This document shows, in pieces, positions 1 to 64,000 of a stretch of 64,000 nucleotides of DNA. Where the stretch lies: positions 3,168,001 to 3,232,000 of the forward strand of contig OY776510.1 in the NCBI GenBank assembly GCA_963675665.1. The letters run 5' to 3'. Made by a program: the position numbers and the translations under genes. The notes below the pieces were generated by a model. It was not told the origin of the DNA. It was given only the letters and a program-made list of their open reading frames with translations, and did not search any database. Position 1 is the first letter of the stretch. The number at the start of each line of letters is the position of its first letter. Origin of the DNA: Spirochaetia bacterium. GTDB taxonomy: Bacteria > Spirochaetota > Spirochaetia > UBA9216.

Positions 1-1291
1 GACCGAGGTAAACAAGCGGAGCTCCCGGCGCTGCAGGATGAGGGCTCCGTGAAGGTTCGGTTATATTCCCTTTCTTTATAACCGGAGCGGCTTCGGCTGC
101 AATTTCAGAGGAAATTTCAGAGGAAATTTCCTCAAGAGTCTGCTTGCGGAAGATGCTGTCTTTTGCAGGAGAAGAAGGAAATGCTGCAGATGTAACTGCA
201 GCTGCAGGTCTGCCGATATCGAGGCTTTTTTGTTTTTCAGAATAAAACTGTTTACCGGTCAGGGGCGCGGAAACCCGGAATGAATTACGTTTGCCGAGAT
301 ATGAGCCCAAAGTATCGGTAACAATATGATGAATTTCCGGCAGATTTCTGAATTTTACTTCTCGTTTGGCCGGATGAATATTAAAATCGACGTGTTCAGG
401 AGGAATATCAATAAATAAGAAACAGACAGGATGACACCCCCCGGGAAGGAATGATGAATAGGCATAATCAACAGCCTGTACAAGGGCAAAATCGCTGATT
501 CTGCGGTTATTTATAAATATCTGAATATACTTTCTGTCTTTCCGGTAGAGAGAAGGAGTGCCTGCAGCTGCAGTTATTGAGATTCCGTCAGTTTCAGCAG
601 AGAAAGTATCAATAAAATTCTGATGAAACAGTCCTGCGAAGGCTGAGACTATCCTGGTTTTAAGATCTGAGGCCGGCAAAAAAAGTTTAAGCTTGTCTTC
701 GGCGAAGTATCTGAACCCTGTTTCAAGCTGTGGAAGAGCTTTCTCTATAAAAGTTGACCTGCAAAGTGCGGATTCGGCAGAAGGACTTTTTAGAAAATTT
801 CTGCGGCCCGGCATGGAATAAAAAAGGTCACGAGCGCTTATCAGAGTTCCTTGTGGGCCCCGAAAGGGAGAAAGATCGCGCAGTTTACCGTCCTGTATTT
901 CCAGTTTAAAGGCTGAGCCGTCGTCTGAGACAGAACTGGTTATGCTGAGTCTCGAACAAGCTGCAATACTTGAAAGAGCTTCACCCCTGAAGCCCAGGCT
1001 TTTGGTACTGTAAATATCTTCAAAATCAGTAATTTTACTTGTGGCATGAGGAAGAAAACATTTTTGAAGATTCTCCTCATCCATTCCGCTGCCGTTGTCG
1101 ACTACACGGATTTCTTCAATACCTCCGCCGTGGATATACAGATTAATCTCGCTCGAACCGGCGTCGATTGAATTATCAAGAAGTTCCCGGACAACCGCCT
1201 GTGGACGATCAATAACTTCTCCGGCGGCTATTCTTCTTGCAACGGAGTCCCGGAGAATATTAATTCTCCGGGAATTATAAATGTCTGTCAT
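1..1291 (-). CDS. mutL: DNA mismatch repair protein MutL (3' part runs off the window)
   Basis: Absent from the ORF track because it has no stop in the window. Manual translation from ATG at 1291: MTDIYNSRRINILRDSVARRIAAGEVIDRPQAVVRELLDNSIDAG...DNGSGM...HATSKI...LGFRGEALSSI, the GHKL ATPase motifs of MutL. Confidence 0.97.
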   Translation of the reverse strand, partial: MTDIYNSRRINILRDSVARRIAAGEVIDRPQAVVRELLDNSIDAGSSEINLYIHGGGIEEIRVVDNGSGMDEENLQKCFLPHATSKITDFEDIYSTKSLGFRGEALSSIAACSRLSITSSVSDDGSAFKLEIQDGKLRDLSPFRGPQGTLISARDLFYSMPGRRNFLKSPSAESALCRSTFIEKALPQLETGFRYFAEDKLKLFLPASDLKTRIVSAFAGLFHQNFIDTFSAETDGISITAAAGTPSLYRKDRKYIQIFINNRRISDFALVQAVDYAYSSFLPGGCHPVCFLFIDIPPEHVDFNIHPAKREVKFRNLPEIHHIVTDTLGSYLGKRNSFRVSAPLTGKQFYSEKQKSLDIGRPAAAVTSAAFPSSPAKDSIFRKQTLEEISSEISSEIAAEAAPVIKKGNITEPSRSPHPAAPGAPLVYLG

Positions 1292-1298
1292 ATCTGAA

Positions 1299-2705
1299 CT
1301 AAAAATGGATTCTCATGTCAATCGACATGGCAAAATACGGGTTGTCAAGAACATGGGTAATTTCATCCATTGCAAGAGCACCCGTTTCCTCATCACGCGG
1401 AAGCGCGGTTGTGAACATAAGCGCTATATCGAGAGAAGGATCGAAAGGATACACTATCTCGCCGCTGATAAGGGTGTCAGGGTTCAGGAATGTGAAAGCT
1501 TCTGTCTTGTTAACTGCATTCTTTATGGAGCTGACAAGTCTTGATCTGGTGTACGACACAGAACCGTAAATTCCGGCAACCGGTATTATATCCGGCATCA
1601 GGGCTGCAGAAAGGGTGAAATAATCGTTTTCCGAAAAATCTATTGTTCCGGAAGAACTCAGTTCCCACGGCCACAGATAACCTCCTGTAAGGGTTACCGC
1701 GTCGAAAATGTTCATTGCAAGTTCACCGTATACGCCCATCGTGATGTCCTGATATGCGGAGCCTGTCGGATCTGCTTCAAGATCCTCTATGTAGCCCGTC
1801 AGGGCATCATACTGAAGTGTTTTATTTAAAAGATAATTGTTACCGTAGAATGCAGGTGTAAATATACCCTTGCTGAGACGATATTCAAGCCTGTAGTCAA
1901 GAGAGAACAGGTTGCCGAAAATACCGGCTGATACGCCGTAATTATTAAGAGACGCAAGAAAGTCTCCGGCTGAGGGGTTGTAAAAGGTTTCGGTGTACCA
2001 TGTTGAATCTTTATAAACGGTAAGCCCGGCAAAATCCGTGAAAATAGTCATATTCAGCAGGCTTATCGGCAGGCCCAAATCGAAGGCTGCGTTCAGTATC
2101 AGCGGATCGAAAAGTTTGGGTGAATCTTCAATTTCGGAATCGGGATTAATATCGGTAATTCCTGAAAGCGCTATCTGCATTGGAAAGCTGCTGCCGAACG
2201 GAATAAAAGCAAGTCTTCCGCCGAAAATGGTCGGATCGGCTGCATTGTCGAGAACCGCTTCAAAACCGAAATTCTCAAGGAATAGCCCTGTGTTGATACC
2301 GACTTTACGGACTGCAGGAAATTCAAAGTTGTTACTGAAATTGCGCATAAGAATTCCATGACCTATAGTCATGTTGTTGAGATTGCCGAATTTCAGATAG
2401 AAATCGTCGCCGTTATCGCCCCACTGGATGTATTCAATTTTGAGAAACAGATCATTAAATATGTCAAATGCAATATCCTGGGCCGTGTCCTGATCGGTTC
2501 CGAAGGACCATTCGTTATTTTCAGCGGGTTTGTACCAGCTGGACGGTTCAAAAAGATTGTCCTGGTAAATTACCGGAAGATAAAGGCTGGCCTTGAGTTT
2601 GCCTATTTCAAATTCCGGCTTGACAACAGCCTTTGCATATGTGGTCCCGTCGATAATTATTGAACCTACCTCAAAACCGAAAATGTCGCCCAGTCCGGAA
2701 AGCAT
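1299..2705 (-). CDS. Putative outer-membrane beta-barrel domain; probably the C-terminal part of the FecR-domain gene at 2666..3721 (joined product about 807 aa)
   Basis: No signal peptide of its own. The frame stays open upstream to 2915 and encodes a continuation of the acidic linker (ASDGTADAAAADDTETD...). Amphipathic beta-strand pattern, C-terminal Phe (MRIHF), paralogous to 3736..5169. Confidence 0.7.
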   Translation of the reverse strand: MLSGLGDIFGFEVGSIIIDGTTYAKAVVKPEFEIGKLKASLYLPVIYQDNLFEPSSWYKPAENNEWSFGTDQDTAQDIAFDIFNDLFLKIEYIQWGDNGDDFYLKFGNLNNMTIGHGILMRNFSNNFEFPAVRKVGINTGLFLENFGFEAVLDNAADPTIFGGRLAFIPFGSSFPMQIALSGITDINPDSEIEDSPKLFDPLILNAAFDLGLPISLLNMTIFTDFAGLTVYKDSTWYTETFYNPSAGDFLASLNNYGVSAGIFGNLFSLDYRLEYRLSKGIFTPAFYGNNYLLNKTLQYDALTGYIEDLEADPTGSAYQDITMGVYGELAMNIFDAVTLTGGYLWPWELSSSGTIDFSENDYFTLSAALMPDIIPVAGIYGSVSYTRSRLVSSIKNAVNKTEAFTFLNPDTLISGEIVYPFDPSLDIALMFTTALPRDEETGALAMDEITHVLDNPYFAMSIDMRIHF

Positions 2706-3721
2706 ATTTTCGAGAGGTCCGGATTTGGAATCTTTTTCTTCAGCATCTGCATCAGTATCGGCAGCTGCCGACGCGTCCGGAATTTTGCCTGCTGTAATTG
2801 CAGAAGCGGCAGAGCCGGTCCTGGACGCCCTGGGCGGGGATTTGGGTTTGTCTGTTTCCGTATCATCAGCGGCAGCAGCGTCGGCTGTTCCGTCTGAAGC
2901 TTTGTATCTGCAGTTTCATCATCAGCAGTACCATCGTCGGTCGCTTCATCATCAGCCGTATCGTCAGTAGTCTCTTCTACGGCCTCATCGTCACCGGTAT
3001 CTCCATCGTCTGAACCGTCATCAGCAGTTTCGTCCGTTCCGGTATCAAGCGCGGAAGAGGTATGCCCGGGAACCTGCCCCGGGTCGGTTCCGTTAAAGTC
3101 CATACCGCTGAAAATGGATGCCAGGCTTTGTGCGGATGCAGCCGTTGCAGCGAACGTATCGGCAAATACATCTGCAATCTGGCCCGAAATAACACTGATA
3201 GTGTCGCCGCTTAAAAGGCTTGAAAAAGCAACTTCGCCGTCGCGGACAGCGAGTACGCCGATAGAGTCTATGACAAAATCTGTGCCGCGGACTCCGCATA
3301 CGGCGGACTGGGTAATAATTGAATAATTTTCATATCCAAGTCCGGCCCGGGCCGCAATTACTCTGAGTTTCCCGTTGAAAAGAGAAAAATCATTGGATTC
3401 ATCGGCTGTGGTCTGAAATGCTTCAATCTGAAAGACTGAATTTTCTGAAATCTTTAGTATGGATCCGTTGGGATCAAGCTGGATTTCTGCCGAAGTATTG
3501 TAGGTTTTGATTGTGCTGCCCGGAAAAAGTTCCATGCCTATAAACACTTCGCCTATGTAATCTCCGGTGCTGTCGAAAACTTCAAGTTCGAAATCATCAT
3601 CATAATATACAAGAAATGCCGTCGGGTTTGAACTTTGCTGGGCCGTAACAGGTACGGTAAATAAAATAAGGGCGGTGAGAACAAGTCCGAAAGCTGTTAA
3701 AAATTTTGTTTTACTCTTCAT
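2666..3721 (-). CDS. FecR-domain protein N-terminal part with acidic D/E/T linker; frameshifted near 2903
   Basis: Signal peptide, FecR-like motifs (GSTIKT...AEIQLDPNGSILKISENS; TQSAVCGVRGTDF), then a D/E/T-rich linker whose composition changes abruptly after ...ETADTK. Confidence 0.8.
   Translation of the reverse strand: MKSKTKFLTAFGLVLTALILFTVPVTAQQSSNPTAFLVYYDDDFELEVFDSTGDYIGEVFIGMELFPGSTIKTYNTSAEIQLDPNGSILKISENSVFQIEAFQTTADESNDFSLFNGKLRVIAARAGLGYENYSIITQSAVCGVRGTDFVIDSIGVLAVRDGEVAFSSLLSGDTISVISGQIADVFADTFAATAASAQSLASIFSGMDFNGTDPGQVPGHTSSALDTGTDETADDGSDDGDTGDDEAVEETTDDTADDEATDDGTADDETADTKLQTEQPTLLPLMIRKQTNPNPRPGRPGPALPLLQLQQAKFRTRRQLPILMQMLKKKIPNPDLSKICFPDWATFSVLR
2906..3035 (-). repeat. 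Low-complexity acidic linker repeats (TADDE/TDDG-like units)
   Basis: Translation TDETADDGSDDGDTGDDEAVEETTDDTADDEATDDGTADDETAD; GAT/GAC-rich DNA. Confidence 0.7.
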
Positions 3722-3735
3722 ATTCTATCTCCTGC

Positions 3736-5169
3736 CTAAAAAAAGTTAATAGAGCAGCTGAGGGATGAGCTTACGTCAAAATCATCCCAGGTGACTCCGA
3801 TATTGCCGTCTTCAATGTAAATCATGTCGTAAGATAAAGTGATAACGGCGGCACCGGCATTATAGTTAATAGCCAGGTTGGCCATGCTGTTTTCAGCCAA
3901 CAACAGATCAACCGGCTCGTTGATAAATCGCTTGTCATAAGACGCAGAGAAAGAGAAAGAAGGGATTAATCCGTCGTTAACAGCAAACATTGCATACAGA
4001 TGCGGGTATTCGAGAAAGTTGTGTCCTTCGGTGCTGCCTGAAGGCGGGGCTGAAAAAGGTCCGTCAACGGTGGCTGTAAAAACCAAAAGATCATCAAGAA
4101 TGGAAATACCCGTGCTTGCAAGCCAGGATATGCTGCTTTCAATATAAGGCGGATCATTTGCGTCGTAGGTATCGTTATAGATATCGTATTTAACTCCGCG
4201 GTAAAGATCATACATGTTGTCAAAATAGGCTGGTATGAAGTTATCGCCGAGAAATCTCAGCTGAAAGATGTATGGAATAATATTAAACAATCGTCCGCCG
4301 AACCCTGTCATGCCGCCTTTATTTGATCCCTGAAATGCAAGATCGCCGAAAAGCGCTAAAGTTGCAAGGTCCATGTTCAGTATCGGCAGAATGAGGTCGG
4401 AGCCCCAGACAAGAACAGGGGTAGCCGGATCTCCGTTGTTTATTGCCGTTTCATAGAAATCGGCCCGGTAGTCCGGATCAATATCGGCTGCTGCAGTGAT
4501 TCCCCACTCAAGTTCCTTGATAATCGGAACCCCGCTCCATAGAAGCGGCCTGGAATATAATCTGGCTCCGAAAACGTCGAAATGCGCCAGGTTTCCGGCA
4601 AAAGTTTCGATGCCCAGGTATGGGAAATTGAAAAGCTGGCCGTCCAGATCAAAATTCAGGCCGACAATTTTTTCATCGGGTTGAAATAAAGTATTCGAAT
4701 ACTGGCTTACAATAAAGCCGGTGCCTATTAATGCATTATCAATCTGTCCAACCTTTGCATACAGGGTATCACCTTTATTTCCCCAACGCATATATGTGAT
4801 TTTGGGCAGATATAGCTCAAGGAAGTTTGCGAAGGACCATCCTTCGGCCGGGACCCAGTCCTCTTCACGTATATCAAAACCGCTGCCGTCCGAAACAAAC
4901 CGGTAATGAAGAACAAGATCAAGACCTATGCCGAATTTGCCGATTGCAAGATCGGGTTTAAGGGCAAGAGTCTGAAAAGTTTCAGGATCTCCGCCTTCTT
5001 CTATCGGGTCGAAGGTTTCGACACCGAGCAGCAGTCCGAGTCCAAAATCAGTATTCATGCCTGATTCGGGTTCGGATTCAGTCCCGGTATTGTCCTGTGC
5101 GGTAACGGAAAAGTTCAGAACAAACATGCCGAGAAATATTAATAGAAACAATATTCTGTTTGGTCTCAT
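3736..5169 (-). CDS. Putative outer-membrane beta-barrel protein, paralogue of 1299..2705
   Basis: Signal peptide, C-terminal aromatic (CSINFF). Shares a block with 1299..2705: KITYMRWGNKGDTLYAKVGQIDNALIGTGFIVSQYSN vs KIEYIQWGDNGDDFYLKFGNLNNMTIGHGILMRNFSN. SD AAGGAG upstream. Confidence 0.75.
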   Translation of the reverse strand: MRPNRILFLLIFLGMFVLNFSVTAQDNTGTESEPESGMNTDFGLGLLLGVETFDPIEEGGDPETFQTLALKPDLAIGKFGIGLDLVLHYRFVSDGSGFDIREEDWVPAEGWSFANFLELYLPKITYMRWGNKGDTLYAKVGQIDNALIGTGFIVSQYSNTLFQPDEKIVGLNFDLDGQLFNFPYLGIETFAGNLAHFDVFGARLYSRPLLWSGVPIIKELEWGITAAADIDPDYRADFYETAINNGDPATPVLVWGSDLILPILNMDLATLALFGDLAFQGSNKGGMTGFGGRLFNIIPYIFQLRFLGDNFIPAYFDNMYDLYRGVKYDIYNDTYDANDPPYIESSISWLASTGISILDDLLVFTATVDGPFSAPPSGSTEGHNFLEYPHLYAMFAVNDGLIPSFSFSASYDKRFINEPVDLLLAENSMANLAINYNAGAAVITLSYDMIYIEDGNIGVTWDDFDVSSSLSCSINFF

Positions 5170-5190
5170 AGTAAATTCTCCTTATTGTAA

Positions 5191-5219
5191 AGTATATACC
5201 TTTGGTAATAATTAAACAA
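5191..5219 (-). promoter_or_regulatory. Sigma70-type internal promoter upstream of 3736..5169
   Basis: TTGTTT (5219-5214), 17-nt spacer, TATACT (5196-5191). Confidence 0.5.
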
Positions 5220-5227
5220 TTTACACC

Positions 5228-8200
5228 CTAATAAATGATACTGCCGGTTAGCCCTAAACTCAAGCCGTACAGCAGGGTTTTATTTTCTGAAACGTTATTA
5301 TATTCAACTCCGAAAAGGCCGAATGCGGACAGCGTAAATATCCGGGGCAGCACAAGAGATGTTGTATGTCTGAATTCGGTACTTATCGAGGCTTCAACAT
5401 CGACAGACAGTTTTTCCTCATGAATAATAAGCTGGAAATTTTCCTCTTCTGAATCAAACAGGGGGAGATTAAACGGTGTTGCCGGGTGTTCAGTTCTTAC
5501 ATATATAAGATCTGTTTTAAATTCGGACTGCAGGTCTTCATATCCGACGGGCAGAAAAAATGAACTGTCTACTGATAAAATCTGTTCTTCGTGTCCGAAA
5601 AAAGAGCAGCCCGTGCTGAAAATGTATTTCTGTAGTATTGATTCGGAAAAGGGGTCGGCCAAAGCGGCTTCAACTGACCAGTTGAATTCATCAGAGAAGT
5701 AAAAGTCGAAAAACGAATAGACACCGGCTGCTCCGAAAAGGTTAAGGGCAGCAGACCGCCATACAAGATCAAAATCAAGACTGTCTTCGAGATCGTCGTA
5801 ATCCTTTAGTGAATTTCTTTCCAGCCCGGTACTTACCGAAAACGGTACAAGCAGATCAATAAGCCGGCTGCTGTAGTTTCTGGAAAATTCCGCGCGGATT
5901 GAGTTGTTCAGCTTGGCCTGGTCAATTTCGGCGGCAGTGCAGTCGTCGAAAACTGTTTCGGGAAGTGCGGGATCAAACAACTCACAACCTGGAATTGATG
6001 TATAAAGATAGTCCCGGCGGGAAAGCAGGTAGAACATATCGGATATATCATCCGTAAACCCGGAACTTTCCGTTGTGTGGGTAAAATCAGCTGAACGGGA
6101 AAATTCAAGCCGGGCTGAAATTGTTCCGCCTGAGGTTGATATTGATACGGGAAAGCCTGCGCTGATTTCCGCAGAATCGGTTTTTGTATTCTCGTCGTTG
6201 ATATCCGAATTTGTTTTTATTCCAAATTCAAATCCGACGGGAATTGTAAGTATTGCCGGTGAAAGTTGTATTTCTATTTTACGCTGTTCAAGCTGAAACG
6301 GGGTGAAATTAACAGCAAGGGCCGTGGCATCTGCCCATCCACTGAAATAATTGTTCCAGTCGAAAGACGAGGTGCTGTCTGAGAGCAGCATTTTATAACC
6401 GGCATCAAGGCTGAACAGGGTAGTCGACATGGTAATGTCTGAAGACCATTTGCGAAGCAGGTTTCCTTCATTATCTGCGGTTGAAAATTCTGCCGGAGTT
6501 CCGGAGAATACACCGGCATTCAGCCTGAGACTTCCGGTCTTTGAAAAGTCCCCTCCGGATGCCGACTCTGTTCTGAATGAATCGCAGAGATGCAGATAAC
6601 TGCCGACTACCGGGATATCGATTGTGTGCCCGGCGGCAAGCAGGTTAACGCCGCCGGCGTCTTTCAGGTTGCAGTCTGCTGATACTGAAGTCCCCAATAT
6701 CTCACTGCTGATTTTTGAATAGAGATTTACAACTCCGGTGTTATAATCAGCAGATGCAGACAGCGCGGCAGGACCTATAATTTCCAGATTGCCGGCAGTG
6801 AGCAGCGGCCCGGATGAACTGATTTCGATATCTCCGCCGACGCCGGCGGTAGTATGCAAAACGGGATCTGACAGCGAGACTTCATCCAGATAGAGGACCC
6901 CGCCGGAGGCATTCTCGGTTCCCGTTTCAATAAACGAAAGATCTCCCGAATCCGAGTCAAAGGTCAATTCAGCCTGTGTATTCTCAACATTATTAACAAG
7001 AACTGTTCCCGTCCCGCCGTCAGCGCCCGGTAAAAGCTCAATTTTGTTCCAGGCGGTACCGGAACCAAGCGGTATTTTCGACTTGATTCCCGAACCTTCC
7101 GAATCAACCATATTGAAAATAAGAAGAGGGGGGGCTGCTCCGGATGGTGTAAGTTCGGGACAATAGGCATGGAAAGTCACTTTGCCGTATTCCGTCGGCG
7201 GTACCGGGTAAATAACTGTGCGGATTTTCCAGTCGTCAGTCCATTCGATTCGCAGGACTTTGTTTGACTCACCCGCTGAAAGCGTATCGGCCGTAAGCGC
7301 CGCCGAGGGTGTTTCGGCGGCAGGAATCAGAGCTTCGCTTATCTCGGAAAAATCCGGTTTTACTGCGATATCAGGATCAGCATACATTACAGATCCTTCA
7401 AATGTGAAATCATCAAACATAATGCGGCCGGATGTTTCGCCGGTTCCGTTGTTTACAGCGGTTATACGAATAAACCCGGCATTTCCAAGGCGGCTGCGCG
7501 CCGCATCGCTTAAGTATAGCCTTACGGTTTTCCATCCTGTACCGGGTTTTACAAAATCTGCGGAGGAAGAAAAAAGAACCGACGCATCTGTTTTTTCGGA
7601 ATCAAGAAAACCGTTGCCGTTAAAATCTTCACTGTCCTCAATCCCGTTACTTTTTTCAAGATTATCACCGCCGATAAGTGTTCCCGATTCGGAATTCGGA
7701 TCGTTGAATATATATCCTGAAGAATAAGCGGATGTTTCAGCATCCAGGTTTCCGTCGTCGTCAAGATCTTCCGAAAGAGAGCCTGTTTCGATATAAAGAG
7801 TGATATTGCTTAAATCAGAGTCGGTTTTGCAGTCGAACGACAGCGCCCTGCTGGCGCTGAGGTCGGGGTTCTCTGAACCGTAGGCAAGAGGAATCTGTAC
7901 GCCGGCCCAACTGTTGCTTTCGGGGAGGATGTAATCCATAGCAAGGATTTCTCCGGAACGACTGTCTGTAACGGCAGAAGCAGTATAAGGGCCTGCCTTG
8001 AGCTGCCCGGAGGCTGACGAATCGGATGGCGAAAAGATCATTGATTCATCAATCTCGGCAGTATAATCCTGAAGATAATAGGAGCCGAAACTGGTCGGGA
8101 CACGATAATCCTTGTAAAGAAGAAGCCCTCTATCCTCCGGGGCAAGGCCGATATTTTCCGAAGCGGAAGCAGGGAAAACGGTATTTCTGTTAAGAGGAAC

Positions 8201-9841
8201 GCTGTACCCGTCAGCCGACATGCTTAAAAGCAGCAGGCGTCCCGCCGAGTTTTGAGACAGAAGTTTTACCCCTCCGGAAATACCGGCATTCAATTGGTAT
8301 GCATCTGTCTGATTTTCATCGGAATTCGAAAAACTCAAACCTGCAGTTATACCGCCGTATCCGCTTGTTTCTTCCCCCGGAAGCGCATACGAATCCGAGA
8401 TGTTCCAGCGTACTCCGCCGTTAAGATATGCCGAAAGATGATCGGTAATTATGAAGCTGTTGGATGATGCAAAAAGAATATCGCCGCCCGTACTGCCGGA
8501 AGATTTTTTACGGTAGTAAATTTCAATCCGGTCTTCGGAGCCGGGCCGGGTATCAAAGGTAATAACACCGTTCGATTCAGTCCATGCAGAGGTCTCAATT
8601 TCGTTTATGTATATTCTAACGGTGCCGTCGACAGGATCGTCGATCGAATATGACGAGCTTTCTTCGCGTATTACAAAAAGAAGTTTACGGTCGTCATAGC
8701 TGCCGTAAACCGAAGAATCGAGGATGATAATTCCTTTATCCGGAATTATGTCGGATGCGAGTTCAATTCGTGAGGCTGATGAGGAGGCAGCATCCGTGAT
8801 ATAAACCTTTGTTCTCCAGTATTCATCCGGAAGAACGGTGCCGAGGTTATAAGCTGCTGAATTCTCAAAAGGAGACAATATCCCCGGTTCATAAAGCATC
8901 AGCATAGTGCCCTTGACTGAATTAATAATCCAACCGGGGTCAATTCCGCTCCAGTCCGGATCCTCCGCCAGAACAAGTAGTGCCCCGGGAGATTTTTCTT
9001 CCAGAACCAGACTCCCTGTAGACGGAGACCATGAATATTCCTGATCTGACAGCAGTGAATAATATCGGCCTTCATGAAGAAATGCCTGAGTGCCGTCGGA
9101 CCCTGACTCGATATAAAAAACAGAAGCGGAAGGGCTTCCGGGAACTTCAAAATAGCGGCCTTTTACATAGTCGGATAATTCCATTTCGATTTCCGTTACC
9201 GAATCGGAACCGATATAAACCTGGCGCTGCTCTTCTTCAGGGTCAAAACGGAATAGCAGTTCGTGTTCGGAGAACGGACTGCATAAAACTGAATGAATTC
9301 CGAATGAGGAAGGGCCTCCGCCCGGAACATGGAAATAATCATTCATTGGGACATCTTCAGACATGTTTATTCCCATATTGCCGACGGAAACGGACTGGAC
9401 GATTTCTCCCTCCTGTCCAATATATCCTAATCTGAAAGTCGAATCATCAAATTCATCGCTGAAAGCCGCTTCAAAAAGGTAGCGGTTTAAAATCAGAACT
9501 GAAGCTGTAAAATCAGGTGACTGGGAAAAAGCAAAACCGGAAGAAATACCGGGGTAGGTAAGCGCCGGATTAAACCCGGTATCAGACGTCCAGCCCGTGC
9601 CGAAAGATGCAGAAGTTTCAATTTTCCAGCTTCCTGTGAAAAACATCTGTACATCTTCGCTGTCCTGTCGGGCTTCGAGAAAAGCGGAAGGGCTTTCCTC
9701 TTCCGGCAGGAGCGGTTCATCCGCGGAAAATGCCTGTTTCGGGAATAGAATAAAAATAATTAAAAACAACAGTGAAATATATTTGAAAGCATATTCGGTT
9801 GTCCGCAACATTAACGCAAAGTATATCCTGTTTTTATTCAT
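5228..9841 (-). CDS. Large exported protein, SprA/Sov (T9SS translocon)-like
   Basis: 1537 aa with a signal-peptide-like N-terminus. Motifs FRLGYIGQEGEIVQSVSVGN, SSFGIHS, SDYVKGRYF, WAGVQIPL, LYIETGSLSED and DSEDFNGNGFLD recall SprA. Beta-rich C-terminal third ending in Tyr. Confidence 0.6.
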   Translation of the reverse strand: MNKNRIYFALMLRTTEYAFKYISLLFLIIFILFPKQAFSADEPLLPEEESPSAFLEARQDSEDVQMFFTGSWKIETSASFGTGWTSDTGFNPALTYPGISSGFAFSQSPDFTASVLILNRYLFEAAFSDEFDDSTFRLGYIGQEGEIVQSVSVGNMGINMSEDVPMNDYFHVPGGGPSSFGIHSVLCSPFSEHELLFRFDPEEEQRQVYIGSDSVTEIEMELSDYVKGRYFEVPGSPSASVFYIESGSDGTQAFLHEGRYYSLLSDQEYSWSPSTGSLVLEEKSPGALLVLAEDPDWSGIDPGWIINSVKGTMLMLYEPGILSPFENSAAYNLGTVLPDEYWRTKVYITDAASSSASRIELASDIIPDKGIIILDSSVYGSYDDRKLLFVIREESSSYSIDDPVDGTVRIYINEIETSAWTESNGVITFDTRPGSEDRIEIYYRKKSSGSTGGDILFASSNSFIITDHLSAYLNGGVRWNISDSYALPGEETSGYGGITAGLSFSNSDENQTDAYQLNAGISGGVKLLSQNSAGRLLLLSMSADGYSVPLNRNTVFPASASENIGLAPEDRGLLLYKDYRVPTSFGSYYLQDYTAEIDESMIFSPSDSSASGQLKAGPYTASAVTDSRSGEILAMDYILPESNSWAGVQIPLAYGSENPDLSASRALSFDCKTDSDLSNITLYIETGSLSEDLDDDGNLDAETSAYSSGYIFNDPNSESGTLIGGDNLEKSNGIEDSEDFNGNGFLDSEKTDASVLFSSSADFVKPGTGWKTVRLYLSDAARSRLGNAGFIRITAVNNGTGETSGRIMFDDFTFEGSVMYADPDIAVKPDFSEISEALIPAAETPSAALTADTLSAGESNKVLRIEWTDDWKIRTVIYPVPPTEYGKVTFHAYCPELTPSGAAPPLLIFNMVDSEGSGIKSKIPLGSGTAWNKIELLPGADGGTGTVLVNNVENTQAELTFDSDSGDLSFIETGTENASGGVLYLDEVSLSDPVLHTTAGVGGDIEISSSGPLLTAGNLEIIGPAALSASADYNTGVVNLYSKISSEILGTSVSADCNLKDAGGVNLLAAGHTIDIPVVGSYLHLCDSFRTESASGGDFSKTGSLRLNAGVFSGTPAEFSTADNEGNLLRKWSSDITMSTTLFSLDAGYKMLLSDSTSSFDWNNYFSGWADATALAVNFTPFQLEQRKIEIQLSPAILTIPVGFEFGIKTNSDINDENTKTDSAEISAGFPVSISTSGGTISARLEFSRSADFTHTTESSGFTDDISDMFYLLSRRDYLYTSIPGCELFDPALPETVFDDCTAAEIDQAKLNNSIRAEFSRNYSSRLIDLLVPFSVSTGLERNSLKDYDDLEDSLDFDLVWRSAALNLFGAAGVYSFFDFYFSDEFNWSVEAALADPFSESILQKYIFSTGCSFFGHEEQILSVDSSFFLPVGYEDLQSEFKTDLIYVRTEHPATPFNLPLFDSEEENFQLIIHEEKLSVDVEASISTEFRHTTSLVLPRIFTLSAFGLFGVEYNNVSENKTLLYGLSLGLTGSIIY

Positions 9842-9893
9842 TTTACTCCCACATTATTGATTTTTTGGCACATTTGGACGAGAATGAAACCAA

Positions 9894-10829
9894 ATGGATA
9901 TTAATGAAACAGACAAATTGAAGGCGGCTGCGTTTATACAGAGATTGATGGCTAATCCTGCCCTTAAAAGTTTTTCACCGCTGCAGCGGGAAGAACAGAT
10001 ACTTCAGTTTCTTACCGTAAATGCATCACAACTTTATCCCACCCTGTCATCCGGCTCTTTTTTTGCAGGCAAAAACTGGGAATCGATATGCAGAATACTG
10101 TTCAATGTTCTTTATGAAACAATAAACAAGGAAGTAGTTCCCGAGGCAGGATTACTGATCAACAGGCTTGATTTTACTTTCTTTACTTTTCTCAGGCAGG
10201 CTAATATCGATGAAGGCAGCGCCAAGCAGACTGTAATAAGCCTGATTGAAAAGATGTTGGCCAATGAACAGGCAAGAAGAATTCTGGCCGGATCTCTGGC
10301 TGCAATCACCAACAATATTGTAAAAAAATATATTGCTGAAATTTATCAACGGCGCAAATACGTTCATTTTGAAATTATGAAAGTAGAACGTCTTAAGATT
10401 GGAGAGAAAGAAGCGGAAAATATGATTTCGCTGGTTATGCTTCTTAAACCGCTTGTTTATCTGTTTGCTCCGCAGGGGCAGTCTGTAAAAAATACCGCTA
10501 ACGGACAGCTTTTTCCTGTTCATTTTACGGCAAATATTGCGCAGAACCTTGCACAGAAAACACCGGCTATTCCGGAAAAAGTTTTTTTAAGCGCCATGAA
10601 TTCCAATTCGTCATTTGCCGACTACAATAAACTTGAAGCAACAGCAAGGATGGGGAATGTTCTTGTTTCAATGTGCCGGAATTACAAACCTGAAGCAAAG
10701 AAAGACCGGGGCGCAGATACTGCGATAAAAAGCTGGATAAATGTTGCCAGAAAGAATTACAAATTTTATGGATATGATATAAAAATGCTGGATGAACTTT
10801 ATAATATAGCTGCAGATAACGGATGGTAG
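9894..10829 (+). CDS. Hypothetical alpha-helical cytoplasmic protein (311 aa)
   Basis: Long ORF heading a tight three-gene cluster; no recognisable domain. Confidence 0.8.
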   Translation: MDINETDKLKAAAFIQRLMANPALKSFSPLQREEQILQFLTVNASQLYPTLSSGSFFAGKNWESICRILFNVLYETINKEVVPEAGLLINRLDFTFFTFLRQANIDEGSAKQTVISLIEKMLANEQARRILAGSLAAITNNIVKKYIAEIYQRRKYVHFEIMKVERLKIGEKEAENMISLVMLLKPLVYLFAPQGQSVKNTANGQLFPVHFTANIAQNLAQKTPAIPEKVFLSAMNSNSSFADYNKLEATARMGNVLVSMCRNYKPEAKKDRGADTAIKSWINVARKNYKFYGYDIKMLDELYNIAADNGW

Positions 10830-10836
10830 GGGCGAA

Positions 10837-11934
10837 ATGGAAAAGAAGAATAACGAAATTATAGAGAATATTGTTATGGCCGCGATTTTTCTTGTTCTTG
10901 TACAGACTTTCCTGGAAGATCTTGCGGTTGTTGCCGGATGGACCTGGACCGTTAGAAAAACTCTTGTTTTAACGGGGTTCTGTTTTGATCTTTTTTTCAC
11001 AATCGAATTTCTTTCCAGATTATACCGAGCTGTAGAAAGAGGAAACGTCAGGGAATATCTGATATTAAAAAGAGGATGGATAGATCTGCTTGCTTCAATA
11101 CCGCTGCTTCTGCTTAATTCGGGACCTTCGGCACTGGCTGTTATTCTCGGCGGAGGAGCAATCAGCGGAGCGGCCGGTATCCTGAATGTTCTGAAGGTAA
11201 TTAAGGCAGTACGGATTGCCAGAATTCTAAGACTTTTGAGAGTGTTAAAAATCTTCAGACAGATAAAAAATACTGAGTCTGTTATGGCCCAGAGGCATGT
11301 AACTATGGTTACTACCATGGGTGTTTCGGTTTTTGTTTTTGTTCTGCTGATTGCGTCGGTATTCACCCAAATGCTTCCTGTAACAACGGTTGAAAAAGAA
11401 AATGAGAAAAAGGTTATTGAAATAATGATGGCATGGGCCGAAGGAGATGAATCGGCTGCCGTGAATTACTCGGATCTGCTGATTGTTAAAAAAGACGGTG
11501 AAACTGTTTTTTCACGTTATGATAATGAGTATTATACGGAAAACTTCGGTTACAGTGATTACCTGTATTCGGAATATCTCGGAAATGAATATTTTTTCGA
11601 TTTAAGAGGTACATCCGGGATCCAGTCAATGAACAATCTGATTTATTTCATCATCATTCTTGTACTTGTAATGGCCTTTACTTTTATATACAGTCCGCAT
11701 TTCGCAATGACCGTCAGCGATCCAATTCATGTAATGCGGAGAGGCTTTGATGAGAATTCATATAACTATGAAGTCAGGATTATCAGGGAGTATGAAAACG
11801 ACGATATTTTCCGGCTGGCTGAAGGGTATAACGACACTTATCTTCCGATGAAGGACCGTAACCAGGCTGAAAACGGTGAAATTGATGCGGATTCGCTTGA
11901 ACTTAAAATGGATGATATCCAGAACATGTTCTGA
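10837..11934 (+). CDS. Ion_trans-like membrane protein: voltage-sensor S1-S4, two further TM helices and a HAMP-like tail, no pore loop
   Basis: S2 FDLFFTIEFLSR, S3 WIDLLASIP, S4 KVIKAVRIARILRLLRVLKIFRQIK; no GYG filter. C-terminal TVSDPIHVMRRGF...DDIFRLAEGYN resembles HAMP. Confidence 0.8.
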   Translation: MEKKNNEIIENIVMAAIFLVLVQTFLEDLAVVAGWTWTVRKTLVLTGFCFDLFFTIEFLSRLYRAVERGNVREYLILKRGWIDLLASIPLLLLNSGPSALAVILGGGAISGAAGILNVLKVIKAVRIARILRLLRVLKIFRQIKNTESVMAQRHVTMVTTMGVSVFVFVLLIASVFTQMLPVTTVEKENEKKVIEIMMAWAEGDESAAVNYSDLLIVKKDGETVFSRYDNEYYTENFGYSDYLYSEYLGNEYFFDLRGTSGIQSMNNLIYFIIILVLVMAFTFIYSPHFAMTVSDPIHVMRRGFDENSYNYEVRIIREYENDDIFRLAEGYNDTYLPMKDRNQAENGEIDADSLELKMDDIQNMF

Positions 11935-12221
11935 TGATTGTTTCCATGATACAATTTGTTTTTGAACTTCCTGAAGTCGAAAACATAAAAGATAAAAGAC
12001 GAATTGTAAAATCCTTCCGTGATAAACTAATCAAGAAATTTCATGTTACTGCTGCAGAAGTAGATCTTCAGGATTCTTTGAGATTTACACAGATTGGTGC
12101 AGCATTGGTTTCAAATTCAAAAATCTACGGCGAGTCCGTAATGCAGAAGATCCTGAAATTTGCTGAAGATGAAGTGCCGGGGCGCCTTCATGATGTCGAG
12201 ATTTATTCGGAAAGTTATTGA
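11934..12221 (+). CDS. DUF503 (YlxP-like) protein
   Basis: IKDKRRIVKS...KKFHVTAAEVDLQD...IGAALVSN family pattern; TGATG overlap with the upstream gene. Confidence 0.88.
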   Translation: MIVSMIQFVFELPEVENIKDKRRIVKSFRDKLIKKFHVTAAEVDLQDSLRFTQIGAALVSNSKIYGESVMQKILKFAEDEVPGRLHDVEIYSESY

Positions 12222-12225
12222 GCCG

Positions 12226-12252
12226 CTTTCAAAACTCTCCGGGTTTTGAAAG
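12226..12252. terminator. Hairpin between convergent genes, possible terminator
   Basis: CTTTCAAAACTC-TCC-GGGTTTTGAAAG; no strong U-tract. Confidence 0.45.
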
Positions 12253-12261
12253 AGCCTCAAT

Positions 12262-12972
12262 TTAATCCGGAATTATTTCTTCAGGATCGTCAATGTTAAA
12301 AAGATAAATGGATTCAACTTTAAAAATTCTGTCGACTTCCATTGAATTGATAAACTTGTCATCAGCCTTAAGTTCAAAATCAAGAAAATGCTTAACAGGC
12401 TTGTAACCTGAGGCGGAAAGAGAAAGTTCAAATGAAAAAGATTTTTGCTCGCCAATCTTTTCAGCTTTTATCGGTAAGGGCCAGAACAGAAAATTGCCGT
12501 CGGTTTCCGCAATCAGCTCGCAGGGATTGTTCCAGCGGAGGCCATTCATCTTTACGAGTTCTCCGTTCATTTTCAGGGAGATTGACGATCCGCTGTACGG
12601 CGCAAATGTTTTGCCGTCGACAACCTTGCCCTTTATAATGGGAAAGTTGAAAATAGGAGGTTCAGGCAGGTTAGAGGTTGTTTCGGAGGCGACGGGGCGC
12701 AGGTGTGTGCCTACCTGCCTGATGCCTTCGTTCACCAGGGCGGTAATATCCGCAATGCTCTGGGGTTCGTCAATAAATGTTTTGCCAAGATGGGCAAGAC
12801 CCCGGGACGAGGTGGTATAGATGGGCTGAATTCGGTTAAGAACGTAACAGACTACATCCGTCCGGCATGCATCTGAATTATTACAGCCTGTACGTTCTAT
12901 GAAAACTTTATCAGAGAAGATATCATCAACGACATCAATTACCATTTTTTCCATCAGATTATGAATTTCCAT
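12262..12972 (-). CDS. ComFB-family protein with C-terminal beta domain (putative c-di-NMP receptor)
   Basis: MEIHNLMEKMV...CRTDVVCYVLNRIQPIYTTS is the ComFB signature. Confidence 0.88.
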   Translation of the reverse strand: MEIHNLMEKMVIDVVDDIFSDKVFIERTGCNNSDACRTDVVCYVLNRIQPIYTTSSRGLAHLGKTFIDEPQSIADITALVNEGIRQVGTHLRPVASETTSNLPEPPIFNFPIIKGKVVDGKTFAPYSGSSISLKMNGELVKMNGLRWNNPCELIAETDGNFLFWPLPIKAEKIGEQKSFSFELSLSASGYKPVKHFLDFELKADDKFINSMEVDRIFKVESIYLFNIDDPEEIIPD

Positions 12973-13411
12973 CTAAATCCTCCTTGTCTCCGGAGTTTAT
13001 TTCTATAATTTCTTTTATGTCTTCAACACAGTAAAGAAAGTCTTTAATCGTTTCCTTTAAAGAATAGTAGTTAAGACCGGCAAAGTAAACCTTTGAGAAA
13101 ACGGAAAAGTTAAAATCGTCAAATTTCTGAATATTCATATAGCAGCCGTATTCGTAACAGATTTTAAGCATTTCCTCCAGCCGCTCCTGTATAAATGAAG
13201 CCATTCTGGGAGAAAAAGAGAAGGTAAAAGCAATTTCAAGAAACTTGCTGTCGTCGTCAATAAAGAAACCGCCGCAGAATTCGGAGTCTTTTTCAAAACC
13301 CGATGAGTATGTATTTTCGCTCATATCGCCTTCCGTCATCTCATACCCGAGTTCCCTGAAAAGAACTGTAACTCTTCTGATTCTTTCTTTCATCAATTTG
13401 GTGTATTTCAT
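12959..13411 (-). CDS. Hypothetical protein, possibly YbjN/T3SS-chaperone-like fold
   Basis: 150-aa acidic protein with a helix-strands-helix pattern; overlaps the ComFB gene by 14 nt; SD GGGGA. Confidence 0.65.
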   Translation of the reverse strand: MKYTKLMKERIRRVTVLFRELGYEMTEGDMSENTYSSGFEKDSEFCGGFFIDDDSKFLEIAFTFSFSPRMASFIQERLEEMLKICYEYGCYMNIQKFDDFNFSVFSKVYFAGLNYYSLKETIKDFLYCVEDIKEIIEINSGDKEDLDGNS

Positions 13412-13554
13412 CTGATTCCCCTATTGTTAATGTATTATTTAATCCGCTGAATGTCGAGCAAAAATCGAAAGTCAGGGATATCTAAATTCAGTTTATACTC
13501 TGCGAAAGAGAGTTCGACTTGTTTGGTAATTTAAAATTTGAAAAATTGAGTTTT

Positions 13555-14310
13555 TTATAAATCATTAAAATCGTCTTTTTCATTCCAGAAAGCGTTATAA
13601 ATATGTTCCCGGGTCAGCTTGTCGATATGGCTCAGGTTGCTGACTATCGGTTTGACCCGGCTTCTAATATTGGTATCGTTATATGGACACGGCGACTTGC
13701 AGACAGGAAACCCGAGGTTGTCGGAAAGTCTCTCAACCGCGCTTTCTCTCACTTCACACATCGGCCTGATTATGTGAAGCTTTCCCTTAAAAAACTCCTG
13801 CATCGGCAGCATTGTTGTAAAACGGCTTCTGAAACAGAGGTTTATCAGGGCTGTTTCAATTATATCATCAAGATGATGGCCGAGCGCTATTTTGGAATAT
13901 CCTTTTTCTTCAGCGATATCAAAAAGAACCTTTTTACGGTTTCTAGAGCACAGGTAACAGTTGAAATTATCGCTGTAACTTCCCGGAAACATCTTTACAT
14001 CAACAGTCTGCAAAGGGATTCCAAGAATGTCAAAGAAATCATGTAAATTTTTTAGCTGCATGGATGTAACGGGATATTCAATCCAGTTTATATGAACCGC
14101 AAAAAGTTCATAATCAATTGGCAGCCAGCGTTTGCGAAGTGCAAGAGCAAAAGCAAGCGCGAGAGAATCCTTGCCGCCTGATATGCCGAGAAGCACTTTG
14201 TCGTTTTTCTGAATCATGTTAAAGCGGTTGATTCCCTTGCCGGTCTGTTTAACAAAACGCATAACCCACGGGGGAATACTGCCGTTTATTATTTCAGCTG
14301 TTTTTGTCAT
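13555..14310 (-). CDS. ttcA: tRNA 2-thiocytidine biosynthesis TtcA-family protein
   Basis: PP-loop SGGKDS, CYLC, LGHHLDD, IIRPM, CPY. Confidence 0.9.
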   Translation of the reverse strand: MTKTAEIINGSIPPWVMRFVKQTGKGINRFNMIQKNDKVLLGISGGKDSLALAFALALRKRWLPIDYELFAVHINWIEYPVTSMQLKNLHDFFDILGIPLQTVDVKMFPGSYSDNFNCYLCSRNRKKVLFDIAEEKGYSKIALGHHLDDIIETALINLCFRSRFTTMLPMQEFFKGKLHIIRPMCEVRESAVERLSDNLGFPVCKSPCPYNDTNIRSRVKPIVSNLSHIDKLTREHIYNAFWNEKDDFNDL

Positions 14311-15545
14311 GGCACAAGAAAATCCAGTGGCGCCTTAAAAAGAGAAGTATCCTGCCCGGGCACATAAAGTCTTATCTTTCTAAGCGATGAAGTGAAGCTT
14401 TTTATTACAGGACCGGAAAATACCGATTCAGAATCGATATAGGGTGTTCTGCGGGATTCAGAAACAACAGGAAGATTAACTTCAAATGAAATCGGCTCCG
14501 GAATATCTATGATAAGATCGCTGCAGCCAAATTCTGAAGAATGCTGTTTTTCGAAAGAAACCCGTTCGTCAAGATTGCAGAGCCTGATATGAAGAGGATT
14601 ATCGTCAGAAAACGGAACTTCGTACACGCATTTATAGAGATTTCGGGTATTCACCATTTCGATCAATTTCATCACAGGATGAGAATCTCCGGTGTAACGT
14701 GAAAAGAACTCATTATCATCAAGTCCGTAAAGATCTTCTTTCCGGATAAATCCTTCCAAAAGGCCGGTGATAACAGCCTTCTTTATCATTGCTGTAGCTA
14801 TTCTGACGGTCTTATGCCAGTAAACAGTTTTATACATCAAATACTTTGAGAAAAGAATATTCTCAACGGCAGTAATACCCTGATTATTTATTCCGATACC
14901 ATGCTCGGTCGGGACTATCTTTGAGATGGCATAATCAGTGTCCTGAATACCGTAGGGTACTCCGCAAAAAAAAGCGTCGCGGTTCAGATAGTCAAGTTTA
15001 TCGGGGTCGAGAACTCCGGAAAGTATGTTTCTGAAAAAAATAATCTGAGCATCGTTGTTATGAGGCATTTCAAAGTTTACTATTGCGGCAGCCGTTTCTG
15101 CCGAAGCCCCGACTTCCTTTTCGATACAGCTTTTCAACGGTTCCTGCAAAATAAGTTCCCCGGTTATCACTTCATGGTCCTTTAACGGAAGTTCCTTCAG
15201 CGAATGTGCATAAGGAAAATGTCCCAGGTCATGAAGGATTGACGCACAGAGAAAGGATTTTACGCCGGTTTCAGTCAGCGGTATACAGTCAGGATGGTTG
15301 ATAAGCCTGCTTATTATTCTCTTTGAAAGGTGAAAAACTCCAAGACTGTGACTCAGCCGGGTATGGGTGGCCCCGGGATAAACATGATAAGACGGCCCAA
15401 GCTGTTTGATCCCGGCAAGTCGCTGAAAGGGTTCAAGACTAATAAGCTTTTTAAACCCTTTGGAAAGAAAGATATTCTGCCAGAGCGGGTCCCGAACAGG
15501 TTCGGTATAATCGTTATTAAGATGTTTTAATATGCTTTCTTTCAA
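14307..15545 (-). CDS. HD-domain phosphohydrolase (YwfO/SAMHD1-like dNTPase family)
   Basis: FQRLAGIKQLG...YPGATHTRLSHSLG, LHDLGHFPYAH, DPDKLDYLNRDA, VYWHK. Confidence 0.9.
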   Translation of the reverse strand: MKESILKHLNNDYTEPVRDPLWQNIFLSKGFKKLISLEPFQRLAGIKQLGPSYHVYPGATHTRLSHSLGVFHLSKRIISRLINHPDCIPLTETGVKSFLCASILHDLGHFPYAHSLKELPLKDHEVITGELILQEPLKSCIEKEVGASAETAAAIVNFEMPHNNDAQIIFFRNILSGVLDPDKLDYLNRDAFFCGVPYGIQDTDYAISKIVPTEHGIGINNQGITAVENILFSKYLMYKTVYWHKTVRIATAMIKKAVITGLLEGFIRKEDLYGLDDNEFFSRYTGDSHPVMKLIEMVNTRNLYKCVYEVPFSDDNPLHIRLCNLDERVSFEKQHSSEFGCSDLIIDIPEPISFEVNLPVVSESRRTPYIDSESVFSGPVIKSFTSSLRKIRLYVPGQDTSLFKAPLDFLVP

Positions 15546-15552
15546 CTCAATA

Positions 15553-17484
15553 TCAACTTCTGTTCCGGGTATAATTAAGCAAACCGCCTTCGAGAATCAC
15601 CTCAAGCTGCCGGTCTGCCATATCATGAACAATTTCAAATTCCTGTCCGGTAGTTTTATTAACCGCCTTAAGGACCTTCGATATCTGAATGTTCTTTCTG
15701 AGATTGTCAATGAAAATTATATCATTTTCTGAAATACCGTCATAGGCGGCAGGATCTGCAAAGGTGAACGGAATAATACCAAAATTAATCAGATTGGCTT
15801 TATGAATACGGGCAAAGCTCTTCGTAATAACGGCTTTAACACCAAGATACATGGGAGCAAGGGCCGCGTGCTCACGGCTTGAGCCCTGGCCGTAGTTTTC
15901 ACCGCCGATTATTACGCCTTTTCCGGCTTTCCGGGCTTTCTGGTAGAAGTCCGGATCTACAGCTTCAAAAACATGTTTGGAAATCTCGGGAATATTTGAC
16001 CTGAGCGGAAGTATTTTTGATCCTGCAGGCATAATGTGATCGGTTGTAATATTATCTTCGGTTTTGATAAGAACCGCGGCTTCAAGATTTTCAGCCATCG
16101 GGTCTGCCTTCGGGCAGGGTTTTATATTCGGTCCGCGTACTATTTCAACTGCAGACGCAGATGCTTCATCAAGCGGTTTAATTATCATATTATCGTCAAT
16201 TTCAACCCAGGATGTATAATCCTTCTTTGTAACGCCACGGATGTCGCGCGGATCAGTCAGAACTCCGGTGAGCGCCGTGGCTGCGGCTGTTTCCGGTGAA
16301 ACAAGGTAAACTTCGGCATCAGCTGTTCCGCTGCGGCCTTTAAAGTTACGGTTGAAAGTCCTGACGGATACTCCGCCGCTGGACGGAGAAAAACCCATAC
16401 CGATGCAGGCTCCGCAGGCGCTTTCGAGAATTCTGGCTCCGGCGGAAACAAGTTTCTTAATTATTCCTGCTTCGATACCGCTGTTAATTACCTGCCTGGA
16501 ACCCGGTGAGATTCCGAGCGACAGATTTTCGGCAACGGTTTTACCGTCAAGTATATCCGCAGCTATTCCGAGGTCGTTAATCGATGAATTCGTGCACGAA
16601 CCGATTGCTACCTGCTGAACATTTTTTCCTGCAACTTCGCTGACCTTTTTTACGTTGTCGGGCATATGGGGCAGCGCAACCATCGGAACTACTTCATCAA
16701 GGTTGATTTCTATAATCCTGGAATATTCAGCATCGTCGTCGGCCGACATTTCCCGCCACAGTTCTTCACGCTTCTGTAACGACAGAAACATGCGTGTTAT
16801 ATCGTCGGACGGGAAGACGGAGGTTGTGGCGCCCAGTTCTGCACCCATATTGGTTATCGTAGAACGTTCAGGTACGTTCAGCGTTTTTACGCCCGGCCCG
16901 TAATATTCATAAACCCTTCCTACGCCGCCTTTTACCGTCTCAAGCTGAAGAACAGTAAGGATTATATCCTTGGCGCTGCACATCGTCTGCAGCGAACCGG
17001 TAAGTTTTACTCCGATTACTTCCGGTGATCTCAGATAAAAAGGCGCCCCCGCCATTGCCGCGGCAATATCAAGTCCGCCGGCGCCTATTGCAATCATCCC
17101 AATGCCGCCTCCGGTAGGTGTATGCGAATCCGAGCCGAGCAGCGTCTTTCCGGGAACGCCGAACCTTTCAAGGTGAATCTGGTGACAAATACCGTTGCCG
17201 GGCCTTGAAAAGTGCAGGCCGAACTTGGCAGCAGCCGATTGAAGAAAACGGTGATCGTCCATATTGCGGTAATCGGTCTGCAGTGTGTTATGATCGACAT
17301 ATGAAACCGAGAGTTCGGTTTTAATTCCTGGAATGTCCATGGATTCGAACTGAAGATATACCATGGTTCCGGTAGCATCCTGGGTAAGTGTCTGATCAAT
17401 TTTAATACCGATTTCATTTCCGGGTTTGATTTCTCCGGATAAAAGATGCTCATTAAGTATTTTTTCAGTTAGAGTTTTTCCCAC
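15553..17484 (-). CDS. Aconitate hydratase (about 643-aa type)
   Basis: GTG start at 17484 (MGKTLTEKIL) with SD GGGAGA. DQTLTQDATG, GSDSHT, IGSCTNS, CGACIG, NRNFKGR, NYGQGSSREHA. Confidence 0.93.
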   Translation of the reverse strand: MGKTLTEKILNEHLLSGEIKPGNEIGIKIDQTLTQDATGTMVYLQFESMDIPGIKTELSVSYVDHNTLQTDYRNMDDHRFLQSAAAKFGLHFSRPGNGICHQIHLERFGVPGKTLLGSDSHTPTGGGIGMIAIGAGGLDIAAAMAGAPFYLRSPEVIGVKLTGSLQTMCSAKDIILTVLQLETVKGGVGRVYEYYGPGVKTLNVPERSTITNMGAELGATTSVFPSDDITRMFLSLQKREELWREMSADDDAEYSRIIEINLDEVVPMVALPHMPDNVKKVSEVAGKNVQQVAIGSCTNSSINDLGIAADILDGKTVAENLSLGISPGSRQVINSGIEAGIIKKLVSAGARILESACGACIGMGFSPSSGGVSVRTFNRNFKGRSGTADAEVYLVSPETAAATALTGVLTDPRDIRGVTKKDYTSWVEIDDNMIIKPLDEASASAVEIVRGPNIKPCPKADPMAENLEAAVLIKTEDNITTDHIMPAGSKILPLRSNIPEISKHVFEAVDPDFYQKARKAGKGVIIGGENYGQGSSREHAALAPMYLGVKAVITKSFARIHKANLINFGIIPFTFADPAAYDGISENDIIFIDNLRKNIQISKVLKAVNKTTGQEFEIVHDMADRQLEVILEGGLLNYTRNRS

Positions 17485-17532
17485 TGTATGTCTCCCTGGA
17501 TTTTTTTCAATTACTATAATATAGATCAAGTA

Positions 17533-17561
17533 TTGACGAGTCAATTCGCTTCTGGTAGCAT
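17533..17561 (+). promoter_or_regulatory. Sigma70-type promoter, probably giving a leaderless mRNA
   Basis: TTGACG, 17-nt spacer, TAGCAT, then ATG 7 nt later with no SD. Confidence 0.6.
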
Positions 17562-17568
17562 TTTTTTC

Positions 17569-18240
17569 ATGAAAAAGAGTGTGACAAAATCCCTTTTTAT
17601 TCTTAATATACTTATAGTTACAGTTTTTATAACGGTTTCGTGCAATCGAAGCGGCGAAGAAGACCCGGTGAAAGCGGAAGCTGCCGGCGACAAGATCGTC
17701 AATTCGGAAAATAAAAAGAAGCCTGAGCAACAGGGAACCGGCGGAAACGAAGGTGTTGAACAGAAAGCCGTAATAAGTGAAACGGAAGGCCGTGATTTTT
17801 TATTATTCTATGATGATATGCCGGATATCGTAGTTCCCCGGGATTATAAAATAGGGCAGCTGCAGCAAAAAACCGGTATTGATCCGGTAATTTCAGATAT
17901 AATAAATACAGCTTCGGCTTTCCTGGAATCTATAAAAAACGGAGATCCGGATTACAAACTTGTAGCTGTCGAGAAAAGAGATTTTGTTGAACGAAATCTT
18001 GAAAGGCAGATGCAGATTATTCTTCCGGAGGATTTCAGAATAGGAATCATAATGACGGAAGCCGAGCCTGTTAATGCGGCGGTCAGGTTTATTAATAATG
18101 GCCGATATTCGGAAGGTATGCTTTATTTTGTAAATAAGGGCCAGTGGAAGATTTATGATTTTCAAATGGATTTTAAAAAAATGACGGTTCCTGAAGAGGG
18201 AAAAGAGGAAAATTTATGGGAAACAGTATCAGCAGAATAG
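17569..18240 (+). CDS. Hypothetical lipoprotein
   Basis: Start moved to ATG 17569: MKKSVTKSLFILNILIVTVFITVSC, a lipoprotein signal with lipobox Cys. Confidence 0.75.
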   Translation: MKKSVTKSLFILNILIVTVFITVSCNRSGEEDPVKAEAAGDKIVNSENKKKPEQQGTGGNEGVEQKAVISETEGRDFLLFYDDMPDIVVPRDYKIGQLQQKTGIDPVISDIINTASAFLESIKNGDPDYKLVAVEKRDFVERNLERQMQIILPEDFRIGIIMTEAEPVNAAVRFINNGRYSEGMLYFVNKGQWKIYDFQMDFKKMTVPEEGKEENLWETVSAE

Positions 18241-19430
18241 AGCGGGAGTTCATAATAAAAGCCCTTGACGACAATAAATTTGTGCTGAGTATGCATGGTT
18301 TAAAAAAGGAAGCTGATGTAGTAATCCTTAATTACGAGGAAGAGGATTTCGTTGATGTTTATTCAAAAAACCGCGACCTTGATGAATTTGAAATTGGCGA
18401 AAAAGTTCGATTGTTTTTTTCCTATTACGGCCATGTGATGACATTTAATTCAAAAATTCTTTCCTGCGACGAAGAAAAAGTACGGCTGGCCTACCCGGAA
18501 GGAATCCTGAAAAACCTGCAGCGTAAATTTGAGCGGGTAAATCCGCCCAAAGGTGTAGGGCTGCAGTTTACTGTTGATAATGTTAAAGTTGAATTAAGAT
18601 TTCCGGAATCCGGAAGATTTGTAAGGCTTGAAGAACATAGCAGTAACGGAAAATTCGATACAACCAGTATTAACAAACTGGTTTCGGATTTTAAGGAGAT
18701 TATATCAAGTCACTGCGACGAAAACAGGATTACAATGTTCAGGGATCGGGAACCGGAAAGCTTTGAAGAAAAACTGATATCAAGTACCGGTTCTGTTTTT
18801 TTTATGCAGTCTATTTATGAGGGGATGACCGTTCCCGAAACGAAATCAGATATTCCTGTTGTCAGCAAAGAAGAGCTGGAACCTGAAGAAATTGAGCAGC
18901 TGATATCAGACATGAAAAGGGCAGGCGAATATTCAGTTTTATATTGCCCGATTCTTTATCATGAATATACGGCAGGATACATATTCCTCTGTAATGAAAA
19001 AAATAAAAAAATTGAAGTAGATACGCTTGAATACGTATATGAATTTTCAAAAATACTTGCGTGGTCTCTTAATAAAAATAATTATTTTTCAGGTGGACAA
19101 ACCAAGGCCCAGCAGTTTAAATCGCAGATTATTGATATCAGCGCGTCGGGGCTTTTGTTTGCGGATACTTCAGAGAATTTAAGCGATGTTCTTAATATTT
19201 ACACCGACATTAATCTTGAACTGAAAATAAACAAGCGTAAAATGGTGGTTTATTCCAGAATAATGAGAAAGTATCATAATAAAGGCACTACATTTTACGG
19301 TGTTCAGTTTATGGATATTAACCCGGAAGACTTCAGATACCTCTTTGAATATGTATACGGCAGGGTTTTTACGGAAACAGACAGCAACATGTGGGAAGGC
19401 GGCTCAAGGCCTCCTACACTTGAGTTGTAG
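18216..19430 (+). CDS. PilZ-domain c-di-GMP receptor (spirochaete multi-domain type)
   Basis: RxxxR motif QRKFER, DxSxxG motif IIDISASGLL, C-terminal YGVQFMDI. Confidence 0.88.
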   Translation: MGNSISRIEREFIIKALDDNKFVLSMHGLKKEADVVILNYEEEDFVDVYSKNRDLDEFEIGEKVRLFFSYYGHVMTFNSKILSCDEEKVRLAYPEGILKNLQRKFERVNPPKGVGLQFTVDNVKVELRFPESGRFVRLEEHSSNGKFDTTSINKLVSDFKEIISSHCDENRITMFRDREPESFEEKLISSTGSVFFMQSIYEGMTVPETKSDIPVVSKEELEPEEIEQLISDMKRAGEYSVLYCPILYHEYTAGYIFLCNEKNKKIEVDTLEYVYEFSKILAWSLNKNNYFSGGQTKAQQFKSQIIDISASGLLFADTSENLSDVLNIYTDINLELKINKRKMVVYSRIMRKYHNKGTTFYGVQFMDINPEDFRYLFEYVYGRVFTETDSNMWEGGSRPPTLEL

Positions 19431-19432
19431 AA

Positions 19433-22201
19433 TTGCCGATAATTAACGGTATGAACGGCTTTTTCATTATCATAGAGATAAGCGGACTTCAACAATTCCT
19501 TAATGTTAAAGAACCTGCAGTCGAAGACTTGATTCAAAACTGCAACCGAAGTTTGAACAATACAATGAGGGCGGAGGCTGATGTATACGGCTCATTTATA
19601 ATCTTCGCAATAGATTCAGAGATGAGCAATGGCCGGGCCGTTTATGAATCCGCAGTTAACCTTCTTGAGATAGTCGGAAGCTACAGCGAAGATATTCATG
19701 AATATACACTGATGCTGATATACCGCAGTAATATCACAACGGGAAAAGTTGCTGCTGAAATGAGGCAGAATTACTTCATGTTGTGTACCGAATCAGCTTT
19801 GATGGTTGAGAATAAAATTGCTGAAGCAGCGGGACTTGATAATAATCAGGAAGATGATTCAGGGTTTTATATACAGAACTATAGTGAGCAGCCCACCGAA
19901 ACTGTGGATTATGACATTAAAAAACTTTTAAAGCAGTCCGAGATTCAGAAAATAACAAACATTATTGTTCCGGAAATAGACAGTGATTACAATCCTGATA
20001 AAATTATTCTTCAGGGCGATTCCGAGCTTGTGATAAGAACGAACCTGCGTGAAGCAGTAAAAGATTATATTATCTATATCGACTTTCTCGGGAATGAAAC
20101 GGAAGTTATTATGCCGTTTGCAAGAAGTGTCGACCCTGAAATGATTCCGATAATTGAGAAATACCTCGATGGAGTTGAGTTGAAAACCTGGAATGAAGGG
20201 CTGGAGCGCATTGTAAATATCAACTCTGATTTCCCTGAAGAATATTTTTTCGGTATTTACTGTCTTTATCTGAAAGGTGTACTGAAATACCTGCAAAATG
20301 AACTCAAGCCGCAATTGATTGTTATTTCCGGAATCAATCAAAAATCCGGTTTGTATATGGAATATGCGGCCCGCATTATGGAGTTTCTTTACGGCAGTTG
20401 CAGTCCTGTTGTTTTTATAATTGACAGTGAAGAAAGTGAAAACCGATACCCTTTTCTGAAAGATGATTTCTTCAGAAATGCAGTAAAAACTGATTGCTGC
20501 CGGAAGATAAATCCTTCAGAGAACCTTAAAAAGATAAACTATCAGCTGACCAGGCTGTTTTTTACCATCAGCCTTACGGAAGGTTTGTTTAACAGAGGCA
20601 TTCTCTTTGATTTCCTCACGGATTCCGGTTATAATTCTGCCGAAATTTCTTCCGGCATCAGGGAACTTCAGAGTTGCGGATGTATTATAGACGACAGATT
20701 TATACGTATAATTTCCGGCCTGGGGCTTGAAGAAGCGTTTAATCGTATAAATGAAAAAGAGGACATTTACAATTCACTTGCGACATATATAAGCCGGAAA
20801 ATAAACAAAAATGTTTTTTTTGATTATGGTCTGGCTGCACGTCGTCTTGCTGTGATGTGTTCGGAAAATAATGTAAGCACTGCGGTTTACCTGTGCCTTA
20901 ACAGAATGCTTGATTTGGGTAAAACTGACTTTGTTATAGAATTTCTGGATTATGAAGAGTTTGCAAAGGATTTTCAGCATGAACTTGCCTCTGCTCTAAA
21001 ACTGCGAGCATATATGCTGAAAAATGAAAAAGCCGGATGTCTGGATGTACTGAATTCCATGCCGGAAATGGTCGACTCTCCGGAGAATATGAATACGGCA
21101 ATGCTGATGCTTGAAACCTCACGATATTTTCATGCGGCAAATGATTATAAACGTTCTCTCGAGCTGATAAAAAAGGTTTTGATATATCTGCAGGATGCAG
21201 ACAGGCCCGAAGCGGAGGGTACTGCTTTTATTGAGCTGGGGTTTCTGATGCTGTGCAAGGGCAAACTTCTTGAGTCTTCAGAGTATCTCAATCTGGCAGT
21301 TGAACGGCTGACGAACAGCGGTGAGTCATTTAATTATATGAAAGCGCTTATTTATTCTGCGGTCAATCAGTACCTATGGGGCGGTCTGGATACAGCTGAA
21401 GATTTTGCCGAAAAGGCGCTTGGGATCGCCGACGCAAAAGGGTATGAGGAGTGGAGTTTCTATATCAGGTTTTTTATCTGCAGGCTTTATTTTGAACTGG
21501 GACGTTATTATGATGCCGAACGGCTCTTATCCGATTGCCTTTTGGGAACGGAGCTTTTCAGAAACGATAAACGCAGGAAAATATTTTCAGCATGGACAGC
21601 CAGGGCCTGTATCTACCAGGGTAAAATATATCGCGGAATAAATATGCTGTTGTCGCTTGACGAGGACCCTGAGGTTCTTTTCTTTCTTGCCGAAGCATAT
21701 TATTTCAACGGAAGTATGGAAAAAGCTGTAAGCAGCATAGAAAAGGCTTCCGCCGTTGATGATTATTTTGATTTGGGATTTCTGCCGCTGGAGCACATCA
21801 GCTGGAAGAACGGTTTTTCTTCTGTCGAAGGACGGGTCCTGAGGACCGAGAAAGGAACAGGCGTACTTTTACATAATATAAGAGCTCTGCATGCCTTTAT
21901 GCTTGGTCTGACCGGGAACCGTGAGTACGGCATGGAGATCCTTTTCAGTCTTACCCGTGACGAGAGAATATCAGAAAATGATCCTTTCAACAGGTTATAT
22001 TTCTATTTCTATTGTCAATTGATGGAGAGGAGACAGAATGTCGATATGGTTGATAAATTAACGCTTATCAGCAAGGCGCTGAAGTATCTTCAGCAGACTT
22101 CAAGCAGAATAATTAAACCTCAGGTAAGAAAACAGTTTATGACGCAAAATTACTGGAATTCGAAACTTGTAAGCGAGGCGAAGCGGGAAAAACTTCTCTG
22201 A
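19433..22201 (+). CDS. Large TPR-containing hypothetical protein (alternative start ATG 19451)
   Basis: 922-aa ORF. C-terminal half has TPR-like helical repeats (AFIELGFLMLCKGKLLESSEYL; LYFELGRYYDAERLL). Confidence 0.8.
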   Translation: MPIINGMNGFFIIIEISGLQQFLNVKEPAVEDLIQNCNRSLNNTMRAEADVYGSFIIFAIDSEMSNGRAVYESAVNLLEIVGSYSEDIHEYTLMLIYRSNITTGKVAAEMRQNYFMLCTESALMVENKIAEAAGLDNNQEDDSGFYIQNYSEQPTETVDYDIKKLLKQSEIQKITNIIVPEIDSDYNPDKIILQGDSELVIRTNLREAVKDYIIYIDFLGNETEVIMPFARSVDPEMIPIIEKYLDGVELKTWNEGLERIVNINSDFPEEYFFGIYCLYLKGVLKYLQNELKPQLIVISGINQKSGLYMEYAARIMEFLYGSCSPVVFIIDSEESENRYPFLKDDFFRNAVKTDCCRKINPSENLKKINYQLTRLFFTISLTEGLFNRGILFDFLTDSGYNSAEISSGIRELQSCGCIIDDRFIRIISGLGLEEAFNRINEKEDIYNSLATYISRKINKNVFFDYGLAARRLAVMCSENNVSTAVYLCLNRMLDLGKTDFVIEFLDYEEFAKDFQHELASALKLRAYMLKNEKAGCLDVLNSMPEMVDSPENMNTAMLMLETSRYFHAANDYKRSLELIKKVLIYLQDADRPEAEGTAFIELGFLMLCKGKLLESSEYLNLAVERLTNSGESFNYMKALIYSAVNQYLWGGLDTAEDFAEKALGIADAKGYEEWSFYIRFFICRLYFELGRYYDAERLLSDCLLGTELFRNDKRRKIFSAWTARACIYQGKIYRGINMLLSLDEDPEVLFFLAEAYYFNGSMEKAVSSIEKASAVDDYFDLGFLPLEHISWKNGFSSVEGRVLRTEKGTGVLLHNIRALHAFMLGLTGNREYGMEILFSLTRDERISENDPFNRLYFYFYCQLMERRQNVDMVDKLTLISKALKYLQQTSSRIIKPQVRKQFMTQNYWNSKLVSEAKREKLL

Positions 22202-22207
22202 TTCTTA

Positions 22208-22237
22208 TTGACATGAAAAGCAGTTTTCCGGTATATT
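22208..22237 (+). promoter_or_regulatory. Sigma70 promoter of tRNA-Met
   Basis: TTGACA, 18-nt spacer, TATATT. Confidence 0.65.
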
Positions 22238-22268
22238 TTGGAGGCTTCCTGATTTATATGAAGCTTGC

Positions 22269-22341
22269 GGTGGTGTAGCTCAGTTGGTAGAGCATTCGGC
22301 TCATATCCGAACGGTCAGGGGTTCAAGTCCCTTCGCCACTA
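22269..22341 (+). tRNA. tRNA-Met (CAT), probably elongator; CCA not encoded
   Basis: Cloverleaf: acceptor GGTGGTG/CGCCACT, D-arm AGCTCAGTTGGTAGAGC, anticodon stem TTCGG/CCGAA with loop CTCATAT, T-loop TTCAAGT. Confidence 0.93.
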
Positions 22342-22374
22342 TAAAATCTGAAAACCGAAGACTTTTAGAAAATT

Positions 22375-22405
22375 ACGTTCCGGCAGTTCCGGAACGTTTT
22401 TTTTT
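22375..22405 (+). terminator. Intrinsic terminator after tRNA-Met
   Basis: ACGTTCCGG-CAGTT-CCGGAACGT followed by a T-run. Confidence 0.85.
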
Positions 22406-22429
22406 GCTTTTTAATAAAACAGACGGGAC

Positions 22430-22457
22430 AAAAAAGGGGCGTTCCGAAGAACACCCC
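22430..22457 (-). terminator. Intrinsic terminator of the PEGA gene
   Basis: Minus strand GGGGTGTTC-TTCG-GAACGCCCC followed by T6. Confidence 0.85.
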
Positions 22458-22488
22458 AGTAAAAAATCATAAAAAATAATTTAAAGCT

Positions 22489-23511
22489 TTATTCCCTGAT
22501 AAGAGCAAAACCGAAATTGAGCTCAATTCGGTATGATTCACCTGCATTGACGTTAATCGTCTGCTGGCTTGCAAGGCCTCCGGAAGTAATACGGATTGTG
22601 TGCTGTCCCGGATCAAGCTGAAGACTGGTTCCGTTGACCTTTATGCCGTTATCATAAATGGTTATCTTGTTTGCAGGATTAGGCTGTGAATAATCCAGCA
22701 TATTATTCGGAATTATAATATCAAGACGACCTGTCCGGGGCTGAAGCTGAAAATTAACCGTTGTCGACTGGGTAAATACAACAGTTTGATCTTCGGCCGC
22801 ATAGCCCGGGGCGTTTACCTTTATCCGGTAGGTTCCCTGAGGAAGCACAGTCGTCATATTGGACGTTCCGGTTAATTGACCGTTTATATCGCCGCCTTTT
22901 ATAAATACCTTTGCGCCGGGGACATTGCAGGTAACAGTCAGGCTGTATGATTCGGCATCAAGACTTATATTCAGAGTCTGGTTTGAATCAAGGTTTACCT
23001 GTCTGCTGGCGGAAAGAAATCCCGGAGCAGTAACATTTATGCTGTAGCTGCCTTTACCGAGCCGGGCCGTAAAAGGCGCTGAGCCGATAAGCTGGCCGCT
23101 GATGCCTCCGCCGGTAATAACGACTTTGGCGTCCCGGACGTTGCATTGTACTGTGAGATTTGCCTTCTCCTGGCCCAGGTTGAAATTGACGGTTTGGTTT
23201 CCGTTAAGCTGTATTGTCTGCTGCTGCTGTTCATAACCCGGAGCGGTTACGGTTACGACGTAGGCGTCTTTGTTCAGCTGCACAGTAAAGGGTGCGTTGC
23301 CGGATGCTATTGAACTGTTTTTTTGATAGAGAGTGCTGATTGAAACGAAAGCGTTTCTAATATTACAGTTTACAGTTAAAGTTGGTTGAGAAGATGAAGA
23401 ACTGCTGTTGGTGCCTCCGCTTGCAGGACCGGTCCTCTGAGCGAGGACCGGATATAATATTGATGTCAACAATAACAGGATAAAAATTATCTTTTTTGTT
23501 TTTGATGTCAT
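22489..23511 (-). CDS. Exported PEGA-domain repeat protein
   Basis: Signal peptide. Three clear repeats of LTVxCNVxxAKV...G.APFT..L..GxYxIxVxAPGY plus a degenerate fourth. Confidence 0.85.
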   Translation of the reverse strand: MTSKTKKIIFILLLLTSILYPVLAQRTGPASGGTNSSSSSSQPTLTVNCNIRNAFVSISTLYQKNSSIASGNAPFTVQLNKDAYVVTVTAPGYEQQQQTIQLNGNQTVNFNLGQEKANLTVQCNVRDAKVVITGGGISGQLIGSAPFTARLGKGSYSINVTAPGFLSASRQVNLDSNQTLNISLDAESYSLTVTCNVPGAKVFIKGGDINGQLTGTSNMTTVLPQGTYRIKVNAPGYAAEDQTVVFTQSTTVNFQLQPRTGRLDIIIPNNMLDYSQPNPANKITIYDNGIKVNGTSLQLDPGQHTIRITSGGLASQQTINVNAGESYRIELNFGFALIRE

Positions 23512-23512
23512 T

Positions 23513-24496
23513 CTAATTCTCCCAGATTATACTCTTGATTGAGGAAACACTGTTCGGAGTATTCATAGTATATGTATGCGTATCCAGATCATACCGTATA
23601 TCAAGAATTTGAAGCGTTGTCTCGGCAGTATTCCATGGGGCATACCATGTTCCGTAGTGAATGCTTGTTTTGGTAACATTATTGTAATACATAAGATCTA
23701 CCTGGGCGTAGGCCGAAGGATTATCGCCTTCTTCCCCTGTCAAAGTGGCGCCGGCAGTCGATGTATTGGTAGAATCGATATAGACTTTTATAGTATCTTC
23801 ATCGGCAAACCATGCCGCTGAATAAAGGCTGATTGTTTCAACACGGGGAAGAGCATCATCATCGTTCTCAGTTATATCCATATCATGATAAACAGTAGAT
23901 TTGCTTCCGCGTGCAGAGTGATGAATATGCAGGCGTTCAGCTGGTGAGGTAGGAGCAAATGTATCGCCGGACAGCCATGAGCGGGTTGTTGCAGCGGAAT
24001 CGGAGCCGTATGTAAGGCTTAGATCAAGATCGATGCTGGTAGTTTCCCAGCTTGCTATAATTGTCCATTCGCCGGCTGTATCCGCAGGAAAAGCGTAAAG
24101 GTCTTTTGCTGAAGCTCCATTGTTTGTTACCTCAATATACTGGGGAATAAAAACCCAGTCGGGAGAGGTTGCAGTAAGTTTATATCTGTTTGATTCAGGC
24201 GAGTAGAAAGTAAATGATCCGTCAACAACTTCAGCCGTGGCGTAAGCATCAGTTTCATAACTGCCGCCAACAGGATCATAGGCATAGAGGCTGACTTCAA
24301 CGCCGTCAAGAGTATCTCCCGAGGCATCTTTCCAGTATTCCGTGCTGTCGGCAGCCTTGATGTTAACCGCTTTCCCGGTGTAATCGTTAAAAGTAACCGA
24401 GCATCCGCCGATGGTGCACTGGGCCCCGGTTAAAAAAACTATGAGTATTGCAAATGTTACGTACAGTGCAATAGATTTCTTTGTAAATCGTTTCAT
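23513..24496 (-). CDS. Putative lipoprotein with beta-sandwich domains
   Basis: Start moved to ATG 24496 (MKRFTKKSIAL...LTGAQC) with SD AGGAGG. A WxxxxxDLDL motif recalls YfaP-like domains. Confidence 0.75.
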   Translation of the reverse strand: MKRFTKKSIALYVTFAILIVFLTGAQCTIGGCSVTFNDYTGKAVNIKAADSTEYWKDASGDTLDGVEVSLYAYDPVGGSYETDAYATAEVVDGSFTFYSPESNRYKLTATSPDWVFIPQYIEVTNNGASAKDLYAFPADTAGEWTIIASWETTSIDLDLSLTYGSDSAATTRSWLSGDTFAPTSPAERLHIHHSARGSKSTVYHDMDITENDDDALPRVETISLYSAAWFADEDTIKVYIDSTNTSTAGATLTGEEGDNPSAYAQVDLMYYNNVTKTSIHYGTWYAPWNTAETTLQILDIRYDLDTHTYTMNTPNSVSSIKSIIWEN

Positions 24497-24609
24497 ATCT
24501 ACAGTTTCCTCCTGATATAAAATAATAATATGTAAATTATAACACTTTGTTGGTTCAATATCGTTACCGCATATTGAAAAAAATCCAAAAAAAGGAAAAA
24601 AATGAAGGA

Positions 24610-25167
24610 ATGAATAAGGAAATTGAATTAAAAGCACATGTTGACGAACCTGACTTGTTGAAAGACCGGCTATCAGGTATTTACGGCAGTCCTGTTTTGA
24701 TAAATAAAAATGATATTTACTATTTATACGATACGGATAAACAATCAGGGAAAGGCCAGCCTGTCAGATTACGTACGGAAAACGGAGTGAATACAGTAAC
24801 CGTAAAACGCAAATCCGTCTCAAACGGCATTGAGATTAATGATGAATTGGAATTTAATGTAGACAACGGAGAAAATTTTATAAAATTTCTACAATTGACC
24901 GGAGCCGGGAAATGGGTTGATAAAAGCAAGCACGGCTGGAAATTTACCGCCGATGTCGGAGCGGAGAAGGCTGTTATAGAGCTTTGCGAAGTCAGCCGGT
25001 TGGGATGGTTTATCGAAATTGAAATTGTTGTTGAGTCTCCGGACGACAAGCTGATTGCAACGGCTCAAGAGCAGATACTGGATATTTTGAAGATCGCAGG
25101 TATTTCCAGGGAAAAAATAGAACAGAGGTATTATTCCGATATGCTGCTTGAAAAAAACTGTCTTTGA
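24610..25167 (+). CDS. cyaB: CYTH-domain protein (class IV adenylate cyclase CyaB-like)
   Basis: EIELKA, DIYY, VRLR, TVK, ELE, LGWFIEIE. Start moved to ATG 24610. Confidence 0.85.
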   Translation: MNKEIELKAHVDEPDLLKDRLSGIYGSPVLINKNDIYYLYDTDKQSGKGQPVRLRTENGVNTVTVKRKSVSNGIEINDELEFNVDNGENFIKFLQLTGAGKWVDKSKHGWKFTADVGAEKAVIELCEVSRLGWFIEIEIVVESPDDKLIATAQEQILDILKIAGISREKIEQRYYSDMLLEKNCL

Positions 25168-25176
25168 TAAAGACAG

Positions 25177-25212
25177 AAAAAAAGACCCGCCCGATTCAAC
25201 GAACCGGACGGG
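25177..25212 (-). terminator. Intrinsic terminator
   Basis: Minus strand CCCGTCCGGTTC-GTT-GAATCGGGCGGG followed by TCTTTTTTT. Confidence 0.8.
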
Positions 25213-25298
25213 AAAAGGAGGTTGATTAAAAAAGGAGGTGTTTAGAAAACAGCAGGTAATGCAACCTGCTTCGCTGAAATGTATAAAACATTCAGCGT
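25177..25298 (-). ncRNA. Candidate small RNA with two anti-SD motifs
   Basis: Putative promoter TTGAAC-16-TATATT (25330-25303), two hairpins, ACCTCCTTTT twice, then an intrinsic terminator. Confidence 0.45.
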
Positions 25299-25374
25299 TC
25301 TCAATATATAAAAACTATAAAGGTGTTCAACGAACGACCTCTCAAGTGTTTACAGATAAAAATATATCAATTTT

Positions 25375-26061
25375 TTACCCTTTTATCAATATCCGAAGCA
25401 CATCTTTTGCCGATTTAGCGGTTAAAAACTCGTTAAAATCGACATTATTTCTTAAAAAGGTGTTAATTTTAGCGATTATGCGCAAATGTGCAATCTCGTT
25501 GTTTGTATATATAAGGAAAAATAATTTTACGGGTTTTCCGTCAATAGCTCCGAATTCAATACCGTCTTTACAGATACCGATTACTATTACAGGTCTGTGT
25601 GAAGTATTTTCCCTGGGATTCCTGATGTGGGGCATTGCTACGCCGTTGCCAAGCCCGGTGCTTATCATATTTTCACGTGACAGAAGTTTGATAACGAAAG
25701 CGTCATGATCATTAACAAGACCTGCCTCAACAAGGGGTTTTGACAGGGCTCTAAGAACTGATTCAGCATCACCGGGGGCCAGTTCAGTAAGAATGAATTC
25801 TTCACTTGTAAGTCTGGATAACGGAACGCTGTCTGGATCCATCTGCATCAGATTTGTTAAATCATCAGTATGGATTGTATTCATTTTATTTAAAATCCAG
25901 TCGTCTATAAGACCTTTATCGAATCGCCACTGACTTGCAATTTTAACGCAAGGTATTTCATCTTTCTGAATCATCCTTAAAACTGTTTTTTCGGCAACTT
26001 TTAGATAATTTGCAATTTCAGCAAGAGTAAGTAAATTACCGGATAATACCTTGTTTTCCAT
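25375..26061 (-). CDS. PTS EIIA (Ntr/fructose-type) protein with N-terminal HTH_17 DNA-binding domain
   Basis: LLTLAEIANYLKVAEKTVLRMIQKDEIPCVKIASQWRF (HTH_17) plus RENMISTGLGNGVAMPH (phospho-His) and FGAIDGKPV. Confidence 0.92.
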   Translation of the reverse strand: MENKVLSGNLLTLAEIANYLKVAEKTVLRMIQKDEIPCVKIASQWRFDKGLIDDWILNKMNTIHTDDLTNLMQMDPDSVPLSRLTSEEFILTELAPGDAESVLRALSKPLVEAGLVNDHDAFVIKLLSRENMISTGLGNGVAMPHIRNPRENTSHRPVIVIGICKDGIEFGAIDGKPVKLFFLIYTNNEIAHLRIIAKINTFLRNNVDFNEFLTAKSAKDVLRILIKG

Positions 26062-26071
26062 GAAAGCCCCT

Positions 26072-26118
26072 TTATAGTCTTGTGATGTCCATTATAGTCT
26101 ATTTTTGTACTTAGTCAA
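26072..26118 (-). promoter_or_regulatory. Promoter overlapped by 10-bp-phased direct repeats
   Basis: TTGACT-16-TATAAT. Repeats AGACTATAA / GGACATCAC / AGACTATAA at 26100-26092, 26090-26082 and 26080-26072. Confidence 0.6.
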
Positions 26119-27191
26119 GTATTAGAGAACCTGATCATTGTACTATGAACATATTTTTCTCCGGGGCGGAGAATACAGGACGGAAAAGAAGGCTGGTTCG
26201 GGGCATCGGGAAAATTCTGGGTTTCAAGACACAGACCGGAATGTATCTGATAAACACCGCTTCTTCCGTGTTCATTATTGATAAAATTACCTGTATAGAA
26301 CTGAACTCCAGGCTGGCTTGTAAAAAACTCAAGTTTTCTTCCTGTTGATGGACAGACAAGAACTGCAAAAGGATCGGCTTTTTTTACAGCGGAAGCTGCT
26401 TCAGCGGAACCTGTGCCGACAGTGTTTTTATCGTAATTTCCGGTAACCCAGCAGTGGTCATACCCTCCGGCTTCTGCAATGTCGGTTCCGATACGTTTGG
26501 GCTTCTGAAAGTCAAAAGGTGTCCCTGCCGTTTCGTGAAGTTTGCCTATAGGTATCTGAACATCGTTGACCGGAATATACCGGCTGCAGTCAAGAGCGAT
26601 TTCGTGATCAAGAATATCGGTTTTTTCAGGGTCATCAAGGTTCCAGTAAACATGATTGGTAAGATTAATCGGGGTTGCCTTTTGGGTAATTGCCTCATAA
26701 TCGAAAAATAATTCGTTATTTTCAGTAAGTGTATATGATGCTGTAACTTCCAGAGTTCCCGGAAATCCTTCTTCTCCGTCATCACTTACATAAGTGAAAC
26801 GAACACCGGCTTTTGAATCTTCTTTAAACGGAAAAATATCCCAGATTTGTTTGTCGAAACCGCCGGGACCACCGTGAAGGCTGTTGGGACCGTTATTTGC
26901 CGCAAGTTTGTAATCAATACCGTCGAGATTAAATTTCGCATCCGCAATACGATTGCCGAAACGCCCGATGGTGCTTCCGAAGTATGGGTGTCCGGCTTCA
27001 TATGATGCAAGATCCGCCTTGCCCAGGGTTACCTCGCCTGAATTGCCGTTTTTATCCGGGCATTTAACCGAAATAAGCGTAGCCCCGTAACTTATGACTG
27101 AAAAGGAAATTTTATTACTGTTTGATACAGTTACTATATCAATCCGATCTCCGGATTTTGTTTTTCCATATGTGTTACCTTCAATTTTCAT
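26115..27191 (-). CDS. galM: Aldose 1-epimerase (galactose mutarotase)
   Basis: GRFGNRI, NSLHGG, NLTNHVYWNL, GYDH, QFYTGN, CLETQ. Start moved to ATG 27191. Confidence 0.95.
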   Translation of the reverse strand: MKIEGNTYGKTKSGDRIDIVTVSNSNKISFSVISYGATLISVKCPDKNGNSGEVTLGKADLASYEAGHPYFGSTIGRFGNRIADAKFNLDGIDYKLAANNGPNSLHGGPGGFDKQIWDIFPFKEDSKAGVRFTYVSDDGEEGFPGTLEVTASYTLTENNELFFDYEAITQKATPINLTNHVYWNLDDPEKTDILDHEIALDCSRYIPVNDVQIPIGKLHETAGTPFDFQKPKRIGTDIAEAGGYDHCWVTGNYDKNTVGTGSAEAASAVKKADPFAVLVCPSTGRKLEFFTSQPGVQFYTGNFINNEHGRSGVYQIHSGLCLETQNFPDAPNQPSFPSCILRPGEKYVHSTMIRFSNT

Positions 27192-28929
27192 TTTTAATCT
27201 CTCCAAGTAATATTTTAAGCTGTTTAATTTCATTGACGATTTTATTTTTATCCATGTTACGAAAGCTTTCAGGTATCATTTCACGGCTTGTACATTCAAG
27301 CACTGCAGCGAGGTTCTGTAGATCGATCTCATGGGGGTAGGTAGGAGGAAGAAATTCGCGGGCGGTGTTTTCAATATCGTTATCGTTGATAACAACACGG
27401 TTATCAAGCGCCGCGCTGAACCTGGCCCTGATAAGAATTGCTTCAAGATCTGCCCCGGAAAGAGTCAGGTGATATTTTCGGAGCATCCGCGAAACGGCAA
27501 ATCCCGTTGTTTTAAGTTTAAGTTTCTGTAGCAGAATATTAAAAAGTTCGTCAATCTCGGTATCGTTCTGGGGGAAAAACAGTGCAAGGTGTTCTTCGGC
27601 GCGGCCCTGGCGTTTCAGGTCTATAGGGATTAGATCGGGCCGGTTTGTTGCAATAAACCATATGATCTTGCCGCGAAAGGCCGTGTTTCCCATGAAATCG
27701 GCTATCCGCGCGAAAAGGCTTCCCGACTGGCTTCTGCTGCTCTTGCTTCCATGACCCAGAAGAGTGTCGGCTTCATCAATAAGTACGCCGACCGGAGCCA
27801 TCGCCTTAATTATATTCATTACCTTGTCGAAGTTTGAATCGGTAGCGCCGGCCCAGCCTGCCTTGAACTTGACAATAGGTATGCCGACCTCTCCGGCAAA
27901 GGCTGTTACCAGGAAAGTTTTACCGGTGCCTACGGGTCCTGAAATCAGGTAACCCATGGGCAGAACTTCAAGCTGACCTTTTTTGATGGCTTTCGCTGCA
28001 TTTTTTAGCCTTGATTTAACGAATTTCTGACCTGCTATCATTGAAAGATCATACTCGGTTTCGATAAATTCAAGCAGTCCGGCCGCTTCGTTTTCTATAA
28101 TCTCCTTCTTTTTATCGCGGAGATAATCTATGGTTATGGTTCTGTCTTCCTGAAATGATTCCGCCGCAATCTGGTTGAGATTCATCAGGTTGAGACCGCT
28201 GGTTACGGATGCAACCCTGTCGGTGTTTAACCTGCTTTCAAGCAGAAGGTAATCGCGGTTTGCGGTAAAATTGAGAAAAGCTTTGCGAACATTAAAATCG
28301 GGAAGGGGAATGCTGAGTTTAACAGTATTCGGGGAACGTACAAGACGACTGTTTACATCGGAAAGTGTTTCCGACAGCAGCATAATCGAAATATCGCCCT
28401 GGGTAAAAATGGGATCATGCGCCCAGCGGTTGAGGGTAACCAGACAGAAGCGGTCTTCTTCGGATAATTCCGAAATTTCCGCATTGGGAACGATGGTCTC
28501 GGCAAAATCGATGATGAGTACAATCCTGAGTTTCTTTGAAATATTCATAAGAAAATATTTTTCAAGATTACTGAAAGCCTCTGAAGGTCCGGACGACATA
28601 AGTTCCTGTTCCGTTTTTTCAGGAAAGGTTTTACGCATCATATTAATATAATTATTCTGCATTTCCCGATCGCAGAAATTAATACCGGAAGATCGGTCGT
28701 AAAATACTATTATATCCTTGTTGCCGAACAGAACCTCGGAAATGAACTCCTGTATCCGGACAAAAACAAATTCACCCTCATACATTTTGTTCGGAAGAAA
28801 ATCCCTGATATTTCCGTGAATAAGATAAAGGTTGGCTGTTTCAGAACAGTATTTGTAAGACAATTCCTGGGCCCAGCCCGGAAGAACCTTTATGAACTCA
28901 AGATTTTTTAAAATAAGCTGTTCTGCCAT
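27181..28929 (-). CDS. AAA+ family ATPase
   Basis: Walker A GPVGTGKT, Walker B VLIDEAD, sensor 1 ATNRPD, Arg finger LKRQGR. The N-terminal half looks like a degenerate AAA module. Confidence 0.88.
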   Translation of the reverse strand: MAEQLILKNLEFIKVLPGWAQELSYKYCSETANLYLIHGNIRDFLPNKMYEGEFVFVRIQEFISEVLFGNKDIIVFYDRSSGINFCDREMQNNYINMMRKTFPEKTEQELMSSGPSEAFSNLEKYFLMNISKKLRIVLIIDFAETIVPNAEISELSEEDRFCLVTLNRWAHDPIFTQGDISIMLLSETLSDVNSRLVRSPNTVKLSIPLPDFNVRKAFLNFTANRDYLLLESRLNTDRVASVTSGLNLMNLNQIAAESFQEDRTITIDYLRDKKKEIIENEAAGLLEFIETEYDLSMIAGQKFVKSRLKNAAKAIKKGQLEVLPMGYLISGPVGTGKTFLVTAFAGEVGIPIVKFKAGWAGATDSNFDKVMNIIKAMAPVGVLIDEADTLLGHGSKSSRSQSGSLFARIADFMGNTAFRGKIIWFIATNRPDLIPIDLKRQGRAEEHLALFFPQNDTEIDELFNILLQKLKLKTTGFAVSRMLRKYHLTLSGADLEAILIRARFSAALDNRVVINDNDIENTAREFLPPTYPHEIDLQNLAAVLECTSREMIPESFRNMDKNKIVNEIKQLKILLGEIKNEN

Positions 28930-28962
28930 TTCCCCTCCGTGGATTATGATAATATTATATGC

Positions 28963-30807
28963 TCATTGGGGCTTTTTGTCAGCAGAGTAAATTACAACTT
29001 TGTTCCGTCCACTGTTTTTCGCACGATAAAGGGCGGAATCGGCATGCTGGAGTGTTTTTTCAAGGCTTCCGTCCGGTTCAGCTGCGGCTATCCCTATACT
29101 TACTGTCAGCCCGGGAACCCCTTCTGTATTTTTTACTGTACTGGTTTCGGTTCTGAGCCTGATCCTTTCAGCGGCAAGGAACGCTTTTTCAAGATCTGTA
29201 TCTGGCAAAATCACTGAAAACTCTTCTCCTCCAAGCCGTCCGGCAATATCCTGGGACCTGAGGTTTTCCCTGCATATTTGTGCAAAATGTTTCAGGGCTT
29301 TGTCGCCGGTTGAGTGTCCATGGATATCATTAATCATTTTGAAATTATCCAGATCGAACATTAAAACAGATAATTTACGTCCGCTTCGCTGGTAAATTGA
29401 GAATTCGCGTTCGCCCAGATGCATAAAATATCTTCTGTTGTAAAAACCCGTAAGAAAATCTGTAGAAGCCATTTCCTTCAGCTTGAGAGAGGCTTCACGG
29501 CGTTCGCTTATATCCTCAAAGATCCAGACAACACCTTTATCCGGATCGGGCGGATCATTCTGATCTATTGCTTTTCCCGAGACACTCATCCATATATGAG
29601 AACCGTTTTTATGCTTAAAGGGATATTCTACCTGAATTACCTCGCGATTTATCAGCGCCTGATAATATTTTTGACCGAACTCTTCCGCGTTTTCTTTGGA
29701 AATATGAAACTCTTCAACCAGTTTGCCTTTTAAATAATCCGGGTCGTCATAACCGAAAATATCAGCTATTCTCCGGTTTACCCTGTATATTTTTCTGCCG
29801 CCGCGGAGAATCACTATCCCGACAAGGCTGTTTGAAAAATAAATATCAAGCTCGTTAAGGGCTTCCTGAAGCTCACTGTTTGTTTTCAGTTGAGAAAGAT
29901 GTGCATTAAGAATAAAAACCCCAAGAATGTGAACGACAACCAGACTTAAAAGAATAATAAAGAGTGTAAACCATATGTCGCTTAAAGGATAACTTTCATC
30001 TTCAATTATGATGTAAAGGGGTAAATCGGCTATTTTCCTGCTGCCTGTATATCCGGCTTTTATATTGAATTTGTAGCCCGGTGAATATTCCAGGTATTCA
30101 TTATTATCATCCGGTAAAAGAATGTTTTCGAATCCGGAATATTTTTCACCGATAGCTGAGTGGTTTTCGGAATTATTTGCAAGCAGGATTCCTTCTGAAT
30201 CGATTATTGTAATCAGCCCCGAGCCTTCATAATCAAGTTTTGAGATCCATTCGGCGAAAGATTCAAGGTTGATAGCTATAATTACCATAGCGGTGAATCC
30301 ATTGTTAATTAATTCGTAGTTTAACCCCTGGGCAATTAAAAGATAGCCCTCCGGAGATTTAAAGGCGCTGCTTATGATATACTTCGTCTCCGGATTATCT
30401 TTCATTTCTTTGAAGAATGTATTATCACCGAGATCGAAACCGTCGACCGAAGTCGAATACGACAGTATACCGTTCATGTCGATTACACCTGAAAATGCGG
30501 TGTGTGGAAATGAAGAAGAAATAAGGTTCAGTATTCGGGTATATGATTTATATATTGATATATTTTCCGGAGGGTAATGGATTTCTTCCGAAGGCAATTG
30601 CATACGCATTTTCTCAAGAATAAACCTGTTTGACTGGAAATACTCATTTATCCACTCGCCGAGGATATAAGAATTATTTTTTAATTCTATGCTTCTGTCG
30701 GTTTTTGCTTTGGAATAGGAGATCAAAAAGAACAAAATTGCGAAGAGGATGGAAATAAATGAAAATATGATAAAAATAAGGTAACTTGCCTGTTTCTGCC
30801 TTGCCAT
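28963..30807 (-). CDS. Membrane sensor diguanylate cyclase (Cache-like, PAS, GGEEF)
   Basis: Two TM helices around a periplasmic domain, PAS/PAC ending in EDISERR, DFLTGFYNRR, DLDNFKMIND, and I-site RSQD before GRLGGEEF. Confidence 0.93.
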   Translation of the reverse strand: MARQKQASYLIFIIFSFISILFAILFFLISYSKAKTDRSIELKNNSYILGEWINEYFQSNRFILEKMRMQLPSEEIHYPPENISIYKSYTRILNLISSSFPHTAFSGVIDMNGILSYSTSVDGFDLGDNTFFKEMKDNPETKYIISSAFKSPEGYLLIAQGLNYELINNGFTAMVIIAINLESFAEWISKLDYEGSGLITIIDSEGILLANNSENHSAIGEKYSGFENILLPDDNNEYLEYSPGYKFNIKAGYTGSRKIADLPLYIIIEDESYPLSDIWFTLFIILLSLVVVHILGVFILNAHLSQLKTNSELQEALNELDIYFSNSLVGIVILRGGRKIYRVNRRIADIFGYDDPDYLKGKLVEEFHISKENAEEFGQKYYQALINREVIQVEYPFKHKNGSHIWMSVSGKAIDQNDPPDPDKGVVWIFEDISERREASLKLKEMASTDFLTGFYNRRYFMHLGEREFSIYQRSGRKLSVLMFDLDNFKMINDIHGHSTGDKALKHFAQICRENLRSQDIAGRLGGEEFSVILPDTDLEKAFLAAERIRLRTETSTVKNTEGVPGLTVSIGIAAAEPDGSLEKTLQHADSALYRAKNSGRNKVVIYSADKKPQ

Positions 30808-30886
30808 GATCTTGATTATAATTGACTATAAGTTAAATTTAAATAAAACACTTGAAAATAATTTAACTAACAGAGAGGTTTTCTTC

Positions 30887-31336
30887 ATGATTGAAATATA
30901 TACCGACGGAGGATGTTCGGGAAATCCGGGGCCGGGCGGGTGGGCTTTTGTTCTGACCGTCGGAGATGTTCAGATAAGGAAATCCGGGGGAGAACCTGAT
31001 ACGACAAACAACCGGATGGAGCTTTCAGCGGTTATTAATGCGCTTAAAGATGTGAAAGCAAGCCCTCAGTGGAGCGCGCAGACGGTAATGATTTTTACTG
31101 ATTCCCAGTATGTCAAGAACGGAATAACCTTATGGATAAACAACTGGGTCAGAAACGGCTGGAAAACATCCGCGAAAAAACCGGTTAAAAATAAAGAATA
31201 CTGGGTTGAGCTTAAAGAGCTTACCGATTCTTTACAGGTTGAATGGCGATGGGTTAAGGGGCACGCCGGAAATGAACTGAATGAAGAGTGCGATTCAATG
31301 GTCGGAGCCGAAATGGCCAAATACACCGCTAAATAA
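30887..31336 (+). CDS. rnhA: Ribonuclease HI
   Basis: IYTDGGCSGNPGPGG, TTNNRMEL, TDSQYV, WVKGHAG, NEECD. Start moved to ATG 30887, SD GAGG. Confidence 0.97.
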   Translation: MIEIYTDGGCSGNPGPGGWAFVLTVGDVQIRKSGGEPDTTNNRMELSAVINALKDVKASPQWSAQTVMIFTDSQYVKNGITLWINNWVRNGWKTSAKKPVKNKEYWVELKELTDSLQVEWRWVKGHAGNELNEECDSMVGAEMAKYTAK

Positions 31337-31409
31337 ATAACCAGGAAGCAGCATATATAAATCGGAAGCATGAAGAAAAAACAGTGTTATAGAATGTTAA
31401 GGACGAATA

Positions 31410-32963
31410 ATGACTATAACCAGTTTTACTTCCAACAGCTTTGACGGAAAACTTGTCAGGGTTGAAGTTGATATCAGACGCGGAATTCCCGGGGTTGATA
31501 TTATCGGCCTGCCCGACGGTGCAGTTCTTGAATCCAGGGACAGGCTGCGCGCCGCGCTGCGCAACAGCGGTTTTGAAGTGCCGAAAGGCAGAATACTTAT
31601 CAACCTGGCTCCTGCGGGAATACGTAAAGAGGGAGCATCGTTTGATCTTGCCATTGCGGCAGCCGTGCTTGTGCAGTCCGGAGTTATAAGTACTGTTCCG
31701 TCCTGCGAAGTAATGATCCTGGGAGAACTGATGCTGTCGGGTGAAATACGACCTGTAACCGGGGTACTTTCAGCCGTTGCCGCGGCAGCAAAGGCTGATA
31801 TCAGTCTTGTTATTGTGCCCGGTCAGAACCTGGCTGAAGCCTGTTCTTTGGGGCGTAAAGATATTTACGGTATAAAAACCATATCCGAACTTCCTTCTCT
31901 TCTCACCGCGTTTGTTCACGGCGCCGGCCTGAAGGATTTTGAAAATGAGGAAACGCATCAAGAAAATGAAACAGAAGACAGAATAAAGCCCCAGGTGGAT
32001 TTTTGTGATATAAAAGGACTTCCGTTTGTAAAGCGCGCTCTTGAAATAGCAGCTGCCGGACGGCACAATGCCCTTCTTTTCGGACCGCCCGGAGGGGGTA
32101 AAACAATTTGCAGCAGGGCGTTATCCGGGATTCTGCCTTCACTTGACCGCAAAGAGGCTATCGAGGTTACCCGTATCTATTCGGCCGCCGGCATGCTGCC
32201 GGAAGGGGCCGGCCTGATAACCCTGCCTCCGTTTCGGGAACCGCACCATTCAGCTTCGGAAGAAGGTCTTATCGGAGGCGGCAGAACGGTTAAGCCCGGA
32301 GAAGTCTCTCTTGCGCACAAGGGAGTGCTCTTTCTTGACGAAACACCTGAATTCAGCAAGAACCTGCTGCAGTCTCTGCGTGAGCCGGCTGAAGAGGGGC
32401 GGGTCGATATAGCCCGGGCCGGAAGAAGCTGCATCTATCCTGCTGATTTTCAGCTGATTCTTGCGGCTAATCCGTGTCCGTGCGGAAACCTGGGCAAAAA
32501 AGAGGCGGTGTGCGTATGCAGCCGAAAGGAAGTGCTGTCATACTGGAAAAAACTGGGAGGAGCTCTTCTTGATCGAATTGATATAAGAATACCTGTACAG
32601 CCGACAGCAGTTGACATTTATTCAGCCGGAGACGAGGAAAAAAGCAGCAGCATACGCAATAGAATCTGCAGGGCTGTTGAATTGCAGCGCAAGCGGTATA
32701 ACGGCGAACCATTCAGCAGGAATGCGAGAATACCGCAGGGGAAACTGAAGCAGTATTGCGGAATGAATGATCAGGCTGAAAAGACATATCTGGAAGCTGT
32801 CAGGAAAATGAATATTTCCTCAAGGGCATGTGTTTCAATTATTAAAACGGCACGCAGTATCGCCGACCTCCGATTCGGAGAAATTATTAATGAAGATGAT
32901 ATTCTCGAAGCTGTACAGCATAGGCGGTACGGTGAGCAGGATTTTTTCTGGAGTAAAATCTGA
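31410..32963 (+). CDS. comM: YifB/ComM Mg-chelatase-like AAA ATPase
   Basis: INLAPAGIRKEGASFDLAIA, GPPGGGKT, PFREPHHSAS, PGEVSLAHKGVLFLDE, ANPCPCG, LLDRID. Confidence 0.92.
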   Translation: MTITSFTSNSFDGKLVRVEVDIRRGIPGVDIIGLPDGAVLESRDRLRAALRNSGFEVPKGRILINLAPAGIRKEGASFDLAIAAAVLVQSGVISTVPSCEVMILGELMLSGEIRPVTGVLSAVAAAAKADISLVIVPGQNLAEACSLGRKDIYGIKTISELPSLLTAFVHGAGLKDFENEETHQENETEDRIKPQVDFCDIKGLPFVKRALEIAAAGRHNALLFGPPGGGKTICSRALSGILPSLDRKEAIEVTRIYSAAGMLPEGAGLITLPPFREPHHSASEEGLIGGGRTVKPGEVSLAHKGVLFLDETPEFSKNLLQSLREPAEEGRVDIARAGRSCIYPADFQLILAANPCPCGNLGKKEAVCVCSRKEVLSYWKKLGGALLDRIDIRIPVQPTAVDIYSAGDEEKSSSIRNRICRAVELQRKRYNGEPFSRNARIPQGKLKQYCGMNDQAEKTYLEAVRKMNISSRACVSIIKTARSIADLRFGEIINEDDILEAVQHRRYGEQDFFWSKI

Positions 32964-33073
32964 AGAAAAAATAAACTGAACCGTAATTGCTTTACTATAA
33001 TGGACTTTCCGTATAGAAATTTACCTCAATTAAAAGTATATTTAGGTGTAGATCTTTGAGGAGGAAGGTTCGG

Positions 33074-34297
33074 ATGAAATTATACAGCCGCGGCCAGGTT
33101 ACTGTTATAGCTGTCTCTGCCGCTTTGCTTGCTTTCTTTTTGGTATTGGGGTTCGGCTTTTTTAAATTGCCGTCTTCAACCGACGAGCCTGTTGTTGAAG
33201 TTCAAAGCCCGCCGGCCTTTCAAATCCAGCAAAGCGCCATTTCTGAAACGAACCTTCTTCAGGTTTCTGATTACAGTTCATACTCGGAAGAGGAACGTAA
33301 TACGATTAATATTTACGAAAGCATGAATGAAGCTGTTGTAAATATTTCAACTGAAACGATGGGAATAAATTTTTTCCTTGAACCGGTGCCTATGGAAGGC
33401 GGTACAGGCTCCGGGTCTATTATCGATAACCGCGGGTATGTGCTTACGAATTATCATGTGGTTGAAGATGCATACAAGGTTTTTATCACTTTATACGATG
33501 AAAGTACGCATGAAGGTGATGTTGTCGGGCGCGATCAGGAGAACGATCTTGCAATTATCAAGTTTGATCCCGACGGAAAACAGCTGACGACAATACCTTT
33601 CGGGACTTCAACAGGCCTGAGAGTGGGTCAGAAAGTTCTTGCAATAGGAAATCCGTACGGTTATGACCGGACCCTGACTGTAGGAATTGTGTCCGGCCTG
33701 GGAAGACCGGTAAAAACCAGCAGCGGAATTGTAATTCAGGGCATGATTCAGACCGACGCTTCAATCAACCCCGGTAATTCCGGAGGCCCGCTGCTTGATT
33801 CAAACGGAAGGATGATAGGAATAAATACAATGATATACAGTCCCACCGGCGGATCTGTCGGCATAGGGTTTTCAGTTCCTGTCGATACGGCTATTCGGGT
33901 TGTTCCTGATCTTATAACCTACGGCGAAGTGAAACGGGGCTGGATAAATATTATACCGATACAGCTTGACCGGAATATCGTCCGCTATGCCAATCTTGCC
34001 GTAAACAAGGGCCTTCTTGTCTCCGAAATTGTTAAAGGCGGAAATGCCGATAAAGCCGGCCTCAGGGGGGGCGATTCAAGCCGGCCCGTTCGTTACGGAC
34101 GGGATACCATATACCTGGGCGGCGATATAATTATCGAAATCGACGGTTTTAAGACGGAAACGATTGCCGACATGTTTACAGCACTCGAGGATAATAAACC
34201 GGGCGAAAAAATAGAGATAGTAGTGGCTCGAGGCCGTCAGAAAAAAACACTTGAGATTGAGTTGTCGGAACGGACGGAAGGTCTCAGCTGGGATTAA
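33074..34297 (+). CDS. htrA: HtrA/DegP-family serine protease with PDZ domain
   Basis: LTNYHVV, DLAIIK, QTDASINPGNSGGPL, PDZ GGDIIIEIDG; N-terminal TM anchor. Confidence 0.93.
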   Translation: MKLYSRGQVTVIAVSAALLAFFLVLGFGFFKLPSSTDEPVVEVQSPPAFQIQQSAISETNLLQVSDYSSYSEEERNTINIYESMNEAVVNISTETMGINFFLEPVPMEGGTGSGSIIDNRGYVLTNYHVVEDAYKVFITLYDESTHEGDVVGRDQENDLAIIKFDPDGKQLTTIPFGTSTGLRVGQKVLAIGNPYGYDRTLTVGIVSGLGRPVKTSSGIVIQGMIQTDASINPGNSGGPLLDSNGRMIGINTMIYSPTGGSVGIGFSVPVDTAIRVVPDLITYGEVKRGWINIIPIQLDRNIVRYANLAVNKGLLVSEIVKGGNADKAGLRGGDSSRPVRYGRDTIYLGGDIIIEIDGFKTETIADMFTALEDNKPGEKIEIVVARGRQKKTLEIELSERTEGLSWD

Positions 34298-34306
34298 AAG
34301 GTAATA

Positions 34307-36295
34307 ATGCAGGCATTTAAAGTAAAATCAGAATTTGAACCGGCCGGAGATCAGCGACAGGCTATAGACAAGCTGTCAGACGGTTTGCTTGAAGGAAAGC
34401 GAAAGCAGACGCTGAAAGGCGTAACGGGGTCGGGGAAAACCTACACAATGGCCAAGATCATTGAGCGGGTACAGAAACCTACGCTTGTCCTGAGTCATAA
34501 TAAAACACTGGCCGCACAGCTTTACAGGGAATTCCTGGATTTCTTTCCGGACAATGCCGTAGAATATTTTGTTTCATATTACGATTATTATCAGCCCGAG
34601 GCTTATGTGCCGTCAAAGGATCTTTATATAGAAAAAGATGCGGACATTAACCAGGAGATAGACAGAATGCGGCTGTCGGCATCTTCATCGCTGATAGAAC
34701 GCGATGATGTTATAGTTGTTGCTACAGTTTCATGTATATACGGTTTGGGCAATCCCGTGTCGTTTAAGGATATGAGAATACCGATTATCCGGGGGACTCA
34801 TGTAAACATCGGCGATATTGCGCGTAAACTTGTATCACTGCAGTACGACCGGAATAATGATGTTTTAAAACGCGGCTGCTTCAGGATCAGGGGCGATGTA
34901 ATCGAAATATACCCGGCGTATATGAAAACAATCTATCGAATCGAGTTTGACTGGGATGAAATTGAGCGTATAACAAGTATACATGCAGTAACCGGTGAGG
35001 TGCTTGAGGAGATACCCCGCTGCACTGTTTACCCGGCAAAACACTTTGTTATGCCTGAAGAACAGATGAAGTCGGCAATCGTTACCATTCGGGAAGAGCT
35101 CGGTGAACGCCTGGAGGAACTGACGTTACAGAATAAGCTTGTCGAGGCGCAAAGGCTCAAGAGCCGAACCGAATATGATATAGAAATGATGGAGGAACTG
35201 GGCTACTGCTCCGGAATAGAAAACTATTCACGACCGCTGAGCAACCGGAAGGCAGGGGAACGGCCCGCGGTGCTTCTTGATTATTTTCCGGATGATTTTC
35301 TGACATTTATCGACGAGTCTCATGTTACGATTCCTCAGCTCGGGGGAATGTACGAGGGCGACAGATCAAGAAAACAGAACCTGGTTGATTTCGGATTCAG
35401 GCTGCCTTCGGCGCTTGACAACAGGCCGCTGATTCTCGATGAATTTGAATCGATTGCAAAAACACTCATATATGTATCGGCAACACCAAGGAAGGCGGAG
35501 CTGGATATTTCGGAAACTGTCGCCGAGCAGTTGATCAGGCCTACCGGCCTGCTTGATCCCGAGATTGAGGTGAGGCCCACAAGGGGGCAGATAGAGAACC
35601 TTTATTCCGAAATACAAAAACGGGTTGAAAAGAATGAAAGGGTACTTGTTACGACTCTGACCAAAAAGATGTCGGAAGAACTGACCGATTACCTTTCAAA
35701 TCTCGGGGTCAAGGTACGTTACCTTCATTCGGAGATTGAAACGATAGAACGGGTTGAAATCCTGAAAGAATTGAGGATAGGCAAGATTGATGTAATTATT
35801 GGAATTAACCTGCTTCGGGAAGGGCTTGACTTGCCCGAAGTATCGCTTATTGCTATTCTTGATGCCGACAAGATCGGTTTTCTGCGCTCGGCCACATCTC
35901 TGATGCAAACCATCGGAAGGGCCGCACGTAATTCGGAAGGTTTTGTTATAATGTATGCCGACAGGGAATCGGATGCAATGAAAGAAGCAATAAATGAAAC
36001 AACACGTCGGCGCGAGATTCAGCAGAAATACAATGATGAGCATGGAATAACTCCCCAGACTATTAAAAAGGCTGTTGCCGATATGCTTGTCAGAAAGAAA
36101 GAAGAAAAACTGAGCAGTGAAAAATTGTCCATCGATATAATAAAGGATAATTATAATGCTGTTATTCCGCGGGAGCGTAAAGCCTTGATTAAAGCGCTTG
36201 AAAAAGAAATGATTGAACTTGCAAAGGATCTTGAATTTGAAAAAGCAGCTTTTGTAAGGGATGAAATAAATAAACTTAAAGGAATAGGTAATTAA
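34307..36295 (+). CDS. uvrB: Excinuclease ABC subunit B
   Basis: [51 protein letters not shown]-terminal UVR domain. Confidence 0.98.
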
Positions 36296-36296
36296 A

Positions 36297-37067
36297 ATGC
36301 TTCTTGCTGTTAATGTCGGTAATTCAAACATACGTTTCGGGGTTTTTAAAGGCAGGGACTGCAGTGCGCGCTGGATGATCCAGTCAAAACCACATAAATC
36401 CGCTGACGAATATATTGTTATTATTCATTCGATGCTGAAAGAAAATAATATTAAAATTCATCAGATTGACAGGATTATAACAGCTTCGGTTGTCCCCGCT
36501 TTAACTGGTGTATTCCGGGAAGCTTTTAAAAAAATGTTCGGGCTTGAACCGGTATTTATTAATTACAAAATGAATTCAGGTTTGTCTTTTCCCATAGAAA
36601 GTCCCGCGGAACTGGGAGCTGACCTGCTTGCAAATGCCGCCGCCGCGTTCAATCTGCATAAAAAGGATGCAATTGTGGTTGATTTCGGAACAGCGCTGAG
36701 TTTTACGGTTGTCAGGAAAAACGGTTTTCTTACAGGAATTGTAATTGCCCCGGGAGTTATTTCCGCCCTGGGATCGCTTGTTGAAGATACAGCCCAGCTG
36801 CCGGAAATAGAGCTTGAAAAACCTGAAAGGGTTATAGGAATTGAAACAATAGGCTGTATCCAGTCGGGATTGATCTACGGTTATACCGGTCTGATAGAAA
36901 ACATTATAAAAAAAATTGATGAAGAGCAGGGCACCGAATCGCTTGTTATCGCGACAGGCGGAACGGCCCATGTATTTGAAAAGATAAGCGAACGAATAGA
37001 TATTTATGATGATCTGCATACTCTAAAAGGGCTGCAGGTCATGGATGAAATGAACCGGAAAAACTAA
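36297..37067 (+). CDS. coaX: Type III pantothenate kinase
   Basis: VGNSN, ASVVP, LGAD, VDFGTA, IAPG, TAQLP, IATGG. Confidence 0.92.
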   Translation: MLLAVNVGNSNIRFGVFKGRDCSARWMIQSKPHKSADEYIVIIHSMLKENNIKIHQIDRIITASVVPALTGVFREAFKKMFGLEPVFINYKMNSGLSFPIESPAELGADLLANAAAAFNLHKKDAIVVDFGTALSFTVVRKNGFLTGIVIAPGVISALGSLVEDTAQLPEIELEKPERVIGIETIGCIQSGLIYGYTGLIENIIKKIDEEQGTESLVIATGGTAHVFEKISERIDIYDDLHTLKGLQVMDEMNRKN

Positions 37068-37111
37068 AAAAAACGGGAATTGTTTAAAGCTGCGGTTTTT
37101 AATAATTCCCG
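37066..37111 (-). terminator. Intrinsic terminator between convergent coaX and caspase genes
   Basis: CGGGAATTGTT...AATAATTCCCG stem flanked by an A8 run (U-tract on the minus strand). Confidence 0.65.
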
Positions 37112-37116
37112 AACAC

Positions 37117-38061
37117 TCAATCAGCCTCAAAAAGCACCGGGTCTATAGGGAAAGCGCCGATATTCGGCATGTAATCGTAGGCTGTGCCGTCATTGAAATT
37201 ACTGTTTATTCCGTCTGCTGCAAAACGGTATGCTTCGATTACGCTAATAAACCCGTCGAAATTATAATCAGCATAGCCTGGGCTTTTCAGCAGAAAATAG
37301 GTGAACAGCCCGTGGCCGATATTTCCCAGCTCAAATGATTCTTCCGTTTCTCCGGATGCAGCAAGGATTGTGAATCTGTCCTGCGGCAGGTCGTTGTCGG
37401 TAGGTGAATAGTCAAGATACATTTTTATGGTTTCGGTAGGGGTAAAAATATTTGTAATATCTCCCCTTGTGTAATCTGAGCTTATTGTGCTGACTGTGAA
37501 CCCGTCGCCTATAAAACCTCCGGAAAAACATGCATCTATGATGACCGTTTTATTTGTTGAAGGCAATGTTGACAGAAGATCAGCGAGAGAATCATCAGAC
37601 AGGGTGACGCTGAGCACATCCGCACCGGGGTCTCCCTGAACAAAATCAAAAATTGTATTGAGAGAACCGTGAAGCGCAAGAATTTCATCATAAGTATTAG
37701 AGGCTGAATCGGGTTCGCCGCCATCAAGGTCAAGTATAAGGCCGTGTCCTGAAAAATAGAACAATAAACGATCTTCCTCCGACATTTGCGATGACATGTC
37801 GTTTACATCCTGAGTGATAGATGAAAGAGAAGCGCCTTCGTTTATTCCGAGAGTAACATTCCATCCTTTGGAGGAAAGAAGATCCGCCAGAGCTACAGCA
37901 TCATCGTCAGTATAATACAAATCGTTGGTTGTTCCGGTATAATCCGAAACTCCGTATACAAGCGCATAGCCCTGGGGTATATCTGGTTCGGTGCAGGATG
38001 TATAAAAAAGGACAGACACAAGAACAGAAAGGGCGGTAAATATTAAAATAATTTTTTTCAT
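37117..38061 (-). CDS. Caspase-like (peptidase C14) lipoprotein
   Basis: Lipobox FYTSC; ALVYGVSDY; catalytic His in FYFSGHG and catalytic Cys in IIDACFSG; GHGLFTYFLL. Confidence 0.88.
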   Translation of the reverse strand: MKKIILIFTALSVLVSVLFYTSCTEPDIPQGYALVYGVSDYTGTTNDLYYTDDDAVALADLLSSKGWNVTLGINEGASLSSITQDVNDMSSQMSEEDRLLFYFSGHGLILDLDGGEPDSASNTYDEILALHGSLNTIFDFVQGDPGADVLSVTLSDDSLADLLSTLPSTNKTVIIDACFSGGFIGDGFTVSTISSDYTRGDITNIFTPTETIKMYLDYSPTDNDLPQDRFTILAASGETEESFELGNIGHGLFTYFLLKSPGYADYNFDGFISVIEAYRFAADGINSNFNDGTAYDYMPNIGAFPIDPVLFEAD

Positions 38062-38597
38062 TTTACTACCGCCTTTAAAATTATTCCCGCAGACATGAAT
38101 AAATAAGATTCCCTGTGGAAATAATATCTTACCGGTATCTCGGCGGCCAATTCGAGATTTTTATCTGAATAAAAAGTGAATGCGGCTCTTGCAGCCAACG
38201 AAGGAAGAAAAAAATAATTCTCGGTTAAATTGTATTTGAACCAGCTTGCGCCGGTATCAATACCGACTTCGATAAAATCAGCCGAAGGTACGGCAAGCCC
38301 GGACGCCAGAGTTGTTTCAATTCCGGAGAATCCCGGGTAAGACCAGCCTCCGTCTATGCTTGAAGAACGGTTGTAGATATAAGAGGCTGAAAGACCCGTG
38401 TTCAAATATTCAGCGTAATTCAGCTGGAGGAAAGCCCCCGCGTTTATTCCCGGCTGGAGTTTTACTTCCCTGTCAGCAAAGGATGTAATTTGGGCAAGAG
38501 GAGATATTCTGAAACCTCCGCTTAAAAAAATATTCTCTGAAAAGCAGGAGCTGCCGATTAAAAGAATATAAACTAGTGTAATTAATTTAAATTTCAT
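38058..38597 (-). CDS. Small exported protein, likely 8-stranded outer-membrane beta-barrel
   Basis: Signal peptide and alternating aromatic/glycine strands; 4-nt overlap with the caspase gene. Confidence 0.6.
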   Translation of the reverse strand: MKFKLITLVYILLIGSSCFSENIFLSGGFRISPLAQITSFADREVKLQPGINAGAFLQLNYAEYLNTGLSASYIYNRSSSIDGGWSYPGFSGIETTLASGLAVPSADFIEVGIDTGASWFKYNLTENYFFLPSLAARAAFTFYSDKNLELAAEIPVRYYFHRESYLFMSAGIILKAVVK

Positions 38598-38639
38598 CTA
38601 ATATGTAATTTACACTTAAACAACAGGAATTCAAGTCAA

Positions 38640-39035
38640 ATGAAAAGAATTACAGTATTTATAATATTAATAACTGCAGCCTCCGTGTTCCCGTTAATTT
38701 CGTGTGAAAAGGAAGAGGAACAATTCGGCGATATAGAACTACCTCCGGCGCCGCTCATCTCCGAATCGGAACGATGGGCGGTGATTGAGGCCGCGTATCT
38801 GAGGCTTCGCGAACGTCCGGAAACGGATTCCCGGCTTGTTACGACTTTGTGGAAAGGATATGTTCTGGAAGTTCTGTCGAGATCTTCTTCCAAAATGTAT
38901 ATGGACGATCTTGAAGACTACTGGTATCAAATAAATTATGACGGTCTTCAGGGCTGGGTATTCGGTTCATATCTTAAAATATACGACAGCCATGAAGAAG
39001 CTGAAATAGGGGCGCGCTCAATAAGGGCCGATTAA
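38640..39035 (+). CDS. SH3b-domain lipoprotein
   Basis: Lipobox LISC; LRLRERP...WYQINYDGLQGWVFGSYL. Confidence 0.88.
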   Translation: MKRITVFIILITAASVFPLISCEKEEEQFGDIELPPAPLISESERWAVIEAAYLRLRERPETDSRLVTTLWKGYVLEVLSRSSSKMYMDDLEDYWYQINYDGLQGWVFGSYLKIYDSHEEAEIGARSIRAD

Positions 39036-39967
39036 CAGCTGATCAGTTTATCGGTATCCACCGACAGAACTGTTTCAGTTCCCTTTCTGATTTTTTCGCT
39101 GCTGAAAAAAACAATATTGTCGTTGCCGGCCGTTCCGTCACATATATAATAACCGCCCGCATACTCGGAAGATTCAACAGTAACATTAATCAGGAATTCA
39201 CCGGTATCGGGGGACTGTAAAATACTGCATGCCTCCGGACGGAACATTATGTGATCGAATTTATTCATGATGCCGATGAAATCGGCCGTAAAAAAGTCGA
39301 CAGGCTCGTTGTAAAGCTGTTCCGGAGTTCCCGTCTGCGTGATACTTCCCTGGTTCATGACGGCAATCCGGTCCGAAACAGACATGGCTTCTTCCTGGTC
39401 ATGGGTAACATATACGGCGGTGAATCCGAGTTCGCTCTGGATACGAATAATTTCGCGCCGCAGGTTTTTTCTAAGTTTAACGTCAAGCGCGCTCAGGGGT
39501 TCGTCAAAAAGCAGCAGTTCCGGTTCAGGCGCGATAGCCCTTGCCAGCGCGACCCTTTGCTGTTCACCGCCGGAAAGTTCGTGTATCCTTCTGTGTTCAT
39601 ACCCTTCGAGGCTGACTATCGAAAGAAGTTCCGGAACCCTGCGTTTAATTGACTTTCGACTAAATTTATGAGCTTCAAGTCCGTAGGCAATATTATGAAA
39701 TACATCGAGGTGGGGGAACAGCGCGTAATCCTGAAAAACCATTCCGATATTTCGCGATGATGTCTGTATTTCGGTAACGTCCCTGTCATTAATAATAATT
39801 CTGCCGGAGTCGGGCGACAGAAAACCGGCGACCAGGCGCAAAAGCGTAGTCTTGCCGGAGCCGGACGGACCGAGAATTGAAAGAAATTCACCGTTATTTA
39901 TTTTCAGATCAGCAGAAAGGCTGAAATTATCATAATTGAATTCAAGGTTATTGATTATTACACTCAA
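39032..39967 (-). CDS. thiQ: Thiamine ABC transporter ATP-binding protein
   Basis: GPSGSGKT, LSGGEQQRVALARA, FDEP, VTHDQEEA; third gene of the TPP-riboswitch operon. Confidence 0.85.
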   Translation of the reverse strand: MSVIINNLEFNYDNFSLSADLKINNGEFLSILGPSGSGKTTLLRLVAGFLSPDSGRIIINDRDVTEIQTSSRNIGMVFQDYALFPHLDVFHNIAYGLEAHKFSRKSIKRRVPELLSIVSLEGYEHRRIHELSGGEQQRVALARAIAPEPELLLFDEPLSALDVKLRKNLRREIIRIQSELGFTAVYVTHDQEEAMSVSDRIAVMNQGSITQTGTPEQLYNEPVDFFTADFIGIMNKFDHIMFRPEACSILQSPDTGEFLINVTVESSEYAGGYYICDGTAGNDNIVFFSSEKIRKGTETVLSVDTDKLISC

Positions 39968-41652
39968 AATACTTCACTTCCTCCGTAGCGATCTATCAGA
40001 TAAAAAGCAATGCCGCAGATTAACATTAAAATGGAGCCCATGGCGCAGGCTCCGAAAAATTTATACGATGATATCAGACGGTATACTGCAATCGGCATCG
40101 TAGGGGAGGCTCCGTCCGAAAGAATCAGCGCGGCATTTATTTCCCCTGCGCTGATGCAGAAGGCAAAAGCGGCAGCGCTGATAAGGCTTCCCTTCAGGAG
40201 CGGAAGTTCAATACGAATAAAAGTCCGGACAAACCCTGCCCCGAGTGTGCCTGATGCTTCAAGAAGCGATTTGCTTATCCCCCTGATTCCGGTTGTAAGC
40301 GTTCTGACTGCAAACGGCATCGCAATTACGGAATGAGCCAGCACGATAAGGATTCCCCTGTTTGAAAGGTTTACAGAAATTAATGAAAGCATACTGTAAT
40401 ATCCAAGCCCGAGCACTATTGAAGATACGCCCATCGGGAGCATGAACAGTGTTTCGGCGGCGCCGCTGAAGCGAATAAGTCCGCGGGCTGTAGCATAGGC
40501 TGCTATAAGCCCGGCAGGCACTGATATAAGCATTGCGCCTGTTGCGAAGAGTATTGAATTGCCTACCGATTTGAAGAGACTGCCTGATGAAAACACAGTC
40601 CGGTAAGATTTGAGGGTAAATACTATGTCTCCCCGCCATCCTGCACGGCCCTGAAACGATCTGAACACAACTGCGGCAAGAGGCCCGATTATCAGAACAA
40701 TAACAACAACAAGATATACAATTATAAAAACACGTTCCTGGACGGACATGCGAGTGAATTTCCTTTCTGAAAGGGGGCTGTCGGCTCCTGCAGCCACGGT
40801 TGCCCTTTTCTGGAGTTTTATATATATGTAGGTCAGCAGGCCGGTCAGCAGCGCTCCTGTAAGCGCAAGCGAAGCTGCGGCTTCTATATCCAGGGTTATT
40901 CTTGCCAGCCGGTAGATTTCAACTTCTATTGTTGTAAAAGCCGGGCCGCCCCCGAGCACAAGGATTATTGCGAAGCTCATGAAACAAAATATGAACACCA
41001 GAGAAGCCGAAGCAATGATGGACGGCAGCAGGGCCGGCAAAGTTATTGTAAAAAATATTCTGATTCTTCCTGCTCCGAGGATTTCCGCCGCTTCTATCCG
41101 GCTGCGCCCTGATTGTTTCCAGGCTGATGAGACCAGTCTGAGCGAAACGGGGAAATTGTAAAAGGTATGCGCCATTATTATCGCTTTGAATGAATAAAGA
41201 ATTTTAAGAGGCGGTTTATCAAGCGACGCAATCTTCATTATCAGGCTGTTGATAATTCCGCTGTTGCCGAAGCAGAGCACAAACCCGAGAACAACAAGAA
41301 CAGAAGGCAGGACGAAGGGAACAGTTGTCAGGCTGTTTATAAAACGTTTGCCCTTGAAATCAAGATGAGACATAATCCATGCCCCGGGAAGCCCTATAAG
41401 AACGGCAGAAACGGTGCTGACGGCAGCCTGGAGAAATGTGAACCCTATGACCGACTGGTAGTAACTGTTCTGAAGAGTTTTTAAAAAATCAGCCGCGCCG
41501 ATGTTTTTAAAGATCGACAAAACCGGCAAAAGAAAAAATACAGCAAGAACTGCCAGGGGAATAATAAAAAGGGATCCGGCAACAGAAGGCCGGATTCGGT
41601 TAATCCTCCCGCCGCCTGTAAAGACGGGAGGATTGTTTTTTTCCAGGTTCAA
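39964..41652 (-). CDS. thiP: Thiamine ABC transporter permease
   Basis: Two EAA loops (EAAEILGA, EASGTLGA), PFVLP, AHTFYNFP. Probable TTG start at 41652. Confidence 0.88.
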   Translation of the reverse strand: MNLEKNNPPVFTGGGRINRIRPSVAGSLFIIPLAVLAVFFLLPVLSIFKNIGAADFLKTLQNSYYQSVIGFTFLQAAVSTVSAVLIGLPGAWIMSHLDFKGKRFINSLTTVPFVLPSVLVVLGFVLCFGNSGIINSLIMKIASLDKPPLKILYSFKAIIMAHTFYNFPVSLRLVSSAWKQSGRSRIEAAEILGAGRIRIFFTITLPALLPSIIASASLVFIFCFMSFAIILVLGGGPAFTTIEVEIYRLARITLDIEAAASLALTGALLTGLLTYIYIKLQKRATVAAGADSPLSERKFTRMSVQERVFIIVYLVVVIVLIIGPLAAVVFRSFQGRAGWRGDIVFTLKSYRTVFSSGSLFKSVGNSILFATGAMLISVPAGLIAAYATARGLIRFSGAAETLFMLPMGVSSIVLGLGYYSMLSLISVNLSNRGILIVLAHSVIAMPFAVRTLTTGIRGISKSLLEASGTLGAGFVRTFIRIELPLLKGSLISAAAFAFCISAGEINAALILSDGASPTMPIAVYRLISSYKFFGACAMGSILMLICGIAFYLIDRYGGSEVF

Positions 41653-41663
41653 AGCGCCGTATC

Positions 41664-42707
41664 CTAATCCACGACTGCTTCGAGCCAGGCGGCAAGCCAT
41701 TTGTTGAGACTGGAGTCGATATCTTCGGTTTCAAGAAGAAGCGGTTTTTCCGAAACGGGAGCATATGAAAAGGAATCCGGCAGCGGTGTTTCTGCAGTGA
41801 TCGGCATCATGAAATTGGTCAGCGGAATTACAGACTGAAAATCATCGGTAAGCATAAATTCTATAAATTTTTCAGCATTGTTTCTGTTCGGCGCATTTTT
41901 TATGATTGCCATGGCTTCAATCTGCATGTAATTGCCTTCTTCAAAAAGGAGAGCCTTGTACCTGTCTGTTTTATCGTATTCGACGTGGACAGGAGGGCTC
42001 GTCGTATAGCTGAGTACCATGGGTGCTTCTCCGGCAGTATAGAGCCCGTAGCCTGAGTCCCAGCCTTCGGTAATCGTCAAAACGGAAGGCATCAGCCTTT
42101 TCCAGTAATCAATAAAGCTGTCTCCGTAAACGGATATCGTCCAAAGCAGGAAACCGAGGCCCGGGCTTGAAGTTCTGGGATCCATCAGAATGAGCGAGTC
42201 TTCATATTCAGGATTTGTGAGGTCTTCAAGTGAAGAAGGGGGATTTGATAAAGAGAGTGAATCATAATTTATTGAAAAATATCCGTAATCAAAAGGAACC
42301 ACGTGAAATGTTTTGTCGAATACAAGATGTTCCGGGACCCTGTCGATACCGGAAGGTTTATAAGGTTCAAAAACGTCCGCGCCTAAGGCCTTTGCAAGCA
42401 TGTTGTTGTCGATGCCGATCATAATGTCCGCCTGCGGATTGTCTTTTTCCAAAACAACCCTGCTGAGGACCTGTCCTGAATCTCCTGCAGATTTCAGTTC
42501 AACATCTATGCCGTATTTTTCTTCAAAAACCGGAATTACGGTACCTGCCGGGCCCCATTCCGATGCAAAGGAATCATAGGTATAAATTACCAGTTTGTTC
42601 TCTGCTTTTAAAATCTGATCACTGCCGTTTGTTTCCTGACTGCCCCCTGCGAAAATTACAGAAGCAGCCGCCAACATCAATAACGCTGTTAACATTGTTT
42701 TCTTCAT
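41664..42707 (-). CDS. thiB: Thiamine ABC transporter substrate-binding protein
   Basis: YTYDSFASEWGP, DPRTSSPGLGFL, GWDSGYGLY, VLSYTTSP. Start moved to ATG 42707, SD GGAGG. Confidence 0.93.
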   Translation of the reverse strand: MKKTMLTALLMLAAASVIFAGGSQETNGSDQILKAENKLVIYTYDSFASEWGPAGTVIPVFEEKYGIDVELKSAGDSGQVLSRVVLEKDNPQADIMIGIDNNMLAKALGADVFEPYKPSGIDRVPEHLVFDKTFHVVPFDYGYFSINYDSLSLSNPPSSLEDLTNPEYEDSLILMDPRTSSPGLGFLLWTISVYGDSFIDYWKRLMPSVLTITEGWDSGYGLYTAGEAPMVLSYTTSPPVHVEYDKTDRYKALLFEEGNYMQIEAMAIIKNAPNRNNAEKFIEFMLTDDFQSVIPLTNFMMPITAETPLPDSFSYAPVSEKPLLLETEDIDSSLNKWLAAWLEAVVD

Positions 42708-42751
42708 AAAGAAAACCTCCGTGAGTAAAATTATGATGTGGGGGTTTGGAT

Positions 42752-42846
42752 GTCTCGCTCCCTTCGCCGGCATTATCCGGATCAGGTTCTACGGGTATAA
42801 TCTCAGGACTCAACCGGATATTCTCCGATCGGCCACCCCACGACAT
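42752..42846 (-). ncRNA. TPP riboswitch
   Basis: Minus strand GGGGTG...CTGAGA..ATACCCGTAGAACCTGATCCGGATAATGCCGGCGAAGGGAG, directly upstream of thiB. No terminator follows; AAACC could pair with GGTTT at the SD, suggesting translational control. Confidence 0.95.
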
Positions 42847-42964
42847 TTACAGCTTATCGAAAGCAGCCGCTGTATGTCAAGTGATGTGATTGGTGAATGA
42901 TGTTTTAATGAAAATCAAAATCAGGGTTTATCAATATTGAGTTTCAATGTATTCTTAAAGACAA

Positions 42965-44035
42965 ATGAACAAGACTGTATTTTTTACCGGCGGCGGAACA
43001 GCCGGGCATGTATATCCCGGGTTGTCCGTAGCGGAAGCGCTTTTAAGAAAAATGCCTGATGCAAGAGTAATCTGGATTGGCTCCAAAAAGGGTATGGAAG
43101 CGAAAATTGTAAGGGCTTCGGGAATAGAGTTTATAGGTATCGCTTCGGGAAAACTCAGAAGATATTTTTCTTTCAGGAATTTCACCGATATTTTCAGGAT
43201 AAACGCCGGGTTAATCAAGGCTTTTTTTATAATGGGCAGGTACCGGCCTGCCGTTGTCTTTTCCAAAGGCGGTTTTGTAAGTGTTCCGCCGGTAATTGCC
43301 GCAGGCCTGCGTAAAATACCTGTCTACTCCCATGAATCGGATGTTACTCCCGGGCTTGCAACAAGAATCAATTCAAGGTTTTCCGAAAAAATCCTTGTTT
43401 CATATGAAAAGACCATGAAATATATAACGTCAGGCAAGGCGGTTCTTACCGGCAACCCGTTGCGTTCGGCGATTTTCAGCGCCGATTCCGATAACGGACG
43501 AAAAATCGCCGGGGCAGGCAATAAAAAGATAATAATGGTTCTCGGCGGAAGCCAGGGGGCCTTGCAGATAAACAGGCTTATTGAACAGTTGCTGCCTGAA
43601 CTTGCCGGTAAATATTTTATAATACACCAGACAGGCAGGCATGATTTTAACAGTGAAATACCCGACGGGTATATGCGACGGGAATATATAAATGAAGAGC
43701 TTCCGGATCTTATGGCGGCTGCAGATATGATAATAAGCCGCGCAGGGGCTTCAACATTGTGGGAAACAGCAGCTCTGGGCAAACCGTCCATTCTGATTCC
43801 TCTGGGTACCGGGGCAAGCCGGGGCGACCAGGCAATGAATGCGGACGTTTTCAGGGAAGCCGGGGCTTCTGTTGTTCTGGAAGGTTTTGTAACGGCAGAG
43901 CAGTTGAAAACCGAAATTGACAGAATCATGAATGATGATAAATTAAAAAGCAGCATGGCCGAAGCTGCATTGCAGCTTGTTAAAGAAAACCCGGCCGAAA
44001 TAATATCAGATTTAATTTTGGAGAGGTTAAAGTAA
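42965..44035 (+). CDS. murG: Undecaprenyl-PP-MurNAc-pentapeptide GlcNAc transferase
   Basis: TGGGTAGHVYP, SKGGFVS, HESD, TGNP, LGGSQGA, SRAGAST, DQAMNA. Confidence 0.97.
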   Translation: MNKTVFFTGGGTAGHVYPGLSVAEALLRKMPDARVIWIGSKKGMEAKIVRASGIEFIGIASGKLRRYFSFRNFTDIFRINAGLIKAFFIMGRYRPAVVFSKGGFVSVPPVIAAGLRKIPVYSHESDVTPGLATRINSRFSEKILVSYEKTMKYITSGKAVLTGNPLRSAIFSADSDNGRKIAGAGNKKIIMVLGGSQGALQINRLIEQLLPELAGKYFIIHQTGRHDFNSEIPDGYMRREYINEELPDLMAAADMIISRAGASTLWETAALGKPSILIPLGTGASRGDQAMNADVFREAGASVVLEGFVTAEQLKTEIDRIMNDDKLKSSMAEAALQLVKENPAEIISDLILERLK

Positions 44036-44535
44036 TGCAGTTCGGAGATTTGACAATAATGCCGATAGATATTTTCTTTTCGGCGATAATACTATTTATG
44101 ACAATAAAGGCGATTATCAGGGGTTTTGTAACCGAGGTGATGAGTATTGCAGCAATCGGGCTCGGTATCCTGCTTGGAGTGCTTTTTTCCGCAATGCTCG
44201 GAGACTTTATAGGTCAGAAATTCGGAGTATCCAACTGGAACCAGGTTGTGGCGTTTCTGATAATATTTCTTGTCAGTTACCTTCTTATAAAGATTTTTGA
44301 AAACGGATTAAATTCCCTGATAGATAAAATCCATCTTGATAAACTCGACCGTTCGCTGGGCCTTTTTTTCGGAATAATTGAAGGCGCAGCGATTGTTATG
44401 ATTGTAGTTTTTATTATTGAAGTACAACCGTTGTTCAATACTGAAAAGATTGAGACTGAAAGCTGGTATATTCAGATGATTCACAGGTTTATTCCGGACG
44501 GCCGGGAAATTCTCGACGAGACGATAGATGTTTGA
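44035..44535 (+). CDS. cvpA: CvpA (colicin V production) family membrane protein
   Basis: RGFVTEVMS, LDRSLGLFFGIIEG; four TM helices. Confidence 0.9.
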   Translation: MQFGDLTIMPIDIFFSAIILFMTIKAIIRGFVTEVMSIAAIGLGILLGVLFSAMLGDFIGQKFGVSNWNQVVAFLIIFLVSYLLIKIFENGLNSLIDKIHLDKLDRSLGLFFGIIEGAAIVMIVVFIIEVQPLFNTEKIETESWYIQMIHRFIPDGREILDETIDV

Positions 44536-45700
44536 AAATATTATCGGGCAGCAGCGGGTTGTTGAAGAGATTGAAAAAGAAATACTGACAGGGAGCCTGC
44601 CCGGGGCAATGCTGTTCAGCGGAGAACATTATTCCGGAAAGATGTCTGTTGCGCTGGAACTTGCACGTATCCTTTCCTGTACAGGAGACAGAAACTGGAA
44701 CTGTCCATGCAGATCATGTGAAAACCACAGGCAGCTTAACCATCCGTATCTCCAGATACTCGGCAGCAGTTTTTTTATGGACGAGATTTTAACTTGCGCG
44801 GAAATACTGAAAGAATCGCAGCCGTTATATGCGCGGTATATGTTTATCCGCTCGGTCAGAAAACTTCTTAAACGTTTTGATCCTGTTTTGTGGGAAGGTT
44901 CCGAGCCGAAATACAAGCAGGTTGTTGCTAATGCGGTAAAGGCGGAGGATCTGCTTCGTGAGATCAGGATTGACGATGACGGTGTTGATCCCCAGGTACT
45001 GGGCAAGAATGTAGACAGAATAGTTAATGAATGCGCTAAAATCACGGACATCTATAATTCGGGCAATATCCCTATAGATCAGGTAAGACGAATCAACAGC
45101 TGGGCCCATACGGCATCGGAATCAGTTAAAATTGTAATATTTGAGAATGCCGATGCCATGGGAGACTCTTCAAGGAACTCAATGCTGAAGCTTCTTGAAG
45201 AGCCGCCGAACGGGTGTTATTTCATTCTGACTACAAGCAGAAAAGGCGCGATAATTCCGACAATACTGTCCAGAGTCAGAGTCCTGAATTTTCCTCAGAG
45301 AACTGTTGAAGAATCGGCCGAGGTTATCGGTCGTATATTTCGTGAAAAGAATACGATGTACAGAAGCATAAGGGAATATTTTTTAAGCAGAAAAGCCGAC
45401 ACCGGACTGTTACGGGAGCTTTCTGCAAAATTCGTCAATGCTCTTCTTGACGGGAACCCGCCGAAAACTCCTGATGAAGCCGGAGATTTCAAGGCCGTTT
45501 ATAACGGAAAACATTTTTTCGAGCTTTTCATTCAGGAATGTATTGAACTGATACGTGAGGATTTTCAAAAAGGAAATATTGAAGTGAGAAAAGCTGAGCA
45601 GTTGAACCGCCTGTTCAGTCTTACAATGTCGAACCGGGAACAGTATAACCAATCGGCAAGGCTTGTGCTTGAATCTTTGTATTACAGGGGAATAAGTTGA
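44528..45700 (+). CDS. holB: DNA polymerase III delta-prime subunit (spirochaete type)
   Basis: MFENIIGQ, degenerate P-loop GEHYSGK, Zn motif C..CPCRSC, NSMLKLLEEPP, PTILSR. Confidence 0.85.
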   Translation: MFENIIGQQRVVEEIEKEILTGSLPGAMLFSGEHYSGKMSVALELARILSCTGDRNWNCPCRSCENHRQLNHPYLQILGSSFFMDEILTCAEILKESQPLYARYMFIRSVRKLLKRFDPVLWEGSEPKYKQVVANAVKAEDLLREIRIDDDGVDPQVLGKNVDRIVNECAKITDIYNSGNIPIDQVRRINSWAHTASESVKIVIFENADAMGDSSRNSMLKLLEEPPNGCYFILTTSRKGAIIPTILSRVRVLNFPQRTVEESAEVIGRIFREKNTMYRSIREYFLSRKADTGLLRELSAKFVNALLDGNPPKTPDEAGDFKAVYNGKHFFELFIQECIELIREDFQKGNIEVRKAEQLNRLFSLTMSNREQYNQSARLVLESLYYRGIS

Positions 45701-46872
45701 GAAAATTTCTGTCCAGGGCACTGAGTATGCTCGGCAAGCTTGATCAGGAGCAGATCAAAGCCCTGGTTAAAGAGCTTGCAGACGAAAATGAAATACTTGA
45801 AAGCTCAATGCATTCAATGACAGCAGGCGTGATTGTAATCGACAGTACAGGTGTCGTCACATTTGCAAACCGGAGCGTAAAACGAATTATTCCCATATCC
45901 AAAAGCGATCCTACGGATCTTCATTATACAGAAGCTATTCTTGAAGAGGAAATTGTCAGTCTGATTAAAAAGAGTGAGGATGAACAGGACACAATACACG
46001 AAATTGAAATTGCCCTTGATGCCCACGGAAGGTCAAAGTTGATTGCATGCAGCATTCTTCCGCTGCTTCTCAGAAATGAAATTTCGGGAAGTCTTGTTTA
46101 TATAAGAGATATAACGGAAAGAAAACTTGCCGAAGCGAGGTTAAGAAGGGCAGAAAGTCTTGCATCGCTTACGACAATGAGCGCCGGAATGGCACACGAG
46201 ATAAAAAACCCGCTTGGTTCGATAGGAATTCATATACAGCTGATGCAGAAAGCGCTGAATCGAAACGAAAACTGTGAGAAGGATTTTTTCAGTAAAAACC
46301 TGAATATCCTCAGTGAAGAAGTGGAGCGGCTGAACAGTATTGTTGTTGATTTTCTTTTTGCAGTAAGGCCCATGGATGTAAATTTGAAAGAACGCAGCCT
46401 TGAAGCGCTGATGACTGAATCTTTTGAGCTTATAAAGCCTGAACTGCAGGAATTGAATATAGAACTTGAAACCGACTTTGAAAAAGATCTGCCCGTGCTG
46501 CAGCTTGATGACAAGCTTATGAAACAGGCAATACTGAATATTATAAAAAACGCCATGAATGCAATGCCTGACGGCGGGCATCTTTCTGTAAATATTTTCA
46601 AAGAAAGCGACAATGTTGTACTTGTGGTCAAGGATGACGGTGAGGGTATTCCGGAGGAAAATCTCAACAAAATATTTGAACCTTATTTTACCACCAAAGA
46701 TTTTGGTTCCGGCCTCGGTCTTACGCTGGTTTATAAAATTATCAAGGAACATGACGGTGAAATTCAGCTGAAATCAAAGGTGGGAATAGGTACAAGCTTT
46801 ATTATCAGGCTTCCGATTCCTCAAAAAGAAAGACACCTGATCAGCTGGAAAGGGGATGGCAATGAAGTTTAA
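45697..46872 (+). CDS. Cytoplasmic PAS sensor histidine kinase (Hk2/Hpk2-like)
   Basis: PAS domain, H-box AHEIKNPL, N-box NIIKNA, DDGEGI, FEPYFTTK, GSGLGL. Confidence 0.93.
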   Translation: MRKFLSRALSMLGKLDQEQIKALVKELADENEILESSMHSMTAGVIVIDSTGVVTFANRSVKRIIPISKSDPTDLHYTEAILEEEIVSLIKKSEDEQDTIHEIEIALDAHGRSKLIACSILPLLLRNEISGSLVYIRDITERKLAEARLRRAESLASLTTMSAGMAHEIKNPLGSIGIHIQLMQKALNRNENCEKDFFSKNLNILSEEVERLNSIVVDFLFAVRPMDVNLKERSLEALMTESFELIKPELQELNIELETDFEKDLPVLQLDDKLMKQAILNIIKNAMNAMPDGGHLSVNIFKESDNVVLVVKDDGEGIPEENLNKIFEPYFTTKDFGSGLGLTLVYKIIKEHDGEIQLKSKVGIGTSFIIRLPIPQKERHLISWKGDGNEV

Positions 46873-48220
46873 TCTGCTGGTTGTTGATGATGAAAAAAAC
46901 ATACGTGAAGGGCTTGGAACTTCGCTGGAAATGGACGGATACCGGGTGCTTCTTGCGGAAAACGGTGAGGAAGCATTTAAAATTTTAAACAGCAGCGATG
47001 TTGATCTTATAATCAGCGACCTGCGAATGCCCGTCATGAGCGGCCAGGAGCTGTTGAAAAAGGTTATTTCGTCATATCCCGGGCTTCCGTTTATTGTCCT
47101 TACCGGTCACGGTACAATAGAAACTGCAGTTACGGCAATGCGCGACGGTGCTTATGATTTTCTGACAAAACCGGTAAACCTAGACAGGCTGACCCTGCTT
47201 GTTAAAAGGGCCCTACAGGGCCGCGAACTTATACTCGAGCACAGGGAACTGAAGGCTGAAGTAGACCGACTAAAATCCAAAAATAAATTCAACCGGATAA
47301 TCGGAAAAAGCAGCGGAATGATGCGCGTAATGCAGGTAGTTGAACAGGTTGCCGCCACGAGGGCTTCCGTCCTTATCACCGGTGAAAGCGGAGTCGGAAA
47401 AGAGCTTATTGCCGATGCCCTGCATGAACTGTCGGACAGAAATGATAAACCGTTTATAAAGGTACATTGCGCCGCCCTTTCGGAAAGTCTTCTGGAAAGC
47501 GAACTGTTCGGTCATGAGAAAGGAGCTTTTACAGGCGCAATATCAAGAAAAAGAGGACGTTTTGAGCTGTCGCACCACGGTTCAATATTTCTTGATGAAA
47601 TCGGGGAAATAAACCAGTCGACGCAGATCAAAATTTTACGGGTTCTTCAGGATAGAAAGTTCGAACGTGTCGGCGGAGAAGAAACAGTAGAAGTAGATAC
47701 AAGAATAATTTCAGCGACAAACAGGGACCTCAAGGAAGAAATAGAAAAAGGCAATTTCAGAGAGGACCTGTTTTACAGACTGAATGTCGTACAGATACAT
47801 GTTCCGCCGCTCAGAGACCGCAAAGAAGATATTTCATTGCTTGCTTCTGAATTCCTGGCTGATTTTATCGAAGAAAACGGAAGACATATAAACGGCTTTG
47901 ATCACAAAGCCATGCTTGTCTTGCACAATCACAGCTGGCCGGGCAATGTAAGGGAGCTGAGAAACTCAATTGAAAGCGCAGTTGTAATGTGCAAGGGAGA
48001 TATAATTACGCCTGAAGACCTGCCTCCGGCAATACAGCAGACTGCGGATCAGAACTGTATAAGAATCTGTACCGGTTCATCGCTTGCCGATGCGGAGAAA
48101 CAGATTATTATTGAAACCCTGAATGCCCAAAAAGGCAATAAAAGCAAAACAGCGGACGTTCTCGGCATCGGCCGGAAGACGCTTCACCGAAAACTGTCGG
48201 AATATGAACTGGATTTATAA
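46862..48220 (+). CDS. Sigma54-dependent response regulator (Rrp2/NtrC family)
   Basis: Receiver VVDDE...DLRMP, GESGVGKE, ELFGHEKGAFTGA, WPGNVREL, Fis-type HTH. Confidence 0.96.
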   Translation: MKFNLLVVDDEKNIREGLGTSLEMDGYRVLLAENGEEAFKILNSSDVDLIISDLRMPVMSGQELLKKVISSYPGLPFIVLTGHGTIETAVTAMRDGAYDFLTKPVNLDRLTLLVKRALQGRELILEHRELKAEVDRLKSKNKFNRIIGKSSGMMRVMQVVEQVAATRASVLITGESGVGKELIADALHELSDRNDKPFIKVHCAALSESLLESELFGHEKGAFTGAISRKRGRFELSHHGSIFLDEIGEINQSTQIKILRVLQDRKFERVGGEETVEVDTRIISATNRDLKEEIEKGNFREDLFYRLNVVQIHVPPLRDRKEDISLLASEFLADFIEENGRHINGFDHKAMLVLHNHSWPGNVRELRNSIESAVVMCKGDIITPEDLPPAIQQTADQNCIRICTGSSLADAEKQIIIETLNAQKGNKSKTADVLGIGRKTLHRKLSEYELDL

Positions 48221-48221
48221 T

Positions 48222-49064
48222 TTACAGGCCTTGTTCCCGGTCGATAAAGATTGAGCCCGAATATACATAATCGGCTGATCCAGTCAGAAAGACTTCATTG
48301 GACGGCTGCAGCCATTGAAAATAATATTCGCCGAGCTTGTGGGTTATGGTAGCCTGCCTGTCGAGGAACCCGTTCACTACAGATGCCAGCGCAGCGATAG
48401 CGCAGGATGAAGAGAAATCATCGCCTCGGCTGTTTCTTATGCGGACATCAATATCATCGCGGCTGTTTACGGTAGCAAAAATAAGACGCTGACAGTTATC
48501 AAATTGAACGCCTTTGAGCATTGTGTCTGCAAGTTCCTTCATTTTTCCGATGCTGATTGCCTCGGTAAATACAACAAGGCCCGTTTTCTGGAGAAAAACT
48601 TCTGCGGCCGGGAAGTCCCTGCCGTCTACTTTGATATTTATGATATAGTCCGTATCGGGACGTTCAATAAGAGGTCCGCCCTCATTATCAAGCGGGATAC
48701 CGAGAGAAATCCTGAAATTATTACTGTCGATAATACCGATTTCATGGATTGAATTATTAATTTGAAGGGCAAAATCCTTGTTACCTGTTATTCCGGAATC
48801 AAAAATAAACCTCGAGAGGCAGAAAGCTGCGTCTGTTGTCGTTTCAGCGACTGCTCCGGCCGGATCTATAAATACGGCGCTGATTTTTTCCGGGGAAATA
48901 CATTCAACTGCTATCAGCCCGTTACCGCCTATACCGTAATCGCGGCGGCATGTTCTTCTGGCAATTTCCTTTAAAGTGTCAGGTTCCGGAAAAAGACTGT
49001 TGCTGTAGTTTACAAGAATAAGATCATTTCCTGCTGTCTGAAGTTTATAAAAATCAAAATCCAT
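48222..49064 (-). CDS. Diaminopimelate epimerase-like protein with degenerate catalytic motifs
   Basis: FYKLQTAGND, CRRDYGIGGNGLI and C-terminal LTGSA match DapF, but MCGNG and ACGTG are absent. Confidence 0.8.
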   Translation of the reverse strand: MDFDFYKLQTAGNDLILVNYSNSLFPEPDTLKEIARRTCRRDYGIGGNGLIAVECISPEKISAVFIDPAGAVAETTTDAAFCLSRFIFDSGITGNKDFALQINNSIHEIGIIDSNNFRISLGIPLDNEGGPLIERPDTDYIINIKVDGRDFPAAEVFLQKTGLVVFTEAISIGKMKELADTMLKGVQFDNCQRLIFATVNSRDDIDVRIRNSRGDDFSSSCAIAALASVVNGFLDRQATITHKLGEYYFQWLQPSNEVFLTGSADYVYSGSIFIDREQGL

Positions 49065-49071
49065 GAAACCG

Positions 49072-49080
49072 AGTATAGCA
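49072..49080 (-). promoter_or_regulatory. Extended -10 promoter, probably leaderless
   Basis: TGcTATACT with ATG 7 nt downstream and no SD. Confidence 0.55.
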
Positions 49081-49190
49081 TGTACATTAAGGTTGAAAAA
49101 GTATTTAAAATGCGGTCCGGTATGCGAAAGTTGCTGTAACCGGGTCCTGTCGGGGCCCGAACAAAATTATCACGTATGACGTCGCACGGT

Positions 49191-49664
49191 TCAATTTAGA
49201 AGCGAACTGAAGCTGCTGTCCGAATATCTTGTTAAAAGAATGCGGTCGCCGGGATTGAAGCTGTCGTATTGATCATTATAGAAATTTCTCTGAACCAGAA
49301 TGATCTCAAGTGTTTCATCGGTCTCCGAGAATTCATAGTAAAATTGCATATAATATAAGGATAAAAAGGCCTCAACCTCGATATGGTAATTGTCCAGCGA
49401 ATATTTGAACTCCTTGCTTCTGGTCTGTGACTCAACAGCAACGTTTTCCGGATCCCCCATCCTGCATTTTCCGTTTTCAAAAAACTCAAAGACAACTGTT
49501 TCGCCTCTTGCAGCCGACCGGTTTGATTCAATCGTGCCGCTCCACAGCCCCGAAATATCGGCAGGGTCATCGTTGGAACAGCCGGAAAGAAGCAATATCA
49601 GAATTGCCAATAAGGCAATTCCGGGTTTGTTTCCGGTATTCCTGGAAATAGTATATTTATTCAT
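49191..49664 (-). CDS. Hypothetical lipoprotein
   Basis: Lipobox LLSGC; ISGLWSG...FEFFENG, a lipocalin-like start. Confidence 0.75.
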   Translation of the reverse strand: MNKYTISRNTGNKPGIALLAILILLLSGCSNDDPADISGLWSGTIESNRSAARGETVVFEFFENGKCRMGDPENVAVESQTRSKEFKYSLDNYHIEVEAFLSLYYMQFYYEFSETDETLEIILVQRNFYNDQYDSFNPGDRILLTRYSDSSFSSLLN

Positions 49665-50157
49665 ACTGTAATCCCTCCGGAAAAGTTTTTGCTGCAGAAT
49701 CGTTTTCGTTGTAGCCGGTTCTCATTTCCATGTACAGCTCGTTGCCTTCATATAGTTGCGAATAATCCAGAGGTCCGCCTACCGAGACGACCCTCATGTA
49801 GTAGGCCATCCCTGTTGACAGATCATCACGCTCAAGACTGAATTCAACATTGTAAATACCGAAATACTGTTTAAATTTCAGGCTTTCGCCGTCAAATGAG
49901 TAACGAAAGTAATTCGGGGCGATAAAGTTGTTGGTTGACTGTAAATCTTCAGTCCATTCGGTAACAAATACCGTTCCGTCGGATCGAAAATCGTAATAGC
50001 AGGTGTCTTCGGAATCGACAGTCCAAGTATCGCCGCTCCAGAACCCAATCAGAGATTTTGATTCTTCGCCTAAGAAAAGTTCGTTAAGCAGTCTGCAACC
50101 TGACAAGACAGGCAATAGCAAAGCAGTTGCGGTAATAAAAAGAATGGTTTTTCTCAT
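49657..50157 (-). CDS. Hypothetical lipoprotein
   Basis: Lipobox LSGC; LIGFWSG...YDFRSDG; SD GAGG. Confidence 0.78.
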   Translation of the reverse strand: MRKTILFITATALLLPVLSGCRLLNELFLGEESKSLIGFWSGDTWTVDSEDTCYYDFRSDGTVFVTEWTEDLQSTNNFIAPNYFRYSFDGESLKFKQYFGIYNVEFSLERDDLSTGMAYYMRVVSVGGPLDYSQLYEGNELYMEMRTGYNENDSAAKTFPEGLQYE

Positions 50158-50357
50158 TTTTTTACCTCACTAGTTTAGATGATTTGATTATATCATAACA
50201 AAGGCATATATTTTGTTAAAAATTACAAGTATACGTTTACAAAACCGGTCTGCTGCTTAAAGAAAATAAACCAACAAAATCCCCGAAAAACTGCGTTGAC
50301 AACGTTTATTTGATATTCAATAATTGTAACCTCTGATAACCCACGTAAGGAACTGTT

Positions 50358-50891
50358 ATGAATGAAAAATATAATATTGATTATGCGATAAGAAAGGTTA
50401 AGGATTTTCCGAAAGAAGGAATTCTTTTTTACGATATCACCAGTATTCTGACAAATCCTGAAGCATTCAGATATTGCATAGACAGTATGGTAAGAATTTA
50501 TGGGAACCATGGGTTTGATGCTGTAGCTGCAGCGGAAGCCCGTGGGTTTCTGTTCGCCGCGCCTTTTTGTGAACGGCTCGGTATTCCGCTGATCCTGATA
50601 AGAAAGAAGGGGAAGCTTCCCGGCAAGGTCATTACAAAAACATACGAACTTGAATATGGAGAAGATTCGATTCAGATTCACAAGGATGATATACCGCAGG
50701 GAGGCAAAGTTCTTCTGGTAGATGATCTTATTGCAACCGGGGGGACTTTGAAAGCCGCAGCTGAACTGCTTGAAGAAGGCGGGGCTGTCGTTACCGACGC
50801 ATTCGGCGTTGTGGGATTGCCGTTTCTGAATTATGATAAACTCTTAACCGGCTTGAAGATAGAGACGTTGATTAACTATCATTCAGAGTAA
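50358..50891 (+). CDS. apt: Adenine phosphoribosyltransferase
   Basis: DFPKEGILFYDIT, EARGF, RKKGKLPG, YELEYG, VDDLIATGGT. Confidence 0.97.
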   Translation: MNEKYNIDYAIRKVKDFPKEGILFYDITSILTNPEAFRYCIDSMVRIYGNHGFDAVAAAEARGFLFAAPFCERLGIPLILIRKKGKLPGKVITKTYELEYGEDSIQIHKDDIPQGGKVLLVDDLIATGGTLKAAAELLEEGGAVVTDAFGVVGLPFLNYDKLLTGLKIETLINYHSE

Positions 50892-50919
50892 ATGAATGGT
50901 TTAATTTGATGTATTACTA

Positions 50920-50948
50920 TTGACACTGACAGGGGTTTTTAGTAGATT
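50920..50948 (+). promoter_or_regulatory. Sigma70 promoter of the tRNA-Gln/tRNA-Glu pair
   Basis: TTGACA, 17-nt spacer, TAGATT. Confidence 0.7.
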
Positions 50949-50965
50949 ACCTCCAACTGATTTTT

Positions 50966-51036
50966 TGCCCGATTGTGTAATGGTAGCACGACGGATTCTG
51001 GTTCCGTTTGTGAGGGTTCAAGTCCTTCTCGGGCAG
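50966..51036 (+). tRNA. tRNA-Gln (CTG)
   Basis: Acceptor TGCCCGA/TCGGGCA, anticodon stem ACGGA/TCCGT with loop TTCTGGT, T-loop TTCAAGT. Confidence 0.95.
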
Positions 51037-51039
51037 TCT

Positions 51040-51229
51040 AATAAAACTCCTTCGGAGTTTTATTTTGAAGTTTGCAAAGCAAACTTCATGGAACTTAAGT
51101 AGGTTCGTGGATGTTTGTGAAACAAACTGAAATGAAACAAAAAGTGTGGAACTTTGTGAAGTTTTCGAAGAAAACTTTATTTCAACAGGAAAGAGGAAGA
51201 TTTTATGGACGTTTGCGAAGCAAACTCCA
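51040..51229. repeat. Array of five REP-like palindromes with 3-nt loops
   Basis: Loops centred at 51052, 51077, 51120, 51168 and 51218; approximate consensus GTTTGC-GAA-GCAAAC. Confidence 0.75.
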
Positions 51230-51252
51230 AAAAGAATCTGAAGGATTTTTTA

Positions 51253-51324
51253 GGTCCCTTCGTCTATCGGCTAGGACAGGAGATTCTCATTCTTCAAAGA
51301 GGGGTTCGATTCCCCTAGGGACTA
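51253..51324 (+). tRNA. tRNA-Glu (CTC)
   Basis: Acceptor GGTCCCT/AGGGACT, anticodon stem GGAGA/TCTTC with loop TTCTCAT, T-arm AGGGG-TTCGATT-CCCCT. Confidence 0.95.
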
Positions 51325-51330
51325 AATGAG

Positions 51331-51356
51331 ACCGGCTAAATGCCGGTATTTTTTTA
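51331..51356 (+). terminator. Intrinsic terminator after tRNA-Glu
   Basis: ACCGGC-TAAAT-GCCGGT followed by A and a T-run. Confidence 0.75.
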
Positions 51357-51362
51357 AATGTT

Positions 51363-51400
51363 TATGTATATTTATGCATAAACATGTATAAATATAAATT
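51363..51400 (+). promoter_or_regulatory. Tandem ARG boxes (ArgR operator) upstream of carA
   Basis: TATGTATATTTATGCATA and CATGTATAAATATAAATT separated by 2 nt; both fit the TGAAT-W4-ATTCA-like consensus. Confidence 0.7.
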
Positions 51401-51413
51401 AAAGGCGGAAGGC

Positions 51414-52541
51414 ATGGAAAAAAACAGCTGCCTGGTACTTGAAGACGGTAGTTTTTTTACAGGAACGGGTTTCGGCGCAGAGCCGGACGAATTGGCTGAA
51501 GGTGAAGTTGTATTTAATACCGGGATGAGCGGGTATCATGAAATACTGACTGACCCGTCTTATACAGGCCAGATTGTAATGATGACATATCCGCATATTG
51601 GAAATTACGGAGATATGTCTGAATGGACGGAAAACGGACCCGAACAGGTCGAAAGAAAAAAAATAAAGGCGCGCGCGCTTGTTGTAAGATCTGTGTACAG
51701 AGGGGCAGTTTATAAGGGCAGGGTCACTATCGATGATTTTCTCAGGGAAAACAAAATATGCGGGATCTCCGAGATTGACACAAGGGCGTTAACGCTCAAG
51801 CTTCGGGAAAAAGGCAATTTAAAAGGCTGTATTATTCAATGTAAAGTTGTTAACGGAAAACCTGATAATGTAAAACTGCAGGAAGCTGTTAACCGCTTGA
51901 AGGAAATGCCGGACATGCAGGGCCAAAATCTTATCGGTGATGTCGGAACCGGCAGTATCGAAGAAATAAATGTCGGCGGAAAAACTTCTTTTGCGGTTAT
52001 AGACTGCGGGATAAAGGCGAATATAATCAGGGAACTGACATCACGAAAAATTAACGTTAAGCTTTTTCCTTCCGGCGTTTCGGCTGAAGAAGTCCTGTCG
52101 TCAGGGGTAAACGGCGTGCTGTTTTCCAACGGTCCCGGAGATCCGGCAGTTCTTGAAAAACAGATTGCTCTCGTCAAAAGGCTAATTGAAAAAATTCCGG
52201 TATTTGGAATATGTCTGGGACATCAGCTGATAAGTCTCGGACTCGGAGCTGAGACATATAAAATGAAATTCGGGCACCACGGTATAAATAACCCGGTCAG
52301 GGATGAACTGACAGGTAAGGTTTTTGTTTCAAGCCAGAACCACGGTTTCGCAGTTAAACAGGAAAGCCTACCTGAAGACATAAAATTATGGTTTGTAAAT
52401 GCAAATGACAAAACTGTTGAGGGGATAATCAGCCGGGAGCGGAAGATCGCTTCGGTTCAGTTCCATCCTGAAGCAGCTCCGGGACCGGTTGATACCTCCT
52501 GGATTTTTGACGAATACATTAAGATTGCGGAGGGAAAGTAG
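51414..52541 (+). CDS. carA: Carbamoyl-phosphate synthase small subunit
   Basis: [41 protein letters not shown]. Start moved to ATG 51414. Confidence 0.97.
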
Positions 52542-52542
52542 A

Positions 52543-55500
52543 ATGCCTGCAAGAAAAGACTTGAAGAAGATTCTGATAATAGGTTCCGGGCCGATTGTAA
52601 TCGGCCAGGCCTGCGAATTTGATTATTCAGGAACCCAGGCGGTAAAGGCCCTTAAAGAAGAAGGTTACAAGGTTATTCTTGTAAATCCGAACCCGGCCAC
52701 AGTAATGACAACCCCCGGAGTTGCCGATGTCGTCTACATGGAGCCGCTTGAACCGGTGTATGTAGAGGAAATTCTTAAAAAAGAACGGCCCGATGCAATT
52801 CTTCCCACGATGGGAGGGCAGACTGCTCTTAATCTGACGCTTGAGCTTGAAAAGCTCGGAATGCTTGCAAAATATAATGTTGAACTAATCGGCGCCAGTA
52901 CCAGGGCTATCGAGCTGGCTGAAGACCGCCGGCTTTTCAAGGATACCGTAAACGCTATAGGTCTTGATACGCCTTCTTCCACCCTCGTGGATAATATTGA
53001 AGACGGAAAAAAATTCGCAGAAAAAACCGGATTCCCGCTGATTCTTCGACCGAGTTTTACTCTCGGAGGCCGGGGCGGCGCTATTGCTGAAAAGCCTGAA
53101 GATTTTGTTCTGCTTCTTGAAAAAGCGCTTCTTGAAAGTCCATCACACGAATGTCTTATAGAAGAATCGCTGATAGGCTGGAAGGAATTCGAGCTCGAGG
53201 TAATGCGGGACAATGCTGATAATGCAGTAATCGTATGTTCGATTGAGAATATCGACCCGATGGGAATACATACAGGCGATTCAATTACGGTTGCGCCGAT
53301 ACAAACCTTATCCGATACGGAATACCAGGTTATGAGAACGGCGGCCATCGAGACGCTGCGGGCCATAGGAGTCGATTGCGGAGGTTCAAATGTACAGTTT
53401 GCAGTAAACCCTGAAACCGGCAGGATGATAATAATAGAGATGAATCCCCGTGTTTCTCGTTCTTCTGCTCTTGCAAGCAAGGCTACCGGTTTTCCGATAG
53501 CCCGTATTTCAGCAAAGCTGTCGGTGGGTTATACGCTGGATGAAATCATGAATGAGATTACCGCAAAGACCGTATCCTGTTTTGAACCGACGCTTGATTA
53601 TTGTGCCGTAAAAGTGCCGCGCTTTGAGATGGAGAAATTTCCTTCCGGCTACGATACTCTCGGCACTCAGATGAAATCAGTCGGCGAATCTCTCGCACTT
53701 GGAAGGACCTTCCAGGAAGCATTGAATAAAGCGCTCCGTTCCGCCGAATTCGGCTACGACGGTCTGTGTCAGCTGAATATCGGATACGACGGTCTGGATG
53801 AAAAACTGGAAAAACAGCATCCCCTGAGAATTTTTGCAATCTACACAGTGCTGAGTCGCGAGGGTGAACGGGCAATTCCCAAACTGAGTAAAACTACCGG
53901 ATTTGATATATGGTTTTTATACCAGATGCTGGAACAGATTAAACTTGAAGAGAACATAAGTCAGAAGGGTCTTGATCCTGAAAATCTTCTTGAGGCAAAA
54001 CGTTACGGACTGTCGGACAACAGAATAGCCAAAATTGCAGGATTAACCGGTGAAGAAGTTACCGGCATGCGCGATAAAGCGGGTATAAAAGCCGCGTATC
54101 ACTTTGTTGATACCTGCGCCGGCGAGTTTTCGGCCCAGACTCCTTATTTCTACTCTACTTACGGAGAAATTGACGAGGGCGGCGCGCTTGACGAGAATTC
54201 GGTGATAATTCTCGGAAGCGGTCCGAACAGGATAGGCCAGGGGCTTGAATTCGACACATCATGCACTCTTGCGTCGCTTGCATATCAGCGTCAGGGAGTA
54301 AAGACAATACTTGTTAATTCAAACCCGGAGACTGTTTCTACAGATTTTAACGTATCCGATCGACTGTATATTGAGCCGCTGACGTTTGAGTATGTTCAGG
54401 AAATCCTGAAAAAGGAAAATACAAAAAGGGTCGTTGTACAACTCGGAGGTCAGATTCCTCTAAACATTGCGAAAGAACTTGAAGCAGCAGGGGCTGAAAT
54501 TATAGGTACATCGGTAAAAAGTATCTATGATGTTGAAGACCGCGGACTGTTTTCAGCCCTGGTACAGAAACTGGAACTTACTCAGCCCAGAAACAGAATG
54601 GCGGCAAACGCCAATGAAGTCATGAAGTATTCAGAGGAAATAGGATTCCCGGTACTGCTGAGGCCTTCTTTTGTTCTGGGCGGACGCAGCATGTTTATAG
54701 CCTATAAACGCGAGGAGCTTGCAACTTTCCTGCTGCAGGGGCTGGAGATGTCGAAAGAAAAACCGATTCTGGTTGATCAGTTCCTGGAAGACGCCTTCGA
54801 ATATGATGTCGACGCTGTATCGGACGGAAAGAATGTATATATCGCAGGTATTATGCAGCATATAGAAGCAGCGGGCGTGCATTCGGGCGACAGCGCCTGC
54901 GTGTTTCCTCCTTTCAAATCGGAGAAAGATGCCGAAGCTGAAATGATACTGGCGGCACAGAAGATTGCACGTGAACTTGATGTTAAGGGTTTTTTGAATA
55001 TTCAGTTCGCCCTTAAGGACGGAGTTCTGTATGTTCTTGAAGTAAACCCGCGAGCCTCACGGACAATACCGTTTCTATCCAAGGCTTCCGGCGTGGATCT
55101 GATAGACGCGGCGGTAAAAGTCTGGAACGGAGTTAACCTGGAGACACAAGGCCTCACAAAAGGAGGCGTTGGCCGCGGAAAATGTATTACCGGATGGGCT
55201 GTAAAAGAAGCAGTATTTTCATTCGACCGTTTTGCCGGCGAAGACCCGCTTTTAGGCCCTGAAATGAAAAGTACAGGCGAGGTTATCGGAACCGGGGCAA
55301 CATTCGGTGAAGGTTTTGCAAAAGCTTCGATTGCCGCTTCGGTAAACCTTCCGAAACCTTCCGACGGAAAGGTTTTCGTCTCTGTTCACGATCGTGACAA
55401 GGAAACGATTCTGCCCATAATAAAAAAACTGCAGAAGCTTGGTTTCGAGTTTGCATCTACACGCGGAACGGCTGAATTTCTCTTTGCGAACGGAATATGG

Positions 55501-55743
55501 TCTGAGGTTGTAATGAAGGTACACGACGGGCGACCGAATGTAGTTGACCATATGAGGGCCGGCAGAATCAGCCTTTTGATCAATACGCCGATGGGACGGT
55601 TTTCACAGAAGGGTGATCACGATATCAGGATTGAGGCCGTAAGAAGCAAAATCCCGTATACCACAACAACCTCCGCTGCGGAGGCTGCTGCAGTAGGAAT
55701 CAAGCACCTGATGGAAGAAAAACCCCAGGTCCGTGCACTGTAG
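52543..55743 (+). CDS. carB: Carbamoyl-phosphate synthase large subunit
   Basis: [24 protein letters not shown], duplicated ATP-grasp domains, MGS domain. Confidence 0.98.
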
Positions 55744-55809
55744 TATTAAATGAAAATATTCTGTATTAATGGCAGATCGCTATAAACTGAAATTTAAACA
55801 GATTGAAAA

Positions 55810-55846
55810 TAACAGGCTGTAGGGATCTTGTCTTTACAGCCTGTTA
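55810..55846. terminator. Long hairpin between convergent genes
   Basis: TAACAGGCTGTAGGGA-TCTTG-TCTTTACAGCCTGTTA. Confidence 0.7.
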
Positions 55847-55852
55847 ACAATT

Positions 55853-56806
55853 TCAGATTCGTCCGATACGTTTCAGAATCTTAAGCACTGAGAGAGTTAG
55901 CAATCTGGAATATTCTTTTTTATTTCCGAAATCCATGGCTTTATAGACCATATAAATGCTTTCAGGTTTAAAACGCAGGGTTTCATCGGTTTTATCAATG
56001 ATGGTATTTATCATCTCGATAAAGCGCTTGTCGTTATGAAGATATTCATATCGGCTGAGCACATCGCTTACATGCAGAATGTTATACCATACATAAGGAT
56101 ATTTCAGTTTCATGAAATCTGTACCTATCCCGAACAGAAAGTGCTTCTTTTGTCCCCTGTTTTCCCAGTGAAAGAGCAACGATTCACATGCACGTTCAGC
56201 CGCCCTGCTTTTAAGGCCTTCCGGAGTTTCACTCAAGGTTCTTGCCGCCAGAACATTGGCATAAGGACAGAAATCATCTTTTCGTCCGGGACCCTTAAAA
56301 TTAAGGATAGATGCTCCGCAACCGTATCCGTTTTCACGTACAAAATTCTCCAGGACAAGAAGTCCCTTATGCAGCTTGTCGCTTTTAACACCCATCTTTA
56401 AAAGAGCTCCCAGGGTAACCGGGAAATCACAGAGCATCCACGCCTTTTCGGTTTTTCCGGATCCTCCAAAAACTTCGGGAATTTCCATCAGAACCAGCGG
56501 AATGCCTTCTAAATTGATATCTTTCAGTATGGATTCTATAACAGGCCTGACGGGGGCATCCTCAGCTTTAACCCCCAGATCAGCCAGCAATGCAAGCCTG
56601 TGAATCAGCAGCTGAGGTCTGCTGTGGTTTTTTAGTTTTTCCTTATTCCAGCTTGTCAGAAGATTAATATTTTCACGAATAAAAGGATCATCAATGAGTT
56701 CAGATCTATCCGTCGGCATTTTTAAAAACTGCTTAACATTATAGCTGATATACGGTTCATCGGCTGAAAGCAGCCAATGACAGGTTTCATTACTGATTTT
56801 TATCAT
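55853..56806 (-). CDS. Conserved hypothetical protein, possible alpha/alpha-toroid (prenyltransferase-like) fold
   Basis: WLL...EP start, LADLG, CPYAN, KLKYPYVWYNILH; 4 nt downstream of the PaaX-like gene. Confidence 0.65.
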   Translation of the reverse strand: MIKISNETCHWLLSADEPYISYNVKQFLKMPTDRSELIDDPFIRENINLLTSWNKEKLKNHSRPQLLIHRLALLADLGVKAEDAPVRPVIESILKDINLEGIPLVLMEIPEVFGGSGKTEKAWMLCDFPVTLGALLKMGVKSDKLHKGLLVLENFVRENGYGCGASILNFKGPGRKDDFCPYANVLAARTLSETPEGLKSRAAERACESLLFHWENRGQKKHFLFGIGTDFMKLKYPYVWYNILHVSDVLSRYEYLHNDKRFIEMINTIIDKTDETLRFKPESIYMVYKAMDFGNKKEYSRLLTLSVLKILKRIGRI

Positions 56807-56810
56807 TTTT

Positions 56811-57593
56811 TCATTCCTCCTGATATATTTTTTCCCAGAATTTTCTGGATTCTTCTTTTGCCTTACTTACGAAAAGGTTGAATTCGTTTCTGAAGATTCC
56901 GGCTTTCCAGTTGTCCGGCAAGAAGCAGTCCGGCAGAAGCGGATCCCTGAAAAGAGTTTTTACTCCTTTGTTGCCTGTTTGAATCATGCTGATAAAAGCA
57001 TGTTCAGGATTATTTTCAACACGGTTTTTTTGTGCCTGCAGCGAATATAAATTCTCTTCATATATTTGATTCAGCTTTTCAAGTTCCCATAGACGAATTA
57101 TAAAATCCTTTGTAAAGTCAATTTCCGGCTTGAAACTGATTAAGCGGGCAGTTTCCTTAATGTAATCTGAATCAAGAATTTCAGAAAAATTCTGTTCCGG
57201 ATGGCACGGCCGTATCCAGAATCCTGAATACAGTGGTTTGAAATGATAATTTACCAGCTTCTTTCTTATCTTGTAGCGATATTGGGATTTTGTTTCGGAG
57301 ATTGAAAAGCATACTCCCCACCACATGCCGTTCCAGCCGGACCAATCCGAAGTTTGAAATCTGAGGGATACATTAGTGCTGATGGTTTGTCCTTTTTTGC
57401 TTCTTGAATAGAATGCCTGTTTTCCTGAACGTCTGTTTGCAAGTATTCCCTTTTTGACCATTCTGCTGAGGGCCGTACGAAGATTTGATTCGGTAATATT
57501 AAAAGGTCCGGTTAAATATTTTAAATCCGTAACCGAAAACTCCTGTTTGTCCAGAGACGCCATTATTCCGAAGATTAATTCACTGTCAAGCAA
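56811..57593 (-). CDS. PaaX-family transcriptional regulator
   Basis: wHTH ESNLRTALSRMVKKG, WNGMW, FWIRP, RLWELEKL, DPLLPDCFLPDNW. Confidence 0.88.
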   Translation of the reverse strand: MLDSELIFGIMASLDKQEFSVTDLKYLTGPFNITESNLRTALSRMVKKGILANRRSGKQAFYSRSKKGQTISTNVSLRFQTSDWSGWNGMWWGVCFSISETKSQYRYKIRKKLVNYHFKPLYSGFWIRPCHPEQNFSEILDSDYIKETARLISFKPEIDFTKDFIIRLWELEKLNQIYEENLYSLQAQKNRVENNPEHAFISMIQTGNKGVKTLFRDPLLPDCFLPDNWKAGIFRNEFNLFVSKAKEESRKFWEKIYQEE

Positions 57594-57805
57594 AACTTTT
57601 ATCCTTAAATATTACAAAATATAAACAATTGTAAAATAAATGTAATATAAGATCAAGTAGCAAAGTAATTGAAAAGATCGATATGGTAAATGTCAATTTT
57701 CCGGGAGTATAAAGCTGTTCAGCAGGATTTATACGGGTGCGGGATTGTTACTTTATGAAGATATTTCACTAAAAAATCAATTGAAAATATAAACGAAATG
57801 ATTAC

Positions 57806-57839
57806 AGGGGCCGTCCACGATTCTTATCGGGCGGCCCCT
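57806..57839. terminator. GC-rich hairpin after cimA
   Basis: AGGGGCCGTCC...GGGCGGCCCCT immediately after the cimA stop. Confidence 0.65.
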
Positions 57840-57844
57840 TATTA

Positions 57845-59419
57845 TTAGAGTTTCTTTTTTCCCCCGTTCATCCGGTTGTAATAATACTCAAAGCTGTCCA
57901 GCAGCGCTTCCCAGGAGGCTTCCACAATATTTTCGGATACGCCCACCGTGTCCCACGAATGTTCATGGTCGGAAGTTGTTATAAAAACCCTTACTTTTGC
58001 AGCAGTTGACTGCTCAGGGTTCAGTACGCGTACTTTATAGTCGACAAGTGAAATCCTGTCGATGAACGAATAAAAAGGTTTCAGAGCGTCTCTGAGGGAT
58101 ATATCAAGAGTTCCTACCGGTCCTATGTCGTTTCCCGAACCCATAACGCTTTTTCCGTTGACATCCAGGAAAATACGGCCGGTTGTTTTCGAAGGGAACC
58201 CTCCGGTTTTAAACGATTCCAGATGGTAGTTATTGAGTTCGGCAATGGGTTTATAGATGCCCAGCTGTTTTCTGACGAGTAGCTCGAATGACGCTTCTGC
58301 CGCTTCGTATTCATAACCGGCGTTTTCACGTTTCTTCAGTTCTTCTATGAGAGAAATAACCTCGGGCGATTTTTTGTTAAAGTTGCCGAAACGGGAGATT
58401 TTCTTGACAATTGTCGATTTGCCCGCAAGTTCGGACACAATAATCCGGCGTTCATTGCCGATTAAACTTCCGGAAAGATGTTCCATCAGTTCTGGCGCCT
58501 TCGATATTACATCGGCATGCTGGCCGGCCTTGTGACTGAATGCAGCTTCGCCTACATAGGGAGCCCGCTTATCCGGAATAATATTGGCTTTTTCTGCTAC
58601 AAATCTTGAAAGACTGGTAAGGTCAGTCAGATTTTCGGCCATATTGATTTGGTAATCCGTTTTAAACGCAATATTGGGCGCAATGGAACAGAGGTTGGCA
58701 TTACCGCAGCGTTCTCCCCAGCCGTTGATTGTTCCCTGAATATGGACGGCGCCGTAATCCAGACTCAGTACCGAGTTTGCCACAGCTGTTCCGCAGTCGT
58801 TGTGATAGTGAACACCAATCGGCGCAAGTTTCTCCTGCGGAAGACCGCTTATAATCGTTATTATTTCAGACGGCAGGGTCCCTCCGTTTGTATCGCAGAG
58901 AACAAGGCAGTCTGCGCCGGCTTTTGTTGCTTCAACCATGATTTCAAGAACAAAATCGGGATCGTCCTTAAAGCCGTCGAAAAAGTGTTCAAGATCCAGA
59001 AAAACTTCGTCGGTATGCTTTTTGCAGTATTCAACCGAATCTACAACCATGGCAAGGTTTTCCGAGATATTTGTGTGTATAACTTTTTCAACATGGGCCT
59101 TCCATGCTTTTCCGACTATGGTTACAGCCGGCATTCCGGTTTCCAGAAGAGCATTAAGCGCCGGATCCTTTTCAGCACTGATACCCGGAGCTCTTGTTGA
59201 ACCGAAAGCGGCAACCTTTGCGTGTTCGAGTTTTTCTTTTTTAATGGCATCGAAAAAGGCCGCTTCCTTTTCATTTGAATACGGAAAACCACCCTCTATG
59301 TAATCGATGCCTATTTCATCAAGAGCTTTTGCAATCTGGATTTTGTCCGTCAGCGTAAAACTTACTTCTATACCCTGCATGCCGTCACGCAGGGTAGTGT
59401 CGTAAAGATCGACTTTCAT
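57845..59419 (-). CDS. cimA: Citramalate synthase
   Basis: YDTTLRDGMQG, YIEGGFP, AFGST, EHFFDGF, GWGERCGNANL, HKAGQH, GYEYEAAEASF, DYKVRVL, WDTVGVSENIVEASW. Confidence 0.92.
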   Translation of the reverse strand: MKVDLYDTTLRDGMQGIEVSFTLTDKIQIAKALDEIGIDYIEGGFPYSNEKEAAFFDAIKKEKLEHAKVAAFGSTRAPGISAEKDPALNALLETGMPAVTIVGKAWKAHVEKVIHTNISENLAMVVDSVEYCKKHTDEVFLDLEHFFDGFKDDPDFVLEIMVEATKAGADCLVLCDTNGGTLPSEIITIISGLPQEKLAPIGVHYHNDCGTAVANSVLSLDYGAVHIQGTINGWGERCGNANLCSIAPNIAFKTDYQINMAENLTDLTSLSRFVAEKANIIPDKRAPYVGEAAFSHKAGQHADVISKAPELMEHLSGSLIGNERRIIVSELAGKSTIVKKISRFGNFNKKSPEVISLIEELKKRENAGYEYEAAEASFELLVRKQLGIYKPIAELNNYHLESFKTGGFPSKTTGRIFLDVNGKSVMGSGNDIGPVGTLDISLRDALKPFYSFIDRISLVDYKVRVLNPEQSTAAKVRVFITTSDHEHSWDTVGVSENIVEASWEALLDSFEYYYNRMNGGKKKL

Positions 59420-60942
59420 TAATTTGCTCCGTTATTATCAAGCATTAGTTTGTATCGGTTCAGTGCCGCTATATAGGCTCTTGCGCTTGCTTTGAGAATG
59501 TCGGTTGAAGAACCCTTGCCCTGGTATTGCTGATCATTGATTGTTACAAGAACAGAAACTTCACCAATGGCCTGTTTGCCGGCTGTTACGGCGTTAACGT
59601 GGTATTCTTCCAGCTTGCCGGTGATGCCGGTTGCTTTATCTATAGCCTGAAAAATAGCGGAGATGGGCCCGTCTCCGGTTGCTGCTTCTTCGGCAACCTG
59701 GTCCTTGATCTTCACCCGTACGGTTGCAGTAGGAATCGAGGCGTTTCCGGTCGTGATGTTGAAATAATCCAGGCTGTAAAAATAAGATTCGGTGCCGAGT
59801 ACGGAACCGGCTATCTGGAGAATGTCTTCATCGTAGACTTCTTTTTTACGGTCTGCAAGTTTGAGAAAAACCTTGAACGCGTTTGCAGTCTGTTCATCGG
59901 TAAGGGCAAGGCCGAGTTTTTTAATACGTTTGGTAAAGCCGTGCTGCCCTGAATGCCTTCCGAGTACAATCTCGCTTTCTTCACGGCCGACCGATTCGGG
60001 GGTCATTATCTCGTAAGTCTCGCGGTGCGAAAGCATACCGTGCTGATGAATGCCTGATTCGTGAGAGAATGCATTAGCGCCGACAATGGGCTTGTTTCGC
60101 GGAATAGGTGATGCGATTATGGTTGAAAGCATTTTTGAAGTGTAATAAAGCTGTTTTGCATCAATGCCGGTTTCAATTTTATGAAGATCCTTTCTTACAT
60201 TCAGCGCCATGACAAGTTCTTCAAGCGCAGCGTTTCCGGCGCGTTCGCCTATACCGTTCATTGATACTTCTGCCTGTCTTGCCCCGTTTTTTACAGCCGA
60301 AAGCGTATTGGCAACAGCCATTCCCAGATCGTTATGATTATGGGTACTTAAAACTGCTTTATCAATGTTCGGAACGTTATTCATAATGGATGAAAAAATG
60401 TGTCCGATCTCGTCAGGCATGGTGTATCCGACAGTATCGGGAACATTAATAACGGTTGCACCTGCATCAATAACAGCTTCAATAATTCTGTAAAGAAAAT
60501 CCAGCTCGGATCTTGTTCCGTCTTCGGGAGAAAATTCAACCTGTGCGAATTTGTTACGTGCATAGGAAACTGCTTTTACGGCATCTTCAACAACACGCTC
60601 AGGCGACATCTTAAGTTTGTACTTCATGTGAATGGGCGATGTTGCAATGAAAGTATGAAGCCGGGTAGTTTCAGCGTCCCTGATTGAATCATAAACAGCG
60701 TCTATATCCTTTTCAACCGCCCGGGCAAGCCCGGCAATTACCGGACCTTTTACATTTTTTGCAATAAGCTTGCTCGCTTCGAACTGGTGGGGCGACGAAA
60801 CCGGAAAACCCGCTTCAATAATATCTACTCCCAGCCTGGCAAGCTGAAGAGCGAATTCGTATTTCTGTTCGATAGTCATCGCTGCGCCCGGCGCCTGTTC
60901 TCCGTCTCTCAGAGTTGTATCAAATATCTGAAGTTTTTCCAT
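59419..60942 (-). CDS. leuA: 2-isopropylmalate synthase
   Basis: FDTTLRDGEQAPG, EAGFP, HNHNDLG, GIGERAGNA, HESGIHQ, LGRHSG, C-terminal regulatory domain. Confidence 0.96.
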   Translation of the reverse strand: MEKLQIFDTTLRDGEQAPGAAMTIEQKYEFALQLARLGVDIIEAGFPVSSPHQFEASKLIAKNVKGPVIAGLARAVEKDIDAVYDSIRDAETTRLHTFIATSPIHMKYKLKMSPERVVEDAVKAVSYARNKFAQVEFSPEDGTRSELDFLYRIIEAVIDAGATVINVPDTVGYTMPDEIGHIFSSIMNNVPNIDKAVLSTHNHNDLGMAVANTLSAVKNGARQAEVSMNGIGERAGNAALEELVMALNVRKDLHKIETGIDAKQLYYTSKMLSTIIASPIPRNKPIVGANAFSHESGIHQHGMLSHRETYEIMTPESVGREESEIVLGRHSGQHGFTKRIKKLGLALTDEQTANAFKVFLKLADRKKEVYDEDILQIAGSVLGTESYFYSLDYFNITTGNASIPTATVRVKIKDQVAEEAATGDGPISAIFQAIDKATGITGKLEEYHVNAVTAGKQAIGEVSVLVTINDQQYQGKGSSTDILKASARAYIAALNRYKLMLDNNGAN

Positions 60943-60944
60943 TT

Positions 60945-61460
60945 TTATTCTCCTTTTAAATCCTTGACAGTTTTTGACGGGGCTGATTTTTTGCCCCTTT
61001 CTATGGATACCAGACCGCTTCTGGCTATTTCAATGATATTTCCGTTCAGAAGTTCTATAAAATCATCTATTTTGCTTTCGTCGCCGGTGATTTCCAGAAT
61101 CATTGCGTTGACGCCGACATCCATGACATTTGCCCTGAAAACCTCTGCAAGCTGTATTATTTCTCCACGATTGCCGTGTACTACAGAAATCTTTATCAGT
61201 GCAAACTGCCGATCAATAGTTGATTTATGAGTCAGATCCGTAACCTTGATGACTTCAATAAGCTTGTTTAACTGTTTTTTTATCTGATCGATTATGGTAT
61301 CATCGCCGCGGCAGACAAGGGTTATTCTGGTAATCTCGGGATCAAGTGTAGGTCCTGAAGAGAAACTTTCAACATTATATCCTCGGCCCGACAGAAGCCC
61401 TGATATCCGTGCAAGAACACCCGCATTATTTTCTACCAATAGTGAAATTACATGATTCAT
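60945..61460 (-). CDS. ilvN: Acetolactate synthase small subunit
   Basis: ISLLVENNAGVLARISGL...GYNVES, KQLNKL, IARSG. Start moved to ATG 61460, SD AAGGAGG. Confidence 0.95.
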   Translation of the reverse strand: MNHVISLLVENNAGVLARISGLLSGRGYNVESFSSGPTLDPEITRITLVCRGDDTIIDQIKKQLNKLIEVIKVTDLTHKSTIDRQFALIKISVVHGNRGEIIQLAEVFRANVMDVGVNAMILEITGDESKIDDFIELLNGNIIEIARSGLVSIERGKKSAPSKTVKDLKGE

Positions 61461-61480
61461 TATTACCTCCTTGAAAATTT

Positions 61481-61556
61481 CCTGCCAAAAGCTGCAACGC
61501 AGCTTAGAGGGCAAGGTTGGGGTAGTGAAGTTTACAGGCAAAGCCTGAAAACTTCA
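61481..61556. repeat. Intergenic palindromes related to the 51040-51229 array
   Basis: AAGCTGC-AAC-GCAGCTT nested in CCTGCC/GGCAAGG, and TGAAGTTTACAGGC-AAA-GCCTGAAAACTTCA. Confidence 0.6.
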
Positions 61557-61562
61557 AAATAA

Positions 61563-63311
61563 TTATTCCTTATCCGTACAGAATACCATCTCTTCCAGTC
61601 CTGCCCCCGGCGGTACCATCGGAAATACATTTGCTTCCGGTTCTATAATGCAGTCTATTATTATCGGACCGTCTTTGATTGTTTCAGCACTGGACAGGGC
61701 TGAATGCAGATCCTCCTCCGTAAGGACCCTGAAACCGGCGGCACCGTAGGCATCCGCAAGTTTTATAAAATCGGGAGTCCCGTCGGGTGTAACAGCCGGC
61801 TGGTTTTTAAGTGCTTCTACATCGTTAAGGTGGGTGGAAGAATAACGTTTCCCGTAAAACATTTCCTGCCACTGGCGTACCATTCCCAGATAACCGTTAT
61901 TCAGGATAAGAATTATAATGGATAATCTGTTTTTTACCGCTGTGGCAAGTTCCTGAAGGTTCATCTGGAAAGAACCGTCTCCGGCAACGGCAATAACACG
62001 CTTGTCGGGGTTTCCTATGGCTGCACCGACTGAAGCCGGAAAACCGTATCCCATAGTGCCCAGGCCACCGGATGTTACAAGGGTACGGGGTTTCTGAAAA
62101 TTCCAGTAAAGCGCCGTCCACATCTGGTTTTGACCTACCTCGGTGGTAACAATAGAATCGGGAAATTTTTCATTTACAATTTTCAGAACCTGGTACGGCA
62201 TAAGGTTGGGTTGCGGTTTTATTTCGGCATTAAACCCCTCGTATGCGTTTTTACATACGGCGTTTTCCTTCCATTTGCCGATGGTACCGAGCCATTCCGG
62301 TCTTTCAACGGTTTCAAGCATAGGCAGCATTTCCGTAAGAACCATACTGCAGTCTCCGACTATGGGAATTTCAACAGGTACGTTTCGGGCAATTGCCGCC
62401 GGATCAATATCAAGATGAATAATTTTTGCGTGAGGAGCAAATTTCTCAAGAGCTCCGGTCGCCCGGTCGTCAAAACGAACGCCTATGCCGAATAAAAGAT
62501 CACAATTTGAAACGGCCATATTAGCAGCATATGTACCGTGCATCCCCAGCATACCGAGGTTGAGTTTGTTCGATGTTTCAAGAGCTCCGATTCCCATCAG
62601 GGAGGTAATAACAGGAATACCGGTTTTCTTAACTATTTCCCTGAAAATCTCAGAAGAATCTCCGACATTTATGCCGCCGCCGGCAAAAAGCAGCGGTTTC
62701 TCAGCATTATTGATAGCTGCCGAAGCGCGTTTAATCTGTCCTTTATGGCCTTTTCCGGGAAAAGAGTAACCGCTAAGGCTTACTGTTTCCGGATAACTGT
62801 CTTCGACAGGCTGGGTAAAGACGTCTTTTGGAATGTCGATAACAACCGGACCGGGTCTTCCTGTAGATGCAATATAAAATGATTCCTTCAGGGTTTTGGC
62901 AAGAATTTCTCTGTCGGTAACGATATAGTTATGTTTTGTAACAGGACGGGTAATCCCGACTACATCAGCTTCCTGAAATGCATCGTTTCCTATCATGCTT
63001 CGCGGAACCTGACCGGAAATACAAACAAGCGGAACGCTGTCAAAATTGGCTGTGGCCAGACCTGTGATGGTATTTGTTGCTCCGGGGCCGCTGGTTACAA
63101 GGCAGACACCGGTTTTTCCTGTTGTACGCGCATAGGCGTCAGCTGCATGCACCGCAGCCTGCTCATGTCGGGTGAGGATTACCCTTATATCCTTCGCTTT
63201 GTAAAGTGTGTCGAATACAGGGATTACAACACCGCCCGGGTAGCCGAAAATAGTATCTATGCCTTCCTTGCGTAGACATTCGATAACCATTTCTGCGCCT
63301 GTATAAACCAT
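61563..63311 (-). CDS. ilvB: Acetolactate synthase large subunit, biosynthetic type
   Basis: FGYPGG, RHEQ, TSGPGATN, GRPGPV, GMLGMHG, SGGLGTMGYG, GDGSFQMN, NNGYLGMVRQWQ. Confidence 0.97.
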   Translation of the reverse strand: MVYTGAEMVIECLRKEGIDTIFGYPGGVVIPVFDTLYKAKDIRVILTRHEQAAVHAADAYARTTGKTGVCLVTSGPGATNTITGLATANFDSVPLVCISGQVPRSMIGNDAFQEADVVGITRPVTKHNYIVTDREILAKTLKESFYIASTGRPGPVVIDIPKDVFTQPVEDSYPETVSLSGYSFPGKGHKGQIKRASAAINNAEKPLLFAGGGINVGDSSEIFREIVKKTGIPVITSLMGIGALETSNKLNLGMLGMHGTYAANMAVSNCDLLFGIGVRFDDRATGALEKFAPHAKIIHLDIDPAAIARNVPVEIPIVGDCSMVLTEMLPMLETVERPEWLGTIGKWKENAVCKNAYEGFNAEIKPQPNLMPYQVLKIVNEKFPDSIVTTEVGQNQMWTALYWNFQKPRTLVTSGGLGTMGYGFPASVGAAIGNPDKRVIAVAGDGSFQMNLQELATAVKNRLSIIILILNNGYLGMVRQWQEMFYGKRYSSTHLNDVEALKNQPAVTPDGTPDFIKLADAYGAAGFRVLTEEDLHSALSSAETIKDGPIIIDCIIEPEANVFPMVPPGAGLEEMVFCTDKE

Positions 63312-63416
63312 ATTTTACTCCTGTTATAAACTCTGCCATGGAAGGCAGGCTGTTGAGCTGAAGTTTTCAAAAAAATGCATGGATGCAGTTTTATGATTCC
63401 TCCTGTTTCCATATTT

Positions 63417-63451
63417 AAAAAAAAACCGCTCTCCCTTCAAGGAAGAACGGT
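63417..63451 (-). terminator. Attenuator terminator upstream of ilvB
   Basis: Minus strand ACCGTTCTTCC-TTGAA-GGGAGAGCGGT followed by a long T-run. Confidence 0.85.
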
Positions 63452-63474
63452 CCGAATAAAAAGTTTTCGGTAAA

Positions 63475-63561
63475 TCAATCTTCCCGCATAGTATGCTTGT
63501 TGAGTAGAATAATAATGCTTAGGATAGAAATAATCGATTTACCTGAAACTGGTCTTTTCAT
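63475..63561 (-). CDS. ilv operon leader peptide (28 aa)
   Basis: MKRPVSGKSIISILSIIILLNKHTMRED*: 6 Ile and 3 Leu within 11 codons, immediately upstream of the terminator. Confidence 0.85.
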   Translation of the reverse strand: MKRPVSGKSIISILSIIILLNKHTMRED

Positions 63562-63567
63562 ATTATC

Positions 63568-63596
63568 AGGGTAAAAGAGAATCGGTTTTTTGTCAA
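63568..63596 (-). promoter_or_regulatory. Sigma70 promoter of the ilv leader
   Basis: TTGACA, 17-nt spacer, TACCCT; ATG follows 6 nt later. Confidence 0.6.
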
Positions 63597-63676
63597 GATA
63601 ATCTTAAGTAATTTTTAAAGAGATGAAGTAGAGTTAAAGTTTGGAAGTTTCGGGGTAATGCGTATATAATTAAACT

Positions 63677-64000
63677 ATGAATATTCCAATTGAGTATTAC
63701 GGAACAGCCGCCTCTGTTATAGTTGCGGTATCGCTGACCCAGAAGAATATTAAAAGATTAAGAATTCTTAATCTGATAGGTGCAGCAGCATTTTCCGGTT
63801 ACGGTTTTATGATAGAAGCCTGGCCTGTATTGGGGTTGAATGCTTTTATATGCATAATCGATCTGTATTATCTGATCGAGATGAGACGAAAGAAAAACTA
63901 CTTTGAATTACTGTATATTGAAAATCCCGGCGAATCTGTTTATCTGAAAAAATTTCTAGAATTTTATTTTGAAGATATAAAATCGTTCATGCCTGATTTC
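63677..64000 (+). CDS. YgjV-like inner-membrane protein (runs off the window)
   Basis: Manual translation MNIPIEYYGTAASVIVAVSLTQKNIKRLRILNLIGAAAFSGYGFMIEAWPVLGLNAFICIIDLYYL...; open to the window end; TATAAT 6 nt before the ATG. Confidence 0.75.
   Translation, partial: MNIPIEYYGTAASVIVAVSLTQKNIKRLRILNLIGAAAFSGYGFMIEAWPVLGLNAFICIIDLYYLIEMRRKKNYFELLYIENPGESVYLKKFLEFYFEDIKSFMPDF

Follow-up and report, generated by a model that had tools for sequence, protein, structure and literature searches.

The system closest to the protein described here is SprA (Sov), the outer-membrane translocon for type IX secretion (T9SS) in Bacteroidota (F. johnsoniae SprA; PDB 6H3I, 6H3J, 8GL6, 8GL8; TIGR04189; SprA_N, PF14349). 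In the accounts drawn on here, SprA is otherwise described from Bacteroidota and FCB relatives (PMC4793230; PMC10994853), and the account in PMC10994853 gives translocation of CTD proteins as the sole known function of the fold and describes a GldLM motor as required for transport in Bacteroidota. PorV (LptO; NF033710, Pfam PF19572) belongs to the FadL family and carries substrates with a type-A CTD.

Sequence and predicted fold of P0001 compared with SprA

In the window, the whole stretch of 64,000 nucleotides that was analysed, a sequence-only reading had singled out a 1537-aa exported protein as a shortened, divergent SprA homologue. The gene is present at 5228..9841 on the minus strand, which that reading had left out, as an intact ORF with an ATG start and zero internal stops, and its product is called P0001 here. 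Translation probably begins at M11, at 9811: a database copy with 99% identity has a length of 1527 aa, and M11 scarcely varies across the aligned family. Residues 1-39 (9725..9841, minus strand) form the predicted signal peptide region, in which a hydrophobic core, ISLLFLIIFILF, is followed by AFS-ADEP, and in translation this N-terminus reads directly as a Sec signal. All seven motif blocks were found in the order first described: FRLGYIGQEGEIVQSVSVGN (aa 136-155), SSFGIHSVL (aa 178-186), GSDSVTEIEMELSDYVKGRYF (aa 211-231), DGTVRIYIN (aa 405-413, with GVITF at aa 425-429), WAGVQIPL (aa 645-652), LYIETGSLSEDLDDDG (aa 682-697) and DSEDFNGNGFLD (aa 736-747).

P0001 was compared with curated profiles, and TIGR04189 (SprA) was the sole secretion-related family touched, scoring 14.9 bits where the cut-off is 200 (E 0.0028, aa 117-231); 13 of 21 family members touch the same model, the best with E 3e-5. 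Pfam SprA_N gave no match to P0001, which by these profile searches is outside the curated SprA families, and HMMER searches of the PDB with P0001 or either family profile recovered no SprA chain at E<=10. At the family level, HHalign comparison of a profile of 21 members with a profile of 29 Bacteroidota SprA ORFs gave a probability of 99.2% (E 2e-19, 941 columns) in local mode and 99.9% (E 4.2e-30) in global mode, and the signal was lost when the SprA profile was reversed (0.1%, E 0.4). The alignment runs from aa 52 to 1009 of P0001 (6815..9688, minus strand) against SprA profile positions 212-1561, at an identity of only about 16%, and pairs each of the seven blocks with an SprA counterpart, in agreement with the collinear SprA motifs named in the sequence-only reading.

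The same region, aa 52-1009, holds all seven motif blocks, the N-terminal barrel strands and inserted soluble beta domains. Among the latter is a jelly-roll, CBM-like beta-sandwich domain at aa ~825-1000 (approximately 6842..7369, minus strand), for which the CBM11 profile match is weak (E 0.16) and VIA-align superposition on CBM11 and calreticulin-type jelly rolls gave a Z of about 12 and an rmsd of about 3 Å over about 150 residues; a conserved ...GGVLYLDEVSL block closes the domain. The C-terminal third (aa 1010-1537; 5231..6814, minus strand) showed no sequence signal against the SprA profile, its probability of 0.6% equalling that of the reversed control, and matches the C-terminal portion of the SprA barrel by fold only. 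As first described, it is rich in strands and ends in Tyr (...TGSIIY), with 24 strands of at least 11 residues assigned by DSSP between aa 978 and 1535 of the second model described below.

Two template-free AlphaFold models of 1200 aa each were generated for overlapping halves of P0001, aa 41-1240 (pLDDT 79.0) and aa 338-1537 (pLDDT 82.6). Foldseek searches of the PDB placed SprA at ranks 1-4 for both. The matches of the first model were 8gl6_A (6e-37), 8gl8_A (7e-37), 6h3i_A (2e-32) and 6h3j_A (8e-27), with a TM (query) of 0.58, and the next, non-SprA match lay 26 orders of magnitude away (1e-10, TM 0.10); those of the second ranged from 6e-26 to 1e-20, the next match being at 2e-7. VIA-align placed 931-996 of the 1200 residues of the first model on SprA 173..1892 and residues 116..1200 of the second on SprA 753..2401, and the two half-models combined are collinear with SprA from residue 173 to 2401, up to its last residues. 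The Z values for SprA (14.2-14.5) were not above those of FhuA-type barrels, whereas the aligned length was about 320 residues for generic barrels. These models cover overlapping halves that were folded separately; we infer a closed barrel bearing a cap and a lateral opening. The 36 strands, cap and lateral opening of SprA itself, and its Plug, PPI, SprE and Skp partners, lie outside the likeness established for P0001.

The notion that the similarity is spurious and made up of generic Ca-binding DxDxDG loops and generic barrel strands would fit the empty HMMER and SprA_N searches and the FhuA-level Z values, but is scarcely credible, and is refuted by the Foldseek ranks of both models and by an HHalign signal that includes non-loop blocks and disappears on reversal. 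Profile-profile comparison and predicted fold thus bear out the proposed homology to SprA, which we regard as nearly certain. P0001 belongs to the SprA/Sov superfamily as one of its compact members: a giant beta-barrel of the outer membrane, exported by Sec and built from a single chain, into which beta-sandwich domains are inserted. It shares with SprA this single-chain build and Sec signal, the collinear blocks, profile-profile homology across its first two thirds, and the predicted fold; it differs in its low identity, in failing both curated models, in a C-terminal third that is unrecognisable by sequence, and in length (1537 aa versus 2221-2741 aa in the 29 SprA ORFs, or about 64% of SprA), the shortening being distributed along the chain.

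Distribution of the family and the genes around P0001

Phylogenetic profiling across Spirochaetota, which the sequence-only reading had proposed, showed the giant to be widespread and to co-occur with CTD tails: SprA-like giants were present in 194 of the 401 genomes sampled and spread over 108 of 153 genera, as intact frames of 1100-2200 aa. Public data hold 2491 cluster representatives of the family at 50% identity, and divergence within it is deep (20-50% identity), with columns still conserved. These observations, together with a local gene order that is kept in several families and the low identity to SprA, argue against P0001 being a relic, whether recently acquired from Bacteroidota or allied groups, or decaying and without a current function. 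Such an origin would accord with the described range of SprA and with a genome in which profile searches found no other canonical T9SS part, but it is very improbable and close to refuted.

Downstream of the giant lies a gene for a 477-aa exported, outer-membrane-barrel-like protein ending in ...NFF (3736..5169, minus strand), which has a weak match to Leptospira ImpL63. It is followed by an ORF with a Pfam FecR domain (2666..3721, minus strand) and by an ORF whose 468-aa product is paralogous to that 477-aa protein (1299..2705, minus strand; 30% identity, E 1e-19). The latter two frames overlap within 1299..3721, the barrel frame being open upstream through an acidic linker, and in relatives they are joined in a single FecR::barrel fusion gene of 685-790 aa (fused ORF in 7 relatives). 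On the other side, a divergently transcribed 311-aa gene (9894..10829, plus strand), without a Pfam or NCBIfam match, neighbours the giant in 6 of 28 relatives' loci, with BLASTP matches beside the giant in G230, G030, G380, G332 and G133.

In 7 of 28 loci from relatives the 477-aa gene adjoins the giant, and 7 of the 28, like this window, keep an arrangement in which the giant is followed by the 477-aa barrel-like gene and then by the FecR::barrel fusion. This conservation is consistent with P0001 being a true SprA-superfamily barrel with a different job in spirochaetes, either an envelope role with these two products or the export or uptake of non-CTD substrates. The barrel/FecR::barrel pair is far from the giant in many genomes, and the 477-aa family fails to track the giant, being present in 1/50 genomes versus 32/50 for the giant in family f2, 0/11 versus 10/11 in f23, and 75/75 versus 0/75 in f20. 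A link between the 477-aa gene and the giant is uncertain.

CTD-tailed proteins, PorV-like barrels and the proposed role of P0001

Of the partners of a T9SS translocon looked for in this genome, a PorV-like barrel and a CTD-tailed protein were each found once and a GldL/M motor not at all. At the extreme C-terminus of one ORF, TIGR04183 recognises a CTD that exceeds the cut-off (27 bits against 23); this ORF encodes a 5117-aa candidate type-A cargo (G000:C1:1206420-1221773) whose tail passes Pfam FlgD_ig and not Por_Secre_tail; Bacteroidota have tens of cargo proteins. Profiles built from spirochaete sequences and run against the 5997 ORFs picked out a single one for the CTD (E 9e-25) and likewise a single one for the PorV-like barrel (E 6e-24), the latter a 409-aa protein (G000:C1:4073708-4074937). 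The giant, PorV-like and CTD genes are megabases apart. Profile searches detected none of GldL, GldM, GldK and GldN, components that the SprA T9SS has, so that the lack of gldKLMN first reported for the window extends to the entire 5.15-Mb genome. GldL and GldM were likewise not found in the 4 of 4 CTD-rich spirochaetes searched, whereas they were found in a Bacteroidota control.

In the genome's PorV-like ORF, as in many copies from other spirochaetes, the match to the PorV models covers most of the barrel. Unlike PorV, all spirochaete copies fall under the NCBIfam cut-off of 250 bits (best 91; 21.7 for this genome's copy), just one of the 4 tested passes Pfam PorV, and Pfam places this genome's copy, which has a TPR extension at its C-terminus, in the FadL-like treponemal family UPF0164. 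The predicted complex of this barrel with the genome's CTD scored 0.83, while the best of three controls scored 0.00; among 157 solved complexes 116 attained this mark, as did 2 of 215 mismatched pairs. Runs shared at least 87% of contacts, with partner pLDDT of at least 88. With this pass the modelled complex shows likeness to the solved SprA-PorV-CTD complex 8GL6, not binding by these copies.

Across the phylum, giant-bearing genomes tend to hold type-A CTD tails and PorV-like barrels, a T9SS-like context. CTD tails above cut-off occurred in 113 of the 401 genomes, 102/194 with the giant and 11/207 without a detected giant, about ten times commoner with it, an association that is confounded by the relatedness of the genomes. 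The 10 CTD-positive genomes of family f2 all belong to the 32, out of 50, that carry the giant, and two large families, f20 and f25 (113 genomes), are almost devoid of both. The 20 of 20 CTD matches checked end 0-10 residues from the stop codon. CTD-rich spirochaetes have 17-51 PorV-like matches each, and a CTD ORF was followed by a PorV-like ORF in 6/6 places, these having been selected because the matches adjoined. Unlike the single shared PorV, these spirochaetes encode one barrel per cargo, directly downstream. The layout resembles that of type-B CTD cargo and PorP/SprF barrels in Flavobacteria.

These data bear on the suggestion that P0001 might serve as translocon in a spirochaetal export system not described before. 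The CTD protein, the PorV-like barrel, the co-occurrence of CTD tails with the giant and the predicted complex speak for it indirectly. Against it are the motor that was not found, the genomes with only a giant or only CTD tails, the confounding by relatedness, the single cargo with its FlgD_ig-type tail, the sub-cut-off PorV score, the C-terminal third with no sequence signal to SprA, and the 28 relatives' loci, in none of which a CTD or PorV-like gene stood beside the giant (4-7 kb fetched on each side). A different job for the barrel, with CTD and PorV-like genes using another route or tracking the giant through shared genome ancestry, would accommodate this last result, the missing GldL/GldM motor, the 92 of 194 giant-bearing genomes with no CTD above cut-off, and a genus (g2) with a short, 1138-aa giant in 9/9 genomes and a CTD in 1/9. 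It is weakened by the CTD counts, including those within f2, by the behaviour of the downstream barrel family and by the only function known for the fold in the account cited above (PMC10994853), and we consider it rather unlikely.

The analysis mildly favours P0001 as a protein translocon for CTD cargo. We infer that it conducts such cargo and works with the PorV-like barrel; transport would be energised without GldLM. Sec-exported cargo with a type-A CTD would enter the P0001 barrel from the periplasm, loops of the PorV-like FadL-family barrel docked at the pore would bind the CTD, and cargo and carrier would exit jointly onto the cell surface. The proposed set in this genome appears to comprise one pore (P0001), one 409-aa PorV-like barrel and one 5117-aa cargo. 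P0001 is most likely, with a probability of about 0.6, the channel that conducts proteins through the outer membrane in a minimal type-IX-like pathway that Spirochaetota would run with no motor.

The giant protein as a homologue of SprA

The giant protein is encoded by an uninterrupted ORF on the minus strand (5228..9841), which gives 1537 aa from its ATG and ends in ...GSIIY. Its N-terminus reads as a Sec signal, with a hydrophobic core followed by AFS|ADEP. M11 is probably the real start: the family conserves it almost without exception, and a database copy with 99% identity is 1527 aa long. The sequence-only reading had listed a series of motif blocks in this protein and, by comparison with SprA motifs, had proposed that it was a shortened, divergent homologue of the type IX secretion (T9SS) translocon. 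On translation, all the listed blocks were present in the order given, at aa 136-155, 178-186, 211-231, 405-413 with 425-429, 645-652, 682-697 and 736-747.

The curated family models did not recognise the protein. The NCBIfam model of SprA (TIGR04189) gave 14.9 bits (E 0.0028) over aa 117-231 only, short of its curated cut-off of 200 bits, while Bacteroidota controls scored 824-2902 bits. The giant was nevertheless the sole place in its genome touched by TIGR04189, and the model weakly matched 13 of 21 relatives (best E 3e-5). At a threshold of E<=1, TIGR04189 also had a weak, sub-cut-off match in the Thermus thermophilus control genome, which could be fortuitous or mark a further distant barrel resembling SprA. 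Pfam SprA_N (PF14349) gave no match at E<=1 in the giant or its 21 aligned family members, and none at E<=0.1 in 28 family representatives (28 of the best 150 profile matches). In the ESM Atlas, PF14349 is annotated on 12% of the neighbour cluster of a stored homologue, and we treat this as no more than a lead. HMMER searches of PDB sequences with the giant, the full-length family profile and the N-terminal profile retrieved no SprA chain at E<=10.

We compared the family with SprA by profile-profile alignment. Bacteroidota genomes were reached via a published 16S probe, and SprA loci were gathered with TIGR04189, which scored above cut-off in 4/5 and then 34/41 genomes. From 31 loci, 30 ORFs longer than 2200 aa were obtained (one locus was without a long ORF), one wrong-strand ORF was excluded, and 29 were aligned. 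Alignment of the 21-member family (A1) with the 29 SprA sequences using hhalign gave a probability of 99.2% (E 2e-19, 941 columns), and pairing with the reversed SprA alignment as a control gave 0.1%. The match covered aa 52-1009 of the giant (P0001; A1 profile columns 48-1055) and positions 212-1561 of the SprA profile, and in global mode the probability rose to 99.9% (E 4.2e-30). All seven blocks of the giant were paired with the SprA blocks that the sequence-only reading had named, among them FRLGYIGQEGEIVQSVSVGN with LKLDYTPTEDDILQKIEIGN, WAGVQIPL with WAGIMRPL, and LYIETGSLSEDL with LVLNLGNISEDI. No signal over the reversed control was seen in the last third of the giant (aa 1000 onward). 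The proposed collinear homology to SprA is thus borne out. Since the giant has about 64% of the length of SprA (1537 aa against 2221-2741 aa in the SprA ORFs, with the shortening spread along the chain), shares about 16% identity with it and fails both curated family models, it is a homologue in a distinct subfamily, outside the SprA equivalog.

The fold was examined by predicting the giant as overlapping halves (model 1, aa 41-1240; model 2, aa 338-1537) from the family alignment and without templates, with mean pLDDT values of 79.0 and 82.6, respectively. SprA was solved after the release of the structures on which the AlphaFold2 ptm weights were trained. In Foldseek searches of the PDB, the four SprA entries occupied ranks 1-4 for both models. 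Model 1 matched 8gl6_A (6e-37), 8gl8_A (7e-37), 6h3i_A (2e-32) and 6h3j_A (8e-27) with a query TM of 0.58, and its first non-SprA match was at 1e-10 (TM 0.10). For model 2, the SprA matches ranged from 6e-26 to 1e-20 (query TM about 0.31), and the next was at 2e-7. The structural comparison suggested by the sequence-only reading therefore returned SprA as the best fold match along the whole chain. VIA-align superposed 931-996 residues of model 1 on SprA 173..1892 with an rmsd of 6-8 A, and 830-920 residues of model 2 on SprA 746/753..2401 with an rmsd of about 17 A, as expected because this model holds half a barrel. The VIA-align Z scores for SprA (12-14.5) were not above those of ordinary 22-strand barrels, which align over ~320 residues, and aligned length alone sets SprA apart from them. 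DSSP assigned 33 strands of at least 11 residues across the overlapping half-models, some of which may lie in soluble domains, and a CBM-like jelly roll was also present. SprA of Bacteroidota is described as one closed 36-strand barrel with an outer cap and a lateral opening (PMC10994853).

Spread of the family and neighbours of the giant gene

The only Pfam match on the giant was a single weak one, to DUF2460. This match (aa 393-441) was also the only one to recur, weakly, among the giant, 21 relatives and 28 representatives, and we take it as a small beta-sandwich resemblance. A word-indexed search returned 24 relatives, most of 1500-1640 aa, and those named were spirochaete metagenome bins with the protein annotated 'hypothetical'. 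When a profile built from the first 900 residues of 27 diverse copies (A4) was run against 1.84 billion representatives, 2491 cluster representatives were found at E<=1e-3 and 1108 at E<=1e-30; the best 150 of the 2491 (755-2207 aa) were all family members.

Within a sample of 401 Spirochaetota genomes, the giant alone as query detected the family in 77 genomes, and the family profile detected it in 194 genomes and 108 of 153 genera. With the profile, it was nearly missing from two large families (f20, 0/75; f25, 1/38) and was not found in the small-genome family f5 (0/8). One genus, with 9/9 genomes positive, has a natural short form of ~1138 aa in which the N- and C-terminal parts are kept; a copy of it lies at L032:1185-4601 on the minus strand. 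In Treponema-like genomes, the gene lies directly 3' of dinB (DNA polymerase IV) with a 4-nt overlap (L032:1185-5785). In several database entries (P0067, P0124, P0024 and P0025), the two are annotated as one DinB::giant protein of roughly 1700-2100 aa, and these fusions are probably gene-calling artefacts.

Three ORFs follow the giant on the same strand: a 477-aa exported barrel-like protein with a signal peptide (3736-5169, minus), a FecR-domain ORF (2666..3721, minus) and a 468-aa paralogue of the 477-aa protein (1299..2705, minus). The 477- and 468-aa proteins end in ...NFF and ...IHF, respectively. The FecR-domain and 468-aa ORFs overlap in different frames, and in 7 relatives they form a single FecR::barrel gene of 685-790 aa. 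Since the barrel frame can be read further upstream across the acidic linker, the copy in the window carries a frameshift, real or due to a sequencing error, in the low-complexity linker. LipL45 is similar to the FecR part. The 477-aa family weakly matches Leptospira ImpL63, to which NCBIfam gives the name 'cytoplasmic membrane protein'; the signal peptide and the ...NFF and ...IHF ends are more suggestive of an outer-membrane barrel.

The order giant, barrel, FecR::barrel was found in 7 of 28 relatives' loci. The 477-aa family occurs in 210/401 genomes with a pattern unlike that of the giant (f2, 1/50; f20, 75/75; f23, 0/11). We considered these barrel-like genes as partners of the pore and rejected them, since they adjoin the giant in so few loci and their family does not track it across the phylum. 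No ORF with a type-A C-terminal domain (CTD; TIGR04183) of T9SS cargo, and no PorV-like ORF, was seen beside the giant within the fetched flanks of the 28 loci. On the other side, a 311-aa protein with no family match (9894-10829, plus) is divergently transcribed from the giant, and this position is kept in 6/28 relatives' loci (named are those of genomes G230, G030, G380, G332 and G133).

Candidate type IX parts in this genome and across Spirochaetota

The sequence-only reading had proposed that the genome be searched for a GldL/M motor, CTD proteins and PorV-like barrels. The search of this 5.15-Mb genome, a single contig of 96.4% completeness, yielded one CTD protein and a PorV-like barrel that scored below the NF033710 cut-off, and no motor was found. 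GldM had no match at E<=1 and the best GldL match (E 0.09) was at noise level, while the Bacteroidota positive control (G401) gave 450 and 232 bits, respectively. Three other components were searched without a positive control: GldK reached 51 bits (cut-off 350), in a match limited to the model's generic sulfatase-modifying-factor region; the best GldN match (E 0.13) lay in a 46-aa frame; and PorP/SprF gave at best 19.5 bits (cut-off 90.55). Matches to the PorU model were confined to its CTD-like end (positions ~950-1094). The PorU search was uninformative, because its Bacteroidota control was also missed at E<=1e-8.

The sole candidate cargo is a 5117-aa ORF on the plus strand (G000:C1:1206420-1221773; L085), with almost no Pfam domains. 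Its last ~90 residues form the genome's only type-A CTD or FlgD_ig-like tail, which matched TIGR04183 at 27 bits (cut-off 23) and ended 3 residues short of the stop. Pfam placed FlgD_ig on this tail (39.7 bits), which is related to but is not Por_Secre_tail, and a phmmer search with the terminal 110 residues gave no other C-terminal copy in this genome. The PorV-like barrel is a 409-aa ORF on the plus strand (G000:C1:4073708-4074937; L036:1387-2616) that matched NF033710 at 21.7 bits against a cut-off of 250. It is classed by Pfam as UPF0164, a FadL-like treponemal family, with a C-terminal TPR extension. Profiles built from spirochaete sequences picked out these same two ORFs, with exactly one of 5997 carrying a CTD (E 9e-25) and exactly one being PorV-like (E 6e-24). 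The candidate cargo, giant and PorV-like genes lie at 1.2, 3.17 and 4.07 Mb. The PorV-like gene has unrelated genes around it, which encode a SpoIIE/HAMP sensor, a TPR protein and DnaE.

A joint fold of the PorV-like barrel and this genome's CTD was predicted from alignments of 6 and 16 sequences, respectively. The predicted complex scored 0.83, and the best of three controls scored 0.00; the mark used is reached by 116/157 solved complexes and 2/215 mismatched pairs. The runs shared at least 87% of contacts, and partner pLDDT was at least 88. Because a like complex (SprA-PorV-CTD, 8GL6) has already been solved, the prediction indicates likeness to that complex and not binding.

TIGR04183 scored above cut-off in 113/401 genomes and 77/153 genera of the Spirochaetota sample, and in none of 14 control genomes. 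The best matches from 20 genomes all ended 0-10 residues before the stop (20/20), with the usual ...GVYF...K..hhK ending. Profiling across the phylum, also suggested from sequence alone, did reveal co-occurrence, which kinship confounds: by script cross-tabulation, and with related genomes not independent, a CTD was present in 102/194 genomes with the giant and in 11/207 without it. This raw contrast is largely driven by two big families that lack both features. Within family f2, all 10 CTD-positive genomes fall among the 32/50 that have the giant, and among the first 30 families listed, a CTD occurred somewhere in 15/18 with the giant and in 4/12 without it.

Some lineages are rich in CTDs (at least 14 per genome), and these also hold 17-51 sub-cut-off PorV matches (best 72-91 bits). 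At 6/6 sites, selected because matches to the CTD and PorV models were adjacent, the ORF ending in a CTD had a same-strand PorV-like ORF with a signal peptide no more than 150 nt behind it. One of four PorV-like ORFs beside CTD genes passed Pfam PorV. Cargo in the CTD-rich lineages included fn3 repeats and a glucoamylase domain. In lineages represented by the genomes G004, G020 and G058 (L268-L273), dozens of CTD-tailed genes each appear to be followed directly by their own PorV-like barrel gene. GldM and GldL were not found in any of the four CTD-rich spirochaetes searched, with the same Bacteroidota control.

A possible minimal pathway and its meaning

The papers cited here assign type IX secretion to Bacteroidota or the FCB group (PMC4793230, PMC10994853, PMC7463736, PMC12398890) and present the GldLM motor as what drives transport. 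Within the one library of papers covered, our search for SprA or T9SS in spirochaetes returned no description; the nearest was a Brachyspira preprint with one 14-strand barrel labelled PorV/PorQ by UniProt (10.1101/2025.01.03.631275), and the other matches concerned Bacteroidota symbionts or generic adhesins. In Bacteroidota, the CTD of a Sec-exported substrate is described as entering the 36-strand barrel of SprA at its periplasmic end, where it is bound by PorV loops that extend through the lateral opening; the substrate departs together with PorV, and energy from GldLM pulls PorV off (PMC10994853).

The homology to SprA and the list of parts are shown by these comparisons. We put at about even (roughly 0.5) the chance that Spirochaetota run a minimal type-IX-like pathway consisting of a compact SprA pore, PorV-like carriers (often one per cargo gene) and CTD cargo, without GldLM. 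The same outer-membrane steps as in Bacteroidota would then be carried out here by the compact pore, the PorV-like barrel acting as carrier and the 5117-aa candidate cargo; the transport itself, the partnership of these components and the energy source are what we infer. The main rival reading is that the giant is a barrel of the SprA fold with another role.

About 70% of the spirochaete genera sampled have a SprA relative, whose compact 1537-aa and 1138-aa forms would be easier structural targets than the 2400-aa SprA. If the minimal-pathway reading is true, a pore two-thirds the size of SprA and outer-membrane parts only would make up such a pathway, and in this genome the whole of it would serve a single 5117-aa surface protein. 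The outer-membrane core of T9SS would predate the Bacteroidota/FCB system, be spread far beyond it and be able to use another energy source or none, providing a natural 'motor-less' system for finding out what purpose the motor serves. Type IX secretion would then reach into a major phylum of diderms, one to which host-associated treponemes belong, and the pathway would suggest a possible way for free-living and gut spirochaetes to bring very large adhesins and glycoside hydrolases to the cell surface.

Follow-up and report, generated by a model that had tools for sequence, protein, structure and literature searches.

A pore-less voltage-sensor domain joined to a divergent HAMP-like domain in Spirochaetota, and a candidate partner protein encoded directly upstream

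Pore-less voltage-sensor domains are textbook rarities, and all those known to us are eukaryotic, i.e. VSP, Hv1, TMEM266 and SLC9C1. In Ci-VSP/TPTE, a pore-less S1–S4 sensor controls a cytoplasmic effector, a PTEN-like phosphatase that is fused directly after S4. Hv1, which is proton-conducting, and TMEM266 consist of a voltage sensor only, and both end in a coiled coil that follows S4. In SLC9C1, the sperm Na+/H+ exchanger, the voltage sensor regulates a protein that is not a channel, within a fusion of the transporter with a cyclic-nucleotide-binding domain. According to the abstract of the respective study, no transporter other than SLC9C1 is known to be under the control of voltage-sensing domains. 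Passages of a 2024 review say that bacteria and archaea have no Hv channels, and no prokaryotic pore-less example is mentioned there.

The spirochaete protein analysed here, VSD365, also contains a pore-less S1–S4 sensor, for which control of a cytoplasmic effector is proposed. Unlike in VSP, its S4 carries nine charges and is followed by two more transmembrane (TM) helices and by a HAMP-like domain, and the candidate partner is a separate, non-catalytic protein. The two additional helices and the candidate partner also distinguish it from Hv1 and TMEM266, and SLC9C1 has neither a HAMP domain nor a separate adaptor. With the 6TM channels (KvAP, NavAb, Kv1–Kv4), VSD365 shares the Ion_trans family, the charge-transfer centre and the S4 ladder, and its helices TM5 and TM6 sit where these channels have S5 and S6. 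In contrast to the channels, it lacks a pore helix and filter, TM5 and TM6 show little conservation, the link after S4 has only about six residues, and the protein ends with a HAMP-like domain. With HAMP receptors (Af1503, the MCPs Tsr and Tar, and the sensor kinase NarQ), it shares the order of TM helix, outside domain, TM helix, and a membrane-proximal, proline-led helix-connector-helix unit, and the register of this unit appears to match that of Af1503 and of HAMP domains from the same genome. It differs from these receptors by four extra N-terminal voltage-sensor helices, by the absence of a kinase, MCP or cyclase output, in place of which a separate protein is predicted to dock, and by a diverged motif (DD-I-F for DE-I-G, YN for FN) that is below Pfam detection. 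In full-text literature searches, no published description of a bacterial voltage-sensor/HAMP protein was found.

The gene for VSD365 lies in a window of 64,000 nt from a Spirochaetia bacterium (GTDB lineage Spirochaetota; Spirochaetia; UBA9216; assembly GCA_963675665.1, contig OY776510.1), and Table 1 gives the positions within this window. Because 851 relatives were found at E<=1e-3, a chance ORF is excluded and VSD365 is a real gene. From the sequence alone, it had been interpreted as a bacterial receptor that converts voltage or proton-motive force into HAMP signalling via a separate partner. The underlying observation was confirmed as a whole, all quoted motifs being located in this ORF, and the interpretation is supported, in that each part that could be tested computationally held. 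The guess that automated pipelines would call the protein an ion transporter was also correct, as databases do use this name. The label is probably wrong for genes of this type.

Table 1. Features of the VSD365 locus, with positions in the 64,000-nt window.
Feature	Position	Strand	Description
up311, candidate partner gene	9894..10829	+	311 aa; cytoplasmic, all-helical; no Pfam match
VSD365, sensor gene	10837..11934	+	365 aa, ATG start; voltage-sensor domain, TM5, outside domain, TM6, HAMP-like domain, acidic tail
S1–S4 voltage-sensor domain	10867..11268	+	residues 11–144; D28, F54/E57/D83 with R61, nine S4 K/R
S4–TM5 link	11269..11298	+	residues 145–154; S148, Q152, R153, H154 invariant; M150, A151 at least 90%
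TM5	11299..11373	+	residues 155–179; S5 position; poorly conserved, 1/25 columns at least 90%
Outside domain	11374..11604	+	residues 180–256; two helices, hairpin, helix, hairpin (AF2)
TM6	11605..11688	+	residues 257–284; S6 position; poorly conserved, 2/28 columns at least 90%
Divergent HAMP-like domain	11689..11871	+	residues 285–345
Acidic C-terminal tail	11872..11931	+	residues 346–365, ...L-x-L-K-M-D-D-x-x-x-x-F
DUF503 gene	11934..12221	+	95 aa; Pfam DUF503 E 2e-23

The S1–S4 region of VSD365 is a genuine voltage-sensor domain. Pfam Ion_trans matches the protein with an E value of 2.4e-7 (30.7 bits vs. a cut-off of 25) and matches all 95 members of the family alignment (best E 2.1e-14). 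The S2 and S3 motifs, FxxExxxR and WID, are found at F54-x-x-E57-x-x-x-R61 and W81-I82-D83, and the nine basic residues of S4 (K120, K123, R126, R129, R132, R135, K138, R141 and K144) occupy every third position between 120 and 144. The charge-transfer centre, i.e. F54, E57 and D83, which we take to be equivalent to Shaker F290, E293 and D316, is invariant in the 95 sequences, as are R61, F50, D51, F58 and W81; the S1 acid is D28. Invariance extends to six of the nine S4 charges (K120, K123, R129, R132, R135 and K138), and R126 and K144 are conserved in at least 90% of the sequences. S4 is the most conserved segment of the family, with a mean top-residue frequency of 0.88 and 16 of 27 columns at 90% or higher.

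The AF2 model of VSD365, built from the 95-sequence alignment (pLDDT 77.2, pTM 0.70), places S1–S4 as helices at residues 2–33, 37–68, 80–104 and 118–142. In a VIA-align comparison of residues 2–142, the best structural match was the voltage sensor of Ci-VSP (4g7v, Z 12.7, rmsd 3.3, 125 aa aligned), followed by Cav1.2 (Z 12.0), Cav2.2 (11.5) and Kv4.2 (11.2); Cav, Kv and Nav sensors in general had Z values of 10–12, and SLC9C1 (8pcz) reached 9.7. Matches between helical bundles below a Z of about 13 can be generic, which is why the Ci-VSP match is weighed jointly with the sequence data. The claim of a complete S1–S4 module is borne out by the Ion_trans score, this match and the invariant charged residues taken together. 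The segment between S4 and TM5 is also highly conserved (mean top-residue frequency 0.80), and the break between the two helices comprises only six residues in the model.

The part following S4 carries no ion-pore signature. The model shows TM5 at residues 149–179, a domain of helices and four strands at 185–255, and TM6 at 257–294; a re-entrant pore loop, which would have spoken against the original prediction, is not present between TM5 and TM6 in this monomer model, and the helix/strand domain takes its place. We counted three patterns that we take to represent selectivity-filter motifs in the 95 members, and found T.G[YF]G in one and T[LF][ED][SG]W and F...T...W in none. The mean top-residue frequencies of TM5 (0.52) and TM6 (0.51) are the lowest of all helices, so that the conserved pore-lining S5 and S6 helices of channels are not seen. 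In some relatives of 282–295 aa, TM5 and TM6 are joined by a few residues; these short forms have no outside domain and retain the voltage sensor, the HAMP-like domain and the tail, together with eight S4 charges and the up311 partner. The model, the motif counts and the short forms thus agree with the predicted absence of a pore helix and a TxGYG filter. The Ion_trans alignment covers profile positions 6–221 of 241 in VSD365, and a similar stretch in some relatives; therefore TM5 and TM6 may be descended from S5 and S6. For most members the alignment is limited to profile positions of about 2–150.

An outside domain had been predicted with a length of about 85 aa; the domain is there, and its length is about 77 aa. 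The layout of TM helix, sensor domain and TM helix likewise applies to VSD365 itself and not to the family in general, in which the outside domain is optional, and not essential, because the short forms do without it. Its N-terminal half is the most variable segment of the protein (0.30), and its C-terminal half is moderately conserved (0.59, 7/44 columns at 90% or higher). No fold match was found for this domain; the VIA-align matches listed cover residues 1–157 only.

Four agreeing, albeit weak, lines of evidence suggest that the C-terminal part of VSD365 is a divergent HAMP domain. In the model, TM6 extends to residue 294 and is followed by a proline-led helix (296–305), a loop and a second helix (323–345), i.e. 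the layout of a HAMP domain, and then by a tail helix (358–364). The family shares a YSPHF junction, the helix led by P296, a YNxEV connector, the helix DD(I/V)FxLAxxYN, and LPxKxR; in VSD365 the respective segments read V293-SDPIHVMRRGF-304 and D322-DIFRLAEGYN-332. P296 is invariant in the 95 sequences and aligns with the HAMP proline. An hhalign comparison with 30 HAMP domains of the same genome gave a score of 21.9 (E 2.1e-4) at a probability of only 46%; none of 200 column shuffles reached this score (mean 9.0, sd 2.06, maximum 18.1). Seven other segments of 68 aa, starting between residues 1 and 205, scored 11.3 or less, residues 239–306 scored 10.1, and residues 273–340, which overlap the HAMP-like domain, scored 22.5. 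A search of 177,635 distinct PDB sequences returned only two matches, both to the Af1503 HAMP domain (E 0.96 and 1.3) and both aligned in the same register as in the hhalign comparison. Pfam HAMP (PF00672) did not match VSD365 at E<=1, VSD365 is not among the 34 matches of a whole-genome HAMP scan, and 2 of the 95 family members are matched (best E 0.0052). The ESM Atlas neighbours of residues 257–350 are HAMP clusters (0.92, 0.91 and 0.91), with scores of 0.9 being reached by 4–10 per 100 shuffled proteins. The HAMP-like segment that had been proposed appears to follow the canonical register, in a form that is below Pfam detection.

The short acidic tail was found as described, with VSD365 ending in ...LKMDDIQNMF365, and the short forms keep it as DDYSDLL. 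In a subfamily of paralogues, type B, the tail is missing, and the matches end near profile position 349–359. With a profile from TM5 to the C-terminus, we searched for the same module on other N-terminal sensors, and none was established among the 150 matches listed, out of 261 representatives found at E<=1e-3 among 1.84 billion. Most of the listed ones are proteins of 350–400 aa in which the match begins at about residue 135–145, therefore leaving room for a voltage sensor. The remaining listed matches are shorter, apparently fragments, or have the match placed elsewhere.

The claim that no output domain is fused to the sensor also held. A Pfam scan found no catalytic output domain in VSD365, 10 longer relatives of 407–509 aa have no extra Pfam domain, and a search for fusions to outputs of the cyclase, kinase or MCP type found no relative among 6625 candidates of 640–2000 aa, the latter being weak evidence according to the tool. 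A Foldseek search with the whole model yielded no match at E<=1e-3.

The separate partner that had been postulated has a concrete candidate in up311, the product of the gene directly upstream, and this candidate identity is new here. The up311 stop codon lies 7 nt before the sensor ATG, and up311 is directly upstream of the sensor in 79 of 80 related loci, the 80th being incomplete. Both families were found only in Spirochaetota, and sensor matches occur in 59 of 153 sampled genera of this phylum. Among 401 Spirochaetota genomes, 91 have a sensor match, 72 an up311 match, and 68 have both; in 67 of the latter, the two genes are adjacent on one contig. The pairing persists at 23–27% identity, where the other neighbours are different, and, with an hhalign probability of 97.1%, it is also found in Borrelia anserina. 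In the Borrelia homologue, most of the S2–S4 charges are gone, and outside domain, HAMP-like domain and partner have been kept, so that a working pair does not require a voltage sensor. Genomes that contain the tail-less paralogue alone mostly have no up311 match. A caspase-like protein encoded beside tail-less paralogues was considered as a diverged up311 and was rejected (hhalign probability 0.1%).

Among close relatives, the whole 10-kb neighbourhood is syntenic, so adjacency in these genomes partly reflects shared ancestry. It includes the downstream gene DUF503, which is found at 70 of 80 close loci and the ATG of which overlaps the sensor TGA by one base (TGATG); it is probably co-transcribed with the sensor in this lineage. 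DUF503 was not found beside the divergent sensor-up311 pairs, and it is outside the conserved core of the locus. A scan of positions 9700–12400 for promoters and terminators yielded nothing above shuffled sequences (6 vs. 7.3 and 2 vs. 2.4).

NCBIfam, like Pfam, gave no match for up311; a PDB sequence search gave only a chance-level match (E 0.65), and the ESM Atlas no usable one. Its AF2 model (pLDDT 92, pTM 0.89) suggests that residues of about 105–311 resemble an HD/HD-GYP-like fold without catalytic residues. The top six VIA-align matches for this part are all of the HD-GYP type (160–181 aa, rmsd 4.0–5.5), i.e. DvhD (Z 10.2 and 8.8), the degenerate Bd1817 (8.6), PA4781 (8.4), V-cGAP3 (8.1) and PmGH (7.9), and most of the best 50 are HD-superfamily hydrolases; Z values of 8–10 are in the grey zone of VIA-align for helical proteins. 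Foldseek gave E values of 0.75–1.7 and none at E<=1e-3. Unlike HD-GYP domains, up311 has neither the HD metal-binding residues nor the GYP motif, no Pfam HD or HD_5 match, and a probability of 0.3% in an hhalign comparison with 13 HD-GYP (HD_5) domains of the same genome. Histidine reaches 30% in a single column, H158 (77% of 47 sequences), and the residue next to it is the invariant F159, so an HD pair is absent. A further difference is an extra N-terminal helical domain, which contributes to the predicted interface with the sensor.

Folded 1:1, VSD365 and up311 gave ipSAE values of 0.68, 0.70 and 0.72, compared with 0.20, 0.00 and 0.00 for the controls. The mark used for a complex is reached by 116 of 157 solved complexes vs. 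2 of 215 mismatched pairs. The runs agree in at least 94% of the contacts, and the pLDDT of the partner is at least 83. In these models, the predicted docking site of up311 comprises the HAMP-like domain and the tail: sensor residues 290–365, including tail residues 349–365, contact up311 residues 17–50, 201–203 and 270–292. On the up311 side, residues conserved at 90% or higher are enriched in the interface (14/34 vs. 46/277 elsewhere, odds ratio 3.5, p 0.002), and of four residues that are invariant across all divergent up311 proteins, G273, S280 and W281 lie within it. The sensor side shows no significant enrichment (12/33 vs. 12/48, p 0.33). Since HAMP domains normally form their four-helix bundles as dimers, up311 may occupy the true dimer face in a 1:1 fold. 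N332 (invariant) and L336 (at least 90%) are also conserved in an alignment with three type-B paralogues; as the genomes of the latter mostly lack up311, this is consistent with such a misplacement.

Taken together, we favour, with modest confidence, a two-protein, spirochaete-only membrane signalling unit composed of a pore-less voltage sensor, VSD365, and a docked partner, up311. Its voltage dependence, the direction of signalling and its target are inferred. A change of the membrane potential would move S4, and the short invariant link between S4 and TM5 would relay this movement to TM5 and TM6 and on to the HAMP-like domain. TM5 and TM6 would act like the two TM helices of a bacterial receptor, between which a small outside domain may be present or absent. 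A cytoplasmic, non-catalytic HD/HD-GYP-like protein, up311, would be held by the HAMP-like domain together with the acidic tail. The way in which up311 is held or shaped would then change, and up311 would carry the signal onward to a further target.

An unconventional voltage-gated channel is unlikely, yet several of the observations are compatible with it. Ions or protons would pass through a filter-less tetrameric bundle of TM5 and TM6, or through the voltage sensor itself, as in Hv1 or an omega current, and the HAMP-like domain and up311 would serve as a cytoplasmic subunit with an auxiliary or gating role, comparable to Kv-beta or KChIP in Kv channels. Ion_trans is the sole family above its cut-off, with an alignment that reaches into the TM5/TM6 region; the weak rows of the whole-model Foldseek search are 6TM channels (CNGC1, Eag1 and Kv1.2-2.1, E 0.19–0.6); TM5 is relatively polar (27% S/T/N/Q/H), and D28 together with the long S4 is compatible with a conducting voltage sensor. 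However, filter motifs and a P-loop are lacking, the helices that would line the pore are the least conserved ones, the loop between them can shrink to a few residues, and in most members Ion_trans ends before this region. A HAMP-type domain directly after a TM helix is a feature of receptors and not of channels. The statement on Hv channels in the 2024 review also speaks against this explanation.

We regard as decidedly unlikely a receptor for a ligand or for envelope stress, in which the outside domain or the membrane environment would provide the input and S1–S4 would be a voltage-insensitive scaffold for folding or lipid contact. In its favour are the order from TM5 to HAMP, which is that of classical receptors, and the moderate conservation of the outside domain in its C-terminal half; in Borrelia, moreover, the S2–S4 charges have decayed, and outside domain, HAMP-like domain and partner have all been retained. 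In contrast, conservation is highest in the charged S4 and lowest in the N-terminal half of the outside domain, and short forms devoid of this domain keep S4 charges and partner. It is very unlikely that adjacency and complex are both misleading, i.e. that up311 is an unrelated neighbour and the sensor a HAMP homodimer with another partner or without a signalling role. The synteny of close relatives, the possibility that the 1:1 fold has filled an empty dimer face, and the unenriched sensor side are compatible with this explanation. It is at odds with a pairing that survives the change of all other neighbours and holds in 67 of 68 genomes, with the low scores of the controls, with the position of the most conserved up311 residues in the predicted interface, and with the scarcity of up311 in genomes that have only the tail-less paralogue.

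The VSD365-up311 pair may also bear on older physiology. In studies of 1981–83, clamping of the membrane potential reportedly blocked chemotaxis of the free-living spirochaete Spirochaeta aurantia; a full-text search for this species and membrane potential found only papers that cite this work. The unit is a molecular candidate for these observations. We would give only a slim chance to the bolder idea that it is an excitation-to-behaviour device, i.e. the missing voltage sensor behind this chemotaxis. If that were true, a long spirochaete cell would read a fast electrical signal, the docked pseudo-HD-GYP protein would pass it to motility or cyclic-dinucleotide control, and this would be the first prokaryotic voltage sensor shown to signal via a protein partner instead of a pore.

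In VSD365, an intact voltage sensor is combined with the transmission module that is standard in bacterial receptors, and the function of the protein may be to report membrane voltage and not to conduct ions. The sensor is tied to a dedicated candidate partner across much of one phylum, with a decayed copy in Borrelia. Together with up311, it offers a concrete, testable system for the question whether the potential across their own membrane serves bacteria as a signal.

The open reading frame encoding the sensor (VSD365) is real, and its translation contains all motifs quoted in the original prediction, which had proposed a pore-less voltage sensor joined to a HAMP-like domain and signalling via a separate partner. 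S2 reads F54xxE57xxxR61 and S3 W81-I82-D83; in S4, every third residue from K120 through K144 is K or R, nine in all. Residues 293-304 are VSDPIHVMRRGF, residues 322-332 are DDIFRLAEGYN, and the C-terminal tail is acidic.

Features of the sensor locus and of further genes in the window
Feature	Position	Strand	Product	Remarks
1537-aa protein	5228-9841	-	1537 aa	signal-peptide-like N-terminus; no Pfam match at E<=1e-3
up311	9894..10829	+	311 aa	stop codon 7 nt ahead of sensor ATG
Sensor (VSD365)	10837..11934	+	365 aa	S1-S4, TM5, outside domain, TM6, HAMP-like domain, acidic tail
DUF503 gene	11934-12221			one-base overlap with sensor stop codon (TGATG)
ComFB protein	12262-12972	-	236 aa	N-terminal ComFB domain, E 3.6e-17
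DUF1577 protein with C-terminal PilZ domain	18216-19430	+	404 aa	

The sensor is the only protein of its genome with a Pfam Ion_trans match above the cut-off (30.7 bits vs 25); NCBIfam yielded nothing useful for it. Among proteins with 200-639 aa, we identified 851 relatives (E<=1e-3). The best 120, a set that includes the window's own protein, have 316-478 aa and 47-71% identity and stem from Spirochaeta, Spirochaetales, Spirochaetia, Spirochaetota, Candidatus Thalassospirochaeta, and Salinispira. Their database names are all "ion transporter" or "hypothetical protein", the former being the label that had been anticipated.

In an alignment of 95 family members, the charge-transfer residues F54, E57, and D83 are invariant, as are R61 and the S4 charges K120, K123, R129, R132, R135, and K138; R126 is conserved in at least 90%. 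S4 is the most conserved part of the family, with a mean top-residue frequency of 0.88 and 16 of 27 columns at 90% or higher, followed by the S4-TM5 link (0.80), S3 (0.77), and S1 (0.74). The AlphaFold2 model based on this alignment (pLDDT 77.2, pTM 0.70) shows S1-S4 as four long helices. For the whole model, Foldseek had no match at E<=1e-3 and gave only weak rows, headed by 6TM channels. VIA-align, run against 48,161 chains, placed Ci-VSP (4g7v) first (Z 12.7, rmsd 3.3, 125 residues), followed by Cav1.2, Cav2.2, Kv4.2, and Nav1.5 (Z 11-12), and these voltage-sensor rows span model residues ~1-157. Because helical bundles with Z values below about 13 can be generic, the fold match was weighed jointly with the sequence evidence.

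The main alternative is an unconventional channel with up311, the product of the upstream gene, as an auxiliary subunit. It draws on a fairly polar TM5 (27% S/T/N/Q/H) and on the Ion_trans alignment, which reaches position 221 of 241 in a few proteins, the window's own included, and makes S5 and S6 possible ancestors of TM5 and TM6. Several observations argue against a pore. In the model, TM5 (149-179) and TM6 (257-294) are separated by two helices followed by a beta-hairpin, a short helix, and a second beta-hairpin, a predicted domain without the re-entrant pore helix, as had been proposed. The absence of a selectivity filter was likewise borne out, filter-like patterns being present in 1, 0, and 0 of the 95 members. 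TM5 and TM6 have the lowest conservation of all sensor helices (0.52 and 0.51); columns conserved at 90% or higher number only 1 of 25 in TM5 and 2 of 28 in TM6. The most telling line came when the whole genomes of 401 Spirochaetota were searched: some forms match the sensor profile only at positions ~3-176 and ~260-370. Examples of these short forms have 282-295 aa, and TM5 is linked to TM6 by a few residues; S2 and S3 retain their motifs and S4 has eight charges, the link reads SxMSQHH, and both the HAMP-like motifs and a tail (DDYSDLL) are kept. The outside domain is thus an optional insert, and the sensor, a TM hairpin, the HAMP-like domain, and the tail form the family core. In the short forms and in most long relatives, Ion_trans spans only profile positions ~2-150.

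The proposed HAMP-like nature of the C-terminus held in that four weaker, concordant lines point to a divergent HAMP domain; it did not hold at the level of Pfam HAMP, which has no match in the sensor at E<=1, and the sensor is absent from the 34 Pfam HAMP matches of its genome. Residues 283-350 of the family alignment were compared by hhalign with 30 HAMP domains of the same genome (score 21.9, E 2.1e-4, probability 46%, 50 columns aligned). The register places P296 on the HAMP proline, YNxEV on GDLxV, and, in the second helix, DD(I/V)FxLAxxYN on DEIGxLxxxFN. None of 200 column shuffles reached this score (mean 9.0, sd 2.06, maximum 18.1), and the reversed alignment scored 9.8. Among other segments of the sensor, seven with starts at 1-205 scored at most 11.3 and residues 239-306 scored 10.1, while residues 273-340, which overlap the HAMP-like domain, scored 22.5. 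Pfam HAMP matches 2 of the 95 family members (best E 0.0052). A profile from TM5 to the C-terminus had only two matches among all PDB sequences, both to the Af1503 HAMP domain (E 0.96 and 1.3) and both in the hhalign register. In the ESM Atlas, residues 257-350 have HAMP clusters as feature neighbours (0.92, 0.91, and 0.91; a score of 0.9 arises in 4-10 per 100 shuffled proteins).

Run against 1.84 billion proteins, the profile from TM5 to the C-terminus matched just 261 cluster representatives (E<=1e-3), of which 200 reach <=1e-10 and 128 reach <=1e-30. Most of the best 150 of these 261 have 350-400 aa and a match start near residue 135-145, which leaves space for a sensor, and none of these 150 showed the module on another kind of N-terminus. 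Five proteins of 459-509 aa (P0129, P0132, P0133, P0024, and P0117) have a putative extension of ~100-140 residues past the tail, without a Pfam match.

We analyzed up311, which has no match in Pfam or NCBIfam, as the candidate partner. It lies directly upstream of the sensor in 79 of 80 related loci from species genomes, all spirochaete-titled except one "uncultured bacterium"; the 80th locus begins within the sensor gene. Close relatives also share the giant 1537-aa protein (70 of 80; divergent from up311, with 52 nt between the start codons), DUF503 (next after the sensor in 70, not in divergent loci), the ComFB protein (beside the operon in 62), and an HD protein (62), so that adjacency there, taken alone, could reflect ancestry. 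In five short-form loci, an up311 homologue with 23-27% identity is directly upstream, and the other neighbours were not found; the pairing survives the change of all other neighbours. The sensor profile matches 91 of the 401 genomes (59 of 153 genera) and the up311 profile 72. Both match in 68, and in 67 of these they lie on the same contig within 824 nt (median ~25 nt). Three large Spirochaetota genome families have no sensor match (0 of 50, 0 of 75, and 0 of 38).

ComFB-family proteins are reportedly receptors for cyclic dinucleotides. Elsewhere in the window, the DUF1577-PilZ gene is followed by a gene for a 922-aa TPR protein; PilZ is a c-di-GMP-binding family.

At E<=1e-3, 303 proteins belong to the up311 family. 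The best 120 of these all have "hypothetical protein" as source name, their named organisms are all spirochaetes, and none carries a precomputed Pfam domain. The AlphaFold2 model (pLDDT 92, pTM 0.89) is nearly all helix with one short hairpin. Foldseek gave no match at E<=1e-3, HD-GYP entries recurring among the weak rows. For residues ~82-311, the top six VIA-align rows are HD-GYP-type domains, i.e. DvhD (Z 10.2 and 8.8), Bd1817 (8.6, a degenerate HD-GYP), PA4781 (8.4), V-cGAP3 (8.1), and PmGH (7.9), and HD-superfamily hydrolases make up most of the 50 rows. An HD pair is absent from up311, histidine reaching 30% in one column only of 47 sequences, and when its profile was compared with those of 13 HD-GYP domains from this genome, the probability was 0.3%. 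With moderate confidence in the fold, up311 is predicted to be an HD-like pseudo-enzyme or adaptor.

Co-folding of the full-length sensor with up311 gave ipSAE values of 0.68, 0.70, and 0.72 vs 0.20, 0.00, and 0.00 for the controls; among solved complexes 116 of 157 attained this mark, and among mismatched pairs 2 of 215. At least 94% of contacts were common to the runs, and the partner pLDDT was at least 83. The predicted interface comprises sensor residues 290-365, i.e. both HAMP-like helices, the connector (310-314), and the tail, and up311 residues 17-50, 201-203, and 270-292. Conserved columns are enriched at the up311 side (14 of 34 vs 46 of 277, odds ratio 3.5, p 0.002) and not significantly at the sensor side (12 of 33 vs 12 of 48, p 0.33). 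Four up311 residues are invariant in all divergent homologues, G273, S280, and W281 inside the interface and E301 outside. The models support binding of up311 to the HAMP-like domain and tail. HAMP domains are defined by a dimeric four-helix bundle. As co-folding was 1:1, the modelled position of up311 may really be the HAMP dimer face; N332 and L336 remain conserved in an alignment that includes the type-B paralogues, most of whose genomes have no up311 match.

These type-B paralogues lack the tail, have 351-376 aa and 27-33% identity to the sensor, and their profile matches stop at position 349-359. They occur especially in one genome family, in which the sensor profile matches 17 of 17 genomes and up311 only 5. 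Of 23 genomes that match the sensor profile and not the up311 profile, twelve belong to this family; in nearly all 23 the sensor matches end before the tail, indicating that the acidic tail and up311 go together. At nine type-B loci, a Peptidase_C14 caspase-like protein is encoded directly upstream in five, a SLOG (LDcluster4) protein nearby in four, and a polysaccharide deacetylase downstream in seven; in one (L124:3994-8344), five genes lie on one strand with short gaps. This neighbourhood may represent a second, different use of the sensor module. In a divergent relative of 353 aa (L119:5980-7038; 24% identity), the S4 charges are weakened and the tail is missing; the next gene upstream, on the opposite strand, encodes a spermidine synthase, and no up311 homologue was found in the surrounding 13 kb.

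A ligand receptor with an input other than voltage is a further alternative, and its main support is the Borrelia homologue. Most of its S2-S4 charges are lost, while its outside domain and HAMP-like domain persist together with the partner, showing that voltage sensing is not required for the pair to function. In Borrelia anserina (L114:27-7883), the sensor homologue (348 aa) is preceded by an up311-like protein of 288 aa (up311 profile: probability 97.1%, E 5.3e-11). As a lead only, this pair lies next to chemotaxis genes, tail-to-tail with a row of flaA, cheA, a cheW-CheR fusion, cheX, and cheY (Pfam), with a 170-aa ORF without a Pfam match in between.

No published description of such a protein was found in full-text literature searches on pore-less or signalling voltage sensors, and according to a passage of a 2024 review, no Hv channels are found in bacteria or archaea. 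The evidence best supports a pore-less sensor of voltage, or of proton-motive force, that holds an HD-like adaptor. S4 movement would be passed through the short invariant S4-TM5 link to the TM hairpin and on to the divergent HAMP domain, which would hold up311; for this unit, we infer voltage dependence as well as the direction and target of signalling. Spirochaeta aurantia reportedly shows membrane-potential-dependent chemotaxis, and a link of the sensor-up311 unit to this behaviour is a possible lead.
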